The notes below the pieces were generated by a model. It did not search any database. It saw only the letters and a program-made list of their open reading frames with translations, and was not told the DNA's origin. The translations under genes were made by a program, and so were the position numbers. Of a stretch of 64,000 nt of DNA, positions 1 to 64,000 are shown piece after piece. Within the stretch, counting starts at the first letter, position 1. Each line of letters starts with the position of its first letter. The stretch comes from Planctomycetota bacterium (GTDB taxonomy: Bacteria > Planctomycetota > PLA2 > JAEUHO01), in NCBI GenBank assembly GCA_965223505.1, contig CBDCWP010000030.1, positions 160,001-224,000 of the forward strand, in the 5' to 3' direction.

Positions 1-295
1 AGTCCACCGTCAGCAGCGTTGCTTCGTTCAGGTTCGCGTTCGTGAGGTCGACACCGCCGGTGACGATGGCCTCGGTCATGATCGCATCCGACAGATCGGC
101 GCCGGCGAGGACCGACTTGTGCAGGTTCGCGCGGCTCAGGTCCACGTTGCTCAGGTTCGCGCCGGAGAGGTCGACGCCCTCGAGCTGGGCGTCCGCGAGG
201 CTCGGAACGTCGGCGCCCTTCTCACGCTCGGCGTTCCATTGCGCGATCGACTCTTTACCGCCGCGCAGGAGTTTTTCGGCGGCCTCGCGGTCCAT
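1..295 (-). CDS. Pentapeptide-repeat protein (runs off window start)
   Basis: Not in ORF track; own translation MDREAAEKLLRGGKESIAQWN...DLSGANLSNVDLSRANL...LAGADLSDA...DLTNANLNEA; GAGG upstream of ATG. Confidence 0.85.
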   Translation of the reverse strand, partial: MDREAAEKLLRGGKESIAQWNAEREKGADVPSLADAQLEGVDLSGANLSNVDLSRANLHKSVLAGADLSDAIMTEAIVTGGVDLTNANLNEATLLTVD

Positions 296-527
296 CGGAT
301 GCGTCCTCGGGTCTCGTCGTCGAAGGGTACGCAACATCTTCACGGGATGCATCGCCTGGCGCTCCGACAAACCCGGATCGGGCGCGATGTCACCGCGAAG
401 ACACGGCGACTCGGGCCCCACCTACGCAAAACAGAACATCGTTGGATGATCGGGTCCCGGTTGCTTGTTTGTCCGCCGTTTCCGGCCTACCGTTCGTAAA
501 GGTGTCACCGTCGTGAGGACGTCCCGA

Positions 528-1712
528 ATGCGAGTGGATCGGTGGGCAAGGTGTCTGTGCGCCTTCACGCTCGCCTGGGCGCTCGCGGGCTGCGCGCAGA
601 GTGTCGTATCGGCGCCGCAGCCGGCGGCAGGCGCCTGGACGACGCCGCCGACGGGCGCCGCGCTTCGCGCGCAGCCGCGCTTCGAGCTGGCGCGAACGCC
701 GTCCGCGACGACGGCACGGCCTCCCTGTCCGCCCGATCCCTGTCCGCCGGATCCGTGCCCGCCGATCCAGCGACAGGTCGTGACGGCACCGACGCCGGCC
801 GCGCCGCCGCGCATCGAAGACCCGTGTTCGCCGCCGTTGAGCTCGCGTGTCGAGCGGCAGCCGCCTTGTCCGCCGGATCCCGCGACGGTGCGGCTGCGCA
901 ATCCCGCACAGGCCGCGGCGCGGCGCTTCAACGGGTACGTCGCCTACGTCGCACCGGACTTCATCGACGCTGGCGTGTTCTACCGCGCGCTGGACCGCGT
1001 ATCGGTGGGCGTCGTGGCGCGACAGGACTTCGAAACCGAACAGCTTCCCGAGCTCGGCTCGGCCAAGCGTCCGGCCGCGGACGCCGTCCTCGACTTCGAC
1101 CGGTCGTCACAGTTTTCGTTCGGTCCCGCGCTCTACGTGAACCTCGTGCGCGAGACGCGTTCCCAGCCTTCGATCGGTCTCTTCGGAAGCGCGTACGAGT
1201 TCGGCACCGAGGACATCGAGAAGCTGCGTACGGTCGCGTTGACCGCCAGCAAGCGCTTCCCGGTCCGCAGCGGGCGCTCCGGGCTCGTTCGCAGCTTCGG
1301 CGTGAGCGGCGGGGGCGGCTACTGGTGGCGCAGCAAGCCGTCGGGGCTGGAGGACACGGACGGGTTCGTCGGCTGGCTGCGCGGTGACATCCAGCTCGCC
1401 CGCGGCTTCGGGGTGTTCGCCGAGATCTCGACGCAGCCGAACCACTGCGACGGCGCGTACGCGATCGGGCTTCAGTGGGTGAGCGACTTCGGGGTCACGT
1501 TCAGCATCAGCTACTACGACTGCTTCGCCGAGGACCGGGACGCGATCCAGCTCACGCCGGACGCGAAGGCCGGCAACTTCAAGCCGACGCGACGGCAACG
1601 AACGGACTTCACGAGCGGCGTCGACGCCTCGAGCGGCGCCTCGCCGCGGGCCTCGTCATGGGACGACGAAGACGAGTCGGGCCCGACGGCGGGCTTGATC
1701 CACGATGAGTAG
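528..1712 (+). CDS. Lipoprotein with Pro/Cys-rich linker and probable beta-barrel domain (paralogue of 5581-6687)
   Basis: Lipobox LAGC; PPCPPDPCPPDPCPP repeats; alternating amphipathic strands in C-terminal half. Confidence 0.6.
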   Translation: MRVDRWARCLCAFTLAWALAGCAQSVVSAPQPAAGAWTTPPTGAALRAQPRFELARTPSATTARPPCPPDPCPPDPCPPIQRQVVTAPTPAAPPRIEDPCSPPLSSRVERQPPCPPDPATVRLRNPAQAAARRFNGYVAYVAPDFIDAGVFYRALDRVSVGVVARQDFETEQLPELGSAKRPAADAVLDFDRSSQFSFGPALYVNLVRETRSQPSIGLFGSAYEFGTEDIEKLRTVALTASKRFPVRSGRSGLVRSFGVSGGGGYWWRSKPSGLEDTDGFVGWLRGDIQLARGFGVFAEISTQPNHCDGAYAIGLQWVSDFGVTFSISYYDCFAEDRDAIQLTPDAKAGNFKPTRRQRTDFTSGVDASSGASPRASSWDDEDESGPTAGLIHDE

Positions 1713-1724
1713 CCTGGCGGTCGG

Positions 1725-4700
1725 CTAGCCGCTCGCCGGCGGGACGCCGGGCGATGCCAACTGCGCCTCGAGCTCTGCAACTCGCTCGAGCTGTCGCTCG
1801 CGTTTCATCAGCTCGAACTGCCCGCGTGCACGGGCAAGTTCCTGCTTCGCACCCACGGGATCATTCGCCGCCGCAAGTGCCTGAGCGAGCTCCAGTCGCG
1901 TCGCGGCGGAGCCTTCCTCCGCCTTCGCGTCCGCCAGCTTCTCGACTGCCTTTCGCAACCAATCGCAAGCGCTGCGGAAGTCCGACGCTTGAAGCGCAAT
2001 TCGGCCGAGGCCGCGCCACGCGAAGCCGACGGCGTCGGGGTGCTTCTCCTCGGGAAAGGACTCGAGGAGACCTTCGTATGTCGCCTTCGCCGCGGCCGGA
2101 TCACCCGCAACGAGTTGCGCGTCGCCCAGAACGGCGGTGATGTGCCCCGCCGCGGACTTGTGAATACCGCCTTCGAGGAGCTTCAGCGCCGCTTGCGCAT
2201 ACGCAACCGCGTCGGCTCCGTCGCCTTCCTCGATTGCCAGCTCGGCGAGATTGCACTTCGCGACGGCGGTGCTGTAGCGGTCTCCCGCTTTCTCCCAAGT
2301 GGCGGCCGCCTGCTCGAAATTCACCCGCGCCATCGCGAGGTCGCCCATCGATTGCAGCACGAGCCCCAGGTTCACCTTGATGCCGACGACGCGTCGCGAA
2401 CCTGCCTTTTCTCCAACCTCGATCGCGCTCTCGTACGCGCGTTTGGCTCTCTCGAGATCACCTGCGAGGAGACGAGAGCTTCCGAGCCCCTTGGCAGCGC
2501 GGATCTGCTCGTCGACGATGCCGAGTTCGTCGGCACCCGCCTTCGCCTCCGAGAAGAGAGCGATTGCCTTCGAAAGTTCACCCTGACGACGGCAGATGCC
2601 TCCCTCGTAGATGTTCGCCAGGACGCCGATGCGGGTCGGCTCACCGCCGGCGCGGACAATACGTCGGGCCTCGCGAAATCGGTTTCTCGCGGCCTTGTTC
2701 TCGCCGCGGTCGCCATGGAGCTGCCCTTCGTCACAAAGCGCTTCCGCGAGCACCGCGCGACCCTCGGCGCCGGCGTCCCTCGCCATCTTGATGGCGTTCG
2801 CGAAGTGCGCTGCGGCGGCGGCGTGGTCGCCTTGCTTGTCGGCGATGACGCCCAGCCAGCGCGTCGCCTCGGCCTTCTCCACGTCACACGTCGACTCTGC
2901 CAGCATGGTGTCCGCCCACGCCTTCAGCGCCTCGTAGTTCGCGTTCTCATAGTGCACGTGCGCAACGCCCTTGTACGCCGTGGCGCGCGCCTCCAACGCC
3001 TGGTCGTCGTCACCTGTCGTGTTCGCAATGACCTGTTGAAAGATCGCAAGCGCTTCGTCGTGCTTGCCGCCGTAGAGCGCCTTCACCCCGTCGTCGACCG
3101 TCGCGTCCGGCGGAACCTCCACAAGCGTCTTCGGCTCGGCCTCCGGTCCCGCATCGCCCTCGACGGGCGTCTCCGACGCACCGGGCACGTCGTCGTCTGT
3201 CGGTTCTTCGGCCGCGGCCGGCTCTTCGCTCTCAGCGGCCGGCGCCGGCGTCTCTGTCTCCGCCGACTGCGTCTCCACCGCGTCAGGTGCCGCCTCCGTC
3301 GCAGCCTCCGGCCGTGACTCGGTCTCGGTCGCGGGCGTCTCGGTTGCGGGCGCCTCGCTATCGGGCGCCTTCTCTTCGACCATCGCCGGCTCGACGCCCA
3401 ACAGGGCCTGGACTTCGGCGATCGCCTTGTCCGTCTTGAAACTCCTCGCGCGGTCGAGCTGCTCTCGGGCGCGATCGAGCGCCCGCGTGGCGCCCTCCGT
3501 GTCGCCCGCCGCGTAGAGCGCCCGCGCGAGATCGAGCCGCGCCTCTGCCGCGTCCGCGCCGGCTCTCGCGTCGCCAAGGACGTCGACGGCCTTCACGAGC
3601 AGGCGCTTCGCCGCCTCGGCGTCTTTCTGTTCCAAACAGATGCGCCCCAACCCGGCGGTCGCCAAGCCGTGCGCTCGCATGTGCGGCTTGCCGGTGAACG
3701 TCTCGGGGATGCTCTCGTACGTCGTCCTGGCGGCATCCAGGTCCCCGGACGCGAGCTGCGCGTTGCCGAGATCGACCGTGACGAGTGCCCGGAGGTTCTC
3801 GTTCGCACCGCCTTCGAGCAGCGTCAGTGACGCGTTCGCCTCTTCGATCGCCTTGTCGTACGCGCCCGTCTCCGCAGAGAGCTGGGAGAGATTCGCCGTT
3901 GCCAGCGCCATGCCCGCGACGTCACCCGCCTTCTCCCATTCGGCGAGCGCTTGCTCGTTGTAGGCGCGCGCGGCTTCGAAATCGCCGGTCTTCGTCGCGA
4001 CGCTGGCGAGGCCGATCGACGGCCCGATGATGAACTCGGTCGAGCCCAGCTCCTCTCCGATCTCGAGCGCGTCCTCGAACGAGCGCTGGGCGCGGTCGTA
4101 CGCACCGAGCTCGTGATGGACGTTGCCGAGCGCGTTCGCCGATCGCGCGGTCTCGAGGGCGTAGCCGAGGATCTCGGCCGTCGTATGCGCGCTCGTGAAC
4201 AGCGCCGCCGCCTGGGACAGACGGCCTTCGCGACGCTCGATGCCGCCTTCGATGAGGTCCGCCAGGACCCCGATGCGCGTCCGCTTCTTCTTGGCACGGG
4301 CGACGCGGCGCGCTTCACGCAGCCGCTCCTTCGCCTCGTCCATCTCGCCGGCCTCGCGCAAGGCAAGCGCCTCGTCGCAGAGCGCCTCGGCCAAGACCTG
4401 ACGACCCTCCGAGCCGACCTCGCGGGCCGCCTCGATGGCCTTGCGTCGGTGCCGCGCCGCGGACTCCTTGTCTCCGCGCCGCTCGAGCGACAACGCGGTC
4501 CAACGTTCGGCCTCGGCCTCGTGCGCCTTCGTCGCCGCGACCTGCGTCATCGTCTCGGCGTACGCCTGCACCTTGTCGTAGGCGGTGAGCTGCAGGTGAA
4601 CGCGCGCCAGGCCGCACAGCGCCTGGAAGTGCGTCTCCTTGGACTCGTCGTCGTCGCCGTCCTTCGACGCCTCGACGAGTTTCTCGTATTCCGCGATCGC

Positions 4701-5390
4701 GTCCCGATTGCGGCCTTCGCGGTCCGCCGCGTACGCGACACCGAGCGGAGACGTGTCGGCCCGCGGCTTCTCGCCCACAGGTGTCTCGGGTTCGCGCGTT
4801 TCGGTCGCGGGCGCCGGCTCTGACGCAGCGGACGCTTCGGATGTCTCGGCGGCCTGCGCCGCGTCCGCCTCGATGGTCCCGTCGATCACCGATTGCATGC
4901 TCGCTTCGAGCGGCGACGCGACGTTGGGTGACGACGGACCCGCTGCGTCGGCTGTCGCGGCCGGTGGCGTACTGCTCGTCGCAGACGGAACCGGCGGCGC
5001 ATCCGTGGGCGGCGGCGGCGTCGGCGGGGCGGCGGCAGGCGTCGCGGGTGTGGCAGCAGGAACCGATGGCGGCGCGGCAGGTGCCGGCGGCGGCGTTGCA
5101 GGCACAACGGCGACCGGCGGAGGCGGCGCAGCTGCCGGCGCGGGCGCCGCAGCGGTCGCCGTCAAGCCCACGCCGCATTGGGCACAGAACTTCGCGCCGG
5201 GTGCGCTGGGTGTCGCGCACTGCGGGCACGCCGTCGGCAGCTGCATCCCACACTGCGTGCAGTACTTCGTGCCGGCTGCGTAGGGGGAGGCGCACTGCAC
5301 GCAGACCGGAAGCTTGCACCCGCATTGCGCGCAGAATTTGGCGCCCGCCTCACACGCGGACGAGCAGCTCGGACAGGCCATCCCGGACAT
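1725..5390 (-). CDS. Zinc-ribbon plus duplicated TPR-block protein
   Basis: Six N-terminal CxxC motifs (GAKFCAQCG type), Pro/Ala linker, two mutually similar TPR arrays separated by an acidic linker. Confidence 0.8.
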   Translation of the reverse strand: MSGMACPSCSSACEAGAKFCAQCGCKLPVCVQCASPYAAGTKYCTQCGMQLPTACPQCATPSAPGAKFCAQCGVGLTATAAAPAPAAAPPPPVAVVPATPPPAPAAPPSVPAATPATPAAAPPTPPPPTDAPPVPSATSSTPPAATADAAGPSSPNVASPLEASMQSVIDGTIEADAAQAAETSEASAASEPAPATETREPETPVGEKPRADTSPLGVAYAADREGRNRDAIAEYEKLVEASKDGDDDESKETHFQALCGLARVHLQLTAYDKVQAYAETMTQVAATKAHEAEAERWTALSLERRGDKESAARHRRKAIEAAREVGSEGRQVLAEALCDEALALREAGEMDEAKERLREARRVARAKKKRTRIGVLADLIEGGIERREGRLSQAAALFTSAHTTAEILGYALETARSANALGNVHHELGAYDRAQRSFEDALEIGEELGSTEFIIGPSIGLASVATKTGDFEAARAYNEQALAEWEKAGDVAGMALATANLSQLSAETGAYDKAIEEANASLTLLEGGANENLRALVTVDLGNAQLASGDLDAARTTYESIPETFTGKPHMRAHGLATAGLGRICLEQKDAEAAKRLLVKAVDVLGDARAGADAAEARLDLARALYAAGDTEGATRALDRAREQLDRARSFKTDKAIAEVQALLGVEPAMVEEKAPDSEAPATETPATETESRPEAATEAAPDAVETQSAETETPAPAAESEEPAAAEEPTDDDVPGASETPVEGDAGPEAEPKTLVEVPPDATVDDGVKALYGGKHDEALAIFQQVIANTTGDDDQALEARATAYKGVAHVHYENANYEALKAWADTMLAESTCDVEKAEATRWLGVIADKQGDHAAAAAHFANAIKMARDAGAEGRAVLAEALCDEGQLHGDRGENKAARNRFREARRIVRAGGEPTRIGVLANIYEGGICRRQGELSKAIALFSEAKAGADELGIVDEQIRAAKGLGSSRLLAGDLERAKRAYESAIEVGEKAGSRRVVGIKVNLGLVLQSMGDLAMARVNFEQAAATWEKAGDRYSTAVAKCNLAELAIEEGDGADAVAYAQAALKLLEGGIHKSAAGHITAVLGDAQLVAGDPAAAKATYEGLLESFPEEKHPDAVGFAWRGLGRIALQASDFRSACDWLRKAVEKLADAKAEEGSAATRLELAQALAAANDPVGAKQELARARGQFELMKRERQLERVAELEAQLASPGVPPASG

Positions 5391-5580
5391 TCAGCAGAGT
5401 CCCCGCCAACGACGAGCCAGAAAGATAAGGGACGCTGCAAAGCGACGCGACGTCCACGAAACGCAACATGGTTGCAACGGCCTAACGAGTGCGAACGGGT
5501 GTTTGTAGGCCCTCGCGCGCGTTGCCCCCGGCACGCCTGTTCCTCTATGGTCCACGGTCCGGACACGGGGAACGCAGCAC

Positions 5581-6687
5581 ATGGAGAAGGCGCCCAGGCT
5601 CGCTCGAACCGCGCTGCTCGCGCTGTTCGCGCTCCCGTTGTCGGCGTGCGCCGTGCCGATCTACACGGCGCCGGTCGAGCGGGCGCGTCCCGCGCCTCCG
5701 CTGTACGCACAGCATCGGCTCGCACCCGATTGGACGACGCCGGCACGCCCCACATCACCATCGCGCGATGTTCGCGACGCGCCGCGAGCCGACTGGGAAA
5801 CGTCGACAGGGGCTTGGGACCTCACACGACCCGGCGCCGCCCCCGTTCGGTCGCCCGGCACGTCGCCCGGCCTGTTCGGTCTCGACATTCCCGTGCGCGG
5901 GAGCATCTCGTACTTGCACGAGGACATCGTCTCGGCCGGACTCTTCGTGAAGGCACTCGAAGGGCTCACCGTCGGCGCGGTCATGCAGAGCGCGGAGGAC
6001 GGCACCGAGACGGCGGTCTACGAGGATCAACTCCGACCCGACTTCACCAGCGAGCCGACACTCGTCGGCGTCCTGGACAACCGGCGAACACGGACGTCGT
6101 TCGGACCGCTCATCCAAGCGCGGATCGTGCGGGAGGACGATGGCCGCCCCTACGTCGGGCTCGGGGGCTATGCGCTCCTGTGGGGCGACGACAAGGCGGA
6201 AGAGGTGTACTCCGTCTACGCCGTCGCGTCGAAAGGCGTGTCGCAGCCGCTCGGACGCGAGCTGCGCTTCGACGTCGGTGTCGGCTACATGTGGCGCAAG
6301 GCGTGGCGCCCCGTCAGCGCCAGCTTCGCGGGCACGCGCGCATTCGCAGCGGACGTGCGCTTCGATTACGTCGACGACGACGGCTGGCAAGGGTGGGCCG
6401 GCGTGAGCCTCGAGCTCGTCGAGGACGTTTCGATCTTCGCACAGGTCGCATCGGTACCTCGCTGCACGGCGAGCTTCGTGATCGGCGTGCGCTGGTCGAC
6501 GCCACTGGGCATCGACATCAGCATCGGGCTGTACGAGTGCCTGGGCGAAGAGACGTCCGATCCGTTCTTCGCCATGCGGGACCCCTCGATTCCCACGCCG
6601 ATGGCGCCCGGCGGCGCGTCCGGTGCGTCGTACTCGCCGAGTGCCGGTGCCGGCGGCGCACAGCTGAGCCACCTCTGGGGCGACTGA
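5581..6687 (+). CDS. Lipoprotein, probable beta-barrel (paralogue of 528-1712)
   Basis: Lipobox LSAC; aligns by eye to 528-1712 (SFGP, ASK, GYxWR, DGxxGW, C..IG..W..G...SI..Y.C). Confidence 0.6.
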   Translation: MEKAPRLARTALLALFALPLSACAVPIYTAPVERARPAPPLYAQHRLAPDWTTPARPTSPSRDVRDAPRADWETSTGAWDLTRPGAAPVRSPGTSPGLFGLDIPVRGSISYLHEDIVSAGLFVKALEGLTVGAVMQSAEDGTETAVYEDQLRPDFTSEPTLVGVLDNRRTRTSFGPLIQARIVREDDGRPYVGLGGYALLWGDDKAEEVYSVYAVASKGVSQPLGRELRFDVGVGYMWRKAWRPVSASFAGTRAFAADVRFDYVDDDGWQGWAGVSLELVEDVSIFAQVASVPRCTASFVIGVRWSTPLGIDISIGLYECLGEETSDPFFAMRDPSIPTPMAPGGASGASYSPSAGAGGAQLSHLWGD

Positions 6688-6744
6688 CGCCTCGCACGCG
6701 GTAGTTCCGGGGCGCACGGGCGCCGCTTCGGGCATCATCGGCCC

Positions 6745-8070
6745 GTGCCCGAGACCCTCCCCACCACCGGCCGCGTCGCGCTCGTGTCGCTGGGCTGCGC
6801 CAAGAACCTCGTCGACAGTGAGCGGTTGGTGGGCGATCTGAACGCCGCGGGGTTCGAGCTCGCCGACACGCTCGACGGCGCCGACCTCGCGCTCGTCAAC
6901 ACGTGCGGCTTCATCGACCCCGCCAAGGAAGAGTCGATCGACACCATCCTGCGGGTCACGAACCACAAGGAGTTCGGGCGGCTGCGGGGCGTCATCGTCG
7001 CCGGTTGTCTCGTCGAGCGTTACGCGGAGCAGCTTCAGAACGACATCCCGGAGGTCGATCGCTGGTTGCCGTTCAACGACTACGGCCGCGTCGTCGAAGC
7101 CGCGCGCGACTTGATGGGCTTGCCGCAGGTGCGCGCACTCGCGCCGGAGCGCGTCCTGCTCACCCCCACCGCGTACGCGTACTTGAAGATCAGCGAAGGC
7201 TGCGATCAGAAGTGCACGTTCTGCGCGATCCCTTCGTTTCGGGGCCGGCTCGACAGCCGCTCGATCGAAGCCAACGTCGAGGACGCACGCCGCATCGCCG
7301 AGCGGGGCGTCGGCGAGATCAACATCGTCTCGCAAGACACGACCGCCTACGGCCGCGACCGCTACGGCAAGCCGCAGCTCGCGAAGCTGCTGCGGGAGCT
7401 GACGAAGATCGACGGGCCGAGCTGGTGGCGCGTGCTCTACCTCTACCCTTCGACGCTGCGCGACGACGTGCTCGACGAGATGGCCGAGAACGACCGCATC
7501 GCGAAGTACGTCGACATGCCGCTGCAGCACGTCAGCGACGACATGCTCCGTGCCATGCGCCGCGGCATCAACGGCGAGCGCCAGCGCGCCCTCCTCACGC
7601 GCATCCGTGAACGCATGCCCGACGCCGCCATTCGCACCACCCTGATCTCCGGTTTTCCCGGCGAGACGGATGCGGACCACCGCGAGCTGGTCGACTTCGT
7701 ACGCGAGGGATGGTTCGACCGGCTGGGCGTGTTCACGTTCAGCCGCGAGGACGGAACCCCGTCGTACGACATGCCCGGGCAGGTGCCGCCCGAGGTCATG
7801 GAGGCGCGCCGCGCCGAGCTCATGGAAGCCCAGCGCGAGGTGCACTTCGCACACAACCGCACCAAGGTCGGCTCCGTGGTCGACGTGCTGCTCGATACGG
7901 TCCAGCCGCTCGCGAAGCGGGCCGAAGGCCGCACCCAGCACGATGCGCCGGACGTCGACGGTACCGTCCGCATTCGCGGCATCGAGGACGGGCGGCCGGG
8001 CGCCGTGATTCCGGTGCACATCGAAGAAGCGGACGGCTACGACTTGGTCGGAACGCCCGCGGGCGCGTAA
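6745..8070 (+). CDS. rimO: Ribosomal protein S12 methylthiotransferase RimO
   Basis: SLGCAKNLVDSE, NTCGFI..AKEES, radical SAM CDQKCTFC, C-terminal TRAM (DAPDVDG). Confidence 0.95.
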   Translation: MPETLPTTGRVALVSLGCAKNLVDSERLVGDLNAAGFELADTLDGADLALVNTCGFIDPAKEESIDTILRVTNHKEFGRLRGVIVAGCLVERYAEQLQNDIPEVDRWLPFNDYGRVVEAARDLMGLPQVRALAPERVLLTPTAYAYLKISEGCDQKCTFCAIPSFRGRLDSRSIEANVEDARRIAERGVGEINIVSQDTTAYGRDRYGKPQLAKLLRELTKIDGPSWWRVLYLYPSTLRDDVLDEMAENDRIAKYVDMPLQHVSDDMLRAMRRGINGERQRALLTRIRERMPDAAIRTTLISGFPGETDADHRELVDFVREGWFDRLGVFTFSREDGTPSYDMPGQVPPEVMEARRAELMEAQREVHFAHNRTKVGSVVDVLLDTVQPLAKRAEGRTQHDAPDVDGTVRIRGIEDGRPGAVIPVHIEEADGYDLVGTPAGA

Positions 8071-8071
8071 C

Positions 8072-8701
8072 GTGACCGCCATGGGCTGGGCCAATCGCGT
8101 CACGATCGGAAGGGGCATCGTCACGCTCGTCGTGTGGGTGCTCGTCGTGATCGGCACGTACAACCCGAGCAACACGCTTTGGTGGACGGCATTCGTGCTC
8201 TTCGTGCTCGCCGCCGCCACGGACAAGCTCGACGGCTACCTCGCGCGCCGACTGGGCGAGGTCACGGTCTTCGGCCGCATCGTCGACCCGCTCGTGGACA
8301 AGCTGCTCTCCATCGGCACGATGATTCTGCTGCTGGGCGTGCCTTCGGTGAGCGGCGTCCTGCCCGCGTGGGCCGTCACCTTGATGTTGGCGCGCGAGAT
8401 GCTGGTCACCGTCCTGCGCGCCGCCGTCGAAGCCAAGGGCATGAATTTCCAGGCCATGGCGTGGGGCAAGTACAAATTCACGATCCAGTGCTTCGCCGCA
8501 GGCGCCGTGCTCATTCACCCGTCGGGATGGTGGCTCGCCCACCTCGAGGTCGCGCCGCTCGCAGAGGTGCCGACGCTTCCGGGTGCGACGTGGGACGTCA
8601 CCCATCTGCTCGTTTGGTTCGCCACGGTGTTCACGGCGATGTCGGGCATCGTGTACACGCGCAAGGCGATCACGATGCTGCGGGGCGGCGGCGACGCGTG
8701 A
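8072..8701 (+). CDS. pgsA: CDP-diacylglycerol--glycerol-3-phosphate 3-phosphatidyltransferase
   Basis: DKLDGYLARR..VTVFGRIVDPLVDK CDP-alcohol motif; follows rimO. Confidence 0.9.
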   Translation: MTAMGWANRVTIGRGIVTLVVWVLVVIGTYNPSNTLWWTAFVLFVLAAATDKLDGYLARRLGEVTVFGRIVDPLVDKLLSIGTMILLLGVPSVSGVLPAWAVTLMLAREMLVTVLRAAVEAKGMNFQAMAWGKYKFTIQCFAAGAVLIHPSGWWLAHLEVAPLAEVPTLPGATWDVTHLLVWFATVFTAMSGIVYTRKAITMLRGGGDA

Positions 8702-9222
8702 GCGCGACGCCGCCGAACGACGCGCCCCTCGGCCGCGGCGCGCGGATGATGCTCTCCTTCTTCGGGCTCGGGCTCTCGCCGGTCATGCCGGGCACCGTGG
8801 CGTCGCTGGCGACCGCCGCGCTCATCTGGTTGGCGTCGCAGGCCGACGATCCGGGCGTGGGACCGTTCGTCGGGATCGTGTTCGTACTGTTCGGCGTCAT
8901 CGCGACGATGAAGTGGGCCGATGCGGCCCGCGCCAAGGACGGCCGCAAGGACCCGGGCTGGGTCGTCTCGGACGAGGTCGCCGGACAGGCCCTGGCCAGC
9001 CTCGGCGCGTTCCCGCAAGCCGGCGGGACGCAGGGCGTGAGCGCAGCCGTGCTCGCTTTCGTCCTCTTCCGGGTCCTCGACATCACCAAGCCGCCGCCCA
9101 TCCGTCAGATGGAACGCATTCCCGGCGCGGCGGGCGTCCTCTGGGACGACGTCATGGCCGGCCTGCTCGTGCTCGTCGTCACCTACCTGCTCAATTTCGC
9201 GGGCGTGCTGCCCTCCTTCTGA
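8698..9222 (+). CDS. pgpA: Phosphatidylglycerophosphatase A
   Basis: PGTVASL, KDPGWVVSDEVAG, FRVLDITKPPPI, DDVMAG; GTGA overlap with pgsA. Confidence 0.9.
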   Translation: MSATPPNDAPLGRGARMMLSFFGLGLSPVMPGTVASLATAALIWLASQADDPGVGPFVGIVFVLFGVIATMKWADAARAKDGRKDPGWVVSDEVAGQALASLGAFPQAGGTQGVSAAVLAFVLFRVLDITKPPPIRQMERIPGAAGVLWDDVMAGLLVLVVTYLLNFAGVLPSF

Positions 9223-9304
9223 CCGAGAACGTTGCGGGCCGCATAGTCGCAATCCGGCAGGGTCTCTATACTCGCGCGTTGCATCCCATTGAAAGGACGT
9301 CCCC

Positions 9305-11311
9305 ATGGCGAAGGCACCCAGGCGACGCTCGGGCGGAGGCGGTCGCCGTCGAAGCCAACGACCTGCGAAGCCGGTCCGTCCGGCGAAGCCCTCCGTTGCG
9401 AAACCGCAACCGCCCGCCGCAGCGCCGGTCGCCAAGCCGGCCCCCGCCCCGGTCGCGCGTCCCGCGGCGGCGCCCGCCCGTCCGGCGGCCGCAGCACCTG
9501 CCCGTGGTGGCCGCGGACGCATGTCCGAGGAAGAGCTGCCGCGCGCACCGCGCGAACGCCGCGTCGCGTCGAGCGGCGGCATGAGCATCGGCGCCAAGGT
9601 CGGTCTGTTGTGCGGGCTCGCCACGCTGGTGATGGTCGCGATCGTCGTCTTCGGCATGGGCGCCGTCGGCGGCGGCGGCACGGAGGCCGACCCTGCCCGC
9701 AAGCTCGGCACCCGGACGGTGGCCGTGCTCGGCGCGTTCGAGCCGGGGCTTTGGACCGGCAAGTCCACCAGCTCGAAAGACGGCATGAAGGCGCTGCGTC
9801 GCGACTTCAAGCGACTGTTCGGCGAAGAAGGCTTGATGTGGTGGGACGACAAGGTCGCCGAGATCACGAACATGTCCGTCGTCGACCAGATGGACGCCGA
9901 CGAGAAGCGTGAGCACATGGAGCGGCTCGACGAGTACAAGACCGCGGAAAAGACGATCAAGACCGGCGGCGCCTCCGGCAAGACCGACACGGGCTCGGCG
10001 ACGATGCGCCTCAACAAGGTCGTGGAGAGCGCGGGCATCGGCGATCACCGCCTGCTCGGCGCCTGGGTGACGAAGGGCCGTCTGGGCGCGAAGGGCGAGT
10101 GGCTCGCCGGGTCGCTCGAGGAAGCGGCGGTCAGCTACGATCCGACGAGCTTCGTGCTGGACGGCCGCATCGGCGAAACGCGCGGCAGCGTGCAGCGCCA
10201 AGGCGATACGTACGACGTGCGCATCTTCGCGACGCAGTCGGGGCTCACGGGATCCGTGACCAATTACGTTGCGGTCTGGTCCGACCCCGCGGCGGCGGGC
10301 GGCTCGAGCGGCTCGAACCCGCTCGGCATCGCCATGCTGCTCTTGGCGCCGTTGGTCGTCGGTGGCCTGGCCTTCGGCCTCGCCAACGGCCACGCGCAGG
10401 GCGTTCGATCGCTGACGCGCGAGATCGACCGCCTGGGCACGCACGGCGATCCGACCCGCAACCTGCACGGCCACGGCGCGGAAGCGTCGGGCCTGGCGCG
10501 CGCCGTCGAGCGCATGGTGGCGAACCTCGAGTTCCGCTCCAAGCACGACGACGCCGACATGGACGAGGTCGTTTCCAAGGAGCAGAAGGTCGCGCAAGAG
10601 ATCCATCACGCGCTGATGAGCAAGAACCCGCCGCGGCTCTCGAACTACGAGGTCGAGACGCTGTTCAAGCCGGGCTACGAGATCGGCGGTGATCACTTCG
10701 AGTACTTCGCCATCGACCAGAACCACCTGGGCGTGATCCTCCTGGACACGAACGTGCGCGGCATCCAGGCGGCGCTCGTGATGTCGGCTGCGAAGGCCTA
10801 CGTGCGCGCCGCCGCGCCCGGCAACCTGTCGCCCGCGGAGGTGCTGCGGATCGTCAACCGCAACCTCGCAGGGGACCTGCCGCGCGGCCGGCACGTGACG
10901 GCGCTCTACGCGGTCATCGACATCGCCCAAGGCAAGTGCACGATCGCGAGCGCGGGCCACTTGCCGCTCATCGTGTACCGCCACAGCGAAGGCAAGGTGT
11001 TCAAGGTCAACCCCGAGGGCCTGGCCATGGGTCTCGACAAGGGGCCGGTGTTCGACAAGTCGCTCGACGAGGGTGACATCCCGTTGGGGGTCGGCGACCG
11101 CATCGTGCTCTACACGGACGGCGCACTGAAGATCCAGAACGCCGACGGCGAGGAGTACGGCGAGGCGCGGTTCCACCAGGCGGTGTCCCAGAAGGCGCCC
11201 ATGAACTCGCAGGCGTTCGTCAACTTCGTCGGCAGCGGCATCGACCAGTTCCACTTGGACGCGCCGCAGAACGACGACATCACGATCTCGACGGTGAAGC
11301 GCCTCAAATAG
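9305..11311 (+). CDS. Membrane-bound SpoIIE/RsbU-type PP2C phosphatase with HAMP-like region
   Basis: Two TM segments; IGGD, ASAGH, LYTDG, QNDDIT motifs. Confidence 0.85.
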   Translation: MAKAPRRRSGGGGRRRSQRPAKPVRPAKPSVAKPQPPAAAPVAKPAPAPVARPAAAPARPAAAAPARGGRGRMSEEELPRAPRERRVASSGGMSIGAKVGLLCGLATLVMVAIVVFGMGAVGGGGTEADPARKLGTRTVAVLGAFEPGLWTGKSTSSKDGMKALRRDFKRLFGEEGLMWWDDKVAEITNMSVVDQMDADEKREHMERLDEYKTAEKTIKTGGASGKTDTGSATMRLNKVVESAGIGDHRLLGAWVTKGRLGAKGEWLAGSLEEAAVSYDPTSFVLDGRIGETRGSVQRQGDTYDVRIFATQSGLTGSVTNYVAVWSDPAAAGGSSGSNPLGIAMLLLAPLVVGGLAFGLANGHAQGVRSLTREIDRLGTHGDPTRNLHGHGAEASGLARAVERMVANLEFRSKHDDADMDEVVSKEQKVAQEIHHALMSKNPPRLSNYEVETLFKPGYEIGGDHFEYFAIDQNHLGVILLDTNVRGIQAALVMSAAKAYVRAAAPGNLSPAEVLRIVNRNLAGDLPRGRHVTALYAVIDIAQGKCTIASAGHLPLIVYRHSEGKVFKVNPEGLAMGLDKGPVFDKSLDEGDIPLGVGDRIVLYTDGALKIQNADGEEYGEARFHQAVSQKAPMNSQAFVNFVGSGIDQFHLDAPQNDDITISTVKRLK

Positions 11312-11387
11312 GCGCCGTGACATCCACGAGACAAAACACCCGGCTTCGGGCCCACTTTGTGTCCCGGCGCAGGGACCGGAGCCCGCG

Positions 11388-11720
11388 ATGAACGAAAGCG
11401 ACGAGGTGCCGCCCCCCCACCACACGCTCGGCGGCTTCCAGCGGCTCATCGACGCGACCTACGGCGAGCGGGACGCGACGCGCGGCGTCGAGAGCACGTT
11501 CATGTGGTTCACCGAGGAGGTCGGCGAGCTCGCGCGGGCGCTGCGAGCCAACGACCCCGGCAATCTGCGCGAGGAGTTCGCGGACGTGCTGGCCTGGCTG
11601 ACCACCCTGGCCTCCCTGTCGGGCGTCGAGATGGAGGACGCGGCGGCTCGCTACGCCGGGGGCTGCCCGCGCTGCGAACAGGTTCCGTGCCGCTGCAGCC
11701 GGGGGCCGACGAGATCTTGA
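11388..11720 (+). CDS. MazG-like nucleotide pyrophosphohydrolase
   Basis: EEVGELARA, EEFADVLAW, C-terminal CPRC..PCRC. Confidence 0.85.
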   Translation: MNESDEVPPPHHTLGGFQRLIDATYGERDATRGVESTFMWFTEEVGELARALRANDPGNLREEFADVLAWLTTLASLSGVEMEDAAARYAGGCPRCEQVPCRCSRGPTRS

Positions 11721-11888
11721 TCGTCGTAAAGACCTTAGAATAAATGTCTTACGGAATAGTGCCTTTTTTTGATGCTGATCCTGTGGCCATACTGTGCGTC
11801 ACAAGGTAATGTACCGCTGTCTGCTTGAGGGTTAGGCATCTTTCCCCCCTGGATGCCTCGGGTTCTCGAGTCAGAGGAAAACGGGTGA

Positions 11889-11926
11889 CGGCCCCCCGGC
11901 GGCGCGCCGGGGGGCCGGTTTTCTTT
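11889..11926 (+). terminator. Intrinsic terminator-like hairpin
   Basis: CGGCCCCCCGGC/GCCGGGGGGCCG 12-bp stem followed by GTTTTCTTT. Confidence 0.55.
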
Positions 11927-12220
11927 CCCCCGCGGGTGGCCGAGAACGGCCCCGGAGACGGCCTCGAACCGGCCTGCGAACCGGACCCGAAGATTCGGAA
12001 GCACTCTGCGTGCGTGCTACATTTCGCCGCACCAGGGCAGGGCTCGCTGGAACGGTGCCGGGGAGGCGCGGCGCGAGCCGGAGGCTCCGACCCCATCGAA
12101 GTCGTCGCGCGGGCAGCGAAACCGGCGGTCGTCCGTCCTCGCGTTTCGTGCCGGCGTGACCGATTCCATGGGGTGCGGGGCCCCTACCGGCCCTCGTCTG
12201 GGTACGTAGGAGACTCCGGG

Positions 12221-14502
12221 ATGGAACTGCGTCGGATCATCGTAGCGCTCGCGCTCGTCTCAGCGGCCGCGGCTTGTCAGTCGACGCCGCTCGACAACAT
12301 CTGGCCCGGCTGCCAGACCTGCCCGCCGGTCGCGGCGCCGGCCGCCTTGGTGCCGTGGGAGGTCCGGATCGACGAGCGAGTCTCCCCCGCCGTGGACTGC
12401 AACCCCCGTTCGCACGCAGCACACGCTCGTCGTCACGGTGCTGGACCAGTGCGGGAACCCGATGCCCGGCCAGCGCGTCGAGTGGATGCTCGCGCGCTAT
12501 CCCGAAGCCGTCGGCGACATCGTCGCGGTGGACGATCAGTACGGCGTCGGCGCCATCGCGCCGATGTCCCACGCGTACCCCGGCAACAACGGCAACAAGA
12601 TCGACAACCACTACGCCGTCTCGGTCACGAACTACGGCCCCGAATTGCTCGACGCCGGCAACAACCACCCGTACGCGGACGCCAACGGCAACCGCCTTCC
12701 GGACATCACCATCGGACGCGGCCAGTCGTGGCTGACGATCACGTCGACGCGCGAAGGCGTGACCGACATCATCGTGCTCGTGCCCGGCATCCGCGACGGC
12801 ACGAAGCACAAGACCTGGGCCAAGAAGGTCTGGGCGGACTTCCGCGTGAACTTCCCCGAGAGCGCGACCAACGTGCTGCCGAACGACACGCACACGTTCC
12901 CGGTGCAGGTCACACGCTCGGACGGATCGGGCATCGAAGGCCAGGTCGTCGACGCCGAGATCCTCGACGGTCCCCGGCGGGATCTTCACGAGCTCGACGG
13001 CGAACACGGCGTCGAAGCAGACGGATGCCAACGGTGTGGTCGAGTTCGTGCTGCGCAACACGAGCGGTCAGCTCGGATCGAACCGCGTGCGGTTGACGGC
13101 GCGCGGGGCGTTCTATGGCGAGATCTGTCCACAGTCGACGATCGTCACCAAGGAATGGGTGAGCGCGAGCCTGGAGATCGTGTGTTCGTTCCCGACGCCG
13201 AGTGGCGTCGTCGGACGGCCGCTGGACAAGGTCATCACGGTCACGAACACCGGCACGGCCGCCGCGGAGAACGTGGTGCTCGAGGACGTGCCCGGACCGG
13301 GCCTGAACATCGCGGACGGCAGCAGCTTCCCGATGCAGCTCGGATCGATCGCGCCCGGCCAGAGCGTTAGCCAGACCGTGCAGTTCACGAGCAACGCGGA
13401 GGGCTCGTACACGAACACGGTTCGCGTACGTGACACCGGCAGCGCCGCCAGCGCCGAGTCGACGTGCAGCGTAGAGTTCGTGCAGGGCAAGCTGGAGCTG
13501 CGCAAGGTCTGCGAACCCACGAAGGCGAACGCGGGCAGTGAGGTGCGCTTCGTCGTCACGGTGGCGAACACGGGCCGCGGTCCGCTCGAGAACGTGATGA
13601 TCGTCGACGAGTACCCGGCGGGCATCGAGCAGACCAGCCAGAACACCGCGTCGATCCCGGTGATTCCCGCGGGCGAGAGCCGCGAGATCGTGTTTACCGG
13701 CGTCGCGTCGGAGCCGGGCACGTACACCAACACGGTGCGCGCGTCCGCCGACGGCATCGGCGAGCAGCAAGCGTCCTGCAACCTGCAGGTCGTCGAGTGT
13801 CGTCTCGACATGCAGCTCATCGGTCCCGAGAACATCTACTACGGCGAAGAGGCCGCCTTCACCCTGAAGGTGACCAACAAGGGCGACGGCGACGCCGACG
13901 GATGCACGGTCCGCGTGACCTACGGCGGTTGCCTCGGCTCGAGCTTCCAGGACTTCAACATCGGGCCGCTCGCGCCCGGCCAGGAGTGGATGCACGACTT
14001 CAGCCAGAGGGCGACGACCGTCGGACAGTGCATCGTGACAGCGGAGTCCAACTGCGGTGCGCGCTGCGAGATCAAGCAGGACGCGACGATCACCGTGACG
14101 GGCCTGACGGCCTTGCAGGTCGAGATGACCGACAAGGCGCTCGACGGCTCGGAAGAGGGCATCTTCCGCGTCGGCGAGTCCTTCATCTACCGCTTACGCG
14201 TCGAGAACGACGTGGGCACCGAAGCGACCCCGGAGCTGATCGTCGAGTGGGCGCTCCCGCCCGAGCTCGAGTTCGTGACGGGACGCAGCCTGAGCGGTGA
14301 CGCGACGGTCGCGGGTGAGGGCACGGACGCCAAGAGCTCCGCGTTCTCGCTCGGCGTCGGCGGCTACATCGACTTCGAGATCCAGGTGCGGGTCATCTCG
14401 GCGCCGGACTCGTCGCTCATCAAGGTCGAAGCGCTGGTCAACCGCGCCGCGGACGGCGTGGAGCTGGCGGCGGAGACCGAGAGCACGACCGTCAAGAACT
14501 AG
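12221..14502 (+). CDS. Large Cys-rich DUF11/Ig-like repeat lipoprotein (OmcB-like), split by two apparent +1 frameshifts
   Basis: Lipobox AAAC; repeated ITVTNTG..AENVV / VTVANTG / LKVTNKG motifs; removing one C at 12403-12407 and one at 12972-12975 gives one 759-aa frame. Confidence 0.8.
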
Positions 14503-14617
14503 ACGCAGGCGCCGCCTACGAACGCAACCGGCACGAGGGGCCCGCCCTTCGGGTCCAGCTTGCGGCCCACCGCGAACCTGGGATGATCTGCCGGCCGTTG
14601 GGGCACCAGGAGGCGGC

Positions 14618-16312
14618 ATGCGGTCGGACCTCGAAATCGCGCGGACAGCGACGCTGCGTCCGATCCAGGAGATCGGCGCGGAGATCGGACTGATCCCCGA
14701 GGAGATCGAACCCTACGGCCACCACATGGCCAAGGTGTCGCTCTCCGCGATCGAGCGCCTGGCCGACCGCAAGAGTGCCCGCTACGTCGTGGTCAGCGCG
14801 ATCACGCCGACGCCGTTGGGCGAAGGCAAGACCGTCAACACGATCGGGCTCTCGCTCGGGCTCGCCAAGCTCGGACGCAAGGTCGTGACCTGCATCCGCC
14901 AGCCCTCGATGGGGCCGCTGTTCGGCATCAAGGGCGGCGCGGCGGGCGGCGGCTACAGCCAGGTCGTGCCGATGGAGGAATTCAACCTCCACCTCACCGG
15001 CGACATCCACGCGGTACAAGCCGCCCACAACCTCATGGCCGCGCACGTCGACACGTCGATCCTCCTGAAGAACCGGTTCGAGTTCGACGGCGAGCGCGTC
15101 GTCTGGCGGCGCGTGTCGGACGTCAACGACCGCGTGCTGCGCCAGATCATCCTCGGCCTCGGCGGCCGCAAGAACGGCATCCCGCGGCGTTCGGGATTCG
15201 ACATCGCGGTCGCGAGCGAGCTCATGGCGATTCTGGGGCTGGCCGACGGGTTGCAGGACATGCGCCGCCGGATCGGCCGCATCATCCTGGGCTACAAGTC
15301 GGACGGCAGCGCCATCACCGCCGAGGACACGAAGTGCGCCGGCGCGGCGACCGTCGTCATGCGTGACAGCATCAAGCCGACGCTCATGCAGACGATGGAG
15401 GGCACGCCCTGCTTCGTGCACGCGGGGCCCTTCGCGAACATCGCCCACGGCAACTCGTCGATCGTCGCGGACCGGATCGCGGTGCGCCTGGGCGACTACG
15501 TCGTCACCGAGGCGGGCTTCGGCGCGGACATCGGCGCGGAGAAGTTCTTCAACATCAAGTGCCGCGCGTCGGGTCTGAAGCCGACGGCGGCGGTGCTGGT
15601 GTGCACCGTGCGCGCGCTCAAGATGCACAGCGGGCGCTTCAACATCGTCCCCGGCAAACCGCTGGACGAGGACCTCCTGCGCGAGGACCTCGACGCCTTG
15701 CGCGCCGGCATGCCGAACCTCGAGAAGCAGATCGAGAACCTCCACAAGCACGGCGTTCCCGTCGTCGTGGCCATGAACCGGTTCCCGACGGACACCGATG
15801 CCGAGTACGCGGTCATCAAGGAAGCGGCGCTCGCCGCGGGCGCGCACGGCTGCGAGGTGAGCGACGTGTTCGCCAGCGGTGGGGAGGGCGGCGTCGAGCT
15901 GGCGGAGGCCGTCGAACGTGCGTGCGAGGCCGGCAGCGACTTCACGCATCTGTACGACACCGAAGCGCCGATAGCGGAGAAGATCGAGACGATCGCGCGG
16001 GAGATGTACGGCGCGGCCGGCGTCGAGTTCGCCAACGAAGCGCAGGCCGACATCGAACGTTACGAGACGCTCGGCTACGGCAACCTCCCGATCTGCATGG
16101 CGAAGACGCACCTGAGCCTGTCCCACGACCCCCAGCAGAAGGGCCGCCCCGAGGGGTTCCAGCTGCCGGTGCGCAACATCCGGCTGGCCGCGGGCGCGGG
16201 CTTCCTGTACCCGCTGTGCGGCGAGATGCGCACGATGCCGGGCCTCGGCTCGCGCCCGGCGTTGGAGCAGGTCGACATCGACGACGACGGGCAGATCGTG
16301 GGCCTTTTCTAG
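14618..16312 (+). CDS. fhs: Formate--tetrahydrofolate ligase
   Basis: ITPTPLGEGKT, KGGAAGGGYSQV, HAGPFANIAHG, VTEAGFGADIGAEKF; AGGAGG RBS. Confidence 0.97.
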   Translation: MRSDLEIARTATLRPIQEIGAEIGLIPEEIEPYGHHMAKVSLSAIERLADRKSARYVVVSAITPTPLGEGKTVNTIGLSLGLAKLGRKVVTCIRQPSMGPLFGIKGGAAGGGYSQVVPMEEFNLHLTGDIHAVQAAHNLMAAHVDTSILLKNRFEFDGERVVWRRVSDVNDRVLRQIILGLGGRKNGIPRRSGFDIAVASELMAILGLADGLQDMRRRIGRIILGYKSDGSAITAEDTKCAGAATVVMRDSIKPTLMQTMEGTPCFVHAGPFANIAHGNSSIVADRIAVRLGDYVVTEAGFGADIGAEKFFNIKCRASGLKPTAAVLVCTVRALKMHSGRFNIVPGKPLDEDLLREDLDALRAGMPNLEKQIENLHKHGVPVVVAMNRFPTDTDAEYAVIKEAALAAGAHGCEVSDVFASGGEGGVELAEAVERACEAGSDFTHLYDTEAPIAEKIETIAREMYGAAGVEFANEAQADIERYETLGYGNLPICMAKTHLSLSHDPQQKGRPEGFQLPVRNIRLAAGAGFLYPLCGEMRTMPGLGSRPALEQVDIDDDGQIVGLF

Positions 16313-16314
16313 CG

Positions 16315-17079
16315 ATGGAGGCCGCCGCGACGACGTTGGACGGCGGCCGCTTCGGCATCGTGCGGGCGATCTGCTTCGGATATGTCGCGTTCCTCATCAC
16401 GCTGATCACGTTCGTGGTCGCAACGGTCGCGCTGATCTTCGATCCGCGGCACGGACGCGTTTCGTACGTCGTCGTACGGCTGTGGTCCCGCTGCTTCCTC
16501 GGCATGTCGGGGTGCAGCGTCCGCGTCGAAGGGCTCGACAAGCTCGACGCGAGCGAGCCGCGGCTCCTGATCGCGAACCACGCATCGTGGTTCGACCCGC
16601 CGGCCATCTGGTTGGCGTTCCCGAGACAGGTGCGTTTCGTCCTCAAGCACGAGCTCGTCAAGGTGCCGTTCGTCGGTTGGTACGCGAAGATGGCCGGTCA
16701 CTTCCTCCTCGATCGGTCCAACCCGCGCAAGGGCATGGCGCTGCTGAAGAAGGCGATCGCGCGCGTGCATCGCGACAAGGTGTCGCCGGTCGTCTTTCCC
16801 GAAGGGACGCGCAGCGTCGACGGCAAGCTCGGCCCCATTCGCCCGGGTGCCTTTCAGCTCGCCCTGCAAGCGGGAATCGACATCCAGCCCGTCGGCATCT
16901 TCGGTACGCACGAGATCATGCCGAAGGGCTTCGCGTACCCGCGCCGCTGCGGCGCGATCCTGGTCCGGTTCGGCGATCCGATCTCGACGGCGGGCCCGAA
17001 AGGCAGCGCGCGTCGCAAGGAGCTGGCTCGCGAAGCGCGCGACGCGCTCGTCGCCTTGGGCGTCGCGGCCTCGACCTAA
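16315..17079 (+). CDS. plsC: 1-acyl-sn-glycerol-3-phosphate acyltransferase
   Basis: NHASWFD and FPEGTRS motifs. Confidence 0.85.
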   Translation: MEAAATTLDGGRFGIVRAICFGYVAFLITLITFVVATVALIFDPRHGRVSYVVVRLWSRCFLGMSGCSVRVEGLDKLDASEPRLLIANHASWFDPPAIWLAFPRQVRFVLKHELVKVPFVGWYAKMAGHFLLDRSNPRKGMALLKKAIARVHRDKVSPVVFPEGTRSVDGKLGPIRPGAFQLALQAGIDIQPVGIFGTHEIMPKGFAYPRRCGAILVRFGDPISTAGPKGSARRKELAREARDALVALGVAAST

Positions 17080-18068
17080 CGCGAACGGACCAGCACGGTC
17101 TCGGCAATGGACTCGTCGGCGATGATCGGCGCGGCGTCGCGCAGGAACCGCCGGCCGTCGGCGAAGTAGCCTGCCGTGGGTCGAAGCGCCGGGTTGCGCG
17201 CCGCGAACCACTCGTTGAAGCACCGCATGAAGAGCTCCCGCGTGAGCTTGGCCGCCATGCTCGCCCATCCGACCGCGAGCGACGCGCGGTCGCCCTTGGT
17301 CACGAAGCGGAACAACAGCTCGCGATCCGGCAGCCGCACCCGGTAGCGGCTCTCGTCACGCGGCGCGCGGCAGGCGTCGAGCTGCGCGAACGGGAAGAGA
17401 CTCGAGAGGTACCCCGCGTAGTCCTTGCGCCCGCCGTGACGGTCCATGACGACGATCGCGTCCTCGCCGGGATGACGGTCGAGGATCGACGTGACGAGCG
17501 TGCCCGACAAGATGCCGAGGACGCCGGCCTTGTTGCCGATCTCGTGGAAGGCCGCGTTGAGCTCGATGGCGTCCACGGGCAACACGCGCAGGTCCAGGGC
17601 TTCGACGCTCACGGCGGCGAAGCGGTCGTGCAGCGGGCCGGTCCAAGGATAGGTCGGTAGCGTGGCGGACTCGAGCGACTGGAACCACGGCACGCGCGCG
17701 AACTCGTCCGGCTGGCGGTCGGAGAATCGAAAGACCAGGTCCGCGAGGTCGGCCGGCGGCGCCTGGTCCATCGCCGCCGCGAACGCGCCCACGCCTCGCG
17801 CCAGGCCCTGCAGTCCGCAGCGCTGCAACACCAGCTTCGAGTCGTCGATGGGCACCGGCAGCGGCTCGTCCCAGCCTTCCTTCGCGGTCGGCGTGTTCCG
17901 GACCAGCGAACGCAACTTCGAGCGCAGACCCGGCTGCCACCGTGAGCGCGGTTGCACCCGGAACGCAGTGGCGCCGATCGCGAGCGGTCCGAGCAACGGA
18001 CCGTAGCCGGCCTCGTCCACGCCGATCGTGAGCACGCGTCCCTCCGCTGCCGCTTCCGTTGTTCGCAT
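17076..18068 (-). CDS. RNase HII-like protein
   Basis: IGVDEAGYGPLLGPL, DDSK, ASMAAK, GY; start uncertain. Confidence 0.7.
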   Translation of the reverse strand: MRTTEAAAEGRVLTIGVDEAGYGPLLGPLAIGATAFRVQPRSRWQPGLRSKLRSLVRNTPTAKEGWDEPLPVPIDDSKLVLQRCGLQGLARGVGAFAAAMDQAPPADLADLVFRFSDRQPDEFARVPWFQSLESATLPTYPWTGPLHDRFAAVSVEALDLRVLPVDAIELNAAFHEIGNKAGVLGILSGTLVTSILDRHPGEDAIVVMDRHGGRKDYAGYLSSLFPFAQLDACRAPRDESRYRVRLPDRELLFRFVTKGDRASLAVGWASMAAKLTRELFMRCFNEWFAARNPALRPTAGYFADGRRFLRDAAPIIADESIAETVLVRSR

Positions 18069-18195
18069 CTTCGCTCGGCCGGGGTCATGTCGAAGCGACT
18101 TCGCCGGCATTTTCGCCCTGCGCTACGACGGGTCTGCGTCCCGCCCGCGTGACCGTATCCGTGCGTATGATGTGCGCCGGCCGGGGCTTCACGAC

Positions 18196-19290
18196 ATGCG
18201 CATCCTCAGTTCCGCGTTGCTGGTCTGCGCCCTCGCGGCCTGTCAGTCGGCGCCCGGCCCGGCATCTCGCGACGCGTCCAAGGCGCCCGCCCTCTCCTCG
18301 CCCGCGGTCGTCACCGTGCTGCTCTGGAAGCCGGGCAAGGGGCGCGACCAGGGCACGGGCTTCTTCGTGGCCCGCGACCGCGTGGTCACCAACGAGCACG
18401 TGATGCTCGGCGCCACCCGCGCCACGATCCGCTTCGCGAACGGCCGCGAGGCGCCCGTGCTCGGCGTCGTCGCGTCGGACCCCGACGCCGATCTCGCTCT
18501 GCTGCACGTCGAGCCGGGATGCGCCGTCCAGCCGCTGACCTTGACGCAGGAGGTGCCGTCCGTCGGCGCCCTCGTCGCGACCATCGGCAGCCCCGGCGGC
18601 ATCGCCCAGACCGTCCATCGGGGCACCGTGCTCAGTCACGTGATCACGACCCGCTATCTGGAAGACGCCGTGCACCTGAGCCTGCCGTCGGAGTCGGGCG
18701 CAAGCGGGAGTCCGATCCTCAACGGGAAGCGCGAGGTCGTGGGCGTGCTGGCGCAGAAATGGCAAGGGCGCGACGGAGCGCTCGCCGTGCCGTCCGAGCG
18801 CGTCGCCCGGCTGAGCGAGGGCCCCGTCCAGACCGTCTCGGAATGGTCGGAGCAGGCGTTGCACGATGCGCGGGTCGCAGGCCGCATGATGATGCCGTCG
18901 GCCTATCACAAGACGGACCTTCCGGAGCGACCGGAGGACGCGCTGTTCGGGCTGCAAGACGCGCGCGACCTCATGGGCAGCCTGCATCTGCGCGCGGTCG
19001 CCTCCTACTGGATCGGCGCGAGCCTCGCGAACCTCGGGCGCCCGGAAGAGAGCGCGCACGCGTACCGGTTGGCGATTCGCTGGAAACCGCGTTTCGTCGA
19101 GGCGCACGAGATGCTCGGTCGAACGCTCGAAACCCTCGGGCGACACGACGAGGCCCTGGCCGCGTTCGAGGCCGCGCGCAGATTGAGCCCCGGAAGTCGG
19201 GTCGGACGCGACGTCTCGGGCTCGCGCCTCGCAACGCGCACGAACGGAGGCGCGCTGCGACCGGCCGGCCGGCCGCGCGCCGCCCGCTAG
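18196..19290 (+). CDS. Trypsin-like (S1) serine protease lipoprotein with TPRs
   Basis: Lipobox LAAC; GTGF, TNEHV, DLALL, GASGSP; C-terminal TPRs. Confidence 0.85.
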   Translation: MRILSSALLVCALAACQSAPGPASRDASKAPALSSPAVVTVLLWKPGKGRDQGTGFFVARDRVVTNEHVMLGATRATIRFANGREAPVLGVVASDPDADLALLHVEPGCAVQPLTLTQEVPSVGALVATIGSPGGIAQTVHRGTVLSHVITTRYLEDAVHLSLPSESGASGSPILNGKREVVGVLAQKWQGRDGALAVPSERVARLSEGPVQTVSEWSEQALHDARVAGRMMMPSAYHKTDLPERPEDALFGLQDARDLMGSLHLRAVASYWIGASLANLGRPEESAHAYRLAIRWKPRFVEAHEMLGRTLETLGRHDEALAAFEAARRLSPGSRVGRDVSGSRLATRTNGGALRPAGRPRAAR

Positions 19291-19293
19291 CCC

Positions 19294-19575
19294 GTGACGC
19301 GGGCGCAGCTGACGGCGGCCTTCGCCGCGCTCGCCGTGATCGCCGTGCTGGGCTGCACGATGACGTGGGCGGCCCCGGTCGAAGGCGCCGGCATGCACGA
19401 GCGATTCCTGGAGAACGACGTTCCCGAAGCGGTCCGACGGATGCGCGCCGACATGCGCGAGCTCTACACGCAGCTGCCGGCGGAGGGGATCGACGGCCCG
19501 TTCCACGGCGGGATCACCATCGCGCTCGCCGTCTTGGGCGCACTCGCCGCGTCGTTGGGGGCGCGGCGAACCTGA
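19294..19575 (+). CDS. Small membrane protein
   Basis: Two hydrophobic segments; directly follows protease gene. Confidence 0.45.
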   Translation: MTRAQLTAAFAALAVIAVLGCTMTWAAPVEGAGMHERFLENDVPEAVRRMRADMRELYTQLPAEGIDGPFHGGITIALAVLGALAASLGARRT

Positions 19576-19577
19576 AC

Positions 19578-19811
19578 GTGCCTCCCCCGACCGCACGCGT
19601 GATCTCGAACACCGCGACGCTGCTTCTGGGAGCGGCGTTCGCGATCACGCTGTGGGACTGCGGACACTCCGTCTTCGAGGGGCGTGCGGAACGCGCGACA
19701 GGCATCTTCGTGACGCTCGGCGCGCTGGTGCTCGCGTGTCTCGCGTCGGCGTTCGCCGTAACGGCGCGCGTGCCGTCAAACGGAGGGCACGCGTCGGAGG
19801 ACGTCGCATAG
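19578..19811 (+). CDS. Small membrane protein
   Basis: Two hydrophobic segments; overlaps convergent gene end. Confidence 0.35.
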   Translation: MPPPTARVISNTATLLLGAAFAITLWDCGHSVFEGRAERATGIFVTLGALVLACLASAFAVTARVPSNGGHASEDVA

Positions 19812-20699
19812 CACGTCGACGTAGTCCCTGCGGTCGAAGTGGGTCGCGTAGTCGAGCTCGACGAGCGTCATGAACGCGCCGACGAACCGAGCGCGCGCCG
19901 GCAGCCCGTCGTCGTCGCTCGCGTACGCCGCCAGCGTCGCCGCGAGCAAGTGCTCGCCGCCCCACGGATAGGGCGCCGAGACGTCCATCGCCGGATCGCC
20001 GAACGAGAGGTCACCCCAGTCGATGATGCCCGCCAGGGCGTGTGGCGGCTTGCGATCGAGCATCAGGTGCTCGGCGTGCGGGTCGCTGTGCACCAGCACG
20101 TCCGGTCCCGCGAACGCGTCCGGAAGGGCACGGCCGGCGTCGAAGAACGCCTCCATGCGCTCGCGCAGCGGCTGTTCGAGATGATGGAAGTACGACGGTG
20201 CGCGGTCGCGAAGCTCGGGCAAGCTGCGCCCGCGCCCCGGCACGTCGGCGCAAACCGCTTCGACGTCCTCGCGCGGAACCGCATGCAGCTTGCGAAGCTC
20301 ACGGCCGAAGGACGTACCGAGCGCGTCCAGGTCGACATCGCCGGGTTGCTTCAGGTAAGCCTGCACACCGTCGAGCAGGTCGTAGAAGCCGAACACGAAC
20401 GGAAACGCCTCGTCGCTGTGCAACGCGCCGTCGTAGCGCGGCACCGGAATCGCGAGGCGGCGTTCGATGATCGGCAGAAGCGCGTGCTCGCGTCGGAGCC
20501 GCGCCTGCTCGCGCGCGCGTTTCGGAAAGCGAGCCACGTGGCGTCGGTTCACGAGGTAGGCCCAGAAGTCCCACCCTTCGCCGAGCCGCTCGACCGCGAA
20601 CGGCGCGAGATCCGGCCGCACACGCGACACGATCGCGCGTACGTCCTCGGTCTCGAGGGTGAGATCGGAGTCCCAGGGGTTGCGGTTCGTCGGCGACAC
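19776..20699 (-). CDS. APH-family phosphotransferase
   Basis: LGEGWD, ARFPK, LVHSDPHAEH, GIIDWGD. Confidence 0.85.
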   Translation of the reverse strand: MSPTNRNPWDSDLTLETEDVRAIVSRVRPDLAPFAVERLGEGWDFWAYLVNRRHVARFPKRAREQARLRREHALLPIIERRLAIPVPRYDGALHSDEAFPFVFGFYDLLDGVQAYLKQPGDVDLDALGTSFGRELRKLHAVPREDVEAVCADVPGRGRSLPELRDRAPSYFHHLEQPLRERMEAFFDAGRALPDAFAGPDVLVHSDPHAEHLMLDRKPPHALAGIIDWGDLSFGDPAMDVSAPYPWGGEHLLAATLAAYASDDDGLPARARFVGAFMTLVELDYATHFDRRDYVDVLCDVLRRVPSV

Positions 20700-20774
20700 G
20701 GCGGGGACTGTAGCGATTTGTGCCCCGCGCGTGGGCCCAAGCGGTACCTTTTGGGGCCCTTCGGGAGAATCGCC

Positions 20775-21827
20775 ATGTCGAACCGAATCATCGCTCTCTC
20801 GGTGCTGCTGTTGTGCTGTGCGCCGCTCGCCGTCGCCGAAGACGAAGTGAAGATCCCCGGCTACAGCGTCAAGGACCTCGTCTTCACGCCCGAGGACATG
20901 AGCAAGGACTGGACCGAGGTCTCGGAAGAGAACGCGTCCAAGACGGCGCCGACGGCGGCGCGCCTGCGCGACCTGGGAACGGCGATCGGCGTCCCGAAGG
21001 AAGCCGTGCACGTCGAGTCGCGTACGTTGCGGCACGGACCGAGCAACGGCATCGTCGTACTCTCGTTGGTCGACATCGACGCCGATCCCAAGACCTTCAC
21101 GGCGGGACTGAAGCTCAACGCCGGCGTGCTGGGCTGGCACGTGGAGGAGCTCGGCAGCCCCATGCGCCTGTTGATCGCCTCGGCAGGGGAGCTCTCGAAG
21201 GGCGCCGCCGGTTGGCAGAAGGGCATCGCCGTCTACAAGCTCGCCGCGCTGGGCTGGAGCCGGCTCACGCAGGCCGGTGATCGCGAGTCCTTCATGGCCG
21301 CGCGCGAGCTGCTGATGACGGGCTTGCGCATCGAGCCCGAGGCCGGCGTCGTACACGCGACGATCGGCCGCTTGCTGTGGGCGCAGCGCCAGCAGGACGC
21401 GGCGGCCGAGCGCTTCGCGCTGGCGCTGAAGAAGGGCGCGCCGTTGCCGCCGAAGGGACCGTTGGCCGCGGACGCCGCCGGCACGTACGGCCTCGCGCTG
21501 CTCCTGAAGGAGGACGACGCGGTGCTCGAGGAAGCGTTGCGCGTGCTCAAGATGTCGGTGGACATGGAGAAGCACGCCCGCATTCCGCAGGCGAAGTTCA
21601 ACAACCGCTACAACCTGGCGTGCGCCTACGCGCGCCTGGGCAAGAAGGACGAGGCGTTCGCCGAGCTCGACCGCAGCCTGGCGCTCGGCAAGGAGGTCAT
21701 GAACGCCGAGGGCTACGCGCAGGCGTACGAACACTGCAAGGAGAACGACCCGGACATGTCGACCTTGCGGGAGGACCCGCGCTTCGAAGAGCTCATGAAG
21801 AAGCACGCGCCCGGCGACGGCGCCTGA
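20775..21827 (+). CDS. Secreted TPR protein
   Basis: Signal peptide; YNLACAYARLG and DPDMSTLREDPRF C-terminal TPR-end motif. Confidence 0.75.
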   Translation: MSNRIIALSVLLLCCAPLAVAEDEVKIPGYSVKDLVFTPEDMSKDWTEVSEENASKTAPTAARLRDLGTAIGVPKEAVHVESRTLRHGPSNGIVVLSLVDIDADPKTFTAGLKLNAGVLGWHVEELGSPMRLLIASAGELSKGAAGWQKGIAVYKLAALGWSRLTQAGDRESFMAARELLMTGLRIEPEAGVVHATIGRLLWAQRQQDAAAERFALALKKGAPLPPKGPLAADAAGTYGLALLLKEDDAVLEEALRVLKMSVDMEKHARIPQAKFNNRYNLACAYARLGKKDEAFAELDRSLALGKEVMNAEGYAQAYEHCKENDPDMSTLREDPRFEELMKKHAPGDGA

Positions 21828-21840
21828 ACCCCGCGCACCG

Positions 21841-22656
21841 ATGACCACGTCGTATCGCGAGCTCCTGCGGGTCGAACCCGGAAGGACGCTGCGCCTGAGC
21901 GACCACGACCCCGCGGCCACGCCCGGCTGCGACGGAAAGAAGGACGCCAAGAGCCGGCTGAAGCCGCTCTTGAAGCAGCTGTACGACCTGCAGTACCTGA
22001 TGCATGCCGAAGACAAGCGGCGGATGCTGATCGTGCTGCAGGGGATGGATGCCGCCGGCAAGAGCGGCGCCGTGCGCTGTGTCATGTCCGGGCTGAACCC
22101 GCTCGGTTGCGAAACGACGTCGTTCAAGAAGCCCTCGAAGGAGGAGCTCGACCACGGATACCTTTGGCGCATCCACAAGGCGATGCCGCGGCGTGGAAAC
22201 ATCGGCGTGTTCGACCGGTCGCACTACGAGGACGTCGTCGTCGTGCGCGTCCTCGAGCTCGTGCCGGAGGCCGTCTGGCGTCCGCGCTACGAGGAGATCA
22301 ACCGCTTCGAGCAGATGCTGGCCGACAACGACACGCTGATCCTGAAGTTCTTCCTCCACATCGGCAAGGACGAGCAGAAAGACCGGTTGCAGGAGCGTCT
22401 CGACAACCCGCAGCGGCAGTGGAAGATCTCGCCCTACGACTTCGAAGCGCGCAAGCAGTGGGACGACTACATGGCCGCCTACGAAGAGGCTTTGTCGCGC
22501 TGCAGCACCGCGCACGGACCTTGGTTCGTGATTCCATCTGACAACAAGTGGTTCCGCAACCTGGCCGTCACCAGCATCGTGGTCGATACGCTCGCGGCGC
22601 AGTCGATGAAGTTTCCCGCCCCGTCCATCGACATCTCGAAGATCGTCTTGGAGTGA
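21841..22656 (+). CDS. ppk2: Polyphosphate kinase 2 family (class III-like)
   Basis: LQGMDAAGKSG, FDRSHYEDV, KFFLHI, PWFVIPSDNKWFRN. Confidence 0.92.
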   Translation: MTTSYRELLRVEPGRTLRLSDHDPAATPGCDGKKDAKSRLKPLLKQLYDLQYLMHAEDKRRMLIVLQGMDAAGKSGAVRCVMSGLNPLGCETTSFKKPSKEELDHGYLWRIHKAMPRRGNIGVFDRSHYEDVVVVRVLELVPEAVWRPRYEEINRFEQMLADNDTLILKFFLHIGKDEQKDRLQERLDNPQRQWKISPYDFEARKQWDDYMAAYEEALSRCSTAHGPWFVIPSDNKWFRNLAVTSIVVDTLAAQSMKFPAPSIDISKIVLE

Positions 22657-22702
22657 CCGAAGGCCCGGTCGGCGGCGCCCACGGCGCCGGTAGCATGGCG
22701 GC

Positions 22703-23719
22703 GTGCTACGGCTGCTCCTGCCCGCAACGCTGATCCTCTCGACCGTGGTCTGCGCCGCCGACGAAACGACGACGGCGCCGACGATCGCCATCGGCGAGGC
22801 GGAGCTGCTGAAGGGGCCCAACGCTTTGGTGCGGTCGGTGAGGTACAGCCCCGACGGCACGCTGCTCGCGGCGGGCGAGTCCGACCGAACACTGTGGATC
22901 TTCGACAGCAAGACGCGCAAGAAGCTCGGCACGGCGACGTACCCCCCCGGCAAGGGCTGAGGCCCGTGAGTGGCGTCCGTCGCCTTCGGTCCGGAGGGCA
23001 AACAGATCGTCGCGGGCTGCACCGACGGACACCTGCGCCTTCACAGGGCGCCGAGCACCGCCGACGTGCGTGACATCGCCGCGCACAAGGCCGTCATCCA
23101 CGCGGCGGCGTATCACCCCTCCGGAACCTACGTCGCGTCGGGTTGCGACAACGAGACGATCAAGGTCTTCCGCGTGAAGGACGGCAAGGAGGTCGTCACG
23201 TTGAAGGGGCTTCACAAGGGCAAGACGTGGGCGCTCCACTTCACGGCGACGCAGCTGTACGCAGCCGGCAACGACGGCGTCGTACGCATCTGGAACACCG
23301 AGTCGTGGAAGCTCGAGGCCGCGCTCGAAGAGCAACCGGACGGCATTCTCTCGTTGGCGTTCACCAAAGACGGAACGCGCATGGCCTCCGTCGGCACCGG
23401 CAAGTCGATTCGGATATGGGATCTGGAGACACGCAAGATCGTGCGCGAGATGGAGAACCCGGACGGCCAGCTCTACGGCGCCGCGTTCGATCCCGAAGGC
23501 CGCCATCTCGCGACGTGTGGCGTCGGCAAGCGTCTGCGTGTGTGGGACACCCGAACCGGCGCGACGATTCATGTCACCCCGGAAGGCAAGAACACGATGT
23601 ACACGGTCGACTGGCACCCGGACGGGAGCTGGATCGCGACAGGCAGCTCCGGAGGGGCGCTCGCGCTGTACCCCGTCACGCCCGCCGCGAGACCGGACGA
23701 CGACGAAGCATCGAAGTAG
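22703..23719 (+). CDS. Secreted WD40-repeat protein, interrupted by two in-frame TGA (22958, 22967)
   Basis: Signal peptide and WD repeats (SPDGTLLA, VRIWN, IRIWD, LRVWD) continue in the same frame across the stops. Confidence 0.75.
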
Positions 23720-23832
23720 CGACACGGCACGCTTGGTAGCATGCGCGCCGTGCGCCGCATGCTCCTCTCGCTCCTTGCACTCCTGCTCGTCGTGGGCTGC
23801 TTCGTTCGAGAGATCCGCTGGAGGAGCTGCGC

Positions 23833-24468
23833 TTGAAGCCCGACGAGTTCGTCGCCCATCTCGGCGCGTGCAAGGCGTCCGCGATCCTGCGCACGGACAT
23901 CGAAGACGCCGCCGCCCCGGCGATGGACGCCGCGATTCGCGGCGGCTTCGAGATCGTCGAGTTCACGCTGACGATCCCCGGCGTTCACGATCGAATCGCC
24001 GAGTTCGCCCGGCGTGACGATGTCGTCGTCGGCGCCGGCACGGTGCTCACCGTCGAAGACGCGCGCGCGGCGGTGAAGAGCGGCGCGCGCTTTCTCGTGT
24101 CGCCGGTCGTCAGCGACGCGGTGATCGAGGAGGCGCTGGCGCTCGACGTCGCGATCATGCCGGGCGTGCACACCCCCACCGAGATGCTCAACGCGTACGG
24201 CGCGGGCGCGCGGCTTCAGAAGCTATTCCCCGCACCGGGCCTCGGGCCGGCCTACGTCAAGGCGTGCCTGGGACCGATGCCGTTCCTCAACATCGTGCCC
24301 ACCAACGGCGCCGACGCGGACAACGCCCGTGCGTGGCTGGACGCGGGCGCGCACGCGCTGGGATTCGTGGCGCCGTTGTTCGACACGCAGGAACTGGCCG
24401 ACGGGCGCTTCGACCTCGTCGAGGCGCGCGCGCGACGCATCGTCACGGCGGTCAACGCGAGCGGTTGA
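23833..24468 (+). CDS. eda: KDPG/KHG aldolase
   Basis: EFTL, VGAGTVL, GARFLVSP, PGVHTPTE, KLFPA, VPTNG. Confidence 0.9.
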   Translation: MKPDEFVAHLGACKASAILRTDIEDAAAPAMDAAIRGGFEIVEFTLTIPGVHDRIAEFARRDDVVVGAGTVLTVEDARAAVKSGARFLVSPVVSDAVIEEALALDVAIMPGVHTPTEMLNAYGAGARLQKLFPAPGLGPAYVKACLGPMPFLNIVPTNGADADNARAWLDAGAHALGFVAPLFDTQELADGRFDLVEARARRIVTAVNASG

Positions 24469-24483
24469 CGCTATCCTGCGCGG

Positions 24484-24846
24484 ATGCCCATCCACATCGA
24501 GAGCCCTTCCGTGATCGAAGCCGCCGGCAACAAGCCGAAGCGCATCGAGGAGTACGTCGGTCGCGTGAACAGCGCCGACACCGCTGTGAGCATCGCGCGC
24601 ATGCAATCCCCCGCGGGGTGGCGAGAGCCGGGACAGCGTCCGCAGTTCGACGAGTACACGCTCGTGCTGTCGGGAACGCTGCGCGTGGAGCACGAAGGCG
24701 GCGAGCTCGCCGTCGCGGCGGGACAGGCGGTCGTCACGCGGGCCGGCGAGTGGGTGCGATACGCGACACCCGACGGCGCGTGCGAGTACGTGGCCGTCTG
24801 CCTCCCGGCGTTCTCGCCCGAAACGGTGCACCGGGACGCCGACTGA
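24484..24846 (+). CDS. Cupin-domain protein
   Basis: KRIEEYVGRVN, EPGQRPQFDEY, PAFSP. Confidence 0.85.
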   Translation: MPIHIESPSVIEAAGNKPKRIEEYVGRVNSADTAVSIARMQSPAGWREPGQRPQFDEYTLVLSGTLRVEHEGGELAVAAGQAVVTRAGEWVRYATPDGACEYVAVCLPAFSPETVHRDAD

Positions 24847-24980
24847 TCCCCATTTTCAGGGAGTCACACCGCCGTCATCGAGACCGCCGGGGATCCGGCA
24901 GCCGCCTCCCCTACCGATATACTCATGGCCAGCACAGCCGCATCCGGCCGGTTGTTCACTCTCTGAGAGGAACCGGGACG

Positions 24981-25205
24981 ATGAAGAGAACGCACTTCAC
25001 CCGTCTGGCTGTCATCGCGATCTTGCTGGTGGCGGCGGCGGGCATGACCACGGCCTGTGGCGGCGGCGGCGGCGCGGTCGCCGGCGCGCTCGTCGGCGGC
25101 ATCGTAGGCGCGGGCATCGGCTCCGCGCTCGACGACTGCCACCACTACCACTGCGATCCGTACTACTACAAGCCGGGGGATCCGGGCTACGACGACACCT
25201 GGTAG
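24981..25205 (+). CDS. Small glycine-zipper lipoprotein
   Basis: Lipobox TTAC; GAVAGALVGGIVGAGIG; GAGG RBS. Confidence 0.7.
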   Translation: MKRTHFTRLAVIAILLVAAAGMTTACGGGGGAVAGALVGGIVGAGIGSALDDCHHYHCDPYYYKPGDPGYDDTW

Positions 25206-25227
25206 TCGTTCGCCGGAGACGAACCTC

Positions 25228-25266
25228 GACGCCACTCGCCCCTCGCGGCGGGTGGCGTCTTGCGTT
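25228..25266 (+). terminator. Terminator-like hairpin
   Basis: GACGCCACTCGCC/GGCGGGTGGCGTC 13-bp stem (one G-U); weak U-tract. Confidence 0.4.
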
Positions 25267-25339
25267 CCGGGCTCGGTCTCGAAGACCGGTCGGGCCGGCG
25301 CCGAGCGCGGAAGCGACGAGACGCTCGTAGACTCCGCGC

Positions 25340-26584
25340 GTGAGCGAACACGTCGACATCGCCGTCGTCGGAGCGGGCGCGGCCGGTCTGATGGCCGGGA
25401 TCTTCGCCGGCCGCACGGCGCCGTCGGCACGCGTCGTCGTGGTCGACGGCGCCAAGACGATCGGCGCGAAGATCCTGGTCGCCGGCGGCGGCCGCTGCAA
25501 CGTGACCCATGAGTCGGTCGACGCTTCGGCGTTCGCCGGCGCCTCCCGCAACGCGATCGGCAAGGTGCTGCGCCACTTCGACGTCCCGGACACGATCGCG
25601 TTCTTCCGCGATCTGGGCGTCGAGCTCAAACGCGAGGAGACGGGCAAGCTCTTCCCGACCACCGACAAAGCGCGCACCGTCTTGGACGCGTTGCTGGGTG
25701 CGTTGTCGGATGTGGGCGTGACGCTTCGGCACCCGTTCCGCGTGGAGACAGTCGAGCGAACGGACGCAGGCTTCGCCGTCGAGGGTCCCCAGGGGCGCCT
25801 CGAAGCGGGTTGCGTCGTGCTCGCCACCGGCGGCAAGAGCTTGCCCAAGTCGGGATCCGACGGCCACGGGTACGAGATCTCCCGTTCGCTCGGTCACACA
25901 GTGACGCCGCGCGTCTTTCCGGCGCTGGTGCCCTTGCTGCTACCGGAGGGTCACTTCGTACGCGAGTTGAGCGGCATCACGCTGCCGGCGCGACTCGCGG
26001 TCGTGGGGCCGACCGGCAGGGAGCTCGTGTCGTTCACGAACTCGACGTTGTGTACGCACTTCGGACTGTCCGGGCCGTCAGCGCTCGACATCAGCCGGTA
26101 CCTGCTCGACGCGCAGGCCGACGATGCGGGAGCGCAGTTGCGCGTGAGCTGGCTGCCGGGCGAGGACGAGGGATCCATCGATTCGTGGCTGCGGGAGGCG
26201 CGCAGTGTGACGCTGGAGCAACATCTCTCGACGCGGCTCCCCCAGCGCATGGCGACGGCGCTCTGCGCGCAGGCCGGTCTCGAACCCGGCGCGACGGGCG
26301 ATCAGCTCACGCGCCGGCGTCGCAAGGCGTTGGGCCGCGCGTTGGTGTCGATGGCGCTGCCCGTCGCGGGTCAACGTGGGTGGGCGTTCGCCGAGGTGAC
26401 GGCCGGCGGCGTACCGCTCGACGAGCTCGACCTGCGCACGATGTCGTCGCGCGTGTGCCCGGGGTTGTATCTCTGCGGGGAGATCCTCGACGTGGACGGC
26501 CGCATCGGCGGCTTCAACTTCCAGTGGGCCTGGGCGAGCGGACATACGGTCGGGGTCGCGGTGGGACGCCGCCGGTTGGAGTGA
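25340..26584 (+). CDS. HI0933/BaiN-like flavoprotein
   Basis: GAGAAG, GGGRCNVT, ATGGKSLP..GSDG, VTAGG, GEILDVDGRIGGFN. Confidence 0.9.
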   Translation: MSEHVDIAVVGAGAAGLMAGIFAGRTAPSARVVVVDGAKTIGAKILVAGGGRCNVTHESVDASAFAGASRNAIGKVLRHFDVPDTIAFFRDLGVELKREETGKLFPTTDKARTVLDALLGALSDVGVTLRHPFRVETVERTDAGFAVEGPQGRLEAGCVVLATGGKSLPKSGSDGHGYEISRSLGHTVTPRVFPALVPLLLPEGHFVRELSGITLPARLAVVGPTGRELVSFTNSTLCTHFGLSGPSALDISRYLLDAQADDAGAQLRVSWLPGEDEGSIDSWLREARSVTLEQHLSTRLPQRMATALCAQAGLEPGATGDQLTRRRRKALGRALVSMALPVAGQRGWAFAEVTAGGVPLDELDLRTMSSRVCPGLYLCGEILDVDGRIGGFNFQWAWASGHTVGVAVGRRRLE

Positions 26585-26675
26585 GGCGACGGGATGAGTC
26601 CTGTGGGCGCGAGGACGTCGGAAGCGGAAGGCTCTTCCTTGCCCGCTGCAAGGCGCGGACGTAGCGTGCGCGCCC

Positions 26676-27599
26676 ATGGCGCTGGTGCGGCTCGGACAGC
26701 TCAAGGACCTCTCCGTGCCCCTGGCGAACGGCCTGGTACGGGTCTCGCTCGCCGGTGGAGAAGAGCGGGCCGACGCGATGATCGACGGCCTGGCCGCGCT
26801 CGCGAAGCTGGCCCACCTGCTGCCGACCCGTCTTCGCAGCTCGCCGGCGAACCTGTGCCGGCTGGGTGCGAACGCGCCGTCGGCGAAGGCGCTGTTCGAC
26901 GGCTTCATCGCGCGCGTGGCCCACGCGTTCAAGCAGTACGCGCGGCTGCATGCGCACGGCGTCGACGCGATCCTGCCCGACATTCGCTTCGAGGCGGGCG
27001 CCAAGGCGCTGCTGTCACAGACCTACGACCGGTACGGCGCAGCGGTGTGCGTCGTCCCCCACTGCGTCGGGTCCGTGCTGTCGGCCGCCCGGCTCGGCCG
27101 CGACTTCCCGGCGCGCTTCCTCGTGCGCGAACCGAAGTCGAAGCGCCGCCGCGCGATCCAGATGCCGCTGCTCGACAAGCTCGGCATGGACCTGGTACGC
27201 GTGCGCAGGCATTCGCGGGCGGAGCGCGGGCGTCAGATCCTGCGCGCGCTACGAGACGGCGCGATCCTGATCGGGACCACGGACCTGGCGCGTCCGACCC
27301 CCGAGCGGATTCGCGTGTCCGTGTTCGGACATCGCGCTTCGTTGCCGGGTTGGCCCGCCCGCTTCGCGACACGCCGCGGCATTCCCATCATCCCGAGCTA
27401 CGTGCGCATCAGAGACGGCGCCGTCTGGATTCGTTTCGCGCAGCCCGTCGTGACCGAAGACGAGACCGAGGCGACGGCGCGCTGGGCAGCCGCATTCGAG
27501 CGGGAGATCCTCGCCAGTCCGAGTGACTGGGTGTTCCAGTTCGACAAGCAGTGGAAGCGCAATCTCGCCGCGGCGGTCGAGGCGCGACGACGACGCTAG
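26676..27599 (+). CDS. LpxL/HtrB-like lipid acyltransferase
   Basis: PHCVG, ILIGTTD, FEREILASPSDWVFQFDKQWK. Confidence 0.6.
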   Translation: MALVRLGQLKDLSVPLANGLVRVSLAGGEERADAMIDGLAALAKLAHLLPTRLRSSPANLCRLGANAPSAKALFDGFIARVAHAFKQYARLHAHGVDAILPDIRFEAGAKALLSQTYDRYGAAVCVVPHCVGSVLSAARLGRDFPARFLVREPKSKRRRAIQMPLLDKLGMDLVRVRRHSRAERGRQILRALRDGAILIGTTDLARPTPERIRVSVFGHRASLPGWPARFATRRGIPIIPSYVRIRDGAVWIRFAQPVVTEDETEATARWAAAFEREILASPSDWVFQFDKQWKRNLAAAVEARRRR

Positions 27600-28486
27600 C
27601 TCTGGTCGCTGCTGTTCCCGTCGCTCCAGCGCCCCGACGGCGGAAGCGTCGAGACCAGGCCCGGCCCCGCGCCGTCGTTGCCGACCGGAGACGGCGGCGG
27701 AGGCGGCGGCGCCGCCGCGGTCTGTTGCGCACCGGTTTCCGCATACGGCGACGTGTAGCCGACGTTCGAGGACGAGGCGCCGTAGGCGTCCATCTCGAAC
27801 TGGTTGTACGACAACGGCTGGCGGGTCGACCCGCCGCCGCCGGCGACCTTCATCAGTACGATCAGGAGCAGTGTCACACCCAGCGCGATCGCGCCGTAGA
27901 GCACGACCTTCGGCAGCCCCTTGTCGATCTTCACCGACTCGACCATGCGGTTCCAGTCGGTCTGCGCCGCGGGGAACTCGCCATCGAGTGTCTGCATCAT
28001 GACGACGACGATGAACTCGCCGCACGCGATCGAGAGGATGCGCACCGTGTGCTCCTCACCCGTCGCGTCGGCTTCCATCATGATCTCGACGGCGTCGTAC
28101 TCACCCACCTTGCGCTTCTTGAACGAGAACCCCTCGCCCATCCGGCTCTGGAGCAGCTGGATCTGGTCCATGCCCAGATCCTCGACGCTCTCGATCTCGT
28201 GCCCGGACTTCACGTCGACGCGACTCACCATGATCGTGCCGCGCGGTTCCGTCTCCAGGCCGGCGATGAAGACCGTCACCTCGGGCATGCCGTCGATCGG
28301 AAGATTGCCCAGCTTGGACGTGATCTTCATGTCGCCGGATCCCGACAGGCTCATGGCTTCGACGAAGCCGCTCGGCACTTCGAGTACGTAGCCGTCTCCC
28401 TCGAGCTTCTCACCGGCGTAGGCCGGGGAAACCGCGACGGACAGAGCCAGGAGAACCGAACACGTCAGGAGGATGAAGCGCTTCAC
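27596..28486 (-). CDS. Exported protein with C-terminal TM anchor
   Basis: Signal peptide, TM segment, Pro-rich tail. Confidence 0.6.
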   Translation of the reverse strand: MKRFILLTCSVLLALSVAVSPAYAGEKLEGDGYVLEVPSGFVEAMSLSGSGDMKITSKLGNLPIDGMPEVTVFIAGLETEPRGTIMVSRVDVKSGHEIESVEDLGMDQIQLLQSRMGEGFSFKKRKVGEYDAVEIMMEADATGEEHTVRILSIACGEFIVVVMMQTLDGEFPAAQTDWNRMVESVKIDKGLPKVVLYGAIALGVTLLLIVLMKVAGGGGSTRQPLSYNQFEMDAYGASSSNVGYTSPYAETGAQQTAAAPPPPPPSPVGNDGAGPGLVSTLPPSGRWSDGNSSDQS

Positions 28487-28647
28487 AGAGATCTCTAGGG
28501 GGGTCGGGATGAGTCGGAAAATCCCTATCGACCGACCCGCACGCCGGACTCAAGCCGCGCCCCAAGAGCCCTACCATCAGGGGTTTGCGCGGCGAACAGG
28601 CGACAAACGTCCTGTCCGATCGGCGCGTGCCGGGCTAACTTCTCGCG

Positions 28648-29319
28648 ATGCCCGGAGCGCTGTTCGACATCGGCTACGTACTCATGGACGAGACCCCGCG
28701 GCTGCGCGCGAGCCTGCGTTGGCTCGCCGAGCGGCTGCCGGACCTCGATGAGGCGCGTCTGCACACCGCATACGTGAGCGCGTGCACGCATCCGGACCCG
28801 GAATTCGTCAGCCTCATCTCCCAAAGCCTGGTCGGGCTGGGCCTGGACCGCGAGACGGCGCAGTCGCTTCGCAAGGCGCTGCCGTGGGACGCGGTCCCGT
28901 TGGTGCCGTACGCGGACGTCGCGGATGCGCTGGACGTACTCGCCGACGCCGGCTTCCGTCTCGGCGTGCTCGCGAATCAGCCCGCCTCGGCGCTGGACGA
29001 CCTGAGACGCGTGGGCCTCGCGGACCGCTTCGACGGCATCTGGCTCTCGGAGGCCGAAGGGCTCGCGAAGCCCGACCCGGCGTTCTTCCGCCTGGCGCTC
29101 GATGCGTGGACGCTCGCGCCCGCGACGATCGCGTACGTCGGCGACCGACCGGACAACGACGTCAAGCCTGCGAAGGCGCTGGGCATGTTCACCGCGCGCG
29201 TACGTACCGGATCGCATCGCGACCAACGGCCGGGCGACGCGGCGGAGGAACCGGACGTCGAGGCGGATACCCTGTTGGGCGCGGCGCGCGCGATCGTCGA
29301 CGCGCTGAAGGGAGCGTAG
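28648..29319 (+). CDS. HAD-superfamily hydrolase
   Basis: FDIGYVL, KPDP, VGDRPDND. Confidence 0.88.
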   Translation: MPGALFDIGYVLMDETPRLRASLRWLAERLPDLDEARLHTAYVSACTHPDPEFVSLISQSLVGLGLDRETAQSLRKALPWDAVPLVPYADVADALDVLADAGFRLGVLANQPASALDDLRRVGLADRFDGIWLSEAEGLAKPDPAFFRLALDAWTLAPATIAYVGDRPDNDVKPAKALGMFTARVRTGSHRDQRPGDAAEEPDVEADTLLGAARAIVDALKGA

Positions 29320-29321
29320 GA

Positions 29322-29816
29322 ATGGAACCGGAAATCGTCGAAAAAGGCGCGCTCAAAGTCGTCGGGATGCATACGAAGTTCATCCACGCGCTGTCGCCGG
29401 ACGCGAACGGCCACGAGATCATCGGTCCGCTGTGGGGCGCGTTCGGGCCGCACATGCCGACGATTCCGAATCGCGTCGGCGCGGATGTTTCCCACGGTGT
29501 CATGTACGCCGAGGAAGAGAAGTCGCACCCCGACGAGCTGCACTACATCGCGGGCGTGCCCGTTTCGTCGTTCGACGACGTGCCCGAAGGGATGGTGACG
29601 CGCGAGATCCCGGCGGGCACCTACGCCGTCTTCACCCTGAAGGGACCGCTCACGCAGTTCGGACGTTGGTGCGAGCAGATGTACCGCGAGTGGTTGCCGG
29701 CTTCCGCGTACGAGCACGGCGGCGGCGAAGACCTCGAGCAGTACGACGAGCGCTTCTGCTTCGACGATCCCGAGGTGTCGGTGCAGGAGTACTGGATCTC
29801 GGTGCGGCCCAAGTGA
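29322..29816 (+). CDS. GyrI-like effector-binding protein
   Basis: IPAGTYAVF, YREWLPAS, DLEQYDERF. Confidence 0.85.
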   Translation: MEPEIVEKGALKVVGMHTKFIHALSPDANGHEIIGPLWGAFGPHMPTIPNRVGADVSHGVMYAEEEKSHPDELHYIAGVPVSSFDDVPEGMVTREIPAGTYAVFTLKGPLTQFGRWCEQMYREWLPASAYEHGGGEDLEQYDERFCFDDPEVSVQEYWISVRPK

Positions 29817-31210
29817 TCCGCGTCGTCCTCGCGGCCGCCGCGCTCGCCTGGCTCGCGACGCCGTTGCTGTCGGCGGACGAACCCACGGCGGTCGAGGCCC
29901 GGCGGGCGAGAGCGCGCAAAGCCGGCGAGGAGATCCGGGCGACGCACTTCTTCCACGGGGGCCGAGGCGTGCTCGCGCTGCCCGTCGTCGCGGACGTCTA
30001 CGACCCGTCGCGGCGCTCGCCCTTCGACCGCATCCTGCGCCATCGGCTCGGGTTCGCCTACGAGGACTGCCGCCCGATCGGCCTGCACGTCGTTCGACAC
30101 TGCGGCGAAGACGTGGCCGTGGCCGGTTGCGCCGCATGCCACGCGGGACGCGCCGCGGGCCGCACGATCGTGGGGTTGGGCAACAAGAACATCGACGTCG
30201 CCGCGATCGGCGAGCAGATGCTCGAGCTTCGCGCCGTATCGCGACTGCAGACACGGGTCTCGGGCAGCGTCGACCGGCGGATCGAGCGCCGCGCGCTGCG
30301 CTTTGCGCGAACGGCGGCGGACCGGCGGTACACGAATCCGACCCAGGGACTCGTCTCGGACTTCGTCGTGTGGCACTGGTTCTACGACGTCTCGAACGCG
30401 CCGCTCGAACCCCGGCACCACGTCGTCAAGGTGCCCCACCTCTGGGGACTCCCACAGAAGCACGAAGTCGGCTTCTTCGTCGACGGGCTCGGGCGGGGCC
30501 TCGGTTGGATGGCGATGCAGGAGGTGACCGCCGGCCAGACACCGGACGCCGTTCGCGCGTACCTGCCGCGATTGCGGGCGTTCCTGCGGCAGACCGGCGA
30601 TCTGCTGCCGCCGCGCTATCCGTTCGCGATCGACGCCGAGCGCGCGCAGCGCGGCAGGGCGCTGTTCGAGACGCACTGCGCCGCGTGCCATGGCACCCAC
30701 GAGCGCGATGCACACGGGTTTCCGGTCTTCGAGCCGCCGTCGCGCGTCGCGCTCGAGGAGGTGGGCACCGATCCGGACCGCTATCACCTGCCGCCGCGTC
30801 TCATGTCGCTGATCGCCGCCAGTCCGTTGGCGGATCAGCTCGCGTTCGAGCCCGATCGCCTCGGCTACCTCGCGCCGCGGCTGGACGGGATCTGGTCGCG
30901 CTTTCCGTATCTGCACAACGCGTCGGTGCCGACGCTACGCGCGCTCCTGACACCGCCCGACGAGCGTCCGGTCGCCTGGTCGTTGCGCGACGCCGGCGAG
31001 CGCCGGCGCTTCGACACCGGCGACGTGGGACTGACCATGCCGCGGCGCGGGACGCGGGCGGGCGCGCGGCTTCTCCGGGACGCGAAGCGCGGCGCCCGCC
31101 ACGTCTACTTCACCCGTCGACCGGGTCACTCAAATCAGGGCCACGCGTTCGGGACCGAGCTCTCGGCGCCGGACAAGCGCGCCCTGATCGAGTACCTGAA
31201 GACGCTTTGA
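29813..31210 (+). CDS. RoxA-like di-haem cytochrome c
   Basis: Signal peptide; two CAACH; VGTD, YLAPRLDGIW..PYLHNASVPTL, SNQGH. Confidence 0.8.
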   Translation: MIRVVLAAAALAWLATPLLSADEPTAVEARRARARKAGEEIRATHFFHGGRGVLALPVVADVYDPSRRSPFDRILRHRLGFAYEDCRPIGLHVVRHCGEDVAVAGCAACHAGRAAGRTIVGLGNKNIDVAAIGEQMLELRAVSRLQTRVSGSVDRRIERRALRFARTAADRRYTNPTQGLVSDFVVWHWFYDVSNAPLEPRHHVVKVPHLWGLPQKHEVGFFVDGLGRGLGWMAMQEVTAGQTPDAVRAYLPRLRAFLRQTGDLLPPRYPFAIDAERAQRGRALFETHCAACHGTHERDAHGFPVFEPPSRVALEEVGTDPDRYHLPPRLMSLIAASPLADQLAFEPDRLGYLAPRLDGIWSRFPYLHNASVPTLRALLTPPDERPVAWSLRDAGERRRFDTGDVGLTMPRRGTRAGARLLRDAKRGARHVYFTRRPGHSNQGHAFGTELSAPDKRALIEYLKTL

Positions 31211-31215
31211 CGCGC

Positions 31216-32493
31216 CTACTTGCGGACCGGGATCTGTAGCTCCCAGTACTGCTTCGAAGCGGGGACCATCGGGCTGTTGTAGCCGAGCACGCGCCAGTCG
31301 CCGGCGCTCTCCCAGCCGTCCATCTTCATGCGCGCCTCGATGATGCCCTTGGCGCGTTCGATGTCGCGGCTGTCGCGCCGCCCGCGGATGCCGATGCTCA
31401 ACACCTGCATGGAGTCCAGGTCGAGGACCTCGACGCTGCCCTGGCGGCCGGCCTTGCCCTGTTCCGGCCCCTCGTAGAGGAACGCCATGTCGCGCATGCG
31501 CATGTCGGCGTCCATGGTCATCTCGACGGGCGCGGTCATCTCGACGTTGTTCTTCTTGATGTGGTTGAAGAGCGTCCAGAACGAGTTGCGCCCCTCCGCG
31601 CGCGCGGCGCGGTAGTTGGGGTAGCGCTTGAGCGACACGCGGCCGACGGGCCCCGGCTTGGGGAAGCCCTTCGGCAGGGACGCCTCGAGCAGCGGCTCGA
31701 ACGCCTCGTTCGTGAGGATCTCGTCGAACGCCTCGCGCAGGTTCCAGGCGCGCTCCGATGCGTCGTTCGCGCGCTTCGTCATGGCGGAGCGCAGCTGCAT
31801 GCGGTCCCACTCCGACAGCGAGTCCCCCGCGTTCATCAAGCGCTCGGCGGCCTCGTGATAGATCTCTGCGCAGCGCTCGGGGTGACCGTCGTTGTAGATC
31901 GGCGCGCCCTTGTTGATGGCGACCGTGAGCACCTCGCGAACGTCGAGGCGCGGCTGCATGGGCTCGAAGGCGAGCGGCATCTTCTTGTGAGCGGACGCGA
32001 CCTTCGGCTTCGGCAGCAGCACGCGGTCGATCACGTGGATCACACCGTTGCTGCATTCGATGTCGGCCTCGATGACGTTCGCGTTGTCGACGCGCAGGCC
32101 GATCGCAAGCGGCGTGTCCGCAAGCGTGTCGGCGCTCGTTGCCTTCAACAGATCGCCCGCCATCACCTTGCCGGAGACGACGTGGTAGCCGAGCACCCGC
32201 TGCAACGAGCGCTTGTTGTCGCGCTTGAGCAGAAGCGCGAGCGTGCCCTCGGGCAGCGCGGCGAACGCGTCGTCCGTGGGCGCGAAGACGGTGAACGGCC
32301 CCTCGCCGCGCAGGGCGCCGACGAGGTCGGCCTTGGTGAGCGCCGTTGCGAGGGTCTGGAACCGGCCGTCGGCGACCGCGGTCGAGACGATGTCTCGCGA
32401 GGCAGACTTGGCGTGCGTCGTGTCCGCCGTGGCGGGTGCGCCGGCGGAGAGAAGGAGAGCGAGGAGAATGGCGAGGGGGGCTGTGGTCTTCAT
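31216..32493 (-). CDS. Fasciclin (FAS1) plus SOUL haem-binding domain protein
   Basis: [44 protein letters not shown]. Confidence 0.8.
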
Positions 32494-32706
32494 GCGCGGG
32501 ATCTTGCCCTACGCCCCCGCGTTCGTCCAGATAAATATCTATACAAATCTACATTTGTGGAGGGCGGGGAATGTAAACCCGCCTTTGCAAGGCCGGCCAT
32601 ACACACCGCCGGGTTCCCGCTCCCGGCCCTGAAAATGGCCTTCGGCAGGGGCTTTGCACTCTCTGCACCGGCAACGGGTCGCGGCTGAACGCGGAGAAAC
32701 GACGCG

Positions 32707-32940
32707 ATGAGGTACTACATCCGACAACAGAAGAAGTACGTCTCGGGGCCCCACGAGATCGAGCACATCCGGCGGTGGATCAAGGAGGGCAAGGTCCGGC
32801 CGAACATGGAGTTCTCGGGCGACGAGATCGACTGGGCGATCGGCATCGAACTGCCCGACCTCTTCCCGAACGCCCTGAATCCGGCGCGCCGCGAGCGGAC
32901 ACGCGCCAATCGTCAGCGCCGGTTGCAGCGCTACCGGTAG
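32707..32940 (+). CDS. Small GYF_2-like protein
   Basis: YYI..VSGP..IRRWIKEGKV..W..PDLFP; similar to N-terminus of 36619-37449. Confidence 0.6.
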   Translation: MRYYIRQQKKYVSGPHEIEHIRRWIKEGKVRPNMEFSGDEIDWAIGIELPDLFPNALNPARRERTRANRQRRLQRYR

Positions 32941-33734
32941 ACGTGCTGCCCGAAGAAGGCCGACATGTCGGCCCAGGCCTGCTTCGCCGCTTCTTCGTGG
33001 TACTTGACCGGCTCGAGTCCGTGCGCGTCGGCGTTCGGGTTCGTGAAGGCGTGAACGGCCCCTTCGTACGCCTTGAACTCCCACTCGATCTCCGTCTTGC
33101 CGAGCGTGTCCTTGAACTTCGCCACCGCCTCCGCAGGCACCAGCGGGTCGTCGGCGCCGTGGCAGACGAGCAGGGCGGCCTTCACGTTCGGGACGTCTTC
33201 TTCGCGGGGCGTGATCGGCTGCGCGTGAAACGCGACGACCGCTCTGAGATCGGCGCCCGCGTAGGCAAGCTCGAGCGCGACGGACCCGCCGTAGCAGAAC
33301 CCGATCGCCGAGATGCGCTTCGGATCGACGGCATCCTGCTTGGCGAGCACGTCGTAGCCCGCCCGGATCCGGCGTCGTCCGAACCCGTGCGGGTCGTCGC
33401 GAAACTCGCTCGCCCATGCGCCGGCTTGTTTCGGGTCGTTCGTGAGCTTGCCCTTGCCGTACATGTCGGCGACGAACGCGACGTAGCCCATCTTGGCCAG
33501 CGCGCGCGCCCGCTCCTTGGGATGTTCGGCGATCCCCCACCACTCGTGAACGACGAGCACGCCGGGCCGGTTGTCGCGGCCGGCGGGAAACGCGAGGTAA
33601 CCCTCGAGCTCCGTGTCGCCGTCGCGATAGGTCACGTTCTTCGTCTGCACCGTCCCTGGCGCGACGGTCTCCTCTTCGCCGCACGCTGCGACGAAGAAAC
33701 AGAGGGACAGAAGGGGAAGCAGCCGGATACGCAT
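32931..33734 (-). CDS. Dienelactone hydrolase family lipoprotein
   Basis: Lipobox VAAC; VHEWWG, GFCYGG, HGADDP, HAFTNP. Confidence 0.9.
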   Translation of the reverse strand: MRIRLLPLLSLCFFVAACGEEETVAPGTVQTKNVTYRDGDTELEGYLAFPAGRDNRPGVLVVHEWWGIAEHPKERARALAKMGYVAFVADMYGKGKLTNDPKQAGAWASEFRDDPHGFGRRRIRAGYDVLAKQDAVDPKRISAIGFCYGGSVALELAYAGADLRAVVAFHAQPITPREEDVPNVKAALLVCHGADDPLVPAEAVAKFKDTLGKTEIEWEFKAYEGAVHAFTNPNADAHGLEPVKYHEEAAKQAWADMSAFFGQHVYR

Positions 33735-33840
33735 CGAAGGGGCCTCTCGTCGGCCGCGGAGCCGGGCCGCGACGAGCGCAGAGTCTAGCCGATCGGTCGG
33801 CCGCACCGCAGAGCGAAGCGTCGGAGTAGGATGCGCGCTC

Positions 33841-34617
33841 ATGCGCGCCGTGCTCACGATCGCCTGCTTCCTCGCCTGCGTGACGACGGCGTTCGCCGAA
33901 CGCTTTCCGGAGCGGCCGGGAGAGCGCGAGTTCATCCTCGACGAAGCGGACCTGATCACGCCCGCGGACGAGGCTGTCATCCGCGAGATCTGCGACGCGG
34001 CCCGGACCGAGACGAAGGTGCCGATCCTCGTGGTGACCATCCGGTCGCTCAACGACTACCAAGCCGGACATCGGTCGATCGAGCGCTATGCCGCGAGCCT
34101 GTTCAACGAGTGGGGCGTCGGATTTCCGGACTGGAACCACGGGATCCTGCTGTTGATCTCGGAGGGCGACCGCAAGGCGCGCATCGAGCTGGGCTACGAC
34201 TACGCCGGCACGCGCAATCGTGAAGCGAAACAGGTGATGGACGAGCTGATCATCCCCCGTTTCAAGGAGGGCAAGTTCTCGACCGGCATCGTGGACGGGG
34301 TTCGAGGTCTCGACGCCATCGCGCGTGGGATCGACATCCCGAGACCGCCGAAGCCTTGGTGGGTTTGGCTCGCCTGGGTCGGGTTCATCGCGCTCGCCGC
34401 CTTCACGGCGGCCTCGCTGATTCGAAAGGGTTCGTCGGGGTGGGCGTGGGTGCTATGGGCAGCGATCTTCACGGTGCTCTTCTTCATCTTGAAAGCGTTC
34501 CTCGAAGGCGCGGCGCGCGGCGGCGGCAGCGGCAGCGGCAGCAGCGGCGGTGGATGGAGCGGCGGTTCGTTCGGCGGGGGCTTCTCCGGCGGCGGCGGCG
34601 CGACGGGGTCGTGGTGA
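33841..34617 (+). CDS. TPM-domain protein (YgcG-like)
   Basis: DEADLI, FNEWGVG, RIELGY, GGGFSGGGGATGSW tail. Confidence 0.88.
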   Translation: MRAVLTIACFLACVTTAFAERFPERPGEREFILDEADLITPADEAVIREICDAARTETKVPILVVTIRSLNDYQAGHRSIERYAASLFNEWGVGFPDWNHGILLLISEGDRKARIELGYDYAGTRNREAKQVMDELIIPRFKEGKFSTGIVDGVRGLDAIARGIDIPRPPKPWWVWLAWVGFIALAAFTAASLIRKGSSGWAWVLWAAIFTVLFFILKAFLEGAARGGGSGSGSSGGGWSGGSFGGGFSGGGGATGSW

Positions 34618-35282
34618 TGCGCGCGCGCCGGCTGCTCAGCGACACGGAGCGCACGCGGATCGAGGACGCGATCGCTGCGTCGGAACGCGAGACGACCGGC
34701 GAGCTCGTCGTGTGCATCGCGACCCGCTCGGGGCGCTACGACCGCGGCGAGGACTTGTTCGGCGTGTTCACCGGCATGCTGGCTGTGACGGCTGCGTGGT
34801 TGCTGTTCCAGGACGTCAGCACGATCGGATGGCAACCATCGCCCTCGTTGAACCTCGTCGCGGTGCTCTTGCTGTTTCTGGGCGGCTTCACCATCGGGAC
34901 GGCTGCCGCCGCGTGGCTGCCGGCGCTGGGGTTGTTCTTCACGTCGCGCCGGCAGATGCTCGAAGAGGTCAAGGAGCGCGCGGCGGTCGCCTTTCACCGG
35001 TTCGGCATGCGGGGGACGCGCGCCGCCACGGGCATCCTGATCTACGTCTCGTTGCTCGAGCGCATGGTGTGGGTCGTGGGCGACGACGCGGTCAGCGAGA
35101 AGATCCCGGCCGACGAGTGGAACGAGATGCGCGACATGCTCGTGAACAACCTGCGCGACGGCAGACCGGCGGAAGCGTTGTCGCAGGCCGTGGAGCGCGC
35201 CGGTGCGCTGCTGCGCGAGCACCTACCGGGCACGCACGACGACACCGACGAGATCAGGAACGAGATCCGCTTCCTGGACTGA
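34617..35282 (+). CDS. TPM-domain membrane protein
   Basis: IEDAIAASERETTGEL, TGILIYVSLLER; TGATG coupling to previous gene. Confidence 0.85.
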   Translation: MRARRLLSDTERTRIEDAIAASERETTGELVVCIATRSGRYDRGEDLFGVFTGMLAVTAAWLLFQDVSTIGWQPSPSLNLVAVLLLFLGGFTIGTAAAAWLPALGLFFTSRRQMLEEVKERAAVAFHRFGMRGTRAATGILIYVSLLERMVWVVGDDAVSEKIPADEWNEMRDMLVNNLRDGRPAEALSQAVERAGALLREHLPGTHDDTDEIRNEIRFLD

Positions 35283-35385
35283 CCCCGACGGCCCTTGGTC
35301 GCCTGGACGTCGCAACGCTGGAAGCGACCAAGCTCGAGGATTCTGCGACCGCGGTATGCTGGCTGCAGACTAGGAGGACATCACG

Positions 35386-35859
35386 ATGAAGTTGAATGGC
35401 AACGTACTGATTTTCGCGCTGGCCGTGGTCTTCGTACTTCCGCAGCTCGTGGACGCGCGCACGCGGACCGGCAGTGATCTCGGATCGCGCGTCGCTGCGC
35501 TCGAGACGACGATCAACACGCTTCAAGGCGACTTGAGCACCCTCCAGACCGACGTTGCGACGCTTCAAGCCGACGCCGTCATCGACTCGGGCCAGGACCT
35601 CCGCACGCTGTACGGCGTGTTCCAGGCGGACGGCACGGTCGCGAGCGGCACGGACTACAGCGTCGTACGCAACAGCACGGGCAACTACACGATCACGTTC
35701 GATACGCCGTTCCCGACGGCGCCGAGCGTCGTGTTCAACGGCGGCGGCGGCGGGCAGTCCTTTGTCGTGGGCCCCGCGAGCGTCACCCTCACCAACTTCG
35801 ACAACAGCGCGATGCCGTTCGACAGCGCCATCATGTTCACGGTGACCGGGACGCAGTAG
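35386..35859 (+). CDS. Secreted protein with coiled coil and tail-fibre/lectin-like beta domain
   Basis: Signal peptide, heptad repeat, VVRNSTGNYTITFDTPF; AGGAGG RBS. Confidence 0.6.
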   Translation: MKLNGNVLIFALAVVFVLPQLVDARTRTGSDLGSRVAALETTINTLQGDLSTLQTDVATLQADAVIDSGQDLRTLYGVFQADGTVASGTDYSVVRNSTGNYTITFDTPFPTAPSVVFNGGGGGQSFVVGPASVTLTNFDNSAMPFDSAIMFTVTGTQ

Positions 35860-35862
35860 CTA

Positions 35863-36399
35863 CTAGGTCGTCGCGACCTCTTCGTCGGGCAGCTCTTCGG
35901 GCTTGGGCTTGTCCCAGTCGACGCCGGCCCAGCAGTTGGGCGTCCAGATGTCCTTGTTGCCGGCCTGCTTCGCGTAGAGGAAGAGCTGCATGCGATAGCC
36001 GGTCATCCAGCGCAGCGGCAGCTGAAAGAGCGCTTGCTCGAGCGTCAGCTCTTCGCCAATCGGCGTGGTCGCCGTGCGCGTCTCCACCTCTTCCTGCGTG
36101 AGTCCGTCGAAGTATTCGGTGAGCTCCGCCTTCTGGCGCTCCATGGCGGCGGGGAACTCCTCCGGCTTCATCTGCTTGCCGCGCTCCGACACCTCCTGGT
36201 AGCCGTCCCAATTGCCCTCGGCCATGGCGCGCGTGCCGCCGATGCCGCAGTACGAGAGGTACTGCAGCAGCTCGTGCATGCTGCGCTGGTCCGGCGTCGG
36301 GCGGAAGTCGTAGGTGCCTTCCGGGATCTTGGTGAAGAGATGGGTGCAGATGTCGCACTCGTTGAGGATGCCCGCGAGAATTGCGTCCTTGCCCAGCAT
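35863..36399 (-). CDS. DinB-family protein
   Basis: DFRPTPDQRSMHELL, YRMQLFLYAK. Confidence 0.8.
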   Translation of the reverse strand: MLGKDAILAGILNECDICTHLFTKIPEGTYDFRPTPDQRSMHELLQYLSYCGIGGTRAMAEGNWDGYQEVSERGKQMKPEEFPAAMERQKAELTEYFDGLTQEEVETRTATTPIGEELTLEQALFQLPLRWMTGYRMQLFLYAKQAGNKDIWTPNCWAGVDWDKPKPEELPDEEVATT

Positions 36400-36618
36400 G
36401 TCGTTGTCTCCGTGTCGATGGACGGTGCAGCAGGACCGCGTAGCCTATCGGGATGCGAGGGATGAAGGCGACGGTCTGGTTGGGTTTGTGGAAGGCGCTC
36501 GTCGGCTGCGGGGAACGCCCGCAAGCCGTTCGGGCGACCGGGGACGTCGCGCGCATCCGGTCGGGCCGGGCGCAGCAAGAGGATCGCCGGGCACAGCAGC
36601 GGCAGTTTCGAACGGAGC

Positions 36619-37449
36619 CTAGTACCGTCGGCGTCGTCCGCGGCCGCCGCGCATTCTGCGCCCGCCCCGACCGGCTGCGCGCCTGCCGAAGAACGCATTG
36701 GCGTTGGGGCTCAAGAGCAGAAGGATGATGACGAGCGGAAGTGCGATCTGGAGGAACGAGGAGAACGACAGCCCCTGCGTCAGCTCCCGCAACCCGAACA
36801 GCAGTCCAAGGCAGGACAACATGATGTGGATGGTCCGAGCCACGCCGGATCCGCCCCTGATGGCGAGCCCCAGCACGATGTACCCGATGCAGAAGACCGT
36901 GAAGACGATGCCGGCAAGCAGGAAGAACGAACGCTCCGCATCCGGGTTCGTGAAGGGATCGTCGGGGTCGATGGCGGCGGTCGCGAGAAACGAGAGCCCG
37001 GCGAGCAGCCCGTAGAGCGCGCCGGTGATGAAATCCAGAAACACGACGGTCGTGACCTCGCCGGGCGGCCCCGAGGGACGCGCGTAGCGACCTCGCGGTC
37101 CGTCGTCGTAGTCGTCGTGATGACCGTACGACCTGCCGCCGCGGTATCCACGCCGACGGCGGCGTCCCCCGCCGCGCACGGACGCCGGGAGCGGCGCGTC
37201 CGCGACCGGGTAGGCGGGTTGGGCGGCGTACGGAACGGCCGGCTGCGCCTGGGGGACCTGTACGGGCGCGACACCCGGGGGCGGAAACAGCTCGGGGCAC
37301 TGATGTCCCTGACGCCAGTCGCCGCCTTCGAGCGAGTACAGCATCTCGGGCCGCGCGCGCCCCGCCTGGATCCACTTCAGGACCCGGGACTTGTCGAACG
37401 GCCCCTGCACGTCTTGTCCCTGCGCAATGAAGTACTGCGGCTCGCGCAT
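36619..37449 (-). CDS. GYF_2-domain membrane protein
   Basis: N-terminal QGPF..WIQAGR..W domain, Pro/Arg linker, four TM segments. Confidence 0.7.
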   Translation of the reverse strand: MREPQYFIAQGQDVQGPFDKSRVLKWIQAGRARPEMLYSLEGGDWRQGHQCPELFPPPGVAPVQVPQAQPAVPYAAQPAYPVADAPLPASVRGGGRRRRRGYRGGRSYGHHDDYDDGPRGRYARPSGPPGEVTTVVFLDFITGALYGLLAGLSFLATAAIDPDDPFTNPDAERSFFLLAGIVFTVFCIGYIVLGLAIRGGSGVARTIHIMLSCLGLLFGLRELTQGLSFSSFLQIALPLVIILLLLSPNANAFFGRRAAGRGGRRMRGGRGRRRRY

Positions 37450-37573
37450 CGTCTACAGCCCACCCGCGGACAGGGTACATGGCGCGCGACTTCGGCGCAG
37501 CCACGACGGCGTGAAGGACGTCGATCGGGGCGATTGGCGTCGGTCGTGCCAGAATGAGAACGGGAGTGATGCG

Positions 37574-38161
37574 ATGAATCGCGTTGGATGGACCCTGGGC
37601 GTGCTGCTGGTGGCCGCCGGCTGCGGGAGCAGCAGCGATCCGAACCCGAACCCCTTCGGCTTCGACTTCGATCGGTTCGCGTACCCGGGCATCGTCGTCG
37701 TGCCGCTCGACGCGTACCAGCAGGGGCGCGCGACGAACGCGACCGACAACACGAACGCGACGAGTCCGATCAACCAGCACGTGCGCGGCGCGGCTGACAC
37801 CGCAGACGACGACCCGTTCATCGCCGACTGGGACACGCTGATCGGCCTCGCACAGAACGGACGCGACGACCGGAACGTGATGCGCTTCTATCTCGCGTAC
37901 GAGATCTCGACGAACCCGACGTCGGGACAGTGCACGGTCACGATTCACGTGTTCGAGGGGTTGCCTTACGACTCGGCGCGCCCTTCGATCGCCACGTACA
38001 TGGCGACGGTGATGTTCGGCGAGCCGCACCGCGACGGGTTCGTCATCACGACGCCGGGGGAGTGCGAGGACGAGGCCGGACACCGTGCGGCGGTGGCGCT
38101 GGCGGCGGGTCCGCACTTCGCGAACGGCTGGTCGACGGCGCGACCGTCGCACGTCCCGTAG
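37574..38161 (+). CDS. Hypothetical lipoprotein
   Basis: Lipobox AAGC. Confidence 0.6.
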   Translation: MNRVGWTLGVLLVAAGCGSSSDPNPNPFGFDFDRFAYPGIVVVPLDAYQQGRATNATDNTNATSPINQHVRGAADTADDDPFIADWDTLIGLAQNGRDDRNVMRFYLAYEISTNPTSGQCTVTIHVFEGLPYDSARPSIATYMATVMFGEPHRDGFVITTPGECEDEAGHRAAVALAAGPHFANGWSTARPSHVP

Positions 38162-38166
38162 GCGGA

Positions 38167-38679
38167 TCAGCGGCGCAAGAGGGTCGACGGTATTAGCTCG
38201 AGTCCCTGTACGACCTGCGAGCGGGCTGGTTCGTCGCCGGTGGAGACCCGTCCGCCGTCGAAGTCCACGACCTCGATCGACTCGTCCTGCGCATCGACGA
38301 GCCAGACCTCCTTGACGCCCAGGCCGAGATAGCGGCGTGTCTTGACGTTGCGATCTCGATCGCGCGACCAAGGCGACAGGATCTCGAAGACGATCCGCGG
38401 CACGCCGACGTATTGCGCCTCGTCGTCCGGTAGCTCGTCGATGACGACGATGTCGGGCTCGAAGACGTTGAGCTCGTCGATGAGCACGCCGGCGGACGCC
38501 GCCTGGACGTTGTCGGGGCCGACAAGCGACATGAGGACCGAGAGGATGCGGCTCTGGATCCGCTGGTGTCCGAACGCGGGACGCGGTTCCTTGACCAGCA
38601 CGCCGTCGAGCAGCTGCACGTGCAGGTCTTCGGGCAGGGCCTCGAAGTCCTTGCGTGTGAAGAGAACGGTCATGGTCAT
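38167..38679 (-). CDS. Uma2-family endonuclease
   Basis: EPDIVV, FEILSP, KTRRY..GVKEVWLVD. Confidence 0.9.
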   Translation of the reverse strand: MTMTVLFTRKDFEALPEDLHVQLLDGVLVKEPRPAFGHQRIQSRILSVLMSLVGPDNVQAASAGVLIDELNVFEPDIVVIDELPDDEAQYVGVPRIVFEILSPWSRDRDRNVKTRRYLGLGVKEVWLVDAQDESIEVVDFDGGRVSTGDEPARSQVVQGLELIPSTLLRR

Positions 38680-38773
38680 GAGAGTCTATCGCGCGAGCAC
38701 CGTCTCCGGTTACGCACGGGGCGACGAGATCCGACTGCGGGCGCGCGGCCGGCGCCGAGGTAGACTCGGGACC

Positions 38774-39079
38774 ATGGCACGACGGAAGTTCGTCCTGCGC
38801 GTCGTACTGGTGCTGATGGTGCTCGGCGCCGTGGTGAGGATGGCGTCACCTTCGCAGTCCGTGACGCCCAGCCGACCTGGAGCGCTGGCGCCGGTCGTGC
38901 TCGGCCACAGCGAGATCGCGCGCGCCTCGGGCCGCATGGCGTTCTGTTGTTTGTGGCACGAGCCGAGACGCCCGTACGCGGTCGCGGTGCCGGTGGCGCT
39001 GATGCTGGCCTCGATGGCGGCAATCGCATTCATCCAGATACGGCGCAGCCGGAGCGCCTCGCAGCCGCCGCGCGACTAG
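38774..39079 (+). CDS. Small membrane protein
   Basis: Two hydrophobic segments. Confidence 0.4.
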   Translation: MARRKFVLRVVLVLMVLGAVVRMASPSQSVTPSRPGALAPVVLGHSEIARASGRMAFCCLWHEPRRPYAVAVPVALMLASMAAIAFIQIRRSRSASQPPRD

Positions 39080-39186
39080 GAACCGTTCATGGCTTGGGGA
39101 TTCCCCGCGAAGGTGACGCAGCGCATGCAATTCGATGCATCGTCGGCGGCTCTGCTCGTTGCAGCCCGTGCCGCGTTGGACGAGCT

Positions 39187-39266
39187 GGGTTCTGCACCTT
39201 GAAGGCGCATGAATGGAGCCCCGGGTCGGGTTCGAACCGACGACCCCCGCTTTACGAAAGCGGTGC
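39187..39266 (-). repeat. Distal att site: tRNA-Thr 3' 53 nt plus 27 nt of downstream flank
   Basis: 80-bp exact copy of 49947-50026. Confidence 0.93.
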
Positions 39267-39360
39267 CTGTCAACACCAGATGGGTCGCTTGAGTCAATGA
39301 GCACAGTCCACGACGTGTGGACTGGGACGATGACAACAGGAGGGTTTGGGGGGCGTCAAG
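39267..39360. repeat. Conserved att-arm sequence, copy B
   Basis: 86/94 identical to 46178-46271; contains CAGTCCAC-N5-GTGGACTG dyad. Confidence 0.88.
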
Positions 39361-39405
39361 GCGTCGCCCGAAGGCATGTGCCGCCCACACCTCGGTTGGC
39401 GTGCG

Positions 39406-40599
39406 CTACCCGCCGTCCGGCGGCCATTGCTGATCGAACAGAATACCGGCGTGGCGGCTCAGCACCGCCCTGACGACCGCGCCAATGCGCCACGCAGTCT
39501 CGTCGGCGTCTGGTTGGTGTGGCTCCGACCACAACTTCACCAAGGCGCTGCGCGCGCTCGAACGCGGCCTCTCGGACTCCTGCTGCGAAACTACGAATGC
39601 CCGCACGTCAGCCAAAGCGGACTTGCTCCGCAGCACGACTCTGGCTAGTGCTTCTGCTACCTCTTGCCGCTTCTCGTAGCTCTTAAACTTCGTCGGTGCC
39701 TCACGGACGATTTTGGCCAGCCCCTCTTGGAGCAGCCCACCCCGGAGGGCCCTATCCGTCATCACAACTGTGCTCGCAGCGCCTGGGGTCTTCAATGTGG
39801 CTCGTATCTTGGACAGCCACTTCTCTTGGGTGATGGACACCTTGCTCCGCCGCACCAGCGCCAACTCCGCTCCATTTCCTGCCTTGCGCGCCCGTGCCTC
39901 GACCAGAAGTCCTGTAGCAGGATCAATCGACATTCGGGCGCGTATTGAAGTGAGCACTACCTCGGGTCGAGTTGATGTAACTGTCTTGCGCTCGAAGAAG
40001 TCACGTTGGAGCCAGCTTGCCGACGAACGACCGCCGATGCCAAGCCCGGCGCGGAAACGAACCCGGTCACGTGCTATCTCGTCAATGACAATCCTCACAA
40101 TCGTCTTCTTGGGAGAGATCGTGACCGTTGGAATCCCTGAGTCAGAGCAAATACGATCGACTTCCGACTGCAGCTTGTCGACAACTACGGCGACCAATCC
40201 CGGGCCAGGAAGAGCTGCTTTCAGTTCGCCGTTTGAGGCGACAACGATGCGAGATCGGTCAGCTGCGCACCACGTCTCTTGCTGAACGCCCTCCCGCTTG
40301 ACCGAATAGAACAAGCCGAACGCTTCGTCCTTGCGGAACAACTCGACGATGCCGCTCAGCGCCTTCATGTTCGGGGGGTCGCCGGGCCTGAGTTCAAGGT
40401 CAAACGAGACGTGTATGTGCTTCTGCTCTTCGAATCTTGCTACCAGCTGCTCCCGAATCGACTTGGTTCCTTCACCGTCGTCTGCATGAGCGACAGAGCC
40501 ACAGCACAGGAGCGCGATCAACGCACAGGTGACTCGCGCTCTCTTGAGAGGCCGCCTAGAAGTCAAACCCCACACCGGCGAACGCGCTGGCTTCATCAA
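39406..40599 (-). CDS. Uncharacterised secreted protein (paralogue of 46309-47475)
   Basis: Signal peptide ending AHA; shared RFEEQ.HIHV, ADRSR, IDPATGL..ARARKAG; true start probably a little internal. Confidence 0.7.
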   Translation of the reverse strand: MMKPARSPVWGLTSRRPLKRARVTCALIALLCCGSVAHADDGEGTKSIREQLVARFEEQKHIHVSFDLELRPGDPPNMKALSGIVELFRKDEAFGLFYSVKREGVQQETWCAADRSRIVVASNGELKAALPGPGLVAVVVDKLQSEVDRICSDSGIPTVTISPKKTIVRIVIDEIARDRVRFRAGLGIGGRSSASWLQRDFFERKTVTSTRPEVVLTSIRARMSIDPATGLLVEARARKAGNGAELALVRRSKVSITQEKWLSKIRATLKTPGAASTVVMTDRALRGGLLQEGLAKIVREAPTKFKSYEKRQEVAEALARVVLRSKSALADVRAFVVSQQESERPRSSARSALVKLWSEPHQPDADETAWRIGAVVRAVLSRHAGILFDQQWPPDGG

Positions 40600-41464
40600 G
40601 ATCCCATGGGACTTCGACCACGATCGTCACGAGTTTGCCTGAGGGGAGCTTCTTGACAAAGCTCAATTGGAACGAATTGGAGTCTGCGTCGAAACCGAGG
40701 AAGCGACTAGCTCCTACTGTGATCCCCCAGCCAGCTGGGGATGGTGGACTGGGAACTCCGGGATAGCTCGGAGAAGAGATTGGATCGAAGTGCGGTTCCC
40801 AGTCCGCGAAGTCCCAGGGGCGAATCAACCTGATGAGTTCAATTATCAGTTGAACAATCCACCAATTCGAAGGCCGACTGCCGCCGGGACCAAAGCCATG
40901 AGGCCCGACGCTTGACGGCGCTCCCCCCCCACCCGCCCCCGCGTCAGGGGGATCGAACTCAGCCGGGCGCTTGAATGGAGGAGTCCATTCGGGAGGAACA
41001 TCTCCATGCTCCAGGATGTACTCAAGAACCCACTTCAACTCCTCAAAGAAAGTCAGTCCTTGCGGGATGACAGAGGTGGGTTGTGATTTGACCACTGAAG
41101 GGGTGCCCGGTCGGATCGGAGTCGGTTGCACCAACGGGCTGCCACCGCCGAAAGCGCTCGGAGCGGACCCAGGGGGCCCTCGGAACGGATCATGTCCCCC
41201 CGGTGCGAATGGATCTAGGAGCGGGCCAAAGGGGTCGGCAGGCTGGCCTTGGGGATCCGCAGACGGGCCCCAGGGGTTCGCAGACGGACCGCGTGGGGGA
41301 TCCCCGGACGGGCTGAAGGGGTCGCCGTCGTAGGGAGCATATGGATCTCGTAGCCCGAAGTCCGGATGCTTCGCCGGGTCAGTTCTCCCCCCAGGATACG
41401 TGGTATCACCGAGGTCAAAGCCCGGCGGTTGTCGTCTGATCGGGTCGCCCTGCGGATCGCCCAT
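40556..41464 (-). CDS. Pro/Gly-rich DPF-repeat protein with conserved C-terminal beta-rich domain
   Basis: DPF/DPY/NPW repeats; C-terminus aligns to 47536-47845. Confidence 0.65.
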   Translation of the reverse strand: MGDPQGDPIRRQPPGFDLGDTTYPGGRTDPAKHPDFGLRDPYAPYDGDPFSPSGDPPRGPSANPWGPSADPQGQPADPFGPLLDPFAPGGHDPFRGPPGSAPSAFGGGSPLVQPTPIRPGTPSVVKSQPTSVIPQGLTFFEELKWVLEYILEHGDVPPEWTPPFKRPAEFDPPDAGAGGGGAPSSVGPHGFGPGGSRPSNWWIVQLIIELIRLIRPWDFADWEPHFDPISSPSYPGVPSPPSPAGWGITVGASRFLGFDADSNSFQLSFVKKLPSGKLVTIVVEVPWDLDEASAFAGVGFDF

Positions 41465-41479
41465 TGTTCACCTGCAATT

Positions 41480-41812
41480 CTAGTACGGGCGCCACGTGGG
41501 ACGTTGCATCAGGAAGTGAACGCCGTCGGTGGAGTCGTCTGCCGCGTCGAACGAGTACTTGAAGCGGAGGATCTCCTTGCAGCCAGTGAGATCGACGTCG
41601 ATCGTCGCCACTGAGCTTGCTCCTGAGAACGAGCCGAGAGCCGTGAACGACGTGTCTTCGGCATTCCGGTGCTCGACGGCAATCGTGAATGTCGGCGACC
41701 CCACCATCTGGGTGATGTCCGCAACGAAGGTTGCCGCGAGGCCACCACGCGCGAACTCCGGGCTGTAGTACGGCGTGCCGTCCATCTCGAATATTGATGT
41801 ACCTACGATCAT
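41480..41812 (-). CDS. Small beta-rich hypothetical protein
   Basis: GGAGG RBS; first gene of a tightly spaced three-gene run. Confidence 0.65.
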   Translation of the reverse strand: MIVGTSIFEMDGTPYYSPEFARGGLAATFVADITQMVGSPTFTIAVEHRNAEDTSFTALGSFSGASSVATIDVDLTGCKEILRFKYSFDAADDSTDGVHFLMQRPTWRPY

Positions 41813-41940
41813 AGCTCTCTCCTCCAACGCACCCTGAGTGCGCAGCCGTGGCGTCGTTTATCAAATGGACACAGAGTGTCCGGTTGGCCGCTGGCGGAAG
41901 AAGCGCCGCGAAGAGAAGCCGAGTCCCCCTCGAACGTTCT

Positions 41941-43338
41941 GGCAGAGCAACGTTCTTTCTGTAAATCGCTGAGCGGTTGATCAAGCGTCGTCCCTCGGCA
42001 AGTACCTCCGTCCGGTTTCCCATTCCTCGCTGATCTCGATGAGCACCGCGCTTGCGAGCCGCAGCAAGGACGCTTCGTTCGGAAACAATCCGGCGACGCG
42101 AGTGCGGCGGCGGATCTGCTGATTCAGGTTCTCGAGGCTGTTGGTGGTGCGAAGGCGCTTGCGCTGCGCTTCGTTCAGGCCGAGATCGAACACGGTGAAG
42201 CCCTGCGGAATGTTCTCTTCGGCCCAGCGCGCCAGGTCGGGCGCGGGCTTGTCCCACTTCTTCACGAAGGCCTTGAGCTTCTCTTCGGCCTCGCGACGCG
42301 ACGTCGCATTGAACGCGGCGCGAAGGTCAGCGGCAACGTCGCGTCGAAGCTTCTGGCGCGGAACGTAGCTCTGCGCGTTCTGCTGCAGGTGGAACTGGCA
42401 GCGCTGCCAGGCCACGCCGGCGAACCGCGCCGCCAGCGCGGCCGCAATGCCCTTGTGGCCGTCGCTGGTGATGAGCTCGACGCCGTGAAGGCCGCGATCC
42501 TGGAGAGAAGCGAGGAACTCGCGCCAATGGACCTCGGCCTCCGAGAGGCTCACGCTCGTTCCCAGCACGCTGCGCTTGCCGTGAGAATCGACGCCGATGG
42601 CGATCAGCACAGCGCAGTCGCGCACCGATCCGCCGTGGCGCACCTTCTCGTAGCGAGCGTCGAGTACGAGGTACTTGAACGCGCCGAGCGGACGTGTGCG
42701 CCAGCGCTCGAGCTCCTCGTCGAGCAGCGCAGCTGCTCGAGACACGCTCGTGGAGCTGATCTCCAGGCCGTTGCAAAGCACCTTCGTGATCGCCTCGACA
42801 CGCCGCGTCGAGACGCCCTGGACGTACATCTCCGCCAGGGCCAGCGTGAGCGCTCTCTCGCTTCGCTGGCCGCGTTCGAGGCTGGAGGGGTAGAACGTGT
42901 CGCCGCCCTCGACGTCGCGAACCTGGGGCACCTGGACGTCGATCTCGCCCAAGCGGGTTCTGACGCGCTTGCGCTTGAAGCCGTTGGCGTAGCCGCGGCG
43001 CTGATCCGTGCGTTCGTGGGGCTCGGCGCCGAGGAAGGCACTGCGTTCGACCTTCATGGCCTCGTTCACCAGCACCCGCATCGCCTCAGCCATGCCGTCG
43101 AACCCGTTCTCGCTGAGCGCTTCCAGTGCGTCGCCCCAAGGCGTACGCTGTTCGTGGTGGGTCACGTCGTTCCTCCTTTGCGTGGTGTCGTTACCTGCAA
43201 AGGTACGGCGTTGATCCGCCACTCAGTTCGCCCCGGGAGATGGCGGCGCGCCCGCTTCGCTTGAATCAGCTAGCTGATTCAAGCGAAGCGAGCGCCTCTC
43301 CTCCGGGGAGCCATTTACAGAAAGAACGGTACACCCTC
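41941..43338 (-). mobile_element. IS256-family element, copy 1
   Basis: Imperfect TIRs sharing CGTTCTTTCTGTAAAT; 8-bp TSD AACGTTCT at 41933-41940 and 43339-43346. Confidence 0.95.
41981..43222 (-). CDS. IS256-family DDE transposase
   Basis: MYVQGVSTRRV, LDARYEKVR, SDGHKG, WQRCQFH, RTTNSLE. Confidence 0.95.
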   Translation of the reverse strand: MADQRRTFAGNDTTQRRNDVTHHEQRTPWGDALEALSENGFDGMAEAMRVLVNEAMKVERSAFLGAEPHERTDQRRGYANGFKRKRVRTRLGEIDVQVPQVRDVEGGDTFYPSSLERGQRSERALTLALAEMYVQGVSTRRVEAITKVLCNGLEISSTSVSRAAALLDEELERWRTRPLGAFKYLVLDARYEKVRHGGSVRDCAVLIAIGVDSHGKRSVLGTSVSLSEAEVHWREFLASLQDRGLHGVELITSDGHKGIAAALAARFAGVAWQRCQFHLQQNAQSYVPRQKLRRDVAADLRAAFNATSRREAEEKLKAFVKKWDKPAPDLARWAEENIPQGFTVFDLGLNEAQRKRLRTTNSLENLNQQIRRRTRVAGLFPNEASLLRLASAVLIEISEEWETGRRYLPRDDA

Positions 43339-43697
43339 AACGTTCTTGCCTCCTGCGTACCAGTTGCTGCATCTATGACGGTAGCGCCTGCTGCGGGGTC
43401 GTCAACGGCCATTTGCGCGGCGGGACGAAAAACTAGTCAGAGCAAAGAGTGCGCCAGCAGCCATTTCTCCAAGAGAGTTTGCAACAACTGGTACTTGAGG
43501 AAGCTCGAACGAGTTCGAGAGACTACTGGCGCGACGGCACTGTAACGAACCAGGACGACGCACAAAGCGATTTGCGACCAAGGGGTAATCCGAAAGTACA
43601 GAGATGAGATGAGAAGGCCGGTCTCCCCTGTCCCGCAGTCGCGGTAAACCGCGCTGCAAATGAAACACGGGCTTGACGGCCCAAAGGGAGAACCGGC

Positions 43698-44747
43698 ATG
43701 ACGAATCGTATCACCGAGACAATCGGGGTGGATCTGGGGGACCGCTATTCGGCGTACTGCGTGATCGACGAGGGTTCGGGTGAGATGCAGGGCGAGGGGC
43801 GGATCCGTACGACGCCCAAGGGGTTTCGCGAGTTCTTCGCCAAGCGAGCGAGCTCGCGAGTGGTGCTCGAGGTCGGGACTCACTCGCCGTGGACGAGTCG
43901 CATCATTGCAGAGAGCTGCGAGCAGACGTTGGTGGCCAACCCGCGGCAATTGGGGTTCATCTTCAATAGCGCGCGCAAGTCGGATCGCGTGGACGCGCGA
44001 TTGCTTGCGCGCGTGGGACGCCTGGACGCGTCGTTGTTGTGTCCGATCCGGCATCGCGGACTGAAGGCACAGCAGGACCTGGCGGTGGTTCGTGCTCGGG
44101 CTGCGTTGGTATCGGCACGCACGAAATTGGTGAACAGCTTGCGCGGATTGACCAAGAGCTTCGGCGCCCGTATTCCGAAACAAGCCGCCAAGTCGATCAG
44201 CACGGAGACGCGCTCGCGCGTACCCGAAGAGTTGCGGGATGCCGTACGACCGCTCCTCGTTTCGATCGAGGGTCTCACGGGCGAGATCAAGAAGTACGAC
44301 AAGTTGATCGACGATCTAGCGACGACGCACTATCCCGAGATCGGGGCACTGACGCAGGTGGCCGGCGTGGGCAATCTGACGGCGTTGACATTCGTGCTGA
44401 CGTTGGAGGACCCGGCCCACTTCGCCGAGAGCCGCGACGTGGGGGCGTTCCTGGGACTGACTCCCAAGCGCGACCAATCAGGTGAGACCGACAAACAGCT
44501 GCGCATCTCGAAAGCCGGCGACAAGGTGCTTCGCACGCTACTGGTTCAGTGTGCTCACTACATTCTTGGGCGCAACGGACCACCGAGTGACCTGAAGCGC
44601 TACGGCGAACGGGTTGCCTCACGGGGCGGAAAGATCGCGAAGCGCAAGGCGGCGATCGCCGTGGCACGCAAGTTGGCGGTGCTTCTGCACTCGCTATGGC
44701 GAAGCGGCGAAGCGTACGTGCCCGAGCGAAAGGCCGTTTCCGCGTAG
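43698..44747 (+). CDS. IS110-family DEDD recombinase/transposase
   Basis: GVDLG, VLEVG, KSDRVDA, GVG, GLTP..QSG, AVARKL. Confidence 0.95.
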   Translation: MTNRITETIGVDLGDRYSAYCVIDEGSGEMQGEGRIRTTPKGFREFFAKRASSRVVLEVGTHSPWTSRIIAESCEQTLVANPRQLGFIFNSARKSDRVDARLLARVGRLDASLLCPIRHRGLKAQQDLAVVRARAALVSARTKLVNSLRGLTKSFGARIPKQAAKSISTETRSRVPEELRDAVRPLLVSIEGLTGEIKKYDKLIDDLATTHYPEIGALTQVAGVGNLTALTFVLTLEDPAHFAESRDVGAFLGLTPKRDQSGETDKQLRISKAGDKVLRTLLVQCAHYILGRNGPPSDLKRYGERVASRGGKIAKRKAAIAVARKLAVLLHSLWRSGEAYVPERKAVSA

Positions 44748-44799
44748 CGGCTGCCTTGAATAGCCACGAACGCGGCGACAACACCAGATTTCACGCTTC

Positions 44800-44945
44800 A
44801 TCCCGAGTCCGGGCGACTGCGGTGTACCTGGCGGACGCAATGCGACGTCGCTACTGAGATTGCAGCGCCCCGGCTCACTCGGATCTCCTCATGCACCGGA
44901 CCTCAGATGCAGGTCCACCAAGAGTGCGTATAGAAGCCTGGGCAG
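44800..44945 (+). ncRNA. Putative bridge RNA / seekRNA
   Basis: Two stem-loops carrying short matches to target flanks and to the element's ends; boundaries approximate. Confidence 0.7.
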
Positions 44946-44985
44946 GAGCGTGCCTCTGGAAACGTGGCCGCCGACGCGGCTCGAC

Positions 44986-44991
44986 TTGACA
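44986..44991 (+). promoter_or_regulatory. Outward-facing -35 box in the IS right end
   Basis: Perfect TTGACA abutting the right subterminal IR. Confidence 0.55.
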
Positions 44992-45025
44992 AGATCGGCC
45001 TTCTCATAGAAGCCAGAGCATTTTC

Positions 45026-45075
45026 TCACCATTAGCGCTAGCCAAGACACTCACCATTAGCGCTAGCCAAGACAC
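45026..45075 (+). repeat. 25-bp tandem duplication
   Basis: TCACCATTAGCGCTAGCCAAGACAC twice. Confidence 0.9.
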
Positions 45076-46046
45076 TTTGAGGCCACATTGGCGCAGCGAC
45101 TCCGATACTCAGGATCGTGAACCATGAGGTAGCGGTGCTGTACTTGGCGTTTGGTGGCGGTCGACGCCGTGCAGTTGGTGTAGCGCGTTATCGCTGCGTA
45201 GGTGAGGCCGGCAAGCTCACGCAAGAGACCGACCGTAAGCACCGGCCATGCATCCCGCTTTCGCGTTCCGCTCACTGTGCACCGAAGCTCGAGGCCGCGA
45301 GACTCCTCCGCCACGACCGCCAGCACTCGCGATGCCGCCACGTACGGCAGGCCGGGCTTGGTTCCGTCCGCCAGACGCGCCTTACGCAGCATCCACGACA
45401 TTACGCGCGAGGGTGCTGCGCCGACAAGCGAGTCCCAGCAGTCATCGCCGTGCGCCGCCGTCGACAGACGCAATTCGATGACTGCGCACTCCTCCGATGA
45501 GATATCCCGTCCGAACCGTCGTTGATACGCCAGCGCGCGTTCGGTGGGACGACATCGTCCTATGCGCGCGTCGATCCACTCGCCCCAGAGCCACGGGGGC
45601 CGACGCCGGCGCGTGAGATGGAACGCACTGCAGAATGGGTATTCTCGCGAGGCCGTGACCAGGCGCGCGTCGAGCGCATTCTGGTCGATGTATCGAACAA
45701 GGACTGTCGCGTATCTCTCCGAGCGCACCGGCTTTGACAGAAAGCGACTCCGGAACAGCGGCCCGTCTCTCCTACGAGTGCGGTTGAAGTACCTCACGTA
45801 GAGATTCTGGACACGCTGCATCACACCCGAGAGCTCGCCGGTCGTGCTTTCGAGGAGCAGATGGAAGTGCGTTGACAGAATGGCGTACGAGACGATCCGG
45901 ATTCGGCCGCGCCGTACCTCCCGTGCGAGCAGCGACAGGAAGAACCGCGCGTCTTGCCTCGTCTCGAAGACGGTCCTACGCGCGAGCCCACGGTTCATCA
46001 CGTGGTGCAGGAGCCCGGGGTGGTCGACTCGTTGACGTCTCGGCAT
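45063..46046 (-). CDS. HUH Y1 transposase-like (RAYT-type) protein with C-terminal HTH
   Basis: MPRRQR..HHVMNRG, HFHLL (HUH), GPLFRSRF, RYIDQN (catalytic Tyr). Confidence 0.88.
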   Translation of the reverse strand: MPRRQRVDHPGLLHHVMNRGLARRTVFETRQDARFFLSLLAREVRRGRIRIVSYAILSTHFHLLLESTTGELSGVMQRVQNLYVRYFNRTRRRDGPLFRSRFLSKPVRSERYATVLVRYIDQNALDARLVTASREYPFCSAFHLTRRRRPPWLWGEWIDARIGRCRPTERALAYQRRFGRDISSEECAVIELRLSTAAHGDDCWDSLVGAAPSRVMSWMLRKARLADGTKPGLPYVAASRVLAVVAEESRGLELRCTVSGTRKRDAWPVLTVGLLRELAGLTYAAITRYTNCTASTATKRQVQHRYLMVHDPEYRSRCANVASKCLG

Positions 46047-46124
46047 GAGGTTCGCCGGGACATCGCGCGAACGTCGCTGCCGGTCACGCTATTGGTGAGA
46101 AATTGCTCTGGCTCGGTACGGGTG

Positions 46125-46177
46125 TGGAGCCCCGGGTCGGGTTCGAACCGACGACCCCCGCTTTACGAAAGCGGTGC
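46125..46177 (-). repeat. Middle att site: tRNA-Thr 3' 53 nt
   Basis: Exact copy of 49974-50026. Confidence 0.93.
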
Positions 46178-46271
46178 CTGTCAACACCAGATGGGTCTCT
46201 TGAGTCAATGAGCACAGTCCACGACGTGCGGACTAGGACTACGGGAACATGAGGGTTTGGGGGGCGTCAAG
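46178..46271. repeat. Conserved att-arm sequence, copy A
   Basis: 86/94 identical to 39267-39360. Confidence 0.88.
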
Positions 46272-46308
46272 ACAGGGGCGTAGGGGCAAGCCGACGTACG
46301 ACGCGAGG

Positions 46309-47475
46309 CTAGCCCTTCTTCCCGGCAGGCCAAGCTGCGTCAAAGTGCTTTCTGGCGTAGCGGCGTAACGCTGCTTCCACCTCGTCGCTCACGCTTCTCT
46401 CGATGTCGGAGTCGTCATGTCGGCTCTGCGATGCGACCCAAGTTCGAGTGACATGCTTGCGCACGTCAGCGCGCGATGGCGCAAGGACCCGGCGTTTCGC
46501 GATCATGGCACTCACGTCCAATCGACCAGACTCACCCCCCAAGATCACCGCTGCCAGTCTCTCTGCCGCGTCCGTCAGACGCTTCGGCTCCACTAGCGCG
46601 TCCGGCGATTGTCCCGCGATGGCCATCAATCCTTCGTATAGAAGATGCGAGCGAATCTCGCGCTCTCTCCGAGGGTCCAGCGCGGCGACACCACTCGTCG
46701 CCGACGCAATGACTCTTTGGATTCTCGACGGCCACGCACTGGCTTGTATCTCAACGGGACGACGCTTCATGCGGATCTCGTCCCCGGTCCCCGCCTTGCG
46801 CGCATGAGCCGAGAGTGGGAGTCCCGTAGCACGATCGATGCGCATGGCCGCTCGCGTCGAGCGCAGAATCACCTGGTTCGTCTTCTCGTCGACTACGACC
46901 TTCTTTCTCTTAAAGAGATCCTCGTCCAGCCATGTCGCGCCGACGCCAGAATCGACCCCCATCCCCACGAAGAGGCGTATCCGGTCGTTCTCCTTTTCGT
47001 CTACAAGGATCTTGAATGTGACGACCACTGGCGAGAGCTCAACTAGCGGGATCTTCCACTCTTTGCAGAGACTGCTAATCACGCCTTGCGCCCTCGCTGT
47101 CTCGGCACGAATCAATTTCCATGCGACTGAGAACGCGTATACGGGCTTACCACCTGCAACCGCAACCATACGGGTCCTATCGGCTACAAACCACGACACG
47201 AAGTTGGAGTCGCCATCGGCGACTCTGTGGGAAACGCCATGCAGATCGCCCTCGCGAAACACCTCGAACACGCTGTTCATTGCGGGCGTGGACGATGCGC
47301 TTCCCGGATTGACGCTGAGCGTGTACGCAACATGAATGCGCTCTTGCTGCTCAAAGCGATCTACGAGTTCCTTTCGGGCGGCGGCGGCGTCGGAGGCCTC
47401 GTCCGCACTGACGACGGCGACCGCGAGCAGAAGAACAGCCAGCGAACGAAGCACAATCATGGTCGTCAGTTTCAC
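46309..47475 (-). CDS. Uncharacterised secreted protein (paralogue of 39406-40599)
   Basis: Signal peptide; RFEQQERIHV, ADRTR, IDRATGL..AHARKAG. Confidence 0.75.
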   Translation of the reverse strand: MKLTTMIVLRSLAVLLLAVAVVSADEASDAAAARKELVDRFEQQERIHVAYTLSVNPGSASSTPAMNSVFEVFREGDLHGVSHRVADGDSNFVSWFVADRTRMVAVAGGKPVYAFSVAWKLIRAETARAQGVISSLCKEWKIPLVELSPVVVTFKILVDEKENDRIRLFVGMGVDSGVGATWLDEDLFKRKKVVVDEKTNQVILRSTRAAMRIDRATGLPLSAHARKAGTGDEIRMKRRPVEIQASAWPSRIQRVIASATSGVAALDPRREREIRSHLLYEGLMAIAGQSPDALVEPKRLTDAAERLAAVILGGESGRLDVSAMIAKRRVLAPSRADVRKHVTRTWVASQSRHDDSDIERSVSDEVEAALRRYARKHFDAAWPAGKKG

Positions 47476-47535
47476 CCCGCGCGGTTTACCGAGTTTCGGT
47501 AGGAAGTCTTGGGTGGCCCTCGCGCCAGCAGCCCC

Positions 47536-47845
47536 CTAAACGTCAAAGTCGATGCCGACAAAGAACGGGATCTTCCCGTCTTCCGGCAGCTCGACTACAA
47601 CGTAGACCTTCGCACCGTTCGCAAGTCTATAGACTATGCCGACGCTATTACTGGAAACTCCGAAGAAACCGATTGGACTCGCTCCCGGTGATATGGGGAC
47701 TCCCCATTTTCCTACGTACGGCGGCTCCTCCGGGGGAGGAAAGCCAAAAGCAGTGGGCCCAAAGTAACCAGGTTTGCTTTTGCCACTCCAGCCGAACATT
47801 TCCCACAGGAGATCCGTTAACCATTCGATGAGCCACGCATTTGCT
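47536..47845 (-). pseudogene. 3' remnant of a paralogue of 40556-41464, truncated by IS256
   Basis: WLIEWL..WG....GAS..GF..SNS..L.NG..V.VVVELP..FVGIDFDV aligns with the C-terminus of 40556-41464. Confidence 0.7.
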
Positions 47846-49243
47846 GGCAGAGCAACGTTCTTTCTGTAAATCGCTGAGCGGTTGATCAAGCGTCGTCCCT
47901 CGGCAAGTACCTCCGTCCGGTTTCCCATTCCTCGCTGATCTCGATGAGCACCGCGCTTGCGAGCCGCAGCAAGGACGCTTCGTTCGGAAACAATCCGGCG
48001 ACGCGAGTGCGGCGGCGGATCTGCTGATTCAGGTTCTCGAGGCTGTTGGTGGTGCGAAGGCGCTTGCGCTGCGCTTCGTTCAGGCCGAGATCGAACACGG
48101 TGAAGCCCTGCGGAATGTTCTCTTCGGCCCAGCGCGCCAGGTCGGGCGCGGGCTTGTCCCACTTCTTCACGAAGGCCTTGAGCTTCTCTTCGGCCTCGCG
48201 ACGCGACGTCGCATTGAACGCGGCGCGAAGGTCAGCGGCAACGTCGCGTCGAAGCTTCTGGCGCGGAACGTAGCTCTGCGCGTTCTGCTGCAGGTGGAAC
48301 TGGCAGCGCTGCCAGGCCACGCCGGCGAACCGCGCCGCCAGCGCGGCCGCAATGCCCTTGTGGCCGTCGCTGGTGATGAGCTCGACGCCGTGAAGGCCGC
48401 GATCCTGGAGAGAAGCGAGGAACTCGCGCCAATGGACCTCGGCCTCCGAGAGGCTCACGCTCGTTCCCAGCACGCTGCGCTTGCCGTGAGAATCGACGCC
48501 GATGGCGATCAGCACAGCGCAGTCGCGCACCGATCCGCCGTGGCGCACCTTCTCGTAGCGAGCGTCGAGTACGAGGTACTTGAACGCGCCGAGCGGACGT
48601 GTGCGCCAGCGCTCGAGCTCCTCGTCGAGCAGCGCAGCTGCTCGAGACACGCTCGTGGAGCTGATCTCCAGGCCGTTGCAAAGCACCTTCGTGATCGCCT
48701 CGACACGCCGCGTCGAGACGCCCTGGACGTACATCTCCGCCAGGGCCAGCGTGAGCGCTCTCTCGCTTCGCTGGCCGCGTTCGAGGCTGGAGGGGTAGAA
48801 CGTGTCGCCGCCCTCGACGTCGCGAACCTGGGGCACCTGGACGTCGATCTCGCCCAAGCGGGTTCTGACGCGCTTGCGCTTGAAGCCGTTGGCGTAGCCG
48901 CGGCGCTGATCCGTGCGTTCGTGGGGCTCGGCGCCGAGGAAGGCACTGCGTTCGACCTTCATGGCCTCGTTCACCAGCACCCGCATCGCCTCAGCCATGC
49001 CGTCGAACCCGTTCTCGCTGAGCGCTTCCAGTGCGTCGCCCCAAGGCGTACGCTGTTCGTGGTGGGTCACGTCGTTCCTCCTTTGCGTGGTGTCGTTACC
49101 TGCAAAGGTACGGCGTTGATCCGCCACTCAGTTCGCCCCGGGAGATGGCGGCGCGCCCGCTTCGCTTGAATCAGCTAGCTGATTCAAGCGAAGCGAGCGC
49201 CTCTCCTCCGGGGAGCCATTTACAGAAAGAACGGTACACCCTC
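47846..49243 (-). mobile_element. IS256-family element, copy 2 (no TSD)
   Basis: Same ends, length and transposase as copy 1; flanks CATTTGCT and GATGGGAG differ. Confidence 0.95.
47886..49127 (-). CDS. IS256-family DDE transposase
   Basis: Translation identical to 41981-43222. Confidence 0.95.
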   Translation of the reverse strand: MADQRRTFAGNDTTQRRNDVTHHEQRTPWGDALEALSENGFDGMAEAMRVLVNEAMKVERSAFLGAEPHERTDQRRGYANGFKRKRVRTRLGEIDVQVPQVRDVEGGDTFYPSSLERGQRSERALTLALAEMYVQGVSTRRVEAITKVLCNGLEISSTSVSRAAALLDEELERWRTRPLGAFKYLVLDARYEKVRHGGSVRDCAVLIAIGVDSHGKRSVLGTSVSLSEAEVHWREFLASLQDRGLHGVELITSDGHKGIAAALAARFAGVAWQRCQFHLQQNAQSYVPRQKLRRDVAADLRAAFNATSRREAEEKLKAFVKKWDKPAPDLARWAEENIPQGFTVFDLGLNEAQRKRLRTTNSLENLNQQIRRRTRVAGLFPNEASLLRLASAVLIEISEEWETGRRYLPRDDA

Positions 49244-49704
49244 GATGGGAGTGATGCGAGAGAGACTCGACCCGAACAACAGATTCGCTCAGGCCTGGTA
49301 CAGGAAACACGGACCACCTCCATGCGGTGTCCCTCGCTGTGTCTGAGGAGCGCTATCAGATCCCCACGGCTGATGACCCTCGGTGCCGTTGCGGGGGCTC
49401 TTGGCGCCTTGTACGAACCAACGAAGTTCTGAACAGCCATCTTTCGCGACTGCGCCCACCTGATGAACTTGCGGCAGCAACAGCAGAACTTATGGCGAGT
49501 CCTCGGTGCCCAGTCCTGCGCGGCGATGAAGTCCTCGAACAACGGGTAGTCCCACTCCTCGATGGGGATGTCCTCCCAAGCCGCAAACAGCGGCCTGAGC
49601 TTCTCCCGGTAGGCCCGCTGGGTAGCGGGCGCTAGCCCGTGGGCGTTTACGAGGGCGTTGAGGAACTTCTGCAAGATGTCCTGGTTGATGGTGGCGGTTG
49701 TCAT
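49244..49704 (-). pseudogene. Tyrosine integrase N-terminal (core-binding) remnant
   Basis: GLAPATQRAY, APRTR..RKFIRWA, PRVIS..LIALL resemble XerC/D-type N-domain; no catalytic motifs before IS256; AAGGA RBS. Confidence 0.7.
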
Positions 49705-49973
49705 GGCGGGTCCTTTCGGACCGCACCCGGTGTTGACGCTGGTCATGTGGAACTCTCCGTTCCACGTTCAAATACGCAGCTGGCAATCCGCCGAGACGAG
49801 GTGTGCCATGAGCTGTGCCCATTGCACTTGCCGAGTCCACGGCAGGGGGAGCCGCAGCAACGATCGAAGCGGGGGTCAGGCGAGCCGTAGATCGGCTGCA
49901 AGCCGGAGTTCCGCCACGGGGGCGGCACACCCCACGTTACGACGTGGGGTTCTGCACCTTGAAGGCGCATGAA

Positions 49974-50048
49974 TGGAGCCCCGGGTCGGGTTCGAACCGA
50001 CGACCCCCGCTTTACGAAAGCGGTGCTCTACCACTGAGCTACCAGGGC
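49974..50048 (-). tRNA. tRNA-Thr(CGT)
   Basis: GCCCTGGTAGCTCAGTGGTAGAGCACCGCTTTCGTAAAGCGGGGGTCGTCGGTTCGAACCCGACCCGGGGCTCCA folds as a cloverleaf, anticodon CGT, encoded CCA. Confidence 0.97.
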
Positions 50049-50419
50049 GCGCTCTAGAGAGGCGTAAGCTAGTGCACCGCCCGCCGGAGTCCAGAGAAGT
50101 GCGCCCCTGGTTAATGGGTCACTTTGACAAGGGGGCGGATCGGCGGCGGCAGGAGCCGTCGCAGGAACTCTTCAGTCGTGGTCGGCTTGTCCGGGGCGAA
50201 GGCGCCGCAAAGCCGGCGAGGACGCCGCGTGGTAGCCCACGTAAGGACGAGAGCGGAGCGGTCGGCAAAGCGCCGTCGAGCAACCGGCAAGCCGCTTACC
50301 CGCGCGGATCGGAAAGCTAACGCACTCCCGCCCCTGCGACGGATCTCCGTCCTGAGCAGAGGCCGCACACGGAGATATACTCGGTCTAGGCTGGTTCTCA
50401 CATGGCGATCGCTACGGCA

Positions 50420-51790
50420 ATGACCACCCGGTGTCCCCGCTGTGAGGCCCCCATCACAGGGGACTTCAAGTACTGCCCCGAGTGCGCATTCCGACTCAAG
50501 GCCGGGCCCGCGCCCGAGCCGGAGCAGGCCGCACCCCGCTGGCCGCATCTGCTCGTGCTCACCGGATTCGTCGGCCTCATCGTGCTCTTCGTCGTCCTCG
50601 GCCTGTGGATCTTCGACATGCTCGGCACCGACGACCGCGATCCGCGCGGCACCGGCTTCCGGCGCATTCCCATGGCCGACATCCTCAGCCAGATGCAGCC
50701 GCTCGAAAGCCGCATTGCGGAGTGGGTCGAACCCAAGGATCCCAATGAAGAGCCGGAGCAGCCGGTCGACGAAGACGAGCCGCTCGACGAACCCGAGACC
50801 GAAGCAGCGGAAGATCCCGTGCCGCACTTCGACCCCGTTGCCGTGAGAACCCGCAGACTTCGCATGATGCGTTTCGAGGTCACCAACGGGCAATACGCCG
50901 AGTTCCTCAGCGCGCTCGACCAGGGATCGAAACTTCCGAAAAACGTGCAGGATTGGCTCACGACGCTCTTCGAGCCCGGTACGGAAGGCGAGCGAACCTA
51001 CACCGCCGCGTACGTCGCCGCGTGGTGGGTGGCGCTCGTCAAGCATCTCGAGGAGAAGACCGGAAGCGCCCCCCCGATTCCGGGCGATCTTCCGATGACC
51101 GTCGAGGCGCTGGAGAGCAGCTCCATCCCGGCGAAGTACCGCACCCTGCTCTTCGCGCCGCCGCATTGGATCCACATCGAGAACGGCGCGTTCACCTGGC
51201 GGTTACCTGACGGCAAGGAGAACTACCCGGCAACGGGAATGGCGTTCACCGACGCGCAGACCTTCGCGTCGTGGGCCGGGGATCTGCTCGGCGTAGCGCT
51301 TCGCCTGCCGACCCTCGCCGAGTTCAAGCGGGCGGCCCACCAGGGACGTCCGTACCGCACGGCGCAGGACCCCGGTTGGAAGTGGCCCTGGGGCAACGAG
51401 TTCAACCCCTACTTCTGCAACAGCTTGAACTTCTATCCCGAGGGCGAGACGCCGGCCCTTCGGCGCGTCAATGAACGCTATGTCTGGGGCCGCGGCGTCA
51501 CGGAAGAGGGCGTCTACGGGCTGGCCGGCAATGCGCGCGAGTGGGTGCGCAACGGCGCGTACGAGTGGGTACTGACCCCCGACCCGACCGAAGACGACCC
51601 GGACCGCAAGCGCGTCGAATACTACTGGTCCCACCCCGGCGACCCCGGCGAGCACTCCTGGGCCCCCACGGCGGGCGGTTCCTACCTCATGGGTCTCGAC
51701 GAGTGCAAGGCCGAGGACTCCAAGGCGGAGCTCAAGACCTCGCGCCAGATCGACGTCGGATTCCGCCTGGTCTACGAGCCCATCATCTAG
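50420..51790 (+). CDS. Zinc-ribbon, TM, FGE-sulfatase (SUMF1) domain protein
   Basis: CPRC..FKYCPEC; FEVTNGQY, RLPTLAEF, WPWGN, LAGNAREWV, VGFRL. Confidence 0.85.
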   Translation: MTTRCPRCEAPITGDFKYCPECAFRLKAGPAPEPEQAAPRWPHLLVLTGFVGLIVLFVVLGLWIFDMLGTDDRDPRGTGFRRIPMADILSQMQPLESRIAEWVEPKDPNEEPEQPVDEDEPLDEPETEAAEDPVPHFDPVAVRTRRLRMMRFEVTNGQYAEFLSALDQGSKLPKNVQDWLTTLFEPGTEGERTYTAAYVAAWWVALVKHLEEKTGSAPPIPGDLPMTVEALESSSIPAKYRTLLFAPPHWIHIENGAFTWRLPDGKENYPATGMAFTDAQTFASWAGDLLGVALRLPTLAEFKRAAHQGRPYRTAQDPGWKWPWGNEFNPYFCNSLNFYPEGETPALRRVNERYVWGRGVTEEGVYGLAGNAREWVRNGAYEWVLTPDPTEDDPDRKRVEYYWSHPGDPGEHSWAPTAGGSYLMGLDECKAEDSKAELKTSRQIDVGFRLVYEPII

Positions 51791-51823
51791 CCCGAGCGGC
51801 TCGTCGGCGGGTACAAGACACCC

Positions 51824-52672
51824 GTGCGCATCGTCCTTGCTCTCTTCGCCCTCCTCCTGCTCGCGGGCGTCGCCATTCTCGTCGTGGCGTACTTCGAGGA
51901 GTCGGAGCCGGCTGACGAACAAGCCGTCTACGACGAGGACGAGGAGCCGGAACCGAACGACGAACCCGCGGACGCCCCTCCCGTCGTCGACGACGATGAC
52001 GATCCGCGGCGCGTACCGCGGGTGCTTCCTCCGGACGCGGCACTCGAAGACATCCGCGACGCCCTCGCTGCGAATGACGTCGATGCCCTTCAGGCGGCGT
52101 ACGAACAGCTCGGACGACTCGCTGCGAGCAAGGGACGCGTACGTACGGCGCTACGCAACCAGATCGCATCGATGGCCGACGCCGACGTGCGCGCGATCGC
52201 CATCGCCGCGATCGGGCAATCGCGGGACGACGACAACGAGGAGTGGCTCGTCTCGGTATTGACCGACAGGCGTGCCGCTCTCACCGATCGTACGTCCGCA
52301 TTGGTCGCACTCGCCACCGCGCTGGAGCCGTCCGACGAGAACTTCAAGATGCGCCACGGAGCGGTCGTCGTGCCGCTGACGGCGATCAACGAGTCCCACG
52401 CGTCGGCCATCCGATCGTTCCTCGATGAACCGGGCTCCTCGAGTCGTTCAGCGATGCTCGGCACGACGAGCGCGGAGTCCGTTGCCCTGGCGTTGATACG
52501 GAGCACGCTGGACTCGGCGGTCTACGCACGCATGATCGTTACGGACGACGGACGGCGGCGTGCGCATCTTCGCGAGCTGACTGACACGCATTGGAAGTTG
52601 CTGCGTGAAACCGCGGCCAGCTGCGAAGACCTCGACGATCAGACGAAAGACAAGATCGCGAAGGTCGAGTAA
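51824..52672 (+). CDS. Membrane-anchored HEAT-like repeat protein
   Basis: N-terminal TM, acidic linker, DADVRAIAIAAIG. Confidence 0.55.
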   Translation: MRIVLALFALLLLAGVAILVVAYFEESEPADEQAVYDEDEEPEPNDEPADAPPVVDDDDDPRRVPRVLPPDAALEDIRDALAANDVDALQAAYEQLGRLAASKGRVRTALRNQIASMADADVRAIAIAAIGQSRDDDNEEWLVSVLTDRRAALTDRTSALVALATALEPSDENFKMRHGAVVVPLTAINESHASAIRSFLDEPGSSSRSAMLGTTSAESVALALIRSTLDSAVYARMIVTDDGRRRAHLRELTDTHWKLLRETAASCEDLDDQTKDKIAKVE

Positions 52673-52675
52673 CCG

Positions 52676-52879
52676 CTAGCGCGCGAGGAATTCCTTGCTG
52701 CGAACGCGCAAGCTACGAGAGGCACGCAACGGCGTTCCCGCGGATGCGTCTTCTTTGCGCGCCATGATGCGCCGCAGCTTCTTTTCCCAAACGACCTGCA
52801 CGCACTCGCTCATGTACGGACAATTCTGCGTCCTGCACACGTAGGTCTCAGAACCGAAGCAGTCTTTTTTCTTCGCCAT
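52676..52879 (-). CDS. Small Cys4 basic protein
   Basis: DCFG....VC....CPY..EC; GAGG RBS. Confidence 0.55.
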   Translation of the reverse strand: MAKKKDCFGSETYVCRTQNCPYMSECVQVVWEKKLRRIMARKEDASAGTPLRASRSLRVRSKEFLAR

Positions 52880-53101
52880 GAAACCTCACCGATCTGCGGG
52901 CCATCGTACGGGTCGCTCGAAGCGCGCACAAGGGGCCCCGCAGCCGCCCTGCCTCTGACCCTTGATCGGCAAACGCGCGCAGTTCCTCAAGCGAAGGAAT
53001 GCCAAACAGTCCGGCCGGGCGATAGCACGATGTTACTGGGGCTCGTGGCGCGGCGCCGACGAGCGCCAGTGCGTCCCCGGCAGTGGTAGGCTGCGCGGCC
53101 C

Positions 53102-53494
53102 ATGCACCCCCACACGCACCGCATCGGCCACGACCTCGTCGAGGTCGAACGCTTCCGCAGCACGCTCGAGAAGCACGCTGACGGGCTGCGCAGGCGCGTC
53201 TTCACAGAAGGCGAATGGGAAGCGGCGTCGAAACGCCCGGACAAGGTCGCCGTGCTCGCTGCGCGTTTCGCCGCGAAGGAAGCTGCATTCAAGGCGCTGG
53301 GCACCGGGTGGGGCAAGGGTGTCAAGTGGACGGACGTCGAGGTGATCGGCGGCGAGCGCACGGCGCCTGCGTTGGTGTTGCAGGGACACGCGCACCGCAT
53401 TGCGCAAGAAGCCGGCGTGTCGCTCGAGGTGAGCATCTCGCACACCGACTCGATGGCATCGGCGGTCGTCATCGCCGCACCGCGCGCGTCGTAG
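53102..53494 (+). CDS. acpS: Holo-ACP synthase
   Basis: IGHDLVEV, ARFAAKEAAFKALGTG, VSISHT. Confidence 0.93.
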   Translation: MHPHTHRIGHDLVEVERFRSTLEKHADGLRRRVFTEGEWEAASKRPDKVAVLAARFAAKEAAFKALGTGWGKGVKWTDVEVIGGERTAPALVLQGHAHRIAQEAGVSLEVSISHTDSMASAVVIAAPRAS

Positions 53495-53519
53495 TTCGAG
53501 TCGTCGCTCGCGTCCCCCA

Positions 53520-53689
53520 CGAACAACCAGCCCCGTCGCGCGCACGCCGCGATCGTCTTCGCGGCGTGTCGCCTCCATCGAACAACCAGCCCCGCCGCGC
53601 GTGCGCCGCCACCGCTTTGGCGGCGCATCGCTCCTTCGATCGACAAGCCCGTCGCGCGCACGCCGCGATCGTCTTCGCGGCGTGTCGCC
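53520..53689. repeat. Three tandem ~58-bp hairpin-containing (REP-like) units
   Basis: 10-bp stems at 53543-53568, 53602-53627 and 53659-53684. Confidence 0.8.
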
Positions 53690-53696
53690 AGCAATT

Positions 53697-53727
53697 GAAA
53701 AGCGGGCGTCCGAAGGACGCCCGTTTC
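53697..53727 (-). terminator. Intrinsic terminator of 53760-55931 (possibly bidirectional)
   Basis: CGGGCGTCC-TTC-GGACGCCCG then CTTTT on the minus strand. Confidence 0.75.
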
Positions 53728-53759
53728 AGAGTCGTTGTCGTTGCGTTGTCGCGAACGGT

Positions 53760-55931
53760 CTAGTTCTTCGACGGCACCTGCAGGCGATGCGCGTGGAAGA
53801 TCGCGCGACGCTGCTCGGGCGTGAGGTTGCTGACCGAACCCAACGCGGCGAGCGCCGCGGCGGCAACCGCACCGTCACCGTTCGCGGCCGCGATCAGCGC
53901 GTCGACTTGCTCCGGCGTCCCGTCCATCGCCGAGAGCACGTTGCCGAGCGCGGTCGCGGCGGCGGCACGAATGTCGTCGCCTTCACCCTCGGTGAGCACC
54001 TTGACCAGCGCGTCCGCGCCACCGACCCGGATGTTGCCCAACGCGCGCGTGGCGTTGATGCGAATCTCCGGCGTCGGCGCCGACGTCGCCGCGGTCGAAA
54101 GCGGCTCGATCGCGACGTTCAGGTCGAAGCTGCGGCAGCTGAAGTCCGTCTGCGCGAACGCATCGGCGGCCATCGCGGCAAGCGCGTTCGCCCGCTCGCG
54201 ATCCGGGTTCAGATCGCCCGCTTCGGCAGCCGTCGAGATCTTCGACATCGCATCCGCCTCGACGATCGGCACCTCGATGAAGCCGGCGACCTTGTCGCCG
54301 TACTTGTCGGCGAAGAGGGACTGCACGGCGTCCTTCTTGCTCTCGGCCGTGTCCTGCAGGAGGACGACGATGCGCATGTCGCGCGTGCGGGCATCGGCGA
54401 GCAGCTCGTCGATGACCATGAGCGAGGAGAGGTGACGCTCGGCGGGGATCGTGTTGTCCTGGTCGCCGAGGTCGGCACGGACGACGATCACGTCGAGCGT
54501 GGGCGCGCCCTTGGCACGCATGACGCCCTCGGTGCCCGACGCCTCGCCGGCCGCCACGTACCCGCTGTGCGCGAGGGCCATGAGCAGCTGCGAGCGCGTC
54601 TCGTCGTCGTCGTCGATCACGAGGACCTGACGAATGGCGCTCTCGGACGCGGCCTGCGCGGCGAGCGCCGCGACCTTGTCGCTGTTGGCGACGCCGGCCT
54701 TCGGGCTCATGTGCAGGACGGCGATCGCCGCCATGTAGCGCACCCGCTTCTGCGGCGCGACGAGGGCGGAACCGATCGGGTGGTCGCCGAGCTCTTCGTC
54801 GCCGTACGTCGCGGCAACGAGCTGGCACGCGGCCGCGGCCACGTCCCAGTCACGGCGCTCGAGGCAGTTGGCGAGCGCGTCGCTGGCCGCCTGGAAGCCC
54901 TGGCTCTTGGCCAGATTGAACGCGCCGGCGAGCGCCTCGGGCGCCGAACCGCCGTTGGCGGTGATCACGTCCGACTCGACCTTCTGCGCGAGGAGCGAGG
55001 AGACGAGCAGCGCGCGGGCGGCGCCGTTGCCGGCGTCCAGGTCCAACGCGTCGGCCGCGCACTCTTCCGCCATCAGGTAGCGGTAGAGGTACGAGGGCGC
55101 CGAGTAGCTCGCGAGCGCGCCGTCTTCCCAGCGCCAGATGTTCTGCGAGTCGTCGAACGTGGCGACGACCGAGACATCGTTGCTGTAGAAGCGGCGGCCG
55201 AGGGCCACGTAGGCGTCCGCGGCGCGCATGGTCGGGCCGCCGATGTTGGCGACCGCACCCGCGGCCTTCTCCTTGACGCCGGCATCTTCGTCATTCTCGG
55301 CTGCCCGGCTCAGAGCCGGCAGTCCGCGCGGGTCCCCGATGTGACCGAGCGTCGCCGCGGCGTAGAACCGCACACGGCTGTTGTCGGACGACAGGGTCTC
55401 CGCCAGCGCCAGCGTGGCGTCGCCGCCCAGCTGGTGCAGGGTGCGCATGGCATTGACGATGGTTCCGGCGTCTTCACTCTCGAAGTACGGGTACAGGTAG
55501 GGAACCGCCAGCGCACCTGCTGGACGAAGCTGTACCTGCGCACTCCGACGACGATCAAGCGCGTCGTCCTCGACGGCTTGCTTGACCAAAGCTTGAATTG
55601 CATCCGCGTCCGACAGCTCGGTCTTGGCGGCGGGCTTGGCCTTGTCGATCAGGTAGTTGATGAGCCGCTCGTGCTCACCACCCTGAGCCATGGCGCGCAG
55701 AAGCACACGGTTGTCCGCGTCGCGAATGAGCGCGAGGACCTCGGCGTCCTCGGGGTTGCTCTTCACGTAGTTCTGCAACTTGCCCAACGCCTGCTCGTAA
55801 CGGCCGGCGGCGTAGTCTTCGAGGGCCGACTTCAGCTCGTCGGGATCCGCGTGCGCGGCACCCATCGAGCAAAGGACGAGCGCTAGAAGCGCCAGCATTC
55901 CGGTTGCGACCCGAAGGCGTACTGCCTTCAT
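53760..55931 (-). CDS. Exported HEAT-repeat protein with receiver-like domain
   Basis: Signal peptide; VRFYAAATLG and IRINATRALG HEAT repeats; VLVIDDD segment. Confidence 0.7.
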   Translation of the reverse strand: MKAVRLRVATGMLALLALVLCSMGAAHADPDELKSALEDYAAGRYEQALGKLQNYVKSNPEDAEVLALIRDADNRVLLRAMAQGGEHERLINYLIDKAKPAAKTELSDADAIQALVKQAVEDDALDRRRSAQVQLRPAGALAVPYLYPYFESEDAGTIVNAMRTLHQLGGDATLALAETLSSDNSRVRFYAAATLGHIGDPRGLPALSRAAENDEDAGVKEKAAGAVANIGGPTMRAADAYVALGRRFYSNDVSVVATFDDSQNIWRWEDGALASYSAPSYLYRYLMAEECAADALDLDAGNGAARALLVSSLLAQKVESDVITANGGSAPEALAGAFNLAKSQGFQAASDALANCLERRDWDVAAAACQLVAATYGDEELGDHPIGSALVAPQKRVRYMAAIAVLHMSPKAGVANSDKVAALAAQAASESAIRQVLVIDDDDETRSQLLMALAHSGYVAAGEASGTEGVMRAKGAPTLDVIVVRADLGDQDNTIPAERHLSSLMVIDELLADARTRDMRIVVLLQDTAESKKDAVQSLFADKYGDKVAGFIEVPIVEADAMSKISTAAEAGDLNPDRERANALAAMAADAFAQTDFSCRSFDLNVAIEPLSTAATSAPTPEIRINATRALGNIRVGGADALVKVLTEGEGDDIRAAAATALGNVLSAMDGTPEQVDALIAAANGDGAVAAAALAALGSVSNLTPEQRRAIFHAHRLQVPSKN

Positions 55932-56297
55932 GAAAGCCCTCCCTTCGACGGCGGTCCGCCCCGAAGCCTCAACCCTCCCGAGTAGCGCTTCGGACGCACC
56001 GGCATCATGCACCCTCAAAATGCGAGCAAGTCCCGGCAGAACCGGAACTTGCAGTCGCGGGAGTGTACGCCCGCCCAGATACGAGTGTCAAGAACGGCCT
56101 CACCACGGCGAGACGACCGTATCCGTCGCAAGACAAACACTTTACGCTGATTCGGTGTCGACTCGTGCGGCATCCGTACAACATTCGGGCGACTCCGATC
56201 CTGGCCGATCGTCGCGACCGGCCACGCGTTCCTTTTCCAACGCCCCGAACGCCGGGCGCGCGCGGACGGGACGCGACCATGGTCACGCCGCGCGCGT

Positions 56298-57705
56298 TCA
56301 CGGAAACAGGCGCTCGCAGAGCGCGCGTTCGACCTGCGGTCCGGCGCCGGGAACATGCACGCCCCACGGGCCCGGCAGCGGTGTGATCCAGATCCACTGG
56401 CACTGCGGCGCTTCGGCCCGGATCCTCTCCGTGCGCTTGCGCAGCTCGTCGGAGATGCCGGCCGCGCCCTTCCAGGCGCGAACGGTCGAGATCACGACGC
56501 AGGTCCCCGGGATCACGTCCCGCGCCAGGTGATGCACGTCGGCGGTCGGAACGCCCTTGGCCCGCGCCCCGTCGATGAGGACTCGGCCGCGCTCCTCGAA
56601 GTCGTCGTCGTCCAGCACCCACAGACCGCGGGTTTCGGGCCGAATCCGGTCGCCGCCGGACAGCTGGAGCGCGCGCCGGCTGACCCGCAGCACGACCTCG
56701 TCCGCGTCGGCCGTGAGGGCGCCCTGCCCCGTCTGCGCGGCGCGGCCCGTGAAGTTGGAGACGCGCACGGCGGCCCGCATCCGGGCGTGGTCCAGCTCGT
56801 CGCTCGGCTCGTCGAGCAGTCGCTCGGCGACGTGCTCCGGATTCTCGGGATAGAGGATCACGTCGCAGCCGGCGATCAGCGCCCGGCGGGACGCTTCCAC
56901 GGGCCCGCAGTCGCCCAGCACGCCGTCCATCATCATGCCGTCCGTGAACACGAGCGGCCGCGCGCCCATCGGGCCGAGCCGGTCGATGATCGGCCGGGAC
57001 AGCGTCGCGACCGCCTCGCTCGGGTCCAGCGCCGGAAACGCCGCGTGCGCGGTCATGATGCCGTGGCAGGCCTCGACGACTCGCGGGTCGAGGAACGGAA
57101 CGAGCTCGCGTGCTTCCAGGGCCGCCGCGTCGGCGACGACCTTGGGCACGGCGTCGTGACTGTCCTCCCGCGTCGCGCCGTGGCCGGGGAAGTGCTTGCC
57201 GACCGTCAGCACGCCGCCCCTGGCGGCGCCGCGCGCAAACGCCGCGCCCAGGGTCGCGACGCGACCCGCGTCCCAGCCGAAGGAACGGTTGCCGACGATG
57301 GGATTGAGCGGCTCGCTGCGCACGTCGAGCACGGGCGCGAAGAGCACGTCGATGCCGACCGAGCGCGCGTCGGCGGCGGTGATCTCGCCGAACACCTCGC
57401 ATTCGTCGGGCGACGCGGCGAGACCCCAGATGCCCGCTTCCGGCAACCGCCGAAGTCCCCTGGACTTGCTGCCCGGCGCCGCGCTCCATGTCGCTGGCGA
57501 CGAAGATCGGGCGACGCCCGGCCTTCTCTCGCAGCTGCTGCGTGAGCTTCGCAACCGTCTCGAGCTCGCCGCCGAACAGCAGGAAACCGGCGACCCATGG
57601 CTGCGACGCGCGGCGCAGGGCAACGCGCGCTTCGTGTTCTGCCTCTACGGGTTCGCGGTCGAGACGAATCGCGGGAGCGATGAGCGGCAGATCGAGTGTG
57701 GGCAC
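56298..57705 (-). CDS. nagZ: GH3 beta-N-acetylhexosaminidase (NagZ-like), apparent +1 frameshift at 57457-57460
   Basis: ASDMERG in one frame; APVLDV, NRSFG, KHFPGHG..DSH, FTDG in the next. Confidence 0.75.
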
Positions 57706-57758
57706 GCCGGAAGCCTACGCGCGACGGACGACCCGAACGGCGAAATCGGCGAGCGCGC

Positions 57759-60700
57759 TCAGCGGCCGCCGTCGTCGCTCTCGTCGTCGTCGTCCCGCTC
57801 GTCCTCGAAGAGCCCGCCGCCGGGAGGCGCGTCATCGGGAAGCCGCACGGGACCGCGCGGGTTGGTGCGCGTGCTGCCCTCGTCCTGCGGCTCGAAGCCC
57901 GGCTCGGGCGGCGGCAGCTTGCCGGGCTGGCTCAGACCGCGGCCCGTCGCGCCGCCGAAGAGCTGGGTGAAGTAGGCATCCCAGCGACCGCAGCCCATCT
58001 CCGTCCAGCCACCGAGCATGTTGCGGTGGTGGCCGCTCGACCCGTACCACGCCCAGAACGCGCCGCGGCCGGTGTTGCGGCCCATGGCGATGTTCTCGCC
58101 GACGCCGCCTCCATAGCCCTGGCGCTTCGCGCGCGCGCCGGGCGTGACGTTCTGCGGCGTCTGGTTCTTGCCCGGCGGCACGTTGTGGGCGAAGTAGTTG
58201 TTCTCTTTCATGTGCCGGCTGTGACCGCGCGCCGCGCGCACCAGGCGCTCGTTGATCTTCACCGAGTAGAGGCCCATCATGAACCGGTACTCGTTGACGG
58301 CGCGCGTGTTGTCCTTCTCCTGCTCGGTCGCGGTGGTGTCGAGCTTCTCGTTGTACGCCATCACGCCCAGGTAGTTCTCGCGGCGGCTGGCGGACTTCCC
58401 GTCCGGCGTGTACGCCGGCATGTCGATCGCCAGGTTGATGCGGTCCTTGATCTCGTCCAGGTCGGGCCGGTAGCCGCTGTCCACGCGCGACAGCACCTCG
58501 TCGACCTCCGTGATGAGCTCGAGCTCCGCCTGCAGCTTCTTGTCCCACTGCGCGACGAGATCGAACGGGCGCTCCCAGATCTCGCGAACGAGCCCGACGC
58601 GGTGATCGACCTCCTTCTGGCCCTTCTTCGTGGGATTCGGATACGGATATGCGGACGCGTCGCGAATCAGCGCGAGCGCGTTGGCGCGGCGCTGCTTGAG
58701 CAGGCCGTACATCTTGCTCTTGTACCTGTTGCTCGTCGCCGACTTGGAGTTCGCGACCTGGTCGATCAGGTACGCGCGGCGAGAGGTCAGCGCGTTGTGG
58801 AACCGCTGCGCCGCGGGCTCGCCGATGGCGATCAGCGCTTCGTACGCGGCCTTGCGCACGTCGGCGTCCTTGTCGGACATGCGCTGCATCGCGTCGGCGA
58901 TGGCGGCTTCGCGCAACAGGGTTTCGCGCCGCTCGGGCGTGACGTAGCGCTCTTCGTGAACGACGTAGCCGCCTTCGGGCAGCGGCTCGTTGCGCCAGCG
59001 CGCAATCACAGGGAACAGTGCGCTCGTGGCGACGCCGCTTTGACCGGCGTCGTACATCGCCTCGTCCGCGGCGTCGGTGGCGCCGACCAGGTGCAACAGC
59101 GCCGCGATCCGAAACGCCTGCTCGCCCTCGGCGTCGAAGCGGTCGACGATCGCCCCGATCTGCTTCGGACTCAGGCGATGCCAGCGATACATCGTGCTGC
59201 CGCCCTTGACGGCCGCGGCGACGGTCTCGGCGTCCGCGTCGATTAGCGACACGACGATGCGTTCCGACATGCGGATGCGGCGGTACTTCTGCTGGTTCGC
59301 CTTGATATCCGCGATCAGCGCGTCGAGCGCCTGATGCGCGCGCACGACGTCGGACTTCACCGCGGCGAGCTTCTCGTGCCACGGCCCGCTCGGACAGAGC
59401 GCCATGCCCTTGTCGAGCTCGGCCAACGCCTGCTCGAAGGCGAGCTCCGCGGCGTGCGGCGCGGCGGCCTCGAGCGCGGCCTGCGCGGCGTCCTCCGCGG
59501 CCGGTGTCGTCTTCGTCGGAACGGTCGGCTCGGGATCGCCGCCGCCGTCGGGTTGCTTGGACGGAGCGGTCTCGGGACGCGGGTCGAGCTGCGTCGGCGC
59601 CAACGCCTCGTACTCGGCGATGCGTTCCTTCAGCGTCGGCGCCGCCGGGGTGCCCGCGAACGGCGTCGTGCGTTCACGCAGGTAGCGCGCCGCCACGGCC
59701 GCGCCGCTCGACTTCAACAGGCCCGCCGCCGTGTCGAGCAGCTTCCGGGCGGCCTCGGCCGCGGCGTCGTTGACCTCGGTGCGACCGGCCGCGACCGCGT
59801 CGGACGCGTCGATGGCGACGGGTGCGCCCCGCCCGAGCGACTCCCAGCGCGCGACGGCCTTTCCGTACTTGCCATCTTCCAACAGCTTGGCGACGGCGGC
59901 GCGGGTCGTCTCGGACTCGGTGCGGATCCACTCGTCGTGCGACGAGAGGATGCGCGTCTTCATGTCGTCGAACCGCTGCACGTTCGCGTCGCCGAAGTCG
60001 GCGATGAACACGCGACGCTCGGTCGAGAGCGACGCCGCCGTGAAGTCGAGCCTGTCGTTCCAGATCTCGTTCAGGCGTCGATCGATGTCGCCTTCGACGC
60101 CCTTGAGGATCGACAGGTAGCGATCGGCCTGGTCGCGTACGGAGCCGGCGTCGGGATCGTTCGCGAGGTCGGCGAAGATCACGCGCGCTTCGGCGTACTT
60201 CTTGTCCTTGTACAGCTCGCGCGCCGCGTCGAACTGCTTCTCGGCCGCAACGCGTGTCTTCCCGCCGGTGTCGCCGATGACCTGCGCGATGGCGATGGCG
60301 ATACCGGTGGCGACGAGCAATGCGACGATCGGAACGGCGAGCTTCTTCTTGCCCGCGGCGGCGCGCGCGCGTTCGCGGTTGCGCTCGACGGAATCATCGC
60401 TCTTCGGCGCCGTGTCGGCCTCGTCGTCCTTCGCCACGCCCGTCTTCGTCTCGGTGGACGCGGGCGCTTCGGTCTTGGGGTCCGAGGCGACGACATCGGT
60501 CGCGGGCTTCGGCGGGGCAGGAGGCGCGGCGGGCCGTGCGGGCGCGGCCGCCTTCGCGGGGACGGGCGTCGAAACGGCCGCGGCGGCCGTCGAGGGGATC
60601 ACAGTGGTCTCGCCCAGCGAACCCACCATGTAGGTGATGCGCGCTTCGCCCACCTCGATCACGTCACCATCGTCGAGCGAGACCTGCTTGACGACGGCGC

Positions 60701-60905
60701 CGTTCACGCGCGTTTCGTACCCGGTGTTGCCGTCGCGGAGCCGGTAGCGGCCGTTCGCGATCGGATCGATGGTGCAGTGCTCGCCGGCGACGCCGTCGCA
60801 CGTGAGCTGCAAATCCAGGCCTGGGTTGCGCCCGACGCGAACGACGGACCCGGAGAGGTCCGCTTCGAACGTCTGGCCTTGGACCTCGATCCGAATCCTG
60901 GGCAT
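57759..60905 (-). CDS. FHA, TM, helical region, CAP/SCP domain protein
   Basis: VGR..VAGEH..TRVNG FHA; NEYR, HSRHM..YFAH, GENIA, SSGHHRNML CAP. Confidence 0.85.
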   Translation of the reverse strand: MPRIRIEVQGQTFEADLSGSVVRVGRNPGLDLQLTCDGVAGEHCTIDPIANGRYRLRDGNTGYETRVNGAVVKQVSLDDGDVIEVGEARITYMVGSLGETTVIPSTAAAAVSTPVPAKAAAPARPAAPPAPPKPATDVVASDPKTEAPASTETKTGVAKDDEADTAPKSDDSVERNRERARAAAGKKKLAVPIVALLVATGIAIAIAQVIGDTGGKTRVAAEKQFDAARELYKDKKYAEARVIFADLANDPDAGSVRDQADRYLSILKGVEGDIDRRLNEIWNDRLDFTAASLSTERRVFIADFGDANVQRFDDMKTRILSSHDEWIRTESETTRAAVAKLLEDGKYGKAVARWESLGRGAPVAIDASDAVAAGRTEVNDAAAEAARKLLDTAAGLLKSSGAAVAARYLRERTTPFAGTPAAPTLKERIAEYEALAPTQLDPRPETAPSKQPDGGGDPEPTVPTKTTPAAEDAAQAALEAAAPHAAELAFEQALAELDKGMALCPSGPWHEKLAAVKSDVVRAHQALDALIADIKANQQKYRRIRMSERIVVSLIDADAETVAAAVKGGSTMYRWHRLSPKQIGAIVDRFDAEGEQAFRIAALLHLVGATDAADEAMYDAGQSGVATSALFPVIARWRNEPLPEGGYVVHEERYVTPERRETLLREAAIADAMQRMSDKDADVRKAAYEALIAIGEPAAQRFHNALTSRRAYLIDQVANSKSATSNRYKSKMYGLLKQRRANALALIRDASAYPYPNPTKKGQKEVDHRVGLVREIWERPFDLVAQWDKKLQAELELITEVDEVLSRVDSGYRPDLDEIKDRINLAIDMPAYTPDGKSASRRENYLGVMAYNEKLDTTATEQEKDNTRAVNEYRFMMGLYSVKINERLVRAARGHSRHMKENNYFAHNVPPGKNQTPQNVTPGARAKRQGYGGGVGENIAMGRNTGRGAFWAWYGSSGHHRNMLGGWTEMGCGRWDAYFTQLFGGATGRGLSQPGKLPPPEPGFEPQDEGSTRTNPRGPVRLPDDAPPGGGLFEDERDDDDESDDGGR

Positions 60906-61157
60906 GGGGTGCATTCCGTCCGGGCGAACGACGACGCTGATGGGCTTGACCGGCCGGACCGAGTCTACCCGCCGCGGGCGCGGGACTCTCCTGCGGGAGC
61001 CGGTGGGAGGGCACATGGCCTCCCTTTCGACTCGACGAAGGGGAGAACCTGAGGGTTCCGGAGGGGGAGCGGGATCACGGGACCGCCGATTCGCGATGAC
61101 GCCGGAGCGGGAGGGCGAGCGGGACCGGGGTCAGGAGCAGGGGCGGAAACGCGCGGC

Positions 61158-62351
61158 TCAGTCCGAGAGGTGCAAGAGGAAGTCCATCAGCTCGTGACCC
61201 CGCTCCACCTGGAAGCCCGCATCCCGCGCCGCGACCTCGGAGAAGCCCGTCTTGCGATGACTGCGAACGCCCGCGCCGTAGATCGCGAAGGGCACCGGAT
61301 CCGGTAGGTACCGTCCGTTCTCCGCCGACGCCGCCTCGCCGCCGATCATCACCACCCGCGCGTCCAGGCCCGCCTCGAGCGCGCGCAACGCCACGCCCAG
61401 CACATACCCGTCGATCCGCTCCAACGCCTCGACCTTCGCCACGAAGTCCCGCGCGTGCGACGCCGCCGCCAACGCGTCCACGTGCACGATCGCCAAATCT
61501 CGCGTCTCCAACGCCTCCAACGCGGCGCGCGCCTTCGCCCGCAACCGCGTATCCGGCAATCCAGTCGTGCCCTCCGGCCGCACCGTCGGGATGCCCTGCA
61601 GCTTCGCCGCGCCGACGAACGTCGGGTTCACGCCCACGGCCGTCGCCTTCACGCCCGTCCGTTCCTCGAAGTTCGGCAACGGGATCGAGATGCCGCTGCC
61701 CCACGGCCATAGCATCGTCGCCGGGTTCTCACCGAGCTCGCCGCGCAGCTCGTTGACCTCGTGCTTGCGCAAGATCTCCGACGCGCGCTCCACCGAGGCC
61801 AGCAATCGACCGATGCCGGTGCCGCGCGGCAACGCCGTGGCAAGGCGCTTGCCCACGACCTCGTACGGCGGCACCGTCCGCACGCGCACGTCGCGCGCGC
61901 CCTTCCACAACAGGACGTTGCGCCAGCCCTCGCCCGGCTGAAACGCGAGGTCCGGATCCTCCAGCTCGTCGTTGACCGCGCGCAACAACATCGTCGCCTC
62001 GTCCTTGCCGATATGGCCCGCGGTCGGATCGAAGATCGTCTCGTCGTCGGCGGTGACGAGCGAGAGGCGAAACACCTGATCGAGCGATCCGACCGGCACG
62101 TCGTACGCCGCCGCGTCCAACGCCCCGCCGATGTCGCCGTAGGAAAGCGGGTCGATGCCGAACGACGCCAACGCGAACGCGCCCTCCTCCGGTCGAATGC
62201 CTGCGGGCGCCGGCACGAGACGCCCCATGCGTCCTTCGCGGGCCATGCGGTCCAGGTGCGGCGTCGCGGCGGCTTCCAACGGCGTGCGGCCGCCCAGCTC
62301 TTCCAGCGGACGATCCGCGGCGCCGGAGGCGATGACGATGAGCGTTTTCAC
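61158..62351 (-). CDS. ApgM-family (cofactor-independent phosphoglycerate mutase) homologue with degenerate active site
   Basis: LGGRTPLEAAATPHLD, AGHI, WPWG, KVEALERID, DPVPF; metal ligands substituted. Confidence 0.8.
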   Translation of the reverse strand: MKTLIVIASGAADRPLEELGGRTPLEAAATPHLDRMAREGRMGRLVPAPAGIRPEEGAFALASFGIDPLSYGDIGGALDAAAYDVPVGSLDQVFRLSLVTADDETIFDPTAGHIGKDEATMLLRAVNDELEDPDLAFQPGEGWRNVLLWKGARDVRVRTVPPYEVVGKRLATALPRGTGIGRLLASVERASEILRKHEVNELRGELGENPATMLWPWGSGISIPLPNFEERTGVKATAVGVNPTFVGAAKLQGIPTVRPEGTTGLPDTRLRAKARAALEALETRDLAIVHVDALAAASHARDFVAKVEALERIDGYVLGVALRALEAGLDARVVMIGGEAASAENGRYLPDPVPFAIYGAGVRSHRKTGFSEVAARDAGFQVERGHELMDFLLHLSD

Positions 62352-62449
62352 TGAGGTCGACCGGCCACCGGGGACTGAGGAAGGGTCGCGCGTCCCGCGC
62401 GCGAGCGCAGCTTACCGGTGAGCCGCGACGGGCCCCAGATTCCCTTTGC

Positions 62450-62917
62450 CTACGACGACGGCTCTTCGGGCTCCGGCAGTTCCTCGCCCGGCATCACCAG
62501 CCAGGGGAACGCTTTGCCGGGCACGCTCACGCGCTCCAGCTTCACGTCGTACGTGTGCAGGATCACCTCCATGACCGCGCCGACGCGCAGCTCGTGGACG
62601 TGGCCGGAGTAGGCGATGAGCTCGCGCGGCGCGAGCACGGCGTGCAGATGGATGAACGGCCGTCCGTCGTCGCTCGCCACCGAGATGGTGCCGGTGAGAT
62701 TCCCGACCTCCATGGGCTCGTCGAACTTGCGTTTCACGTACTCGTTGATGTCGGGATCGAGAAAGCTCAGGACCGCGTTGCTCACGGACCCGAGGCCGGT
62801 GATGAACCCGGCGGTGACCTTCTCTTCGCTCACGAACTGCCGCAGGCAACCGATCGCCTCTTCGCCCGGGTCCATGCGCATGAAATACCGCCCCTCACCG
62901 ATGCGGTGGTACTGCAT
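62450..62917 (-). CDS. PPC/DUF296-domain protein
   Basis: GLGS, LTGTIS, HLHAVL, GHV. Confidence 0.85.
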   Translation of the reverse strand: MQYHRIGEGRYFMRMDPGEEAIGCLRQFVSEEKVTAGFITGLGSVSNAVLSFLDPDINEYVKRKFDEPMEVGNLTGTISVASDDGRPFIHLHAVLAPRELIAYSGHVHELRVGAVMEVILHTYDVKLERVSVPGKAFPWLVMPGEELPEPEEPSS

Positions 62918-63029
62918 GGACGCTCCCCTGCCCGGCACAGCATCGTGCCGGTTCAAAACCCTAAGAGCCCCCTATCAGAGGGTCAAGGCGCGTGTGCGAA
63001 CGGGACGTATCATGTCGCGCCCCGCCGGA

Positions 63030-63956
63030 ATGTCGAACGCAACGCACTATCACTTCGTCGTGAACCCGGTCGCCGGACGCAAGGACCGGCGCCCGCTCGT
63101 GGACCGAATCGCGACGATTCTCGAGGCGCGCGGCGCCCGCGTCACGCAGTACGTCACGGCGGCCGCAGGCGACGCGGTGGCCCACGTGAAGACCCTCGAG
63201 CCCGGCGATGCCGACCGGCTCGTCGTGGTCGGCGGCGACGGCACGCTCAACGAGGTCGTCAACGCCCGGGCGGCGCCGCCGCCGTGGCCCGTCGCCGTGC
63301 TGCCGGTCGGGACCGCCAACCTCGTGGCGCGCGAGCTCGGGATGCCGCTGTCCCTTGACACGGAGGAAACCGCCGCCTGCCTCTTCGACGCGAAGCCGTG
63401 GCAGGTCGGCCTGATGGAGATGCGGCGCGGTGAGACGTCGAAGCTCGCGGTCGCGGCGGTCGGCGTGGGGCTGGACGGCGAGATCGTGCGCACGATCTCC
63501 GATCTGCGCGCCGAGGAGGGCTCGAGCGGGTACCGGCAATGGGTGCGGCCGATCTGGAAGACGCTTCGCGAATATCGGTTTCCGAAGGTCACCGTCACGG
63601 TCGACGACCACCGCACGTACGTCGCCTCGAGCTGCATCGTGCAGAACGCGCACAGCTACGGCGGCTTGTTCGAGATGTCGCCGAGCGCGCAGATGGGCTC
63701 GGACGTCTTCGACATCACGCTGATCCGCGCGCGCACGCACCGAGATCTGTTTCGGGTCCTCTTCGGCTCCTGGACGCGAACGGTGTCCGGCTACAAGGAC
63801 GTCAAGATCCTGTCCGGAACGAACGTGCGGATCCACAGCCCGCGGCCGCTCGCGGTGCAGGCGGACGGCGACCCGGCAGGTGAAACCGACATCGAGCTGC
63901 GCTACCTGCCGGACGCGATGGAGATGCTGCGGGTCTCACAGGTCGACCGCAACTGA
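63030..63956 (+). CDS. Diacylglycerol kinase-family lipid kinase (YegS/BmrU-like)
   Basis: VNPVAG, GGDGTLNEV, LPVGTANL, QADGD. Confidence 0.9.
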   Translation: MSNATHYHFVVNPVAGRKDRRPLVDRIATILEARGARVTQYVTAAAGDAVAHVKTLEPGDADRLVVVGGDGTLNEVVNARAAPPPWPVAVLPVGTANLVARELGMPLSLDTEETAACLFDAKPWQVGLMEMRRGETSKLAVAAVGVGLDGEIVRTISDLRAEEGSSGYRQWVRPIWKTLREYRFPKVTVTVDDHRTYVASSCIVQNAHSYGGLFEMSPSAQMGSDVFDITLIRARTHRDLFRVLFGSWTRTVSGYKDVKILSGTNVRIHSPRPLAVQADGDPAGETDIELRYLPDAMEMLRVSQVDRN

Positions 63957-64000
63957 CGTCGCGTCACGCGGCGTCCTGTCCGGTCGCGACGCGAATGCCC

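Follow-up and report, generated by a model that had tools for sequence, protein, structure and literature searches.

The window analysed here, a 64,000-nucleotide stretch of DNA from a member of the Planctomycetota, contains a locus at which one mobile element appears to have inserted into the terminal repeat of another. An insertion sequence (IS) with an open recombinase gene separates the outer 8 bp of a left terminal inverted repeat (TIR-L) from its inner 25 bp. Next to the inner part lies a RAYT-like HUH Y1 gene on the opposite strand, followed by an intact right copy of the repeat (TIR-R). The occupied and the empty target stand about 1 kb apart. The coordinates of all features are collected in Table 1.

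Table 1. Features of the locus, in window coordinates
Feature	Position	Strand	Description
Outer 8 bp of TIR-L, severed by the IS	43596..43603	+	GTACAGAG; the last AG is the shared core; 7/8 against the reverse complement of 46112-46119
IS1111-type insertion sequence	43604..45012	+	1409 bp; AG core at both junctions, 43602-45010 equally valid
Left subterminal inverted repeat (sTIR)	43609..43620	+	ATGAGAAGGCCG; 12/12 complementary to 44996-45007
Recombinase gene	43698..44747	+	349 aa, open; DEDD RuvC-like domain, Transposase_20 domain, GLTPKRDQSG motif
Predicted seekRNA/bridge-RNA scaffold	44803..44950	+	In the 3' non-coding region; structure conserved across relatives
Predicted right-target guide core	44828..44832	+	CTGGC; complementary to top-strand G|CCAG (43603 plus 45013-45016)
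Predicted left-target guide	44852..44858	+	TACTGAG; same sense as target TACAGAG (43597-43603), 6/7 match
Predicted donor guide	44930..44936	+	ATAGAAG; same letters as the right end of the IS with its core (45006-45012)
Conserved -35-like box near the IS right end	44986..44991	+	TTGACA; CTTGAC kept in nearly all aligned relatives; putative promoter element
Right sTIR	44996..45007	+	CGGCCTTCTCAT
Inner 25 bp of TIR-L	45013..45037	+	CCAGAGCATTTTCTCACCATTAGCG; 23/25 against the reverse complement of 46087-46111
RAYT-like HUH Y1 gene	45063..46046	-	327 aa; helical C-terminal extension of ~190 aa
TIR-R, intact, unoccupied sister site	46087..46119	-	Reading inward, GTACCGAG|CCAGAGCAATTTCTCACCAATAGCG

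Ends and family of the insertion sequence

A preliminary description of this DNA had claimed that excision of 43604-45012, with one AG core, restores a repeat resembling the sister copy. On recomputation, this removal yields a 33-bp repeat with 30 of 33 positions identical to those of reverse-complemented 46087-46119. To the right of the insert, the 23/25 match simply reflects a contiguous inverted repeat of ordinary kind that surrounds the Y1 gene. More telling are the 8 bases to the left, whose 7/8 agreement has a chance probability of about 25/65536, or 4e-4, for a fixed position and equal base frequencies. The match between the repeats ends at GTAC on both sides. Because AG is present at both junctions, two conventions for the ends are equivalent: the 12-bp sTIRs lie 5 bp from each end if the element is taken as 43604-45012, and 7 bp and 3 bp from the ends in the Hall-lab convention (43602-45010). 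When the AG core is counted with the left end, the terminal extensions are AGATGAG and AGA. The rule given for IS1111 elements is that subterminal inverted repeats measure 11-13 bp, with extensions of 7 bp on the left and 3 bp on the right (PMC11187229), and the element conforms to it in both sTIR length and terminal extensions. Its ends also match the layout AGATGRG-sTIR...sTIR-RGA|AG of most of the 93 listed relatives with canonical ends.

The element is single-copy in the 5.15-Mb assembly, where nothing else of it was found but a remnant of its left end at contig C34:228287. Flanks could not be compared among copies in the same genome because there is only one, and relatives from other genomes were used instead. 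A close relative (L003), labelled Planctomycetota and the sole one returned by a protein-only scan of genome contigs, lies in another genome, is 74% identical and can be aligned to exactly 45012 and to the same left end. Three independent results, namely this alignment, the spacing of the sTIRs and the uninterrupted homologous repeats found elsewhere, together fix the ends. Contigs from four public runs, of which X1 and X2 may represent the sample behind the assembly, were compared with 42800-46600, and no record skipped exactly 43604-45012 or contained a circle joint. A joint of 43338 to 46125 was seen in one run only, with 28 letters on one side, and is regarded as a repeat artefact.

The recombinase matches PF01548 (E 3.7e-12) and PF02371 (E 4.8e-20), both above cut-off, and scores 208 bits against the model 'IS110 family RNA-guided transposase' (NF033542, cut-off 140). 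Residues D12, E58, D96 and D99 are invariant in an alignment of seven relatives. The non-coding region downstream of the gene measures 265 nt, versus 94 nt upstream, which fits the longer downstream region of the IS1111 group. Judged by its sequence, the insert is an IS1111-type element of the IS110 family with an intact DEDD recombinase; its earlier assignment as an IS110/IS1111-type recombinase element is borne out by the Pfam domains, the NF033542 score and the sTIRs.

The Y1 gene and its terminal inverted repeats

The Y1 protein scores 28.1 bits against PF01797 (cut-off 23) and 57.3 bits against NF047646, the NCBIfam RAYT equivalog, which is below the cut-off of 80. Among 20 homologues, H60 and H62 of the HFH motif (residues 60-62), together with Y119, do not vary. 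The best PDB match of the AF2 model (pLDDT 88) is 4er8_A, the structure of a RAYT in complex with a REP hairpin (E 2.2e-5). The whole-protein Foldseek search of this model was dominated by the N-terminal HUH domain. The C-terminal half of the model is all-helical and carries the conserved motifs WMxRKAxLADGT and GLLRxLAGL; a Pfam search of the C-terminal part at E <= 10 gave no match to Bac_DnaA_C or to the helix-turn-helix families HTH_23 and HTH_28.

Like the insertion sequence, the Y1 gene is single-copy in its genome. The repeats stand 29 and 41 bp from the ends of the open reading frame, show no evident hairpin on reading the sequence, and occur at only these two sites in the 5.15-Mb assembly; a dispersed palindromic REP family flanking this gene was not found genome-wide. 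A genome search for TACNGAGCCAG, proposed earlier as a check, returned two hits, one being the sister repeat and the other an unrelated site on contig C10, and was uninformative.

Of 401 sampled genomes of the phylum, 155 carry homologues of the Y1 gene. Sufficient flanking sequence was available for 29 homologous loci, and in every one the gene is bracketed by an inverted-repeat pair of its own, in most cases with a GTACGGAGCCAG-like head; the strict expression TA[CG][CG]G[AT] is satisfied at both outer ends in 16 of the 29, and in more by eye. Several paralogues are found per genome, and the bodies of the repeats differ from one Y1 paralogue to the next. At one such locus (L047), GTACCGAGCCAGAGCAA is uninterrupted on both sides of the Y1 gene and reads through the junction position. 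This observation and the 30/33 match support the proposal that the IS interrupts one of the two inverted repeats of a HUH Y1 unit and that the other is intact. The unit lies 5 bp from a tRNA-Thr fragment; the idea that such units generally adjoin tRNA genes was rejected, as tRNAs were found in the flank at only 1 of 30 loci. The target had been described as the terminal repeats of a RAYT-like unit, and the HUH/Y1 protein and the repeat pair agree with that, but the label of a classical RAYT/REP unit does not hold: the unit is better named TIRYT/TIRtron-like.

The predicted guide RNA and the targets of related elements

RNAalifold applied to 34 sequences of the 3' non-coding region gives a scaffold of three helices, with 98% of cells paired and compensatory changes in 10 of 16 pairs. 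None of 500 shuffles reached the observed values, and slid controls were 19-48% paired. An Rfam 15 search of 41000-49000 at E <= 1 matched no family, including bridge RNA and seekRNA, in a release that may lack such a family.

Three short segments of this putative RNA covary with the sequences they would recognize. The left guide consists of the 7 nt immediately 5' of ATTGCAGC, and its alignment columns equal left flank plus core at 7/7 in 16 of 31 parsed elements (e.g., L003, L010, L015, L025 and L026) and likewise, by eye, in L006. The columns of the right guide are complementary to the right flank over 8 to 9 nt in L010, L020, L022 and L041, and over 6 nt in L006. The donor guide follows the right end of the IS, reading ATACAAG in L003, ATGGAAG in most relatives and ATAAAAG in L029. 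Across the 31 elements, guides match their own targets at a mean of 5.6/7 (left) and 5.9 nt (right), versus 3.0 and 2.6 for the targets of other elements. The window element scores 6 on the left and 5 on the right; among mismatched pairings, 2.6% reach at least 6 and 7.2% at least 5, respectively. Its misfits are a T at position 4 of the left guide, where the occupied repeat has A and the sister repeat C, and a right guide that fits only G+CCAG and then diverges (CCAGGTAC predicted by the guide, CCAGAGCA in the target). The segment complementary to the top strand lies 5' of that complementary to the bottom strand, in the same order as reported for IS1111 seekRNAs (PMC11187229). In silico, the region looks like a seekRNA or bridge RNA of the IS1111 group with an imperfect match at its own site (6/7, 5 nt). 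The guides fit this target better than unrelated pairings do, and the claim that the IS is programmed against the terminal repeats of a Y1 unit stands for the repeat family, with a less than perfect fit for this copy.

Two relatives provide a second and a third case. In another genus, an IS that is 62% identical (L006) occupies the corresponding site in the repeat of a Y1 paralogue that is 37% identical to that of the window; the restored repeat is GTACGG|AGGCGGGAAAAGTTGTTGCGGGCT, its intact partner is GTACGGAGGCGGGAAGAGTTGTTGCAGGCT, the guides are TACGGAG (7/7) and CCCGCC (6 nt), and the IS reads inward like that of the window. A more divergent element (G004, ~42% identical) has the target GGGTGTC|AG|ACACCTTGCAC, which is identical to the repeats flanking a Y1 gene in the same genome. 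The motif of this target is present in 247 copies, versus 0 for the reversed control, as a REPIN-like family that often forms close inverted doublets. These two cases support the expectation that relatives would be found in, or aimed at, the repeats of Y1 genes. An IS located 52 nt upstream of a Y1 start (L024) was tried as a further case, but the repeat pair and shared core were not found, and it was set aside.

Among the closest relatives the left guide is nearly constant, (T/C)A(C/G)(G/T)GAG, and the left guides of all six closest elements fit the conserved repeat head. Copies in G167 occupy a dispersed repeat whose head is similar, with no Y1 gene within 1.5 kb, and the targets of more distant relatives are unrelated sequences. 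For the GGGGAC|AG targets in G187 and G262, no Pfam Y1 hit was found on the same contig region, and one Y1 repeat in G187 is merely similar (CCACGGGGACGC...). Overall, a Y1 gene lies within the available flank at only 3 of 117 relatives' loci, many of which are short contigs; L024 is among the three.

Interpretation and relation to known systems

Given the computed ends, the family features, the covariation of the RNA scaffold and of guides with flanks, the repeat pairs of the Y1 loci, and the second and third cases, we consider it likely, with a probability of roughly 85%, that the insert is an RNA-guided, IS1111-type element targeted to the head of a TIRYT/TIRtron-type Y1 repeat, and that it belongs to a lineage, present in the sampled genomes of its phylum, whose guides are tuned to Y1-associated repeats. 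Such an element would excise as a circle joining ...CATAGA-AG-ATGAG..., which would put the conserved TTGACA box upstream of the left end, 17 bp from the junction-spanning hexamer GAAGAT as read from the sequence, and may thereby create a junction promoter. If the guide RNA is expressed, the RNA-loaded recombinase would recombine the circle junction with the target at the AG core, with the CTGGC segment pairing with the target top strand to the right of the core and the TACTGAG segment with the bottom strand to its left. The target would be the conserved outer head (GTACNGAG|CCAG) of one 33-bp terminal inverted repeat, the other repeat being a vacant copy. Within the lineage, the left guide would read the conserved head, while the right guide would vary with the body of each repeat family. 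The element may be active at present, and the Y1 protein may act on its own repeats; the head, conserved across paralogues and genera, is presumably also recognized by Y1 proteins.

A blastn alignment with L003 extends 14 bases past 43604, with 10 of 14 matching, as it might if the true left end lay further left, near 43590, and the 7/8 continuation of the repeat were due to chance. The extra similarity is accounted for by the left targets of the two elements, TACAGAG (window) and TAGTGAG (L003), which are related and each match the left guide of their own element. Among the 93 canonical-end relatives, most have the end 7 bp before the sTIR with unrelated sequence beyond it, and the uninterrupted repeats of L047 read across the junction. 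We give a displaced left end hardly any credence. Another alternative is a coincidental landing, in which a short generic word (about TACNGAG|CCAG) suffices for an RNA-guided IS that has no specialization for Y1 repeats. The guide-derived 11-mer has no site at 11/11 in the window's genome and 22 at 10/11, of which TIR-R is one and 21 others tie with it; on a 15-position guide score, the repeats reach 10/15 and 188 other genome sites score higher. The genome shows no enrichment of the degenerate head motif as a whole, with 58 occurrences versus ~92 expected from base composition, and the small number of relatives with a Y1 gene in the available flank also favors coincidence. This account is made improbable by the L006 element of another genus, which occupies the equivalent site in the repeat of a different Y1 paralogue and has a right guide retuned to that repeat, by the third lineage (G004), which aims at a repeat family flanking a Y1 gene in its own genome, and by the six closest elements, all of whose left guides fit the repeat head.

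The target itself could be understood differently, with the 33-bp repeats as regulatory or structural repeats of a domesticated Y1 gene and the IS using a conserved host repeat as a safe site, in which case 'parasite on parasite' would be the wrong frame. RAYTs have been argued to behave as vertically inherited, domesticated genes (Bertels 2017, PMC5581495), and the single-copy Y1 gene, the restriction of its repeat to two flanking copies and the score below the NCBIfam RAYT equivalog cut-off are all in keeping with this. However, the retention of gene and repeat pair at 29 of 29 loci, with paralogue-specific bodies, is typical of protein-repeat co-evolution, and the spread of the G004 repeat, often as inverted doublets, also argues against domestication, which we regard as very improbable. 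It would in any event alter the label of the target and not the mechanism of the IS.

Taking the insert as an RNA-guided element aimed at the heads of Y1 repeats, we tentatively suggest, at somewhat less than even odds, that an IS1111 lineage in the sampled genomes of this phylum is specialized as a hyperparasite of Y1 (RAYT/TIRYT) systems, with a left guide held nearly constant for the head GTACGGAG and a right guide rewritten for each repeat family. Right targets across repeat families include CCAGG..., GCGGG... and TCAGGG..., and deeper branches have GGTGTC|AG|ACACC. If this suggestion is true, insertion points would mark functionally constrained positions of the little-studied Y1 repeats, and the elements would document successive natural reprogramming of guides to follow a co-evolving family of targets. 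IS110/IS1111 recombinases are under development as programmable insertion tools, for which natural retargeting of guides is informative, and the window is a self-documenting example in that occupied and empty target are seen together and the guides and targets of relatives can be read side by side. The conserved head motif of this widespread Y1 family is also a starting point for asking what Y1 proteins cut.

The mechanism is not new; the window is a new example of IS1111 elements landing in the repeats of another element. Insertion of IS110/IS1111 elements in REPs, the repeats of RAYT systems, is established for ISPa11, ISPpu9/10 and IS621 (PMC11187229; PMC11208160; PMC2817692). The preliminary description called the target class undescribed, which was overstated, since REPs, Tn21 ends and attC sites are long-known targets of IS110/IS1111 elements. 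In Di Nocera 2013 (PMC3733652) and Quentin 2018 (PMC6006769), insertions of IS110 elements in TIRYT/TIRtron repeats are absent, the term 'IS110' occurring 0 times in the former and once, in another context, in the latter.

The host unit resembles the TIRtrons/TIRYTs, RAYT-like genes flanked by terminal inverted repeats (PMC3733652) that form subclass 2.1 of Quentin 2018 (PMC6006769). It shares with them a single Y1 gene with HUH and Y motifs, a long C-terminal extension, and non-hairpin inverted repeats, here at 29-41 bp, with few or no dispersed copies. Unlike the majority TIRtron type (GGGGWSAS), its repeats have the head GTAC(G/C)G(A/T)GCCAG (GTACNGAGCCAG), although Di Nocera 2013 also lists repeats without GGGGWSAS and the motif is not strictly defining (PMC3733652). 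Members of subclass 2.1 have a C-terminal helix-turn-helix domain (Bac_DnaA_C, HTH_23 or HTH_28; PMC6006769), whereas the C-terminal part of the window's Y1 protein lacks a Pfam match of this kind.

Among insertion sequences, ISPa11 is an IS1111-family element that targets the REP sequences of Pseudomonas aeruginosa and whose seekRNA has been shown experimentally (PMC11187229). The window element is like it in having a DEDD recombinase, subterminal inverted repeats and a long 3' non-coding region with a seekRNA, here predicted, in which the complement of the top strand stands 5', and in that its target is a repeat of a Y1 (RAYT) system. It differs in that its target is a non-hairpin terminal inverted repeat present only as two copies flanking a Y1 gene, and not a genome-wide REP family, and in its host lineage (Planctomycetota). 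ISPpu9 and ISPpu10 of Pseudomonas putida and IS621 of E. coli are IS110-family elements inserted in REPs (PMC12288879; PMC11208160). They have in common with the window element a site- and orientation-specific insertion in tyrosine-transposase-associated repeats and RNA-guided recombination at a 2-nt core. Unlike the window element, IS621 belongs to the IS110 group and has its bridge RNA in the left end. All three use high-copy REPs, for which the G004 relative, with its 247-copy family, is a closer analogue than the window's case. The IS1111-type elements found in the ends of Tn3-family transposons likewise sit at a fixed position in the terminal inverted repeat of another mobile element and leave the second repeat vacant, although their host is a DDE transposon and the host here is a HUH Y1 (RAYT-like) unit. 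The habit of landing in tyrosine-transposase repeats, known from Pseudomonas and E. coli, appears to recur in a phylum where such systems are barely described, and the present case widens it to low-copy terminal repeats on either side of the Y1 gene itself.

Insertion into a terminal repeat of the Y1 unit

The recombinase of the insert (43604-45012) scored 208 bits against the NCBIfam model NF033542, 'IS110 family RNA-guided transposase' (cut-off 140). The element has terminal extensions of 7 bp (AGATGAG) and 3 bp (AGA), when the shared AG is counted in the left end, and its non-coding sequence amounts to 265 nt downstream of the gene and 94 nt upstream. In both respects it follows the IS1111 family, for which the 7-bp/3-bp layout and a longer downstream non-coding region are given by Siddiquee et al. 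(PMC11187229). Read directly, the left junction is ...CCGAAAGTACAGAG|ATGAGATGAGAAGGCCGG... and the right junction is ...CGGCCTTCTCATAGAAG|CCAGAGCATTTTCTCACCATTAGCG.... Joining 43596-43603 to 45013-45037 yields a 33-mer that is identical at 30 of 33 positions to the reverse complement of the intact repeat at 46087-46119. Of the 8 bases that precede the insert, 7 agree with the continued repeat, a match expected at a fixed position with a chance of about 4e-4 by our own arithmetic, and the similarity stops at GTAC on either side. These matches confirm the placement of the insert within the inverted repeat of the Y1 unit, as the preliminary description had it. The empty site is predicted to read GTACAGAG-CCAGAGC, and the circle junction would read ...CTTCTCATAGA-AG-ATGAGATGAG....

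Beyond the two copies at the Y1 unit, no further copy of the 33-bp repeat was found in the 5.15-Mb assembly. Because the insert, like the Y1 gene, is present there once, the comparison of other copies that had been proposed was moved to relatives in other genomes. We collected 118 oriented locus entries, with 80 loci coming from metagenome contigs; of the 401 genomes sampled from the phylum, 31 contain relatives at E <= 1e-40. Locus L003, from a metagenome-assembled genome labelled Planctomycetota, carries an element ~74-76% identical whose alignment ends exactly at both ends of the window element, with unrelated flanks beyond. Canonical ends were present in 93 of the 118 entries, most of them of the form AGATGRG-sTIR ... 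sTIR-RGA|AG.

The Y1 protein retains HFH and Y119, both invariant in 20 homologues, and its AlphaFold model (pLDDT 88) has as its best PDB match 4er8_A, the E. coli RAYT in complex with a REP hairpin (E 2.2e-5). It falls under the NCBIfam RAYT equivalog cut-off (57 vs 80 bits), and its helical C-terminal extension of ~190 aa, which contains conserved motifs, has no Pfam match. Homologues are found in 155 of the 401 genomes, several paralogues being common, and all 29 loci with sufficient flank show the gene between two inverted repeats of its own. A strict regular expression placed the head TA[CG][CG]G[AT] at both outer ends in 16 of these 29; in most of the others the head is shifted, one-sided or split by an IS. 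At L047, GTACCGAGCCAGAGCAA lies on both sides of the Y1 gene, with 17 bases identical to the intact repeat of the window.

Several further features lie near the insert or share its components. A 25-bp unit is duplicated in perfect tandem, beginning within the left Y1 repeat and taking in the Y1 stop codon; in the right repeat the unit is single. A gap of 5 bp separates the intact Y1 repeat from a fragment that duplicates, without a mismatch, the 3' portion of tRNA-Thr(CGT). Between this fragment and its second copy lie 3.8 kb with an IS256-like element and a 388-aa ORF that has no Pfam match, an arrangement that resembles a decayed island inserted in the tRNA gene and flanked by its att duplication. 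The IS256-like element occurs in two near-identical copies, each bounded by 20-bp terminal inverted repeats and enclosing a perfect 48-nt palindrome that gave weak, spurious Rfam matches to miRNAs. Elsewhere in the genome, a second IS1111-type element survives as a remnant (L002) that is 73% identical in its first 180 bases and retains the left end and ~33 codons. Its left flank reads ...GACACCG|AG, and several repeats with the same type of head are located within 10 kb. The genome also contains dispersed repeat families that bear the Y1-repeat head, such as ATACCGAGCCCGGTTTTCTGTTCGATATTC (at least 7 copies) and GATACGGTGCCAGGCTAGCGATTGTCTCG (4 copies), with no Y1 gene of such a family in the genome; these may be orphans of lost Y1 units.

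Features of the window and of its genome (C-numbers are contigs)
Feature	Position	Strand	Detail
Recombinase ORF, 349 aa	43698-44747		PF01548 + PF02371
Subterminal inverted repeats, 12 bp, perfect	43609-43620 and 44996-45007
CTGGC of right guide	44828-44832
Left guide	44852-44858		TACTGAG
25-bp tandem duplication	45025-45074		CTCACCATTAGCGCTAGCCAAGACA
Y1 HUH ORF, 327 aa	45063-46046	-	PF01797 28.1 bits, cut-off 23
tRNA-Thr(CGT) fragment, 53 bp, and second copy	46125-46177 and 49974-50026
Intact tRNA-Thr(CGT) gene	49974-50048	-
IS256-like copies	41951-43328 and 47856-49233		413-aa Mutator-family transposase, PF00872
Palindromes in IS256-like copies	43248-43295 and 49153-49200
IS1111-type remnant (L002)	C34:228287-228490
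Head-bearing dispersed repeats, examples	C5:26145, C8:54545, C26:148372, C34:229362, C41:119584; C5:15536, C38:34516, C44:130183, C44:134754

Predicted guide RNA and its fit to the target

Alignment of the regions 3' of the recombinase genes revealed a conserved scaffold interrupted by variable segments. In the window element the predicted RNA would come from 44803-44950 and measure about 80-150 nt. For 34 sequences, RNAalifold predicted a long helix pairing GGGCG.ACUGC with GCAGCGCCC, which closes an internal loop with a small hairpin, and a second, invariant helix, GCAC/GUGC. Pairing holds in 98% of the cells of this predicted structure, with compensatory changes at 10 of 16 pairs; none of 500 column shuffles reached the observed values, and slid controls were 19-48% paired. 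A search of 41000-49000 with Rfam 15 produced no bridge-RNA or seekRNA match at E <= 1.

The left guide, the 7 nt immediately 5' of AT(T/G)GCAGC, equals the left flank plus core across elements. Among the 31 elements that could be parsed by script it matches at 7 of 7 positions in 16 (including L003, L010, L015, L025, L026, L041 and L042), and it does so also in L006 and L022, as judged by eye in the alignment. The right guide, in the segment following GACUGCG, shows complementarity to the core and right flank over 8-9 nt in L010, L020, L022 and L041 and over 6 nt in L003 and L006. Guides matched their own targets with means of 5.6/7 (left) and 5.9 nt (right), versus 3.0 and 2.6 for the targets of other elements. 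The order of the guides is that of IS1111 seekRNAs, in which the top-strand complement is placed 5' of the bottom-strand complement, according to PMC11187229. A third segment, beside GAGUGCG, equals the right end of the IS and covaries with it: ATAGAAG in the window element, ATACAAG in L003, ATAAAAG in L029 and ATGGAAG in most relatives. A CTTGAC box close to the right end is conserved; in the circle it would sit 17 bp from a junction-spanning GAAGAT, and the two may form a junction promoter.

In L005 (contig C7 of genome G167, oriented 2608-3579), the guide-RNA region, which makes up the final 325 bp of the IS, is present in three head-to-tail copies. The copy junctions each read ...CATAGAAG|TCCGGGT..., and GAG|TCCGGG recurs within the IS where the RNA scaffold begins, which suggests that the right end recombined with a target look-alike inside the element.

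For the window element itself the fit is imperfect. Its left guide matches the target TACAGAG at 6 of 7 positions, the mismatched position being C in the sister repeat. The right guide, ...ACCTGGCG, includes CTGGC, complementary to G|CCAG; past this segment the repeat reads CCAGAGCA instead of the predicted CCAGGTAC. Mismatched pairings attain the window's score in 2.6% (left) and 7.2% (right) of cases. The guide-derived 11-mer TACTGAGCCAG has no perfect site in the window's genome and 22 sites that fit at 10 of 11 positions, the sister repeat among them; scored over 15 positions, the repeats attain 10, a value exceeded by 188 sites in the genome. The guides are thus a closer fit to the repeat-family consensus (GTACGGAGCCAGG...) than to the occupied copy. 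The element may have arrived already tuned to a sister repeat family, guide or target may have drifted after insertion, or only ~11 positions may matter.

Y1-type repeats among the targets of related elements

In G025, a genome from the same family but another genus, an element 62% identical (L006) occupies the upstream repeat of a Y1 paralogue that is only 37% identical to the window's Y1. Its removal restores GTACGG|AGGCGGGAAAAGTTGTTGCGGGCT, the intact partner being GTACGGAGGCGGGAAGAGTTGTTGCAGGCT, and its guides are TACGGAG and CCCGCC; the IS is oriented toward the Y1 gene both here and in the window. In another genome, G004, an element ~42% identical occupies two sites, each with the target GGGTGTC|AG|ACACCTTGCAC, and this sequence also forms the repeats around a Y1 gene on another contig (C61:13967-14932). 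The genome contains 247 copies of the repeat GGTGTCAGACACCTT (the reversed control has none), most of them arranged as inverted doublets with a spacing of 30-100 bp. The family is REPIN-like, part of a REPIN/RAYT-like system in the window's phylum. Among the six closest elements (the window element, L003, L006, that of G167, L007 and L132) the left guides all read (T/C)A(C/G)(G/T)GAG, and the right guides differ, resembling different repeat bodies.

Against such an association, a Y1 gene lies in the available flank of only 3 of 117 relatives' loci, and at one of these, L024, a repeat pair was not found. The three copies in G167 are found in a dispersed repeat whose head is similar, with no Y1 gene nearby, and more distant relatives target unrelated words.

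Two further target words were observed. A large group of relatives from soil metagenome contigs (L076-L110 and others, 51-55% identical) targets a hairpin-like ...TAAYC|AG|GAVYTAG..., for example CTAACC-AG-GAGTTAG, which their guides match; this is probably another repeat family. L015 and L041 (both in G187) and L023 (in G262) target GGGGAC|AG, which fits the published GGGGWSAS of TIRYT repeats. No Y1 gene lies near these three insertions, and one G187 Y1 repeat is merely similar (CCACGGGGACGC).

Relation to known systems

Taken in silico, the guide comparisons support the proposal that an RNA-guided recombinase was directed against the repeats of the Y1 unit. Insertion of IS110-family elements into REPs is established (ISPa11, ISPpu9/10, IS621), IS4321/IS5075 insert into Tn21-family terminal repeats, and ISKpn4 and ISPst6 into attC sites, as described in PMC11187229, PMC11208160, PMC2817692 and PMC12288879. 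A link between IS110/IS1111 elements and TIRYT repeats was not found in the non-subscription literature searched, and IS110 is unmentioned in the TIRYT-defining paper (PMC3733652). The novelty claimed in the preliminary description is modest: the window holds a new IS1111 member, in a little-studied phylum, with a TIRYT-like target, but not a new target class. The arrangement of a gene with flanking inverted repeats was named TIRtron/TIRYT by Di Nocera et al. (PMC3733652) and is mostly assigned to subclass 2.1 by Quentin et al. (PMC6006769). The window's Y1 unit has the same layout; the published GGGGWSAS motif differs from the head seen here. As a target, the terminal repeats on either side of the gene in a TIRYT-like unit modestly extend the known targeting of REPs and terminal repeats.

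Follow-up and report, generated by a model that had tools for sequence, protein, structure and literature searches.

Here, we provide comparative sequence evidence that the 3' non-coding end of an intact IS1111-group element from a Planctomycetota bacterium encodes, with a probability that we put at roughly 0.88, a bridge RNA (or long seekRNA) that is about 141 nt long and shares its strand with the transposase gene. The element lies in a 64,000-nt stretch of DNA, hereafter the window (assembly GCA_965223505.1, contig CBDCWP010000030.1, positions 160,001 to 224,000 of the forward strand), and all coordinates are those of the window (Table 1). In the predicted fold, a target arm is closed by helices P2 and P1 and carries a 7-nt right-target slot, a variable hairpin, and a left-target guide of 5+2 nt, and a multiloop closed by P0 and P3 carries a right-donor guide followed by a left-donor guide with the core. 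The predicted RNA displays every defining feature of an IS1111 bridge RNA or seekRNA that can be tested on sequence.

As judged from its protein, ends, and layout, the 1409-bp element belongs to the IS1111 group of the IS110 family and is intact. The product of its full-length transposase gene matches the Pfam families DEDD_Tnp_IS110 (PF01548; DEDD, RuvC-like, N-terminal; 3.7e-12) and Transposase_20 (PF02371; C-terminal; 4.8e-20), and scores 208 bits with NCBIfam NF033542, 'IS110 family RNA-guided transposase', for which the cut-off is 140. Its C-terminal domain aligns to the IS621 recombinase (PDB 8WT6, E 3.3e-9), placing GLTPKRDQSG over the IS621 Ser-Gly motif in agreement with the C-terminal pattern GL-P----S(T)G that is defined, with its catalytic serine, in section 6 of PMC11187229. 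The subterminal inverted repeats are 16 nt each, complementary at 15/16 positions, and followed outward by 5 more nt on either side (ATGAG on the left, AGA plus the core AG on the right), as expected for IS1111 elements with repeats of about 7-17 bp and short extensions. The non-coding left end is short (94 nt, 43604-43697) and the non-coding region downstream of the transposase gene is long (265 nt, 44748-45012), which is the IS1111-group layout described in section 6 of PMC11187229 and in PMC11208160. The element is present as one full copy in its own genome, in which a DNA search and a covariance-model search found neither a second copy nor an orphan RNA.

Table 1. Coordinates of the element, its predicted RNA, and the adjoining insertion site
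Feature	Position in window	Strand	Remarks
Left target flank TACAG with core AG (43602-43603)	43597-43603	+	4/5 with guide TACTG, core 2/2
Whole insertion sequence	43604-45012	+	1409 bp, one copy of the AG core counted at the right edge
Left terminal extension ATGAG	43604-43608	+	5 nt; right half of the donor in the predicted circle junction
Left subterminal inverted repeat ATGAGAAGGCCGGTCT	43609-43624	+	94% complementary to 44992-45007
Transposase/recombinase gene	43698-44747	+	349 aa, full-length intact ORF
Predicted bridge/seek RNA, long form	44802-44942	+	about 141 nt, from P0 5' strand CCC to P0 3' strand GGG
P0 (predicted)	44802-44804 with 44940-44942	+	87.5% paired; 3/3 pairs changed on both sides
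P2 (predicted), 5' strand CCGAGT	44803-44808	+	pairs with ACTCGG 44877-44882
P1 (predicted), 5' strand GGGCGACTGC	44811-44820	+	pairs with GCAGCGCCC 44862-44870, A44816 bulged; closes the target-binding loop
Right-target guide slot TACCTGG	44825-44831	+	7 nt; only CTGG (44828-44831) complementary to right flank CCAG
Variable hairpin in target loop (predicted)	44832-44851	+	GCGGACG..CGTCGC, first G shared with the guide slot; single-sequence fold
Left-target guide TACTG, core AG, then AT	44852-44860	+	guide plus core 44852-44858
Right-donor guide CTCCT (family register)	44885-44889	+	4/5 complementary to ATGAG; then C44890 opposite the core G
P3 (predicted)	TGCAC 44892-44896 with GTGCG 44924-44928	+	encloses the GGACCT/AGGTCC hairpin
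Left-donor guide ATAGA with core AG	44930-44936	+	identical to right end plus core, 45006-45012
-35-like hexamer TTGACA	44986-44991	+	17 nt before GAAGAT
Right subterminal inverted repeat AGATCGGCCTTCTCAT	44992-45007	+	pairs with 43609-43624
Right target flank CCAGAGCATTTTCTCACCATTAGCG	45013-45037	+	one arm of the inverted repeats that flank a RAYT-like gene
Paralogous uninterrupted site GTACCG-AG-CCAGAGCAATTTCTCACC	46094-46119	-	single AG; also read as GTACCG-AG-CCAGAGCA

Related elements were collected through a protein search in 401 genomes from the element's phylum, which gave homologues at E<=1e-40 in 31 of them, and through further copies in multi-copy genomes, to a total of 38 elements with >=250 aligned residues. 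Protein identity of the relatives found was 76% or lower; the relative at 76% (L011, from a Planctomycetota MAG) was the only one obtained from a protein scan of a collection of genome contigs. All four RNA anchor motifs were present in 34 of the 38 elements and absent in L017, L026, L032, and L051. Where the automatic search had failed, namely for the anchors of L034 and L036 and the ends of L022, L025, L027, and L046, positions were assigned manually. Most relatives share the inverted-repeat motif ATGAGAAGGCC, a left extension of 5 nt, and a right end of the form CAT-NNA-core, and the window element has its junction layout in common with them.

The four predicted helices are supported by compensatory changes, as assessed on a MAFFT alignment (A1) of 24 relatives. 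P1 is paired in 96.6% of its cells and changed on both sides in five of nine pairs, and the pairs of P3 are kept in 23-24 of the 24 sequences with three double changes. P3 includes a U.G pair that is conserved in 23/24 sequences and favours the + strand, because the opposite strand would read C.A at this position. P2 was tested sequence by sequence because MAFFT misaligned it: its longest helix averages 5.8 bp between own strands and 4.46 bp with mismatched partners, a sum that 0/20000 permutations reached; in the window, GAGTC/GGCTC could pair instead just as well. RNAalifold on the MAFFT alignment recovered part of the structure only, and the hairpin in the target loop differs in length among the relatives. 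The window RNA carries all 14 invariant columns of A1 and scores 128 bits with our covariance model R1, the seed of which included it. Complementarity between 43633-43642 and 44813-44822 was considered and rejected as a conserved interaction; in relatives, the left-end hairpin becomes GAGG/CCTC or GGGG/CCCC with P1 unchanged.

A first-pass annotation of the window, made from the letters alone, had proposed a two-loop bridge RNA or seekRNA with an AG core. The strands of the three helices that it named are present at the stated positions (GGACCT/AGGTCC at 44898-44903/44911-44916 and those now called P2 and P1), and covariation of guides and helices supports the proposal in outline. Its second loop has to be redrawn, however: rather than a simple internal loop with the GGACCT hairpin in it, the donor guides would occupy a multiloop, since P0, the 80-nt target arm (44803-44882), and P3 together form one, with P0 as its closing helix.

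The same annotation had suggested that guide segments should covary with insertion flanks across homologues, and both target guides do so. For this comparison, each guide class contributed one row, and its guide was scored against its own flanks and against the flanks of all other elements. The left-target guide, read in a fixed register before the P1 3' strand, matches its own site at 4.72/7 positions and other sites at 3.06 (n=25). The right-target guide, read by one rule for all pairs as the best placement in the 16 nt that follow the P1 5' strand, reaches 6.0/7 at its own site and 3.84 elsewhere (n=26). In both cases 0/20000 permutations attained the observed sum; the permutation tests throughout treat guide classes as independent though the relatives are kin, and their significance is somewhat overstated. 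Identities per position over 29 rows delimit the guides to 5 nt plus core on the left (0.76, 0.66, 0.79, 0.79, and 0.93 in the 5 nt beside the core, 0.14-0.38 further out) and 7 nt on the right (0.72-0.93 beside the core, 0.24-0.45 further out). TACTGAG thus keeps its earlier assignment as left-target guide plus core. CTGG, earlier taken as the right-target guide, is the 3' end of a 7-nt slot of which only these 4/7 positions match the site.

Covariation is seen most cleanly in close sisters from one genome: guide and flank both read GACAGAG in L029, and both read GACGGAG in L048 and L050. It extends to the core: where the core is AC, both same-sense guides carry AC and the right-target guide is followed by GT, and the CG-core element L044 has CG after the right-target guide. 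Overall, the exact complement of the core follows the right-target guide in 16 of 29 rows. The AT after the left-target guide is, in most members, identical to the two bases with which the element begins; it covaries in two only (L037 with TT, L019 with AA) and disagrees in at least five (L013, L020, L022, L029, and L038).

The insertion itself can be read at both ends. The left junction is ..GTACAG-AG|ATGAG ATGAGAAGG.. and the right junction ..CCTTCTCAT AGA-AG|CCAGAGCA, each with an AG core; these junctions, and the uninterrupted related site on the minus strand, read as the first-pass annotation had given them. The element is inserted exactly at the edge of a 25-nt repeat (45013-45037), which is identical at 23/25 positions to the minus strand of 46087-46111. 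The two repeat copies flank, in inverted orientation, an ORF on the minus strand (45063-46046) that resembles REP-associated tyrosine transposases with 57 bits, below the cut-off of 80, and is called RAYT-like here. The uninterrupted site at 46094-46119 is a paralogue and not an empty allele. No joint across the element, be it an empty site or a circle junction, was found in the contigs of four runs (X1-X4). A related copy with about 90% identity in a metagenome contig begins to match at 43597, and its left flank is again TACAGAG. By eye, the sequence preceding the paralogous site resembled a tRNA; a tRNA scan of 45000-46500 detected no tRNA.

At its predicted guide positions, the window copy fits its site less well than the relatives fit theirs. 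The left-target guide TACTG+AG agrees with the site TACAG+AG at 4/5 positions plus the core, and the right-target guide matches the complement of CCAGAGC at 4/7, which is at chance level alone, the mean for unrelated sites being 3.84. The window copy could be a stranded or decaying relic that inserted off-target or whose guides drifted after insertion, and that is immobile, with guides that tell little of a usable specificity. We regard this as unlikely. It would agree with the single copy in the genome, with the match of only 10/14 target-guide positions at the window site (on the right 4/7 against a family mean of 6.0), and with the lack of any genomic site closer to the predicted optimum than control sites: at 3 mismatches, the predicted optimal target has 17 matches in the genome and a reversed-pattern control has 71. 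The motif of the actual target is likewise not enriched (5 matches, 20 for its control), which indicates that this genome does not contain the target as a multi-copy repeat. However, the ORF is full length with intact motifs, the inverted repeats have kept 15/16 complementary positions, and none of the 14 invariant RNA columns has been lost. Moreover, G167 relatives, whose left-target guide is identical, occupy TACGG, TACCG, and CTTG sites; a mismatch at this guide position may be tolerated, because the G167 sites and the copy with about 90% identity (at TACAGAG) differ there too. The earlier remark on wobble pairing was chemically right in that the guide U would face a bottom-strand G at the paralogous site TACCGAG and a T at the occupied site.

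It is conceivable, though we think it improbable, that the clade of the window element may read its target differently, recognizing the core through one guide only and leaving one guide position unread. In this clade (window, L011, L014, L015, and G167), the core complement follows the right-target guide in 0/5 guide classes; all 16 rows that have it lie outside the clade. In addition, of the five sites of TACTG guides, four present A, C, or G to the guide U at the third position ahead of the core, the sites being the window's own, three of G167, and that of the metagenome copy with about 90% identity. If true, the clade would use a natural variant of bridge recombination, which would explain insertion at a site matching 10/14 positions.

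Returning to the bridge RNA reading, the donor guides are also apparent from the family. The left-donor guide plus core equals the element's own right end plus core at 7/7 positions in 25 of 27 classes (0/20000 permutations), and thereby follows five variants (ATGGAAG, ATAGAAG, ATACAAG, ATAAAAG, and ATAGAAC). ATAGAAG therefore retains the role of left-donor guide plus core that it had been given before. A longer left-donor guide, comparing ATAGAAGCCTGGGCA with ATAGAAGCCAGAGCA (13/15), was rejected: the C-TGG after the core is conserved whatever the flank and is the 3' strand of P0. Among offsets 0-8 upstream of P3, one tracks the left extension in reverse complement (3.93/5 against 3.38, 0/5000 permutations) and the other eight are not significant. 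Among the 27 classes, the left extension is ATGGG in 19, ATGAG in 3, and ATGGA, GTGGG, TTAGA, ATGTG, and GTCAT in 1 each, and examples of the tracking are TCTAA for TTAGA in L037 (5/5), TCCAT for ATGGA in L021 (5/5), and CACAA for ATGTG in L036.

The family thus favours CTCCT at 44885-44889 as the putative right-donor guide of the window over CTCAT at 44888-44892, which the first-pass annotation had chosen and which starts 3 nt further downstream. CTCAT is a perfect complement of ATGAG; its last base is the U of the conserved P3 U.G pair, and its register lies outside the scored offsets 0-8. Owing to the repeat CTC-CTC-AT, two right-donor registers are possible in this copy, with CTCCTCAT giving two overlapping matches.

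That only the target arm of about 80 nt (44803-44882) functions as a guide RNA, with the protein recognizing the ends via the subterminal inverted repeats, is very unlikely in our view, and we include in this judgement the related proposal that the identity of ATAGAAG reflects a constraint at the DNA level, for instance a right-end copy inside the element. The predominant RNA that co-purifies with IS1111 transposases is a short form with target matches only (PMC11187229, sections 8-9), the inverted repeats are long and conserved, and covariation of DNA sequences cannot separate RNA-DNA pairing from homology at the DNA level. Such a target-arm RNA would not lead one to expect, however, that the left-donor guide follows all five right-end variants, that the right-donor guide follows left-end variants in reverse complement at one fixed offset, and that both flank the conserved P3 in the geometry that Durrant et al. 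give for IS1111 donor guides.

In the window alone, the arrangement is suggestive though its parts are weak, as the first-pass annotation had already cautioned. The four strings that it named are present at the stated coordinates (CTGG 44828-44831, TACTGAG 44852-44858, CTCAT 44888-44892, and ATAGAAG 44930-44936). Among 20000 mononucleotide shuffles of 44748-44991, CTGG occurred in 14246 (71%), TACAGAG with <=1 mismatch in 4417 (22%), CTCAT in 2817 (14%), and ATAGAAG in 107 (0.5%), which makes all of them but ATAGAAG individually unremarkable. Chance matches in a non-coding end that is no more than a structured 3' UTR or a terminator for the transposase mRNA would accommodate these three frequencies and the outcome of an Rfam scan of 43300-45300 (no family match, only two chance-level hits with E 0.25 and 8.7 outside the RNA region), but are extremely improbable given that all four strings stood in the observed order in 0/20000 shuffles, that guide-to-site permutations in the family gave 0/20000, and that a promoter and terminator scan of 43550-45080 found no terminator-like site in 44748-45012.

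The bridge RNA reading suggests a transposition cycle modelled on published systems. As for IS621, ISEc11, and ISPa11, the element would excise as a circle joining ..CATAGA-AG-ATGAG.., with a predicted junction sequence of ..CATAGAAGATGAG.. / ..CATAGAAGATGAGATGAG... The scan of 43550-45080 detected no promoter-like site in the linear element, and a search of public runs listed no RNA run containing the sequence. The hexamer GAAGAT would form only across the circle junction, where right end and left end meet, and circularization would bring it together with TTGACA, creating a junction promoter from which the transposase gene and, downstream of it, the RNA would be transcribed. TTGAC(A/G) is found at the same spacing in most relatives, as read by eye, and the TTGACA-GAAGAT arrangement fits the statement in PMC11187229 that the only promoter seen for ISEc11 is the one formed in the circle. 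In the recombinase-bound RNA, the target guides would then pair with both strands of a site resembling TACTG-AG-CCAGGTA, and the donor guides likewise with those of the circle junction, upon which the serine of the SG motif would exchange strands at the AG core.

Right-end bridge RNAs have been predicted for 93% of catalogued IS1111 elements, many of them with donor guides in a multiloop (Durrant 2024, Nature 630:984, PMC11208160). As far as these RNAs are described there, the window RNA resembles them in being encoded at the right end, 3' of a DEDD recombinase gene and between long subterminal inverted repeats, with an internal loop that holds the target guides, a multiloop that holds the donor guides, and a shared 2-nt core. 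It differs in its lineage (Planctomycetota), its AG core, and the lack of an Rfam model.

SeekRNAs of four IS1111 members bind the transposase and are reprogrammable (Siddiquee 2024, PMC11187229), and for the ISEc11 transposase, sections 8 and 9 of that work report co-purifying RNAs of 82 nt and 154 nt. The window element shares the IS1111 layout with ISEc11, ISPa11, ISKpn4, and ISPst6, and in their seekRNAs, too, the segment complementary to the top strand lies 5' of the one complementary to the bottom strand; the order noted in the first-pass annotation, a reverse-complement guide 5' of a same-sense guide, is thus the one published in section 9. The short and long seekRNA sizes (about 80 and 150 nt) are near the 80 and about 141 nt predicted here, and no internal promoter is reported for these systems apart from the one at the circle junction. 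Like REP-targeting ISPa11, the window element has as its target a repeat adjoining a RAYT-like gene. Whereas co-purification and reprogramming were shown for the seekRNA systems, the window RNA is a prediction from sequence. Donor guides, evident here by covariation, are not described in the cited parts of PMC11187229.

IS621 (8WT6-8WT9, PMC11208158) belongs to the same recombinase family, as also indicated by the C-terminal alignment (E 3.3e-9), and its left guides likewise equal the top strand, its right guides are complementary, and the core is read in both loops. In contrast to the window element, the IS621 RNA is encoded in the left end, with reversed guide order, two simple internal loops, and a CT core as far as PMC11208158 describes it. 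Handshake guides as in IS621 were not demonstrable in the family of the window element.

Existing knowledge is unchanged by these findings, because target and donor recognition by IS1111 right-end RNAs and donor guides in a multiloop have been in the literature since 2024, and 'RNA-guided transposase' is already the NCBI name of the protein family. Their value lies in a well-resolved natural series of Planctomycetota IS1111-type bridge RNAs, about 29 guide classes with their own sites, that provides raw material useful for bridge recombinase mining. Guide lengths can be read from it directly (target left 5+2 nt and right 7 nt, donor 5+2 and 5 nt), and it includes natural variation of the core (AG, AC, GG, and CG).

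A further likeness concerns ISPpu9 and its small RNA Ssr9 in Pseudomonas putida (NAR 2025, PMC12288879). This IS110-family element is inserted in repetitive extragenic palindromes and has a small-RNA gene downstream of its transposase gene, as described in that article; organism and sequences differ from those of the window. One of our relatives, L013, has tandem units of RNA plus right end, and the extra RNA-module copies of the ISPpu9/Ssr9 system resemble these.

In a relative of this insertion sequence, the RNA gene and right end appear to have been multiplied as a unit. Among the three copies of the related element, one (L013, in relative G167:C7) carries tandem units, each of which begins where the bridge-RNA gene does (TCCGGGTGACTGCGG) and finishes with the right end (CATAGAAG). 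The boundary between units, AG followed directly by TCCGGGT, equals the outer right junction of the element, AG followed by TCCGGGTAACGGG, and the 5' edge of the RNA gene thus mimics the target. This arrangement suggests that self-targeted or unequal recombination amplifies a module of RNA plus right end, although the units may alternatively be an artefact of assembly.

Four copies of a related element in relative G351 (L029, L048, L049, and L050) lie within microsatellite-like tracts of GAGACA/GAGACG, and their left-target guides, which match left insertion flank plus core, differ by one base (GACAGAG vs GACGGAG) that tracks the flanks of each copy. The copy in relative G064:C4 (L017) has kept the target arm of the RNA, but its donor region lacks the 3' half, and the sequence that follows is unrelated and looks coding; a further insertion has probably disrupted this copy.

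In the window element, a conserved long-range helix forms within the left end (5' UTR). One side is GCCGG, from the inner portion of the inverted repeat, with an extension to GGTCTCCC; the other is GGGAGAACCGGC, immediately 5' of the ATG, such that the Shine-Dalgarno-like GGGAG is covered. In relatives GCCGG/CCGGC is replaced by GCCAG/CTGGC, with both sides changed in 6 of 16 sequences. The helix may serve to control translation.

The genome that harbors the window element (G000) encodes a different, second IS110-family element in four copies of equal score (181 bits, NF033542, the NCBIfam model of IS110 family RNA-guided transposases). Since R1, the covariance model of the predicted bridge RNA, gave no match to this second element, the latter should carry a guide RNA of another kind. 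Within the window, the paired 413-aa ORFs and their followers look like two copies of yet another mobile element.

The window insertion sequence directly abuts the outer end of one of the repeats that border a gene resembling REP-associated tyrosine transposases (RAYT-like). By eye, a RAYT-like reading frame is also reached from the right flank of relative L014.

Positions of the features discussed (window coordinates unless stated otherwise)
Feature	Position	Strand	Remarks
Tandem units, three	L013 456-1433 (locus)	element's minus	323 bp each; 100% matches
Left-end long-range helix	43619-43697		conserved
Hairpin with bulged T	43633-43658		enclosed by helix
Hairpin CGGGC..GCCC			enclosed by helix
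Second IS110-family element, G000	C30:282455-283447; C34:164384-165376; C44:25805-26797; C44:79696-80688		
413-aa ORFs	41981-43222; 47886-49127	-; -	identical; ~5.9 kb apart, either side of IS1111 element
ORFs following these	41415-42257; 47536-48162		first 106 residues shared
RAYT-like ORF, 327 aa	45063-46046	-	NCBIfam REP_Tyr_transpos, 57 bits, below cut-off of 80
Inverted 25-nt repeats bordering RAYT-like ORF	45013-45037; 46087-46111	+; -	
Direct 25-bp duplication in flank	45025-45049; 45050-45074		100%
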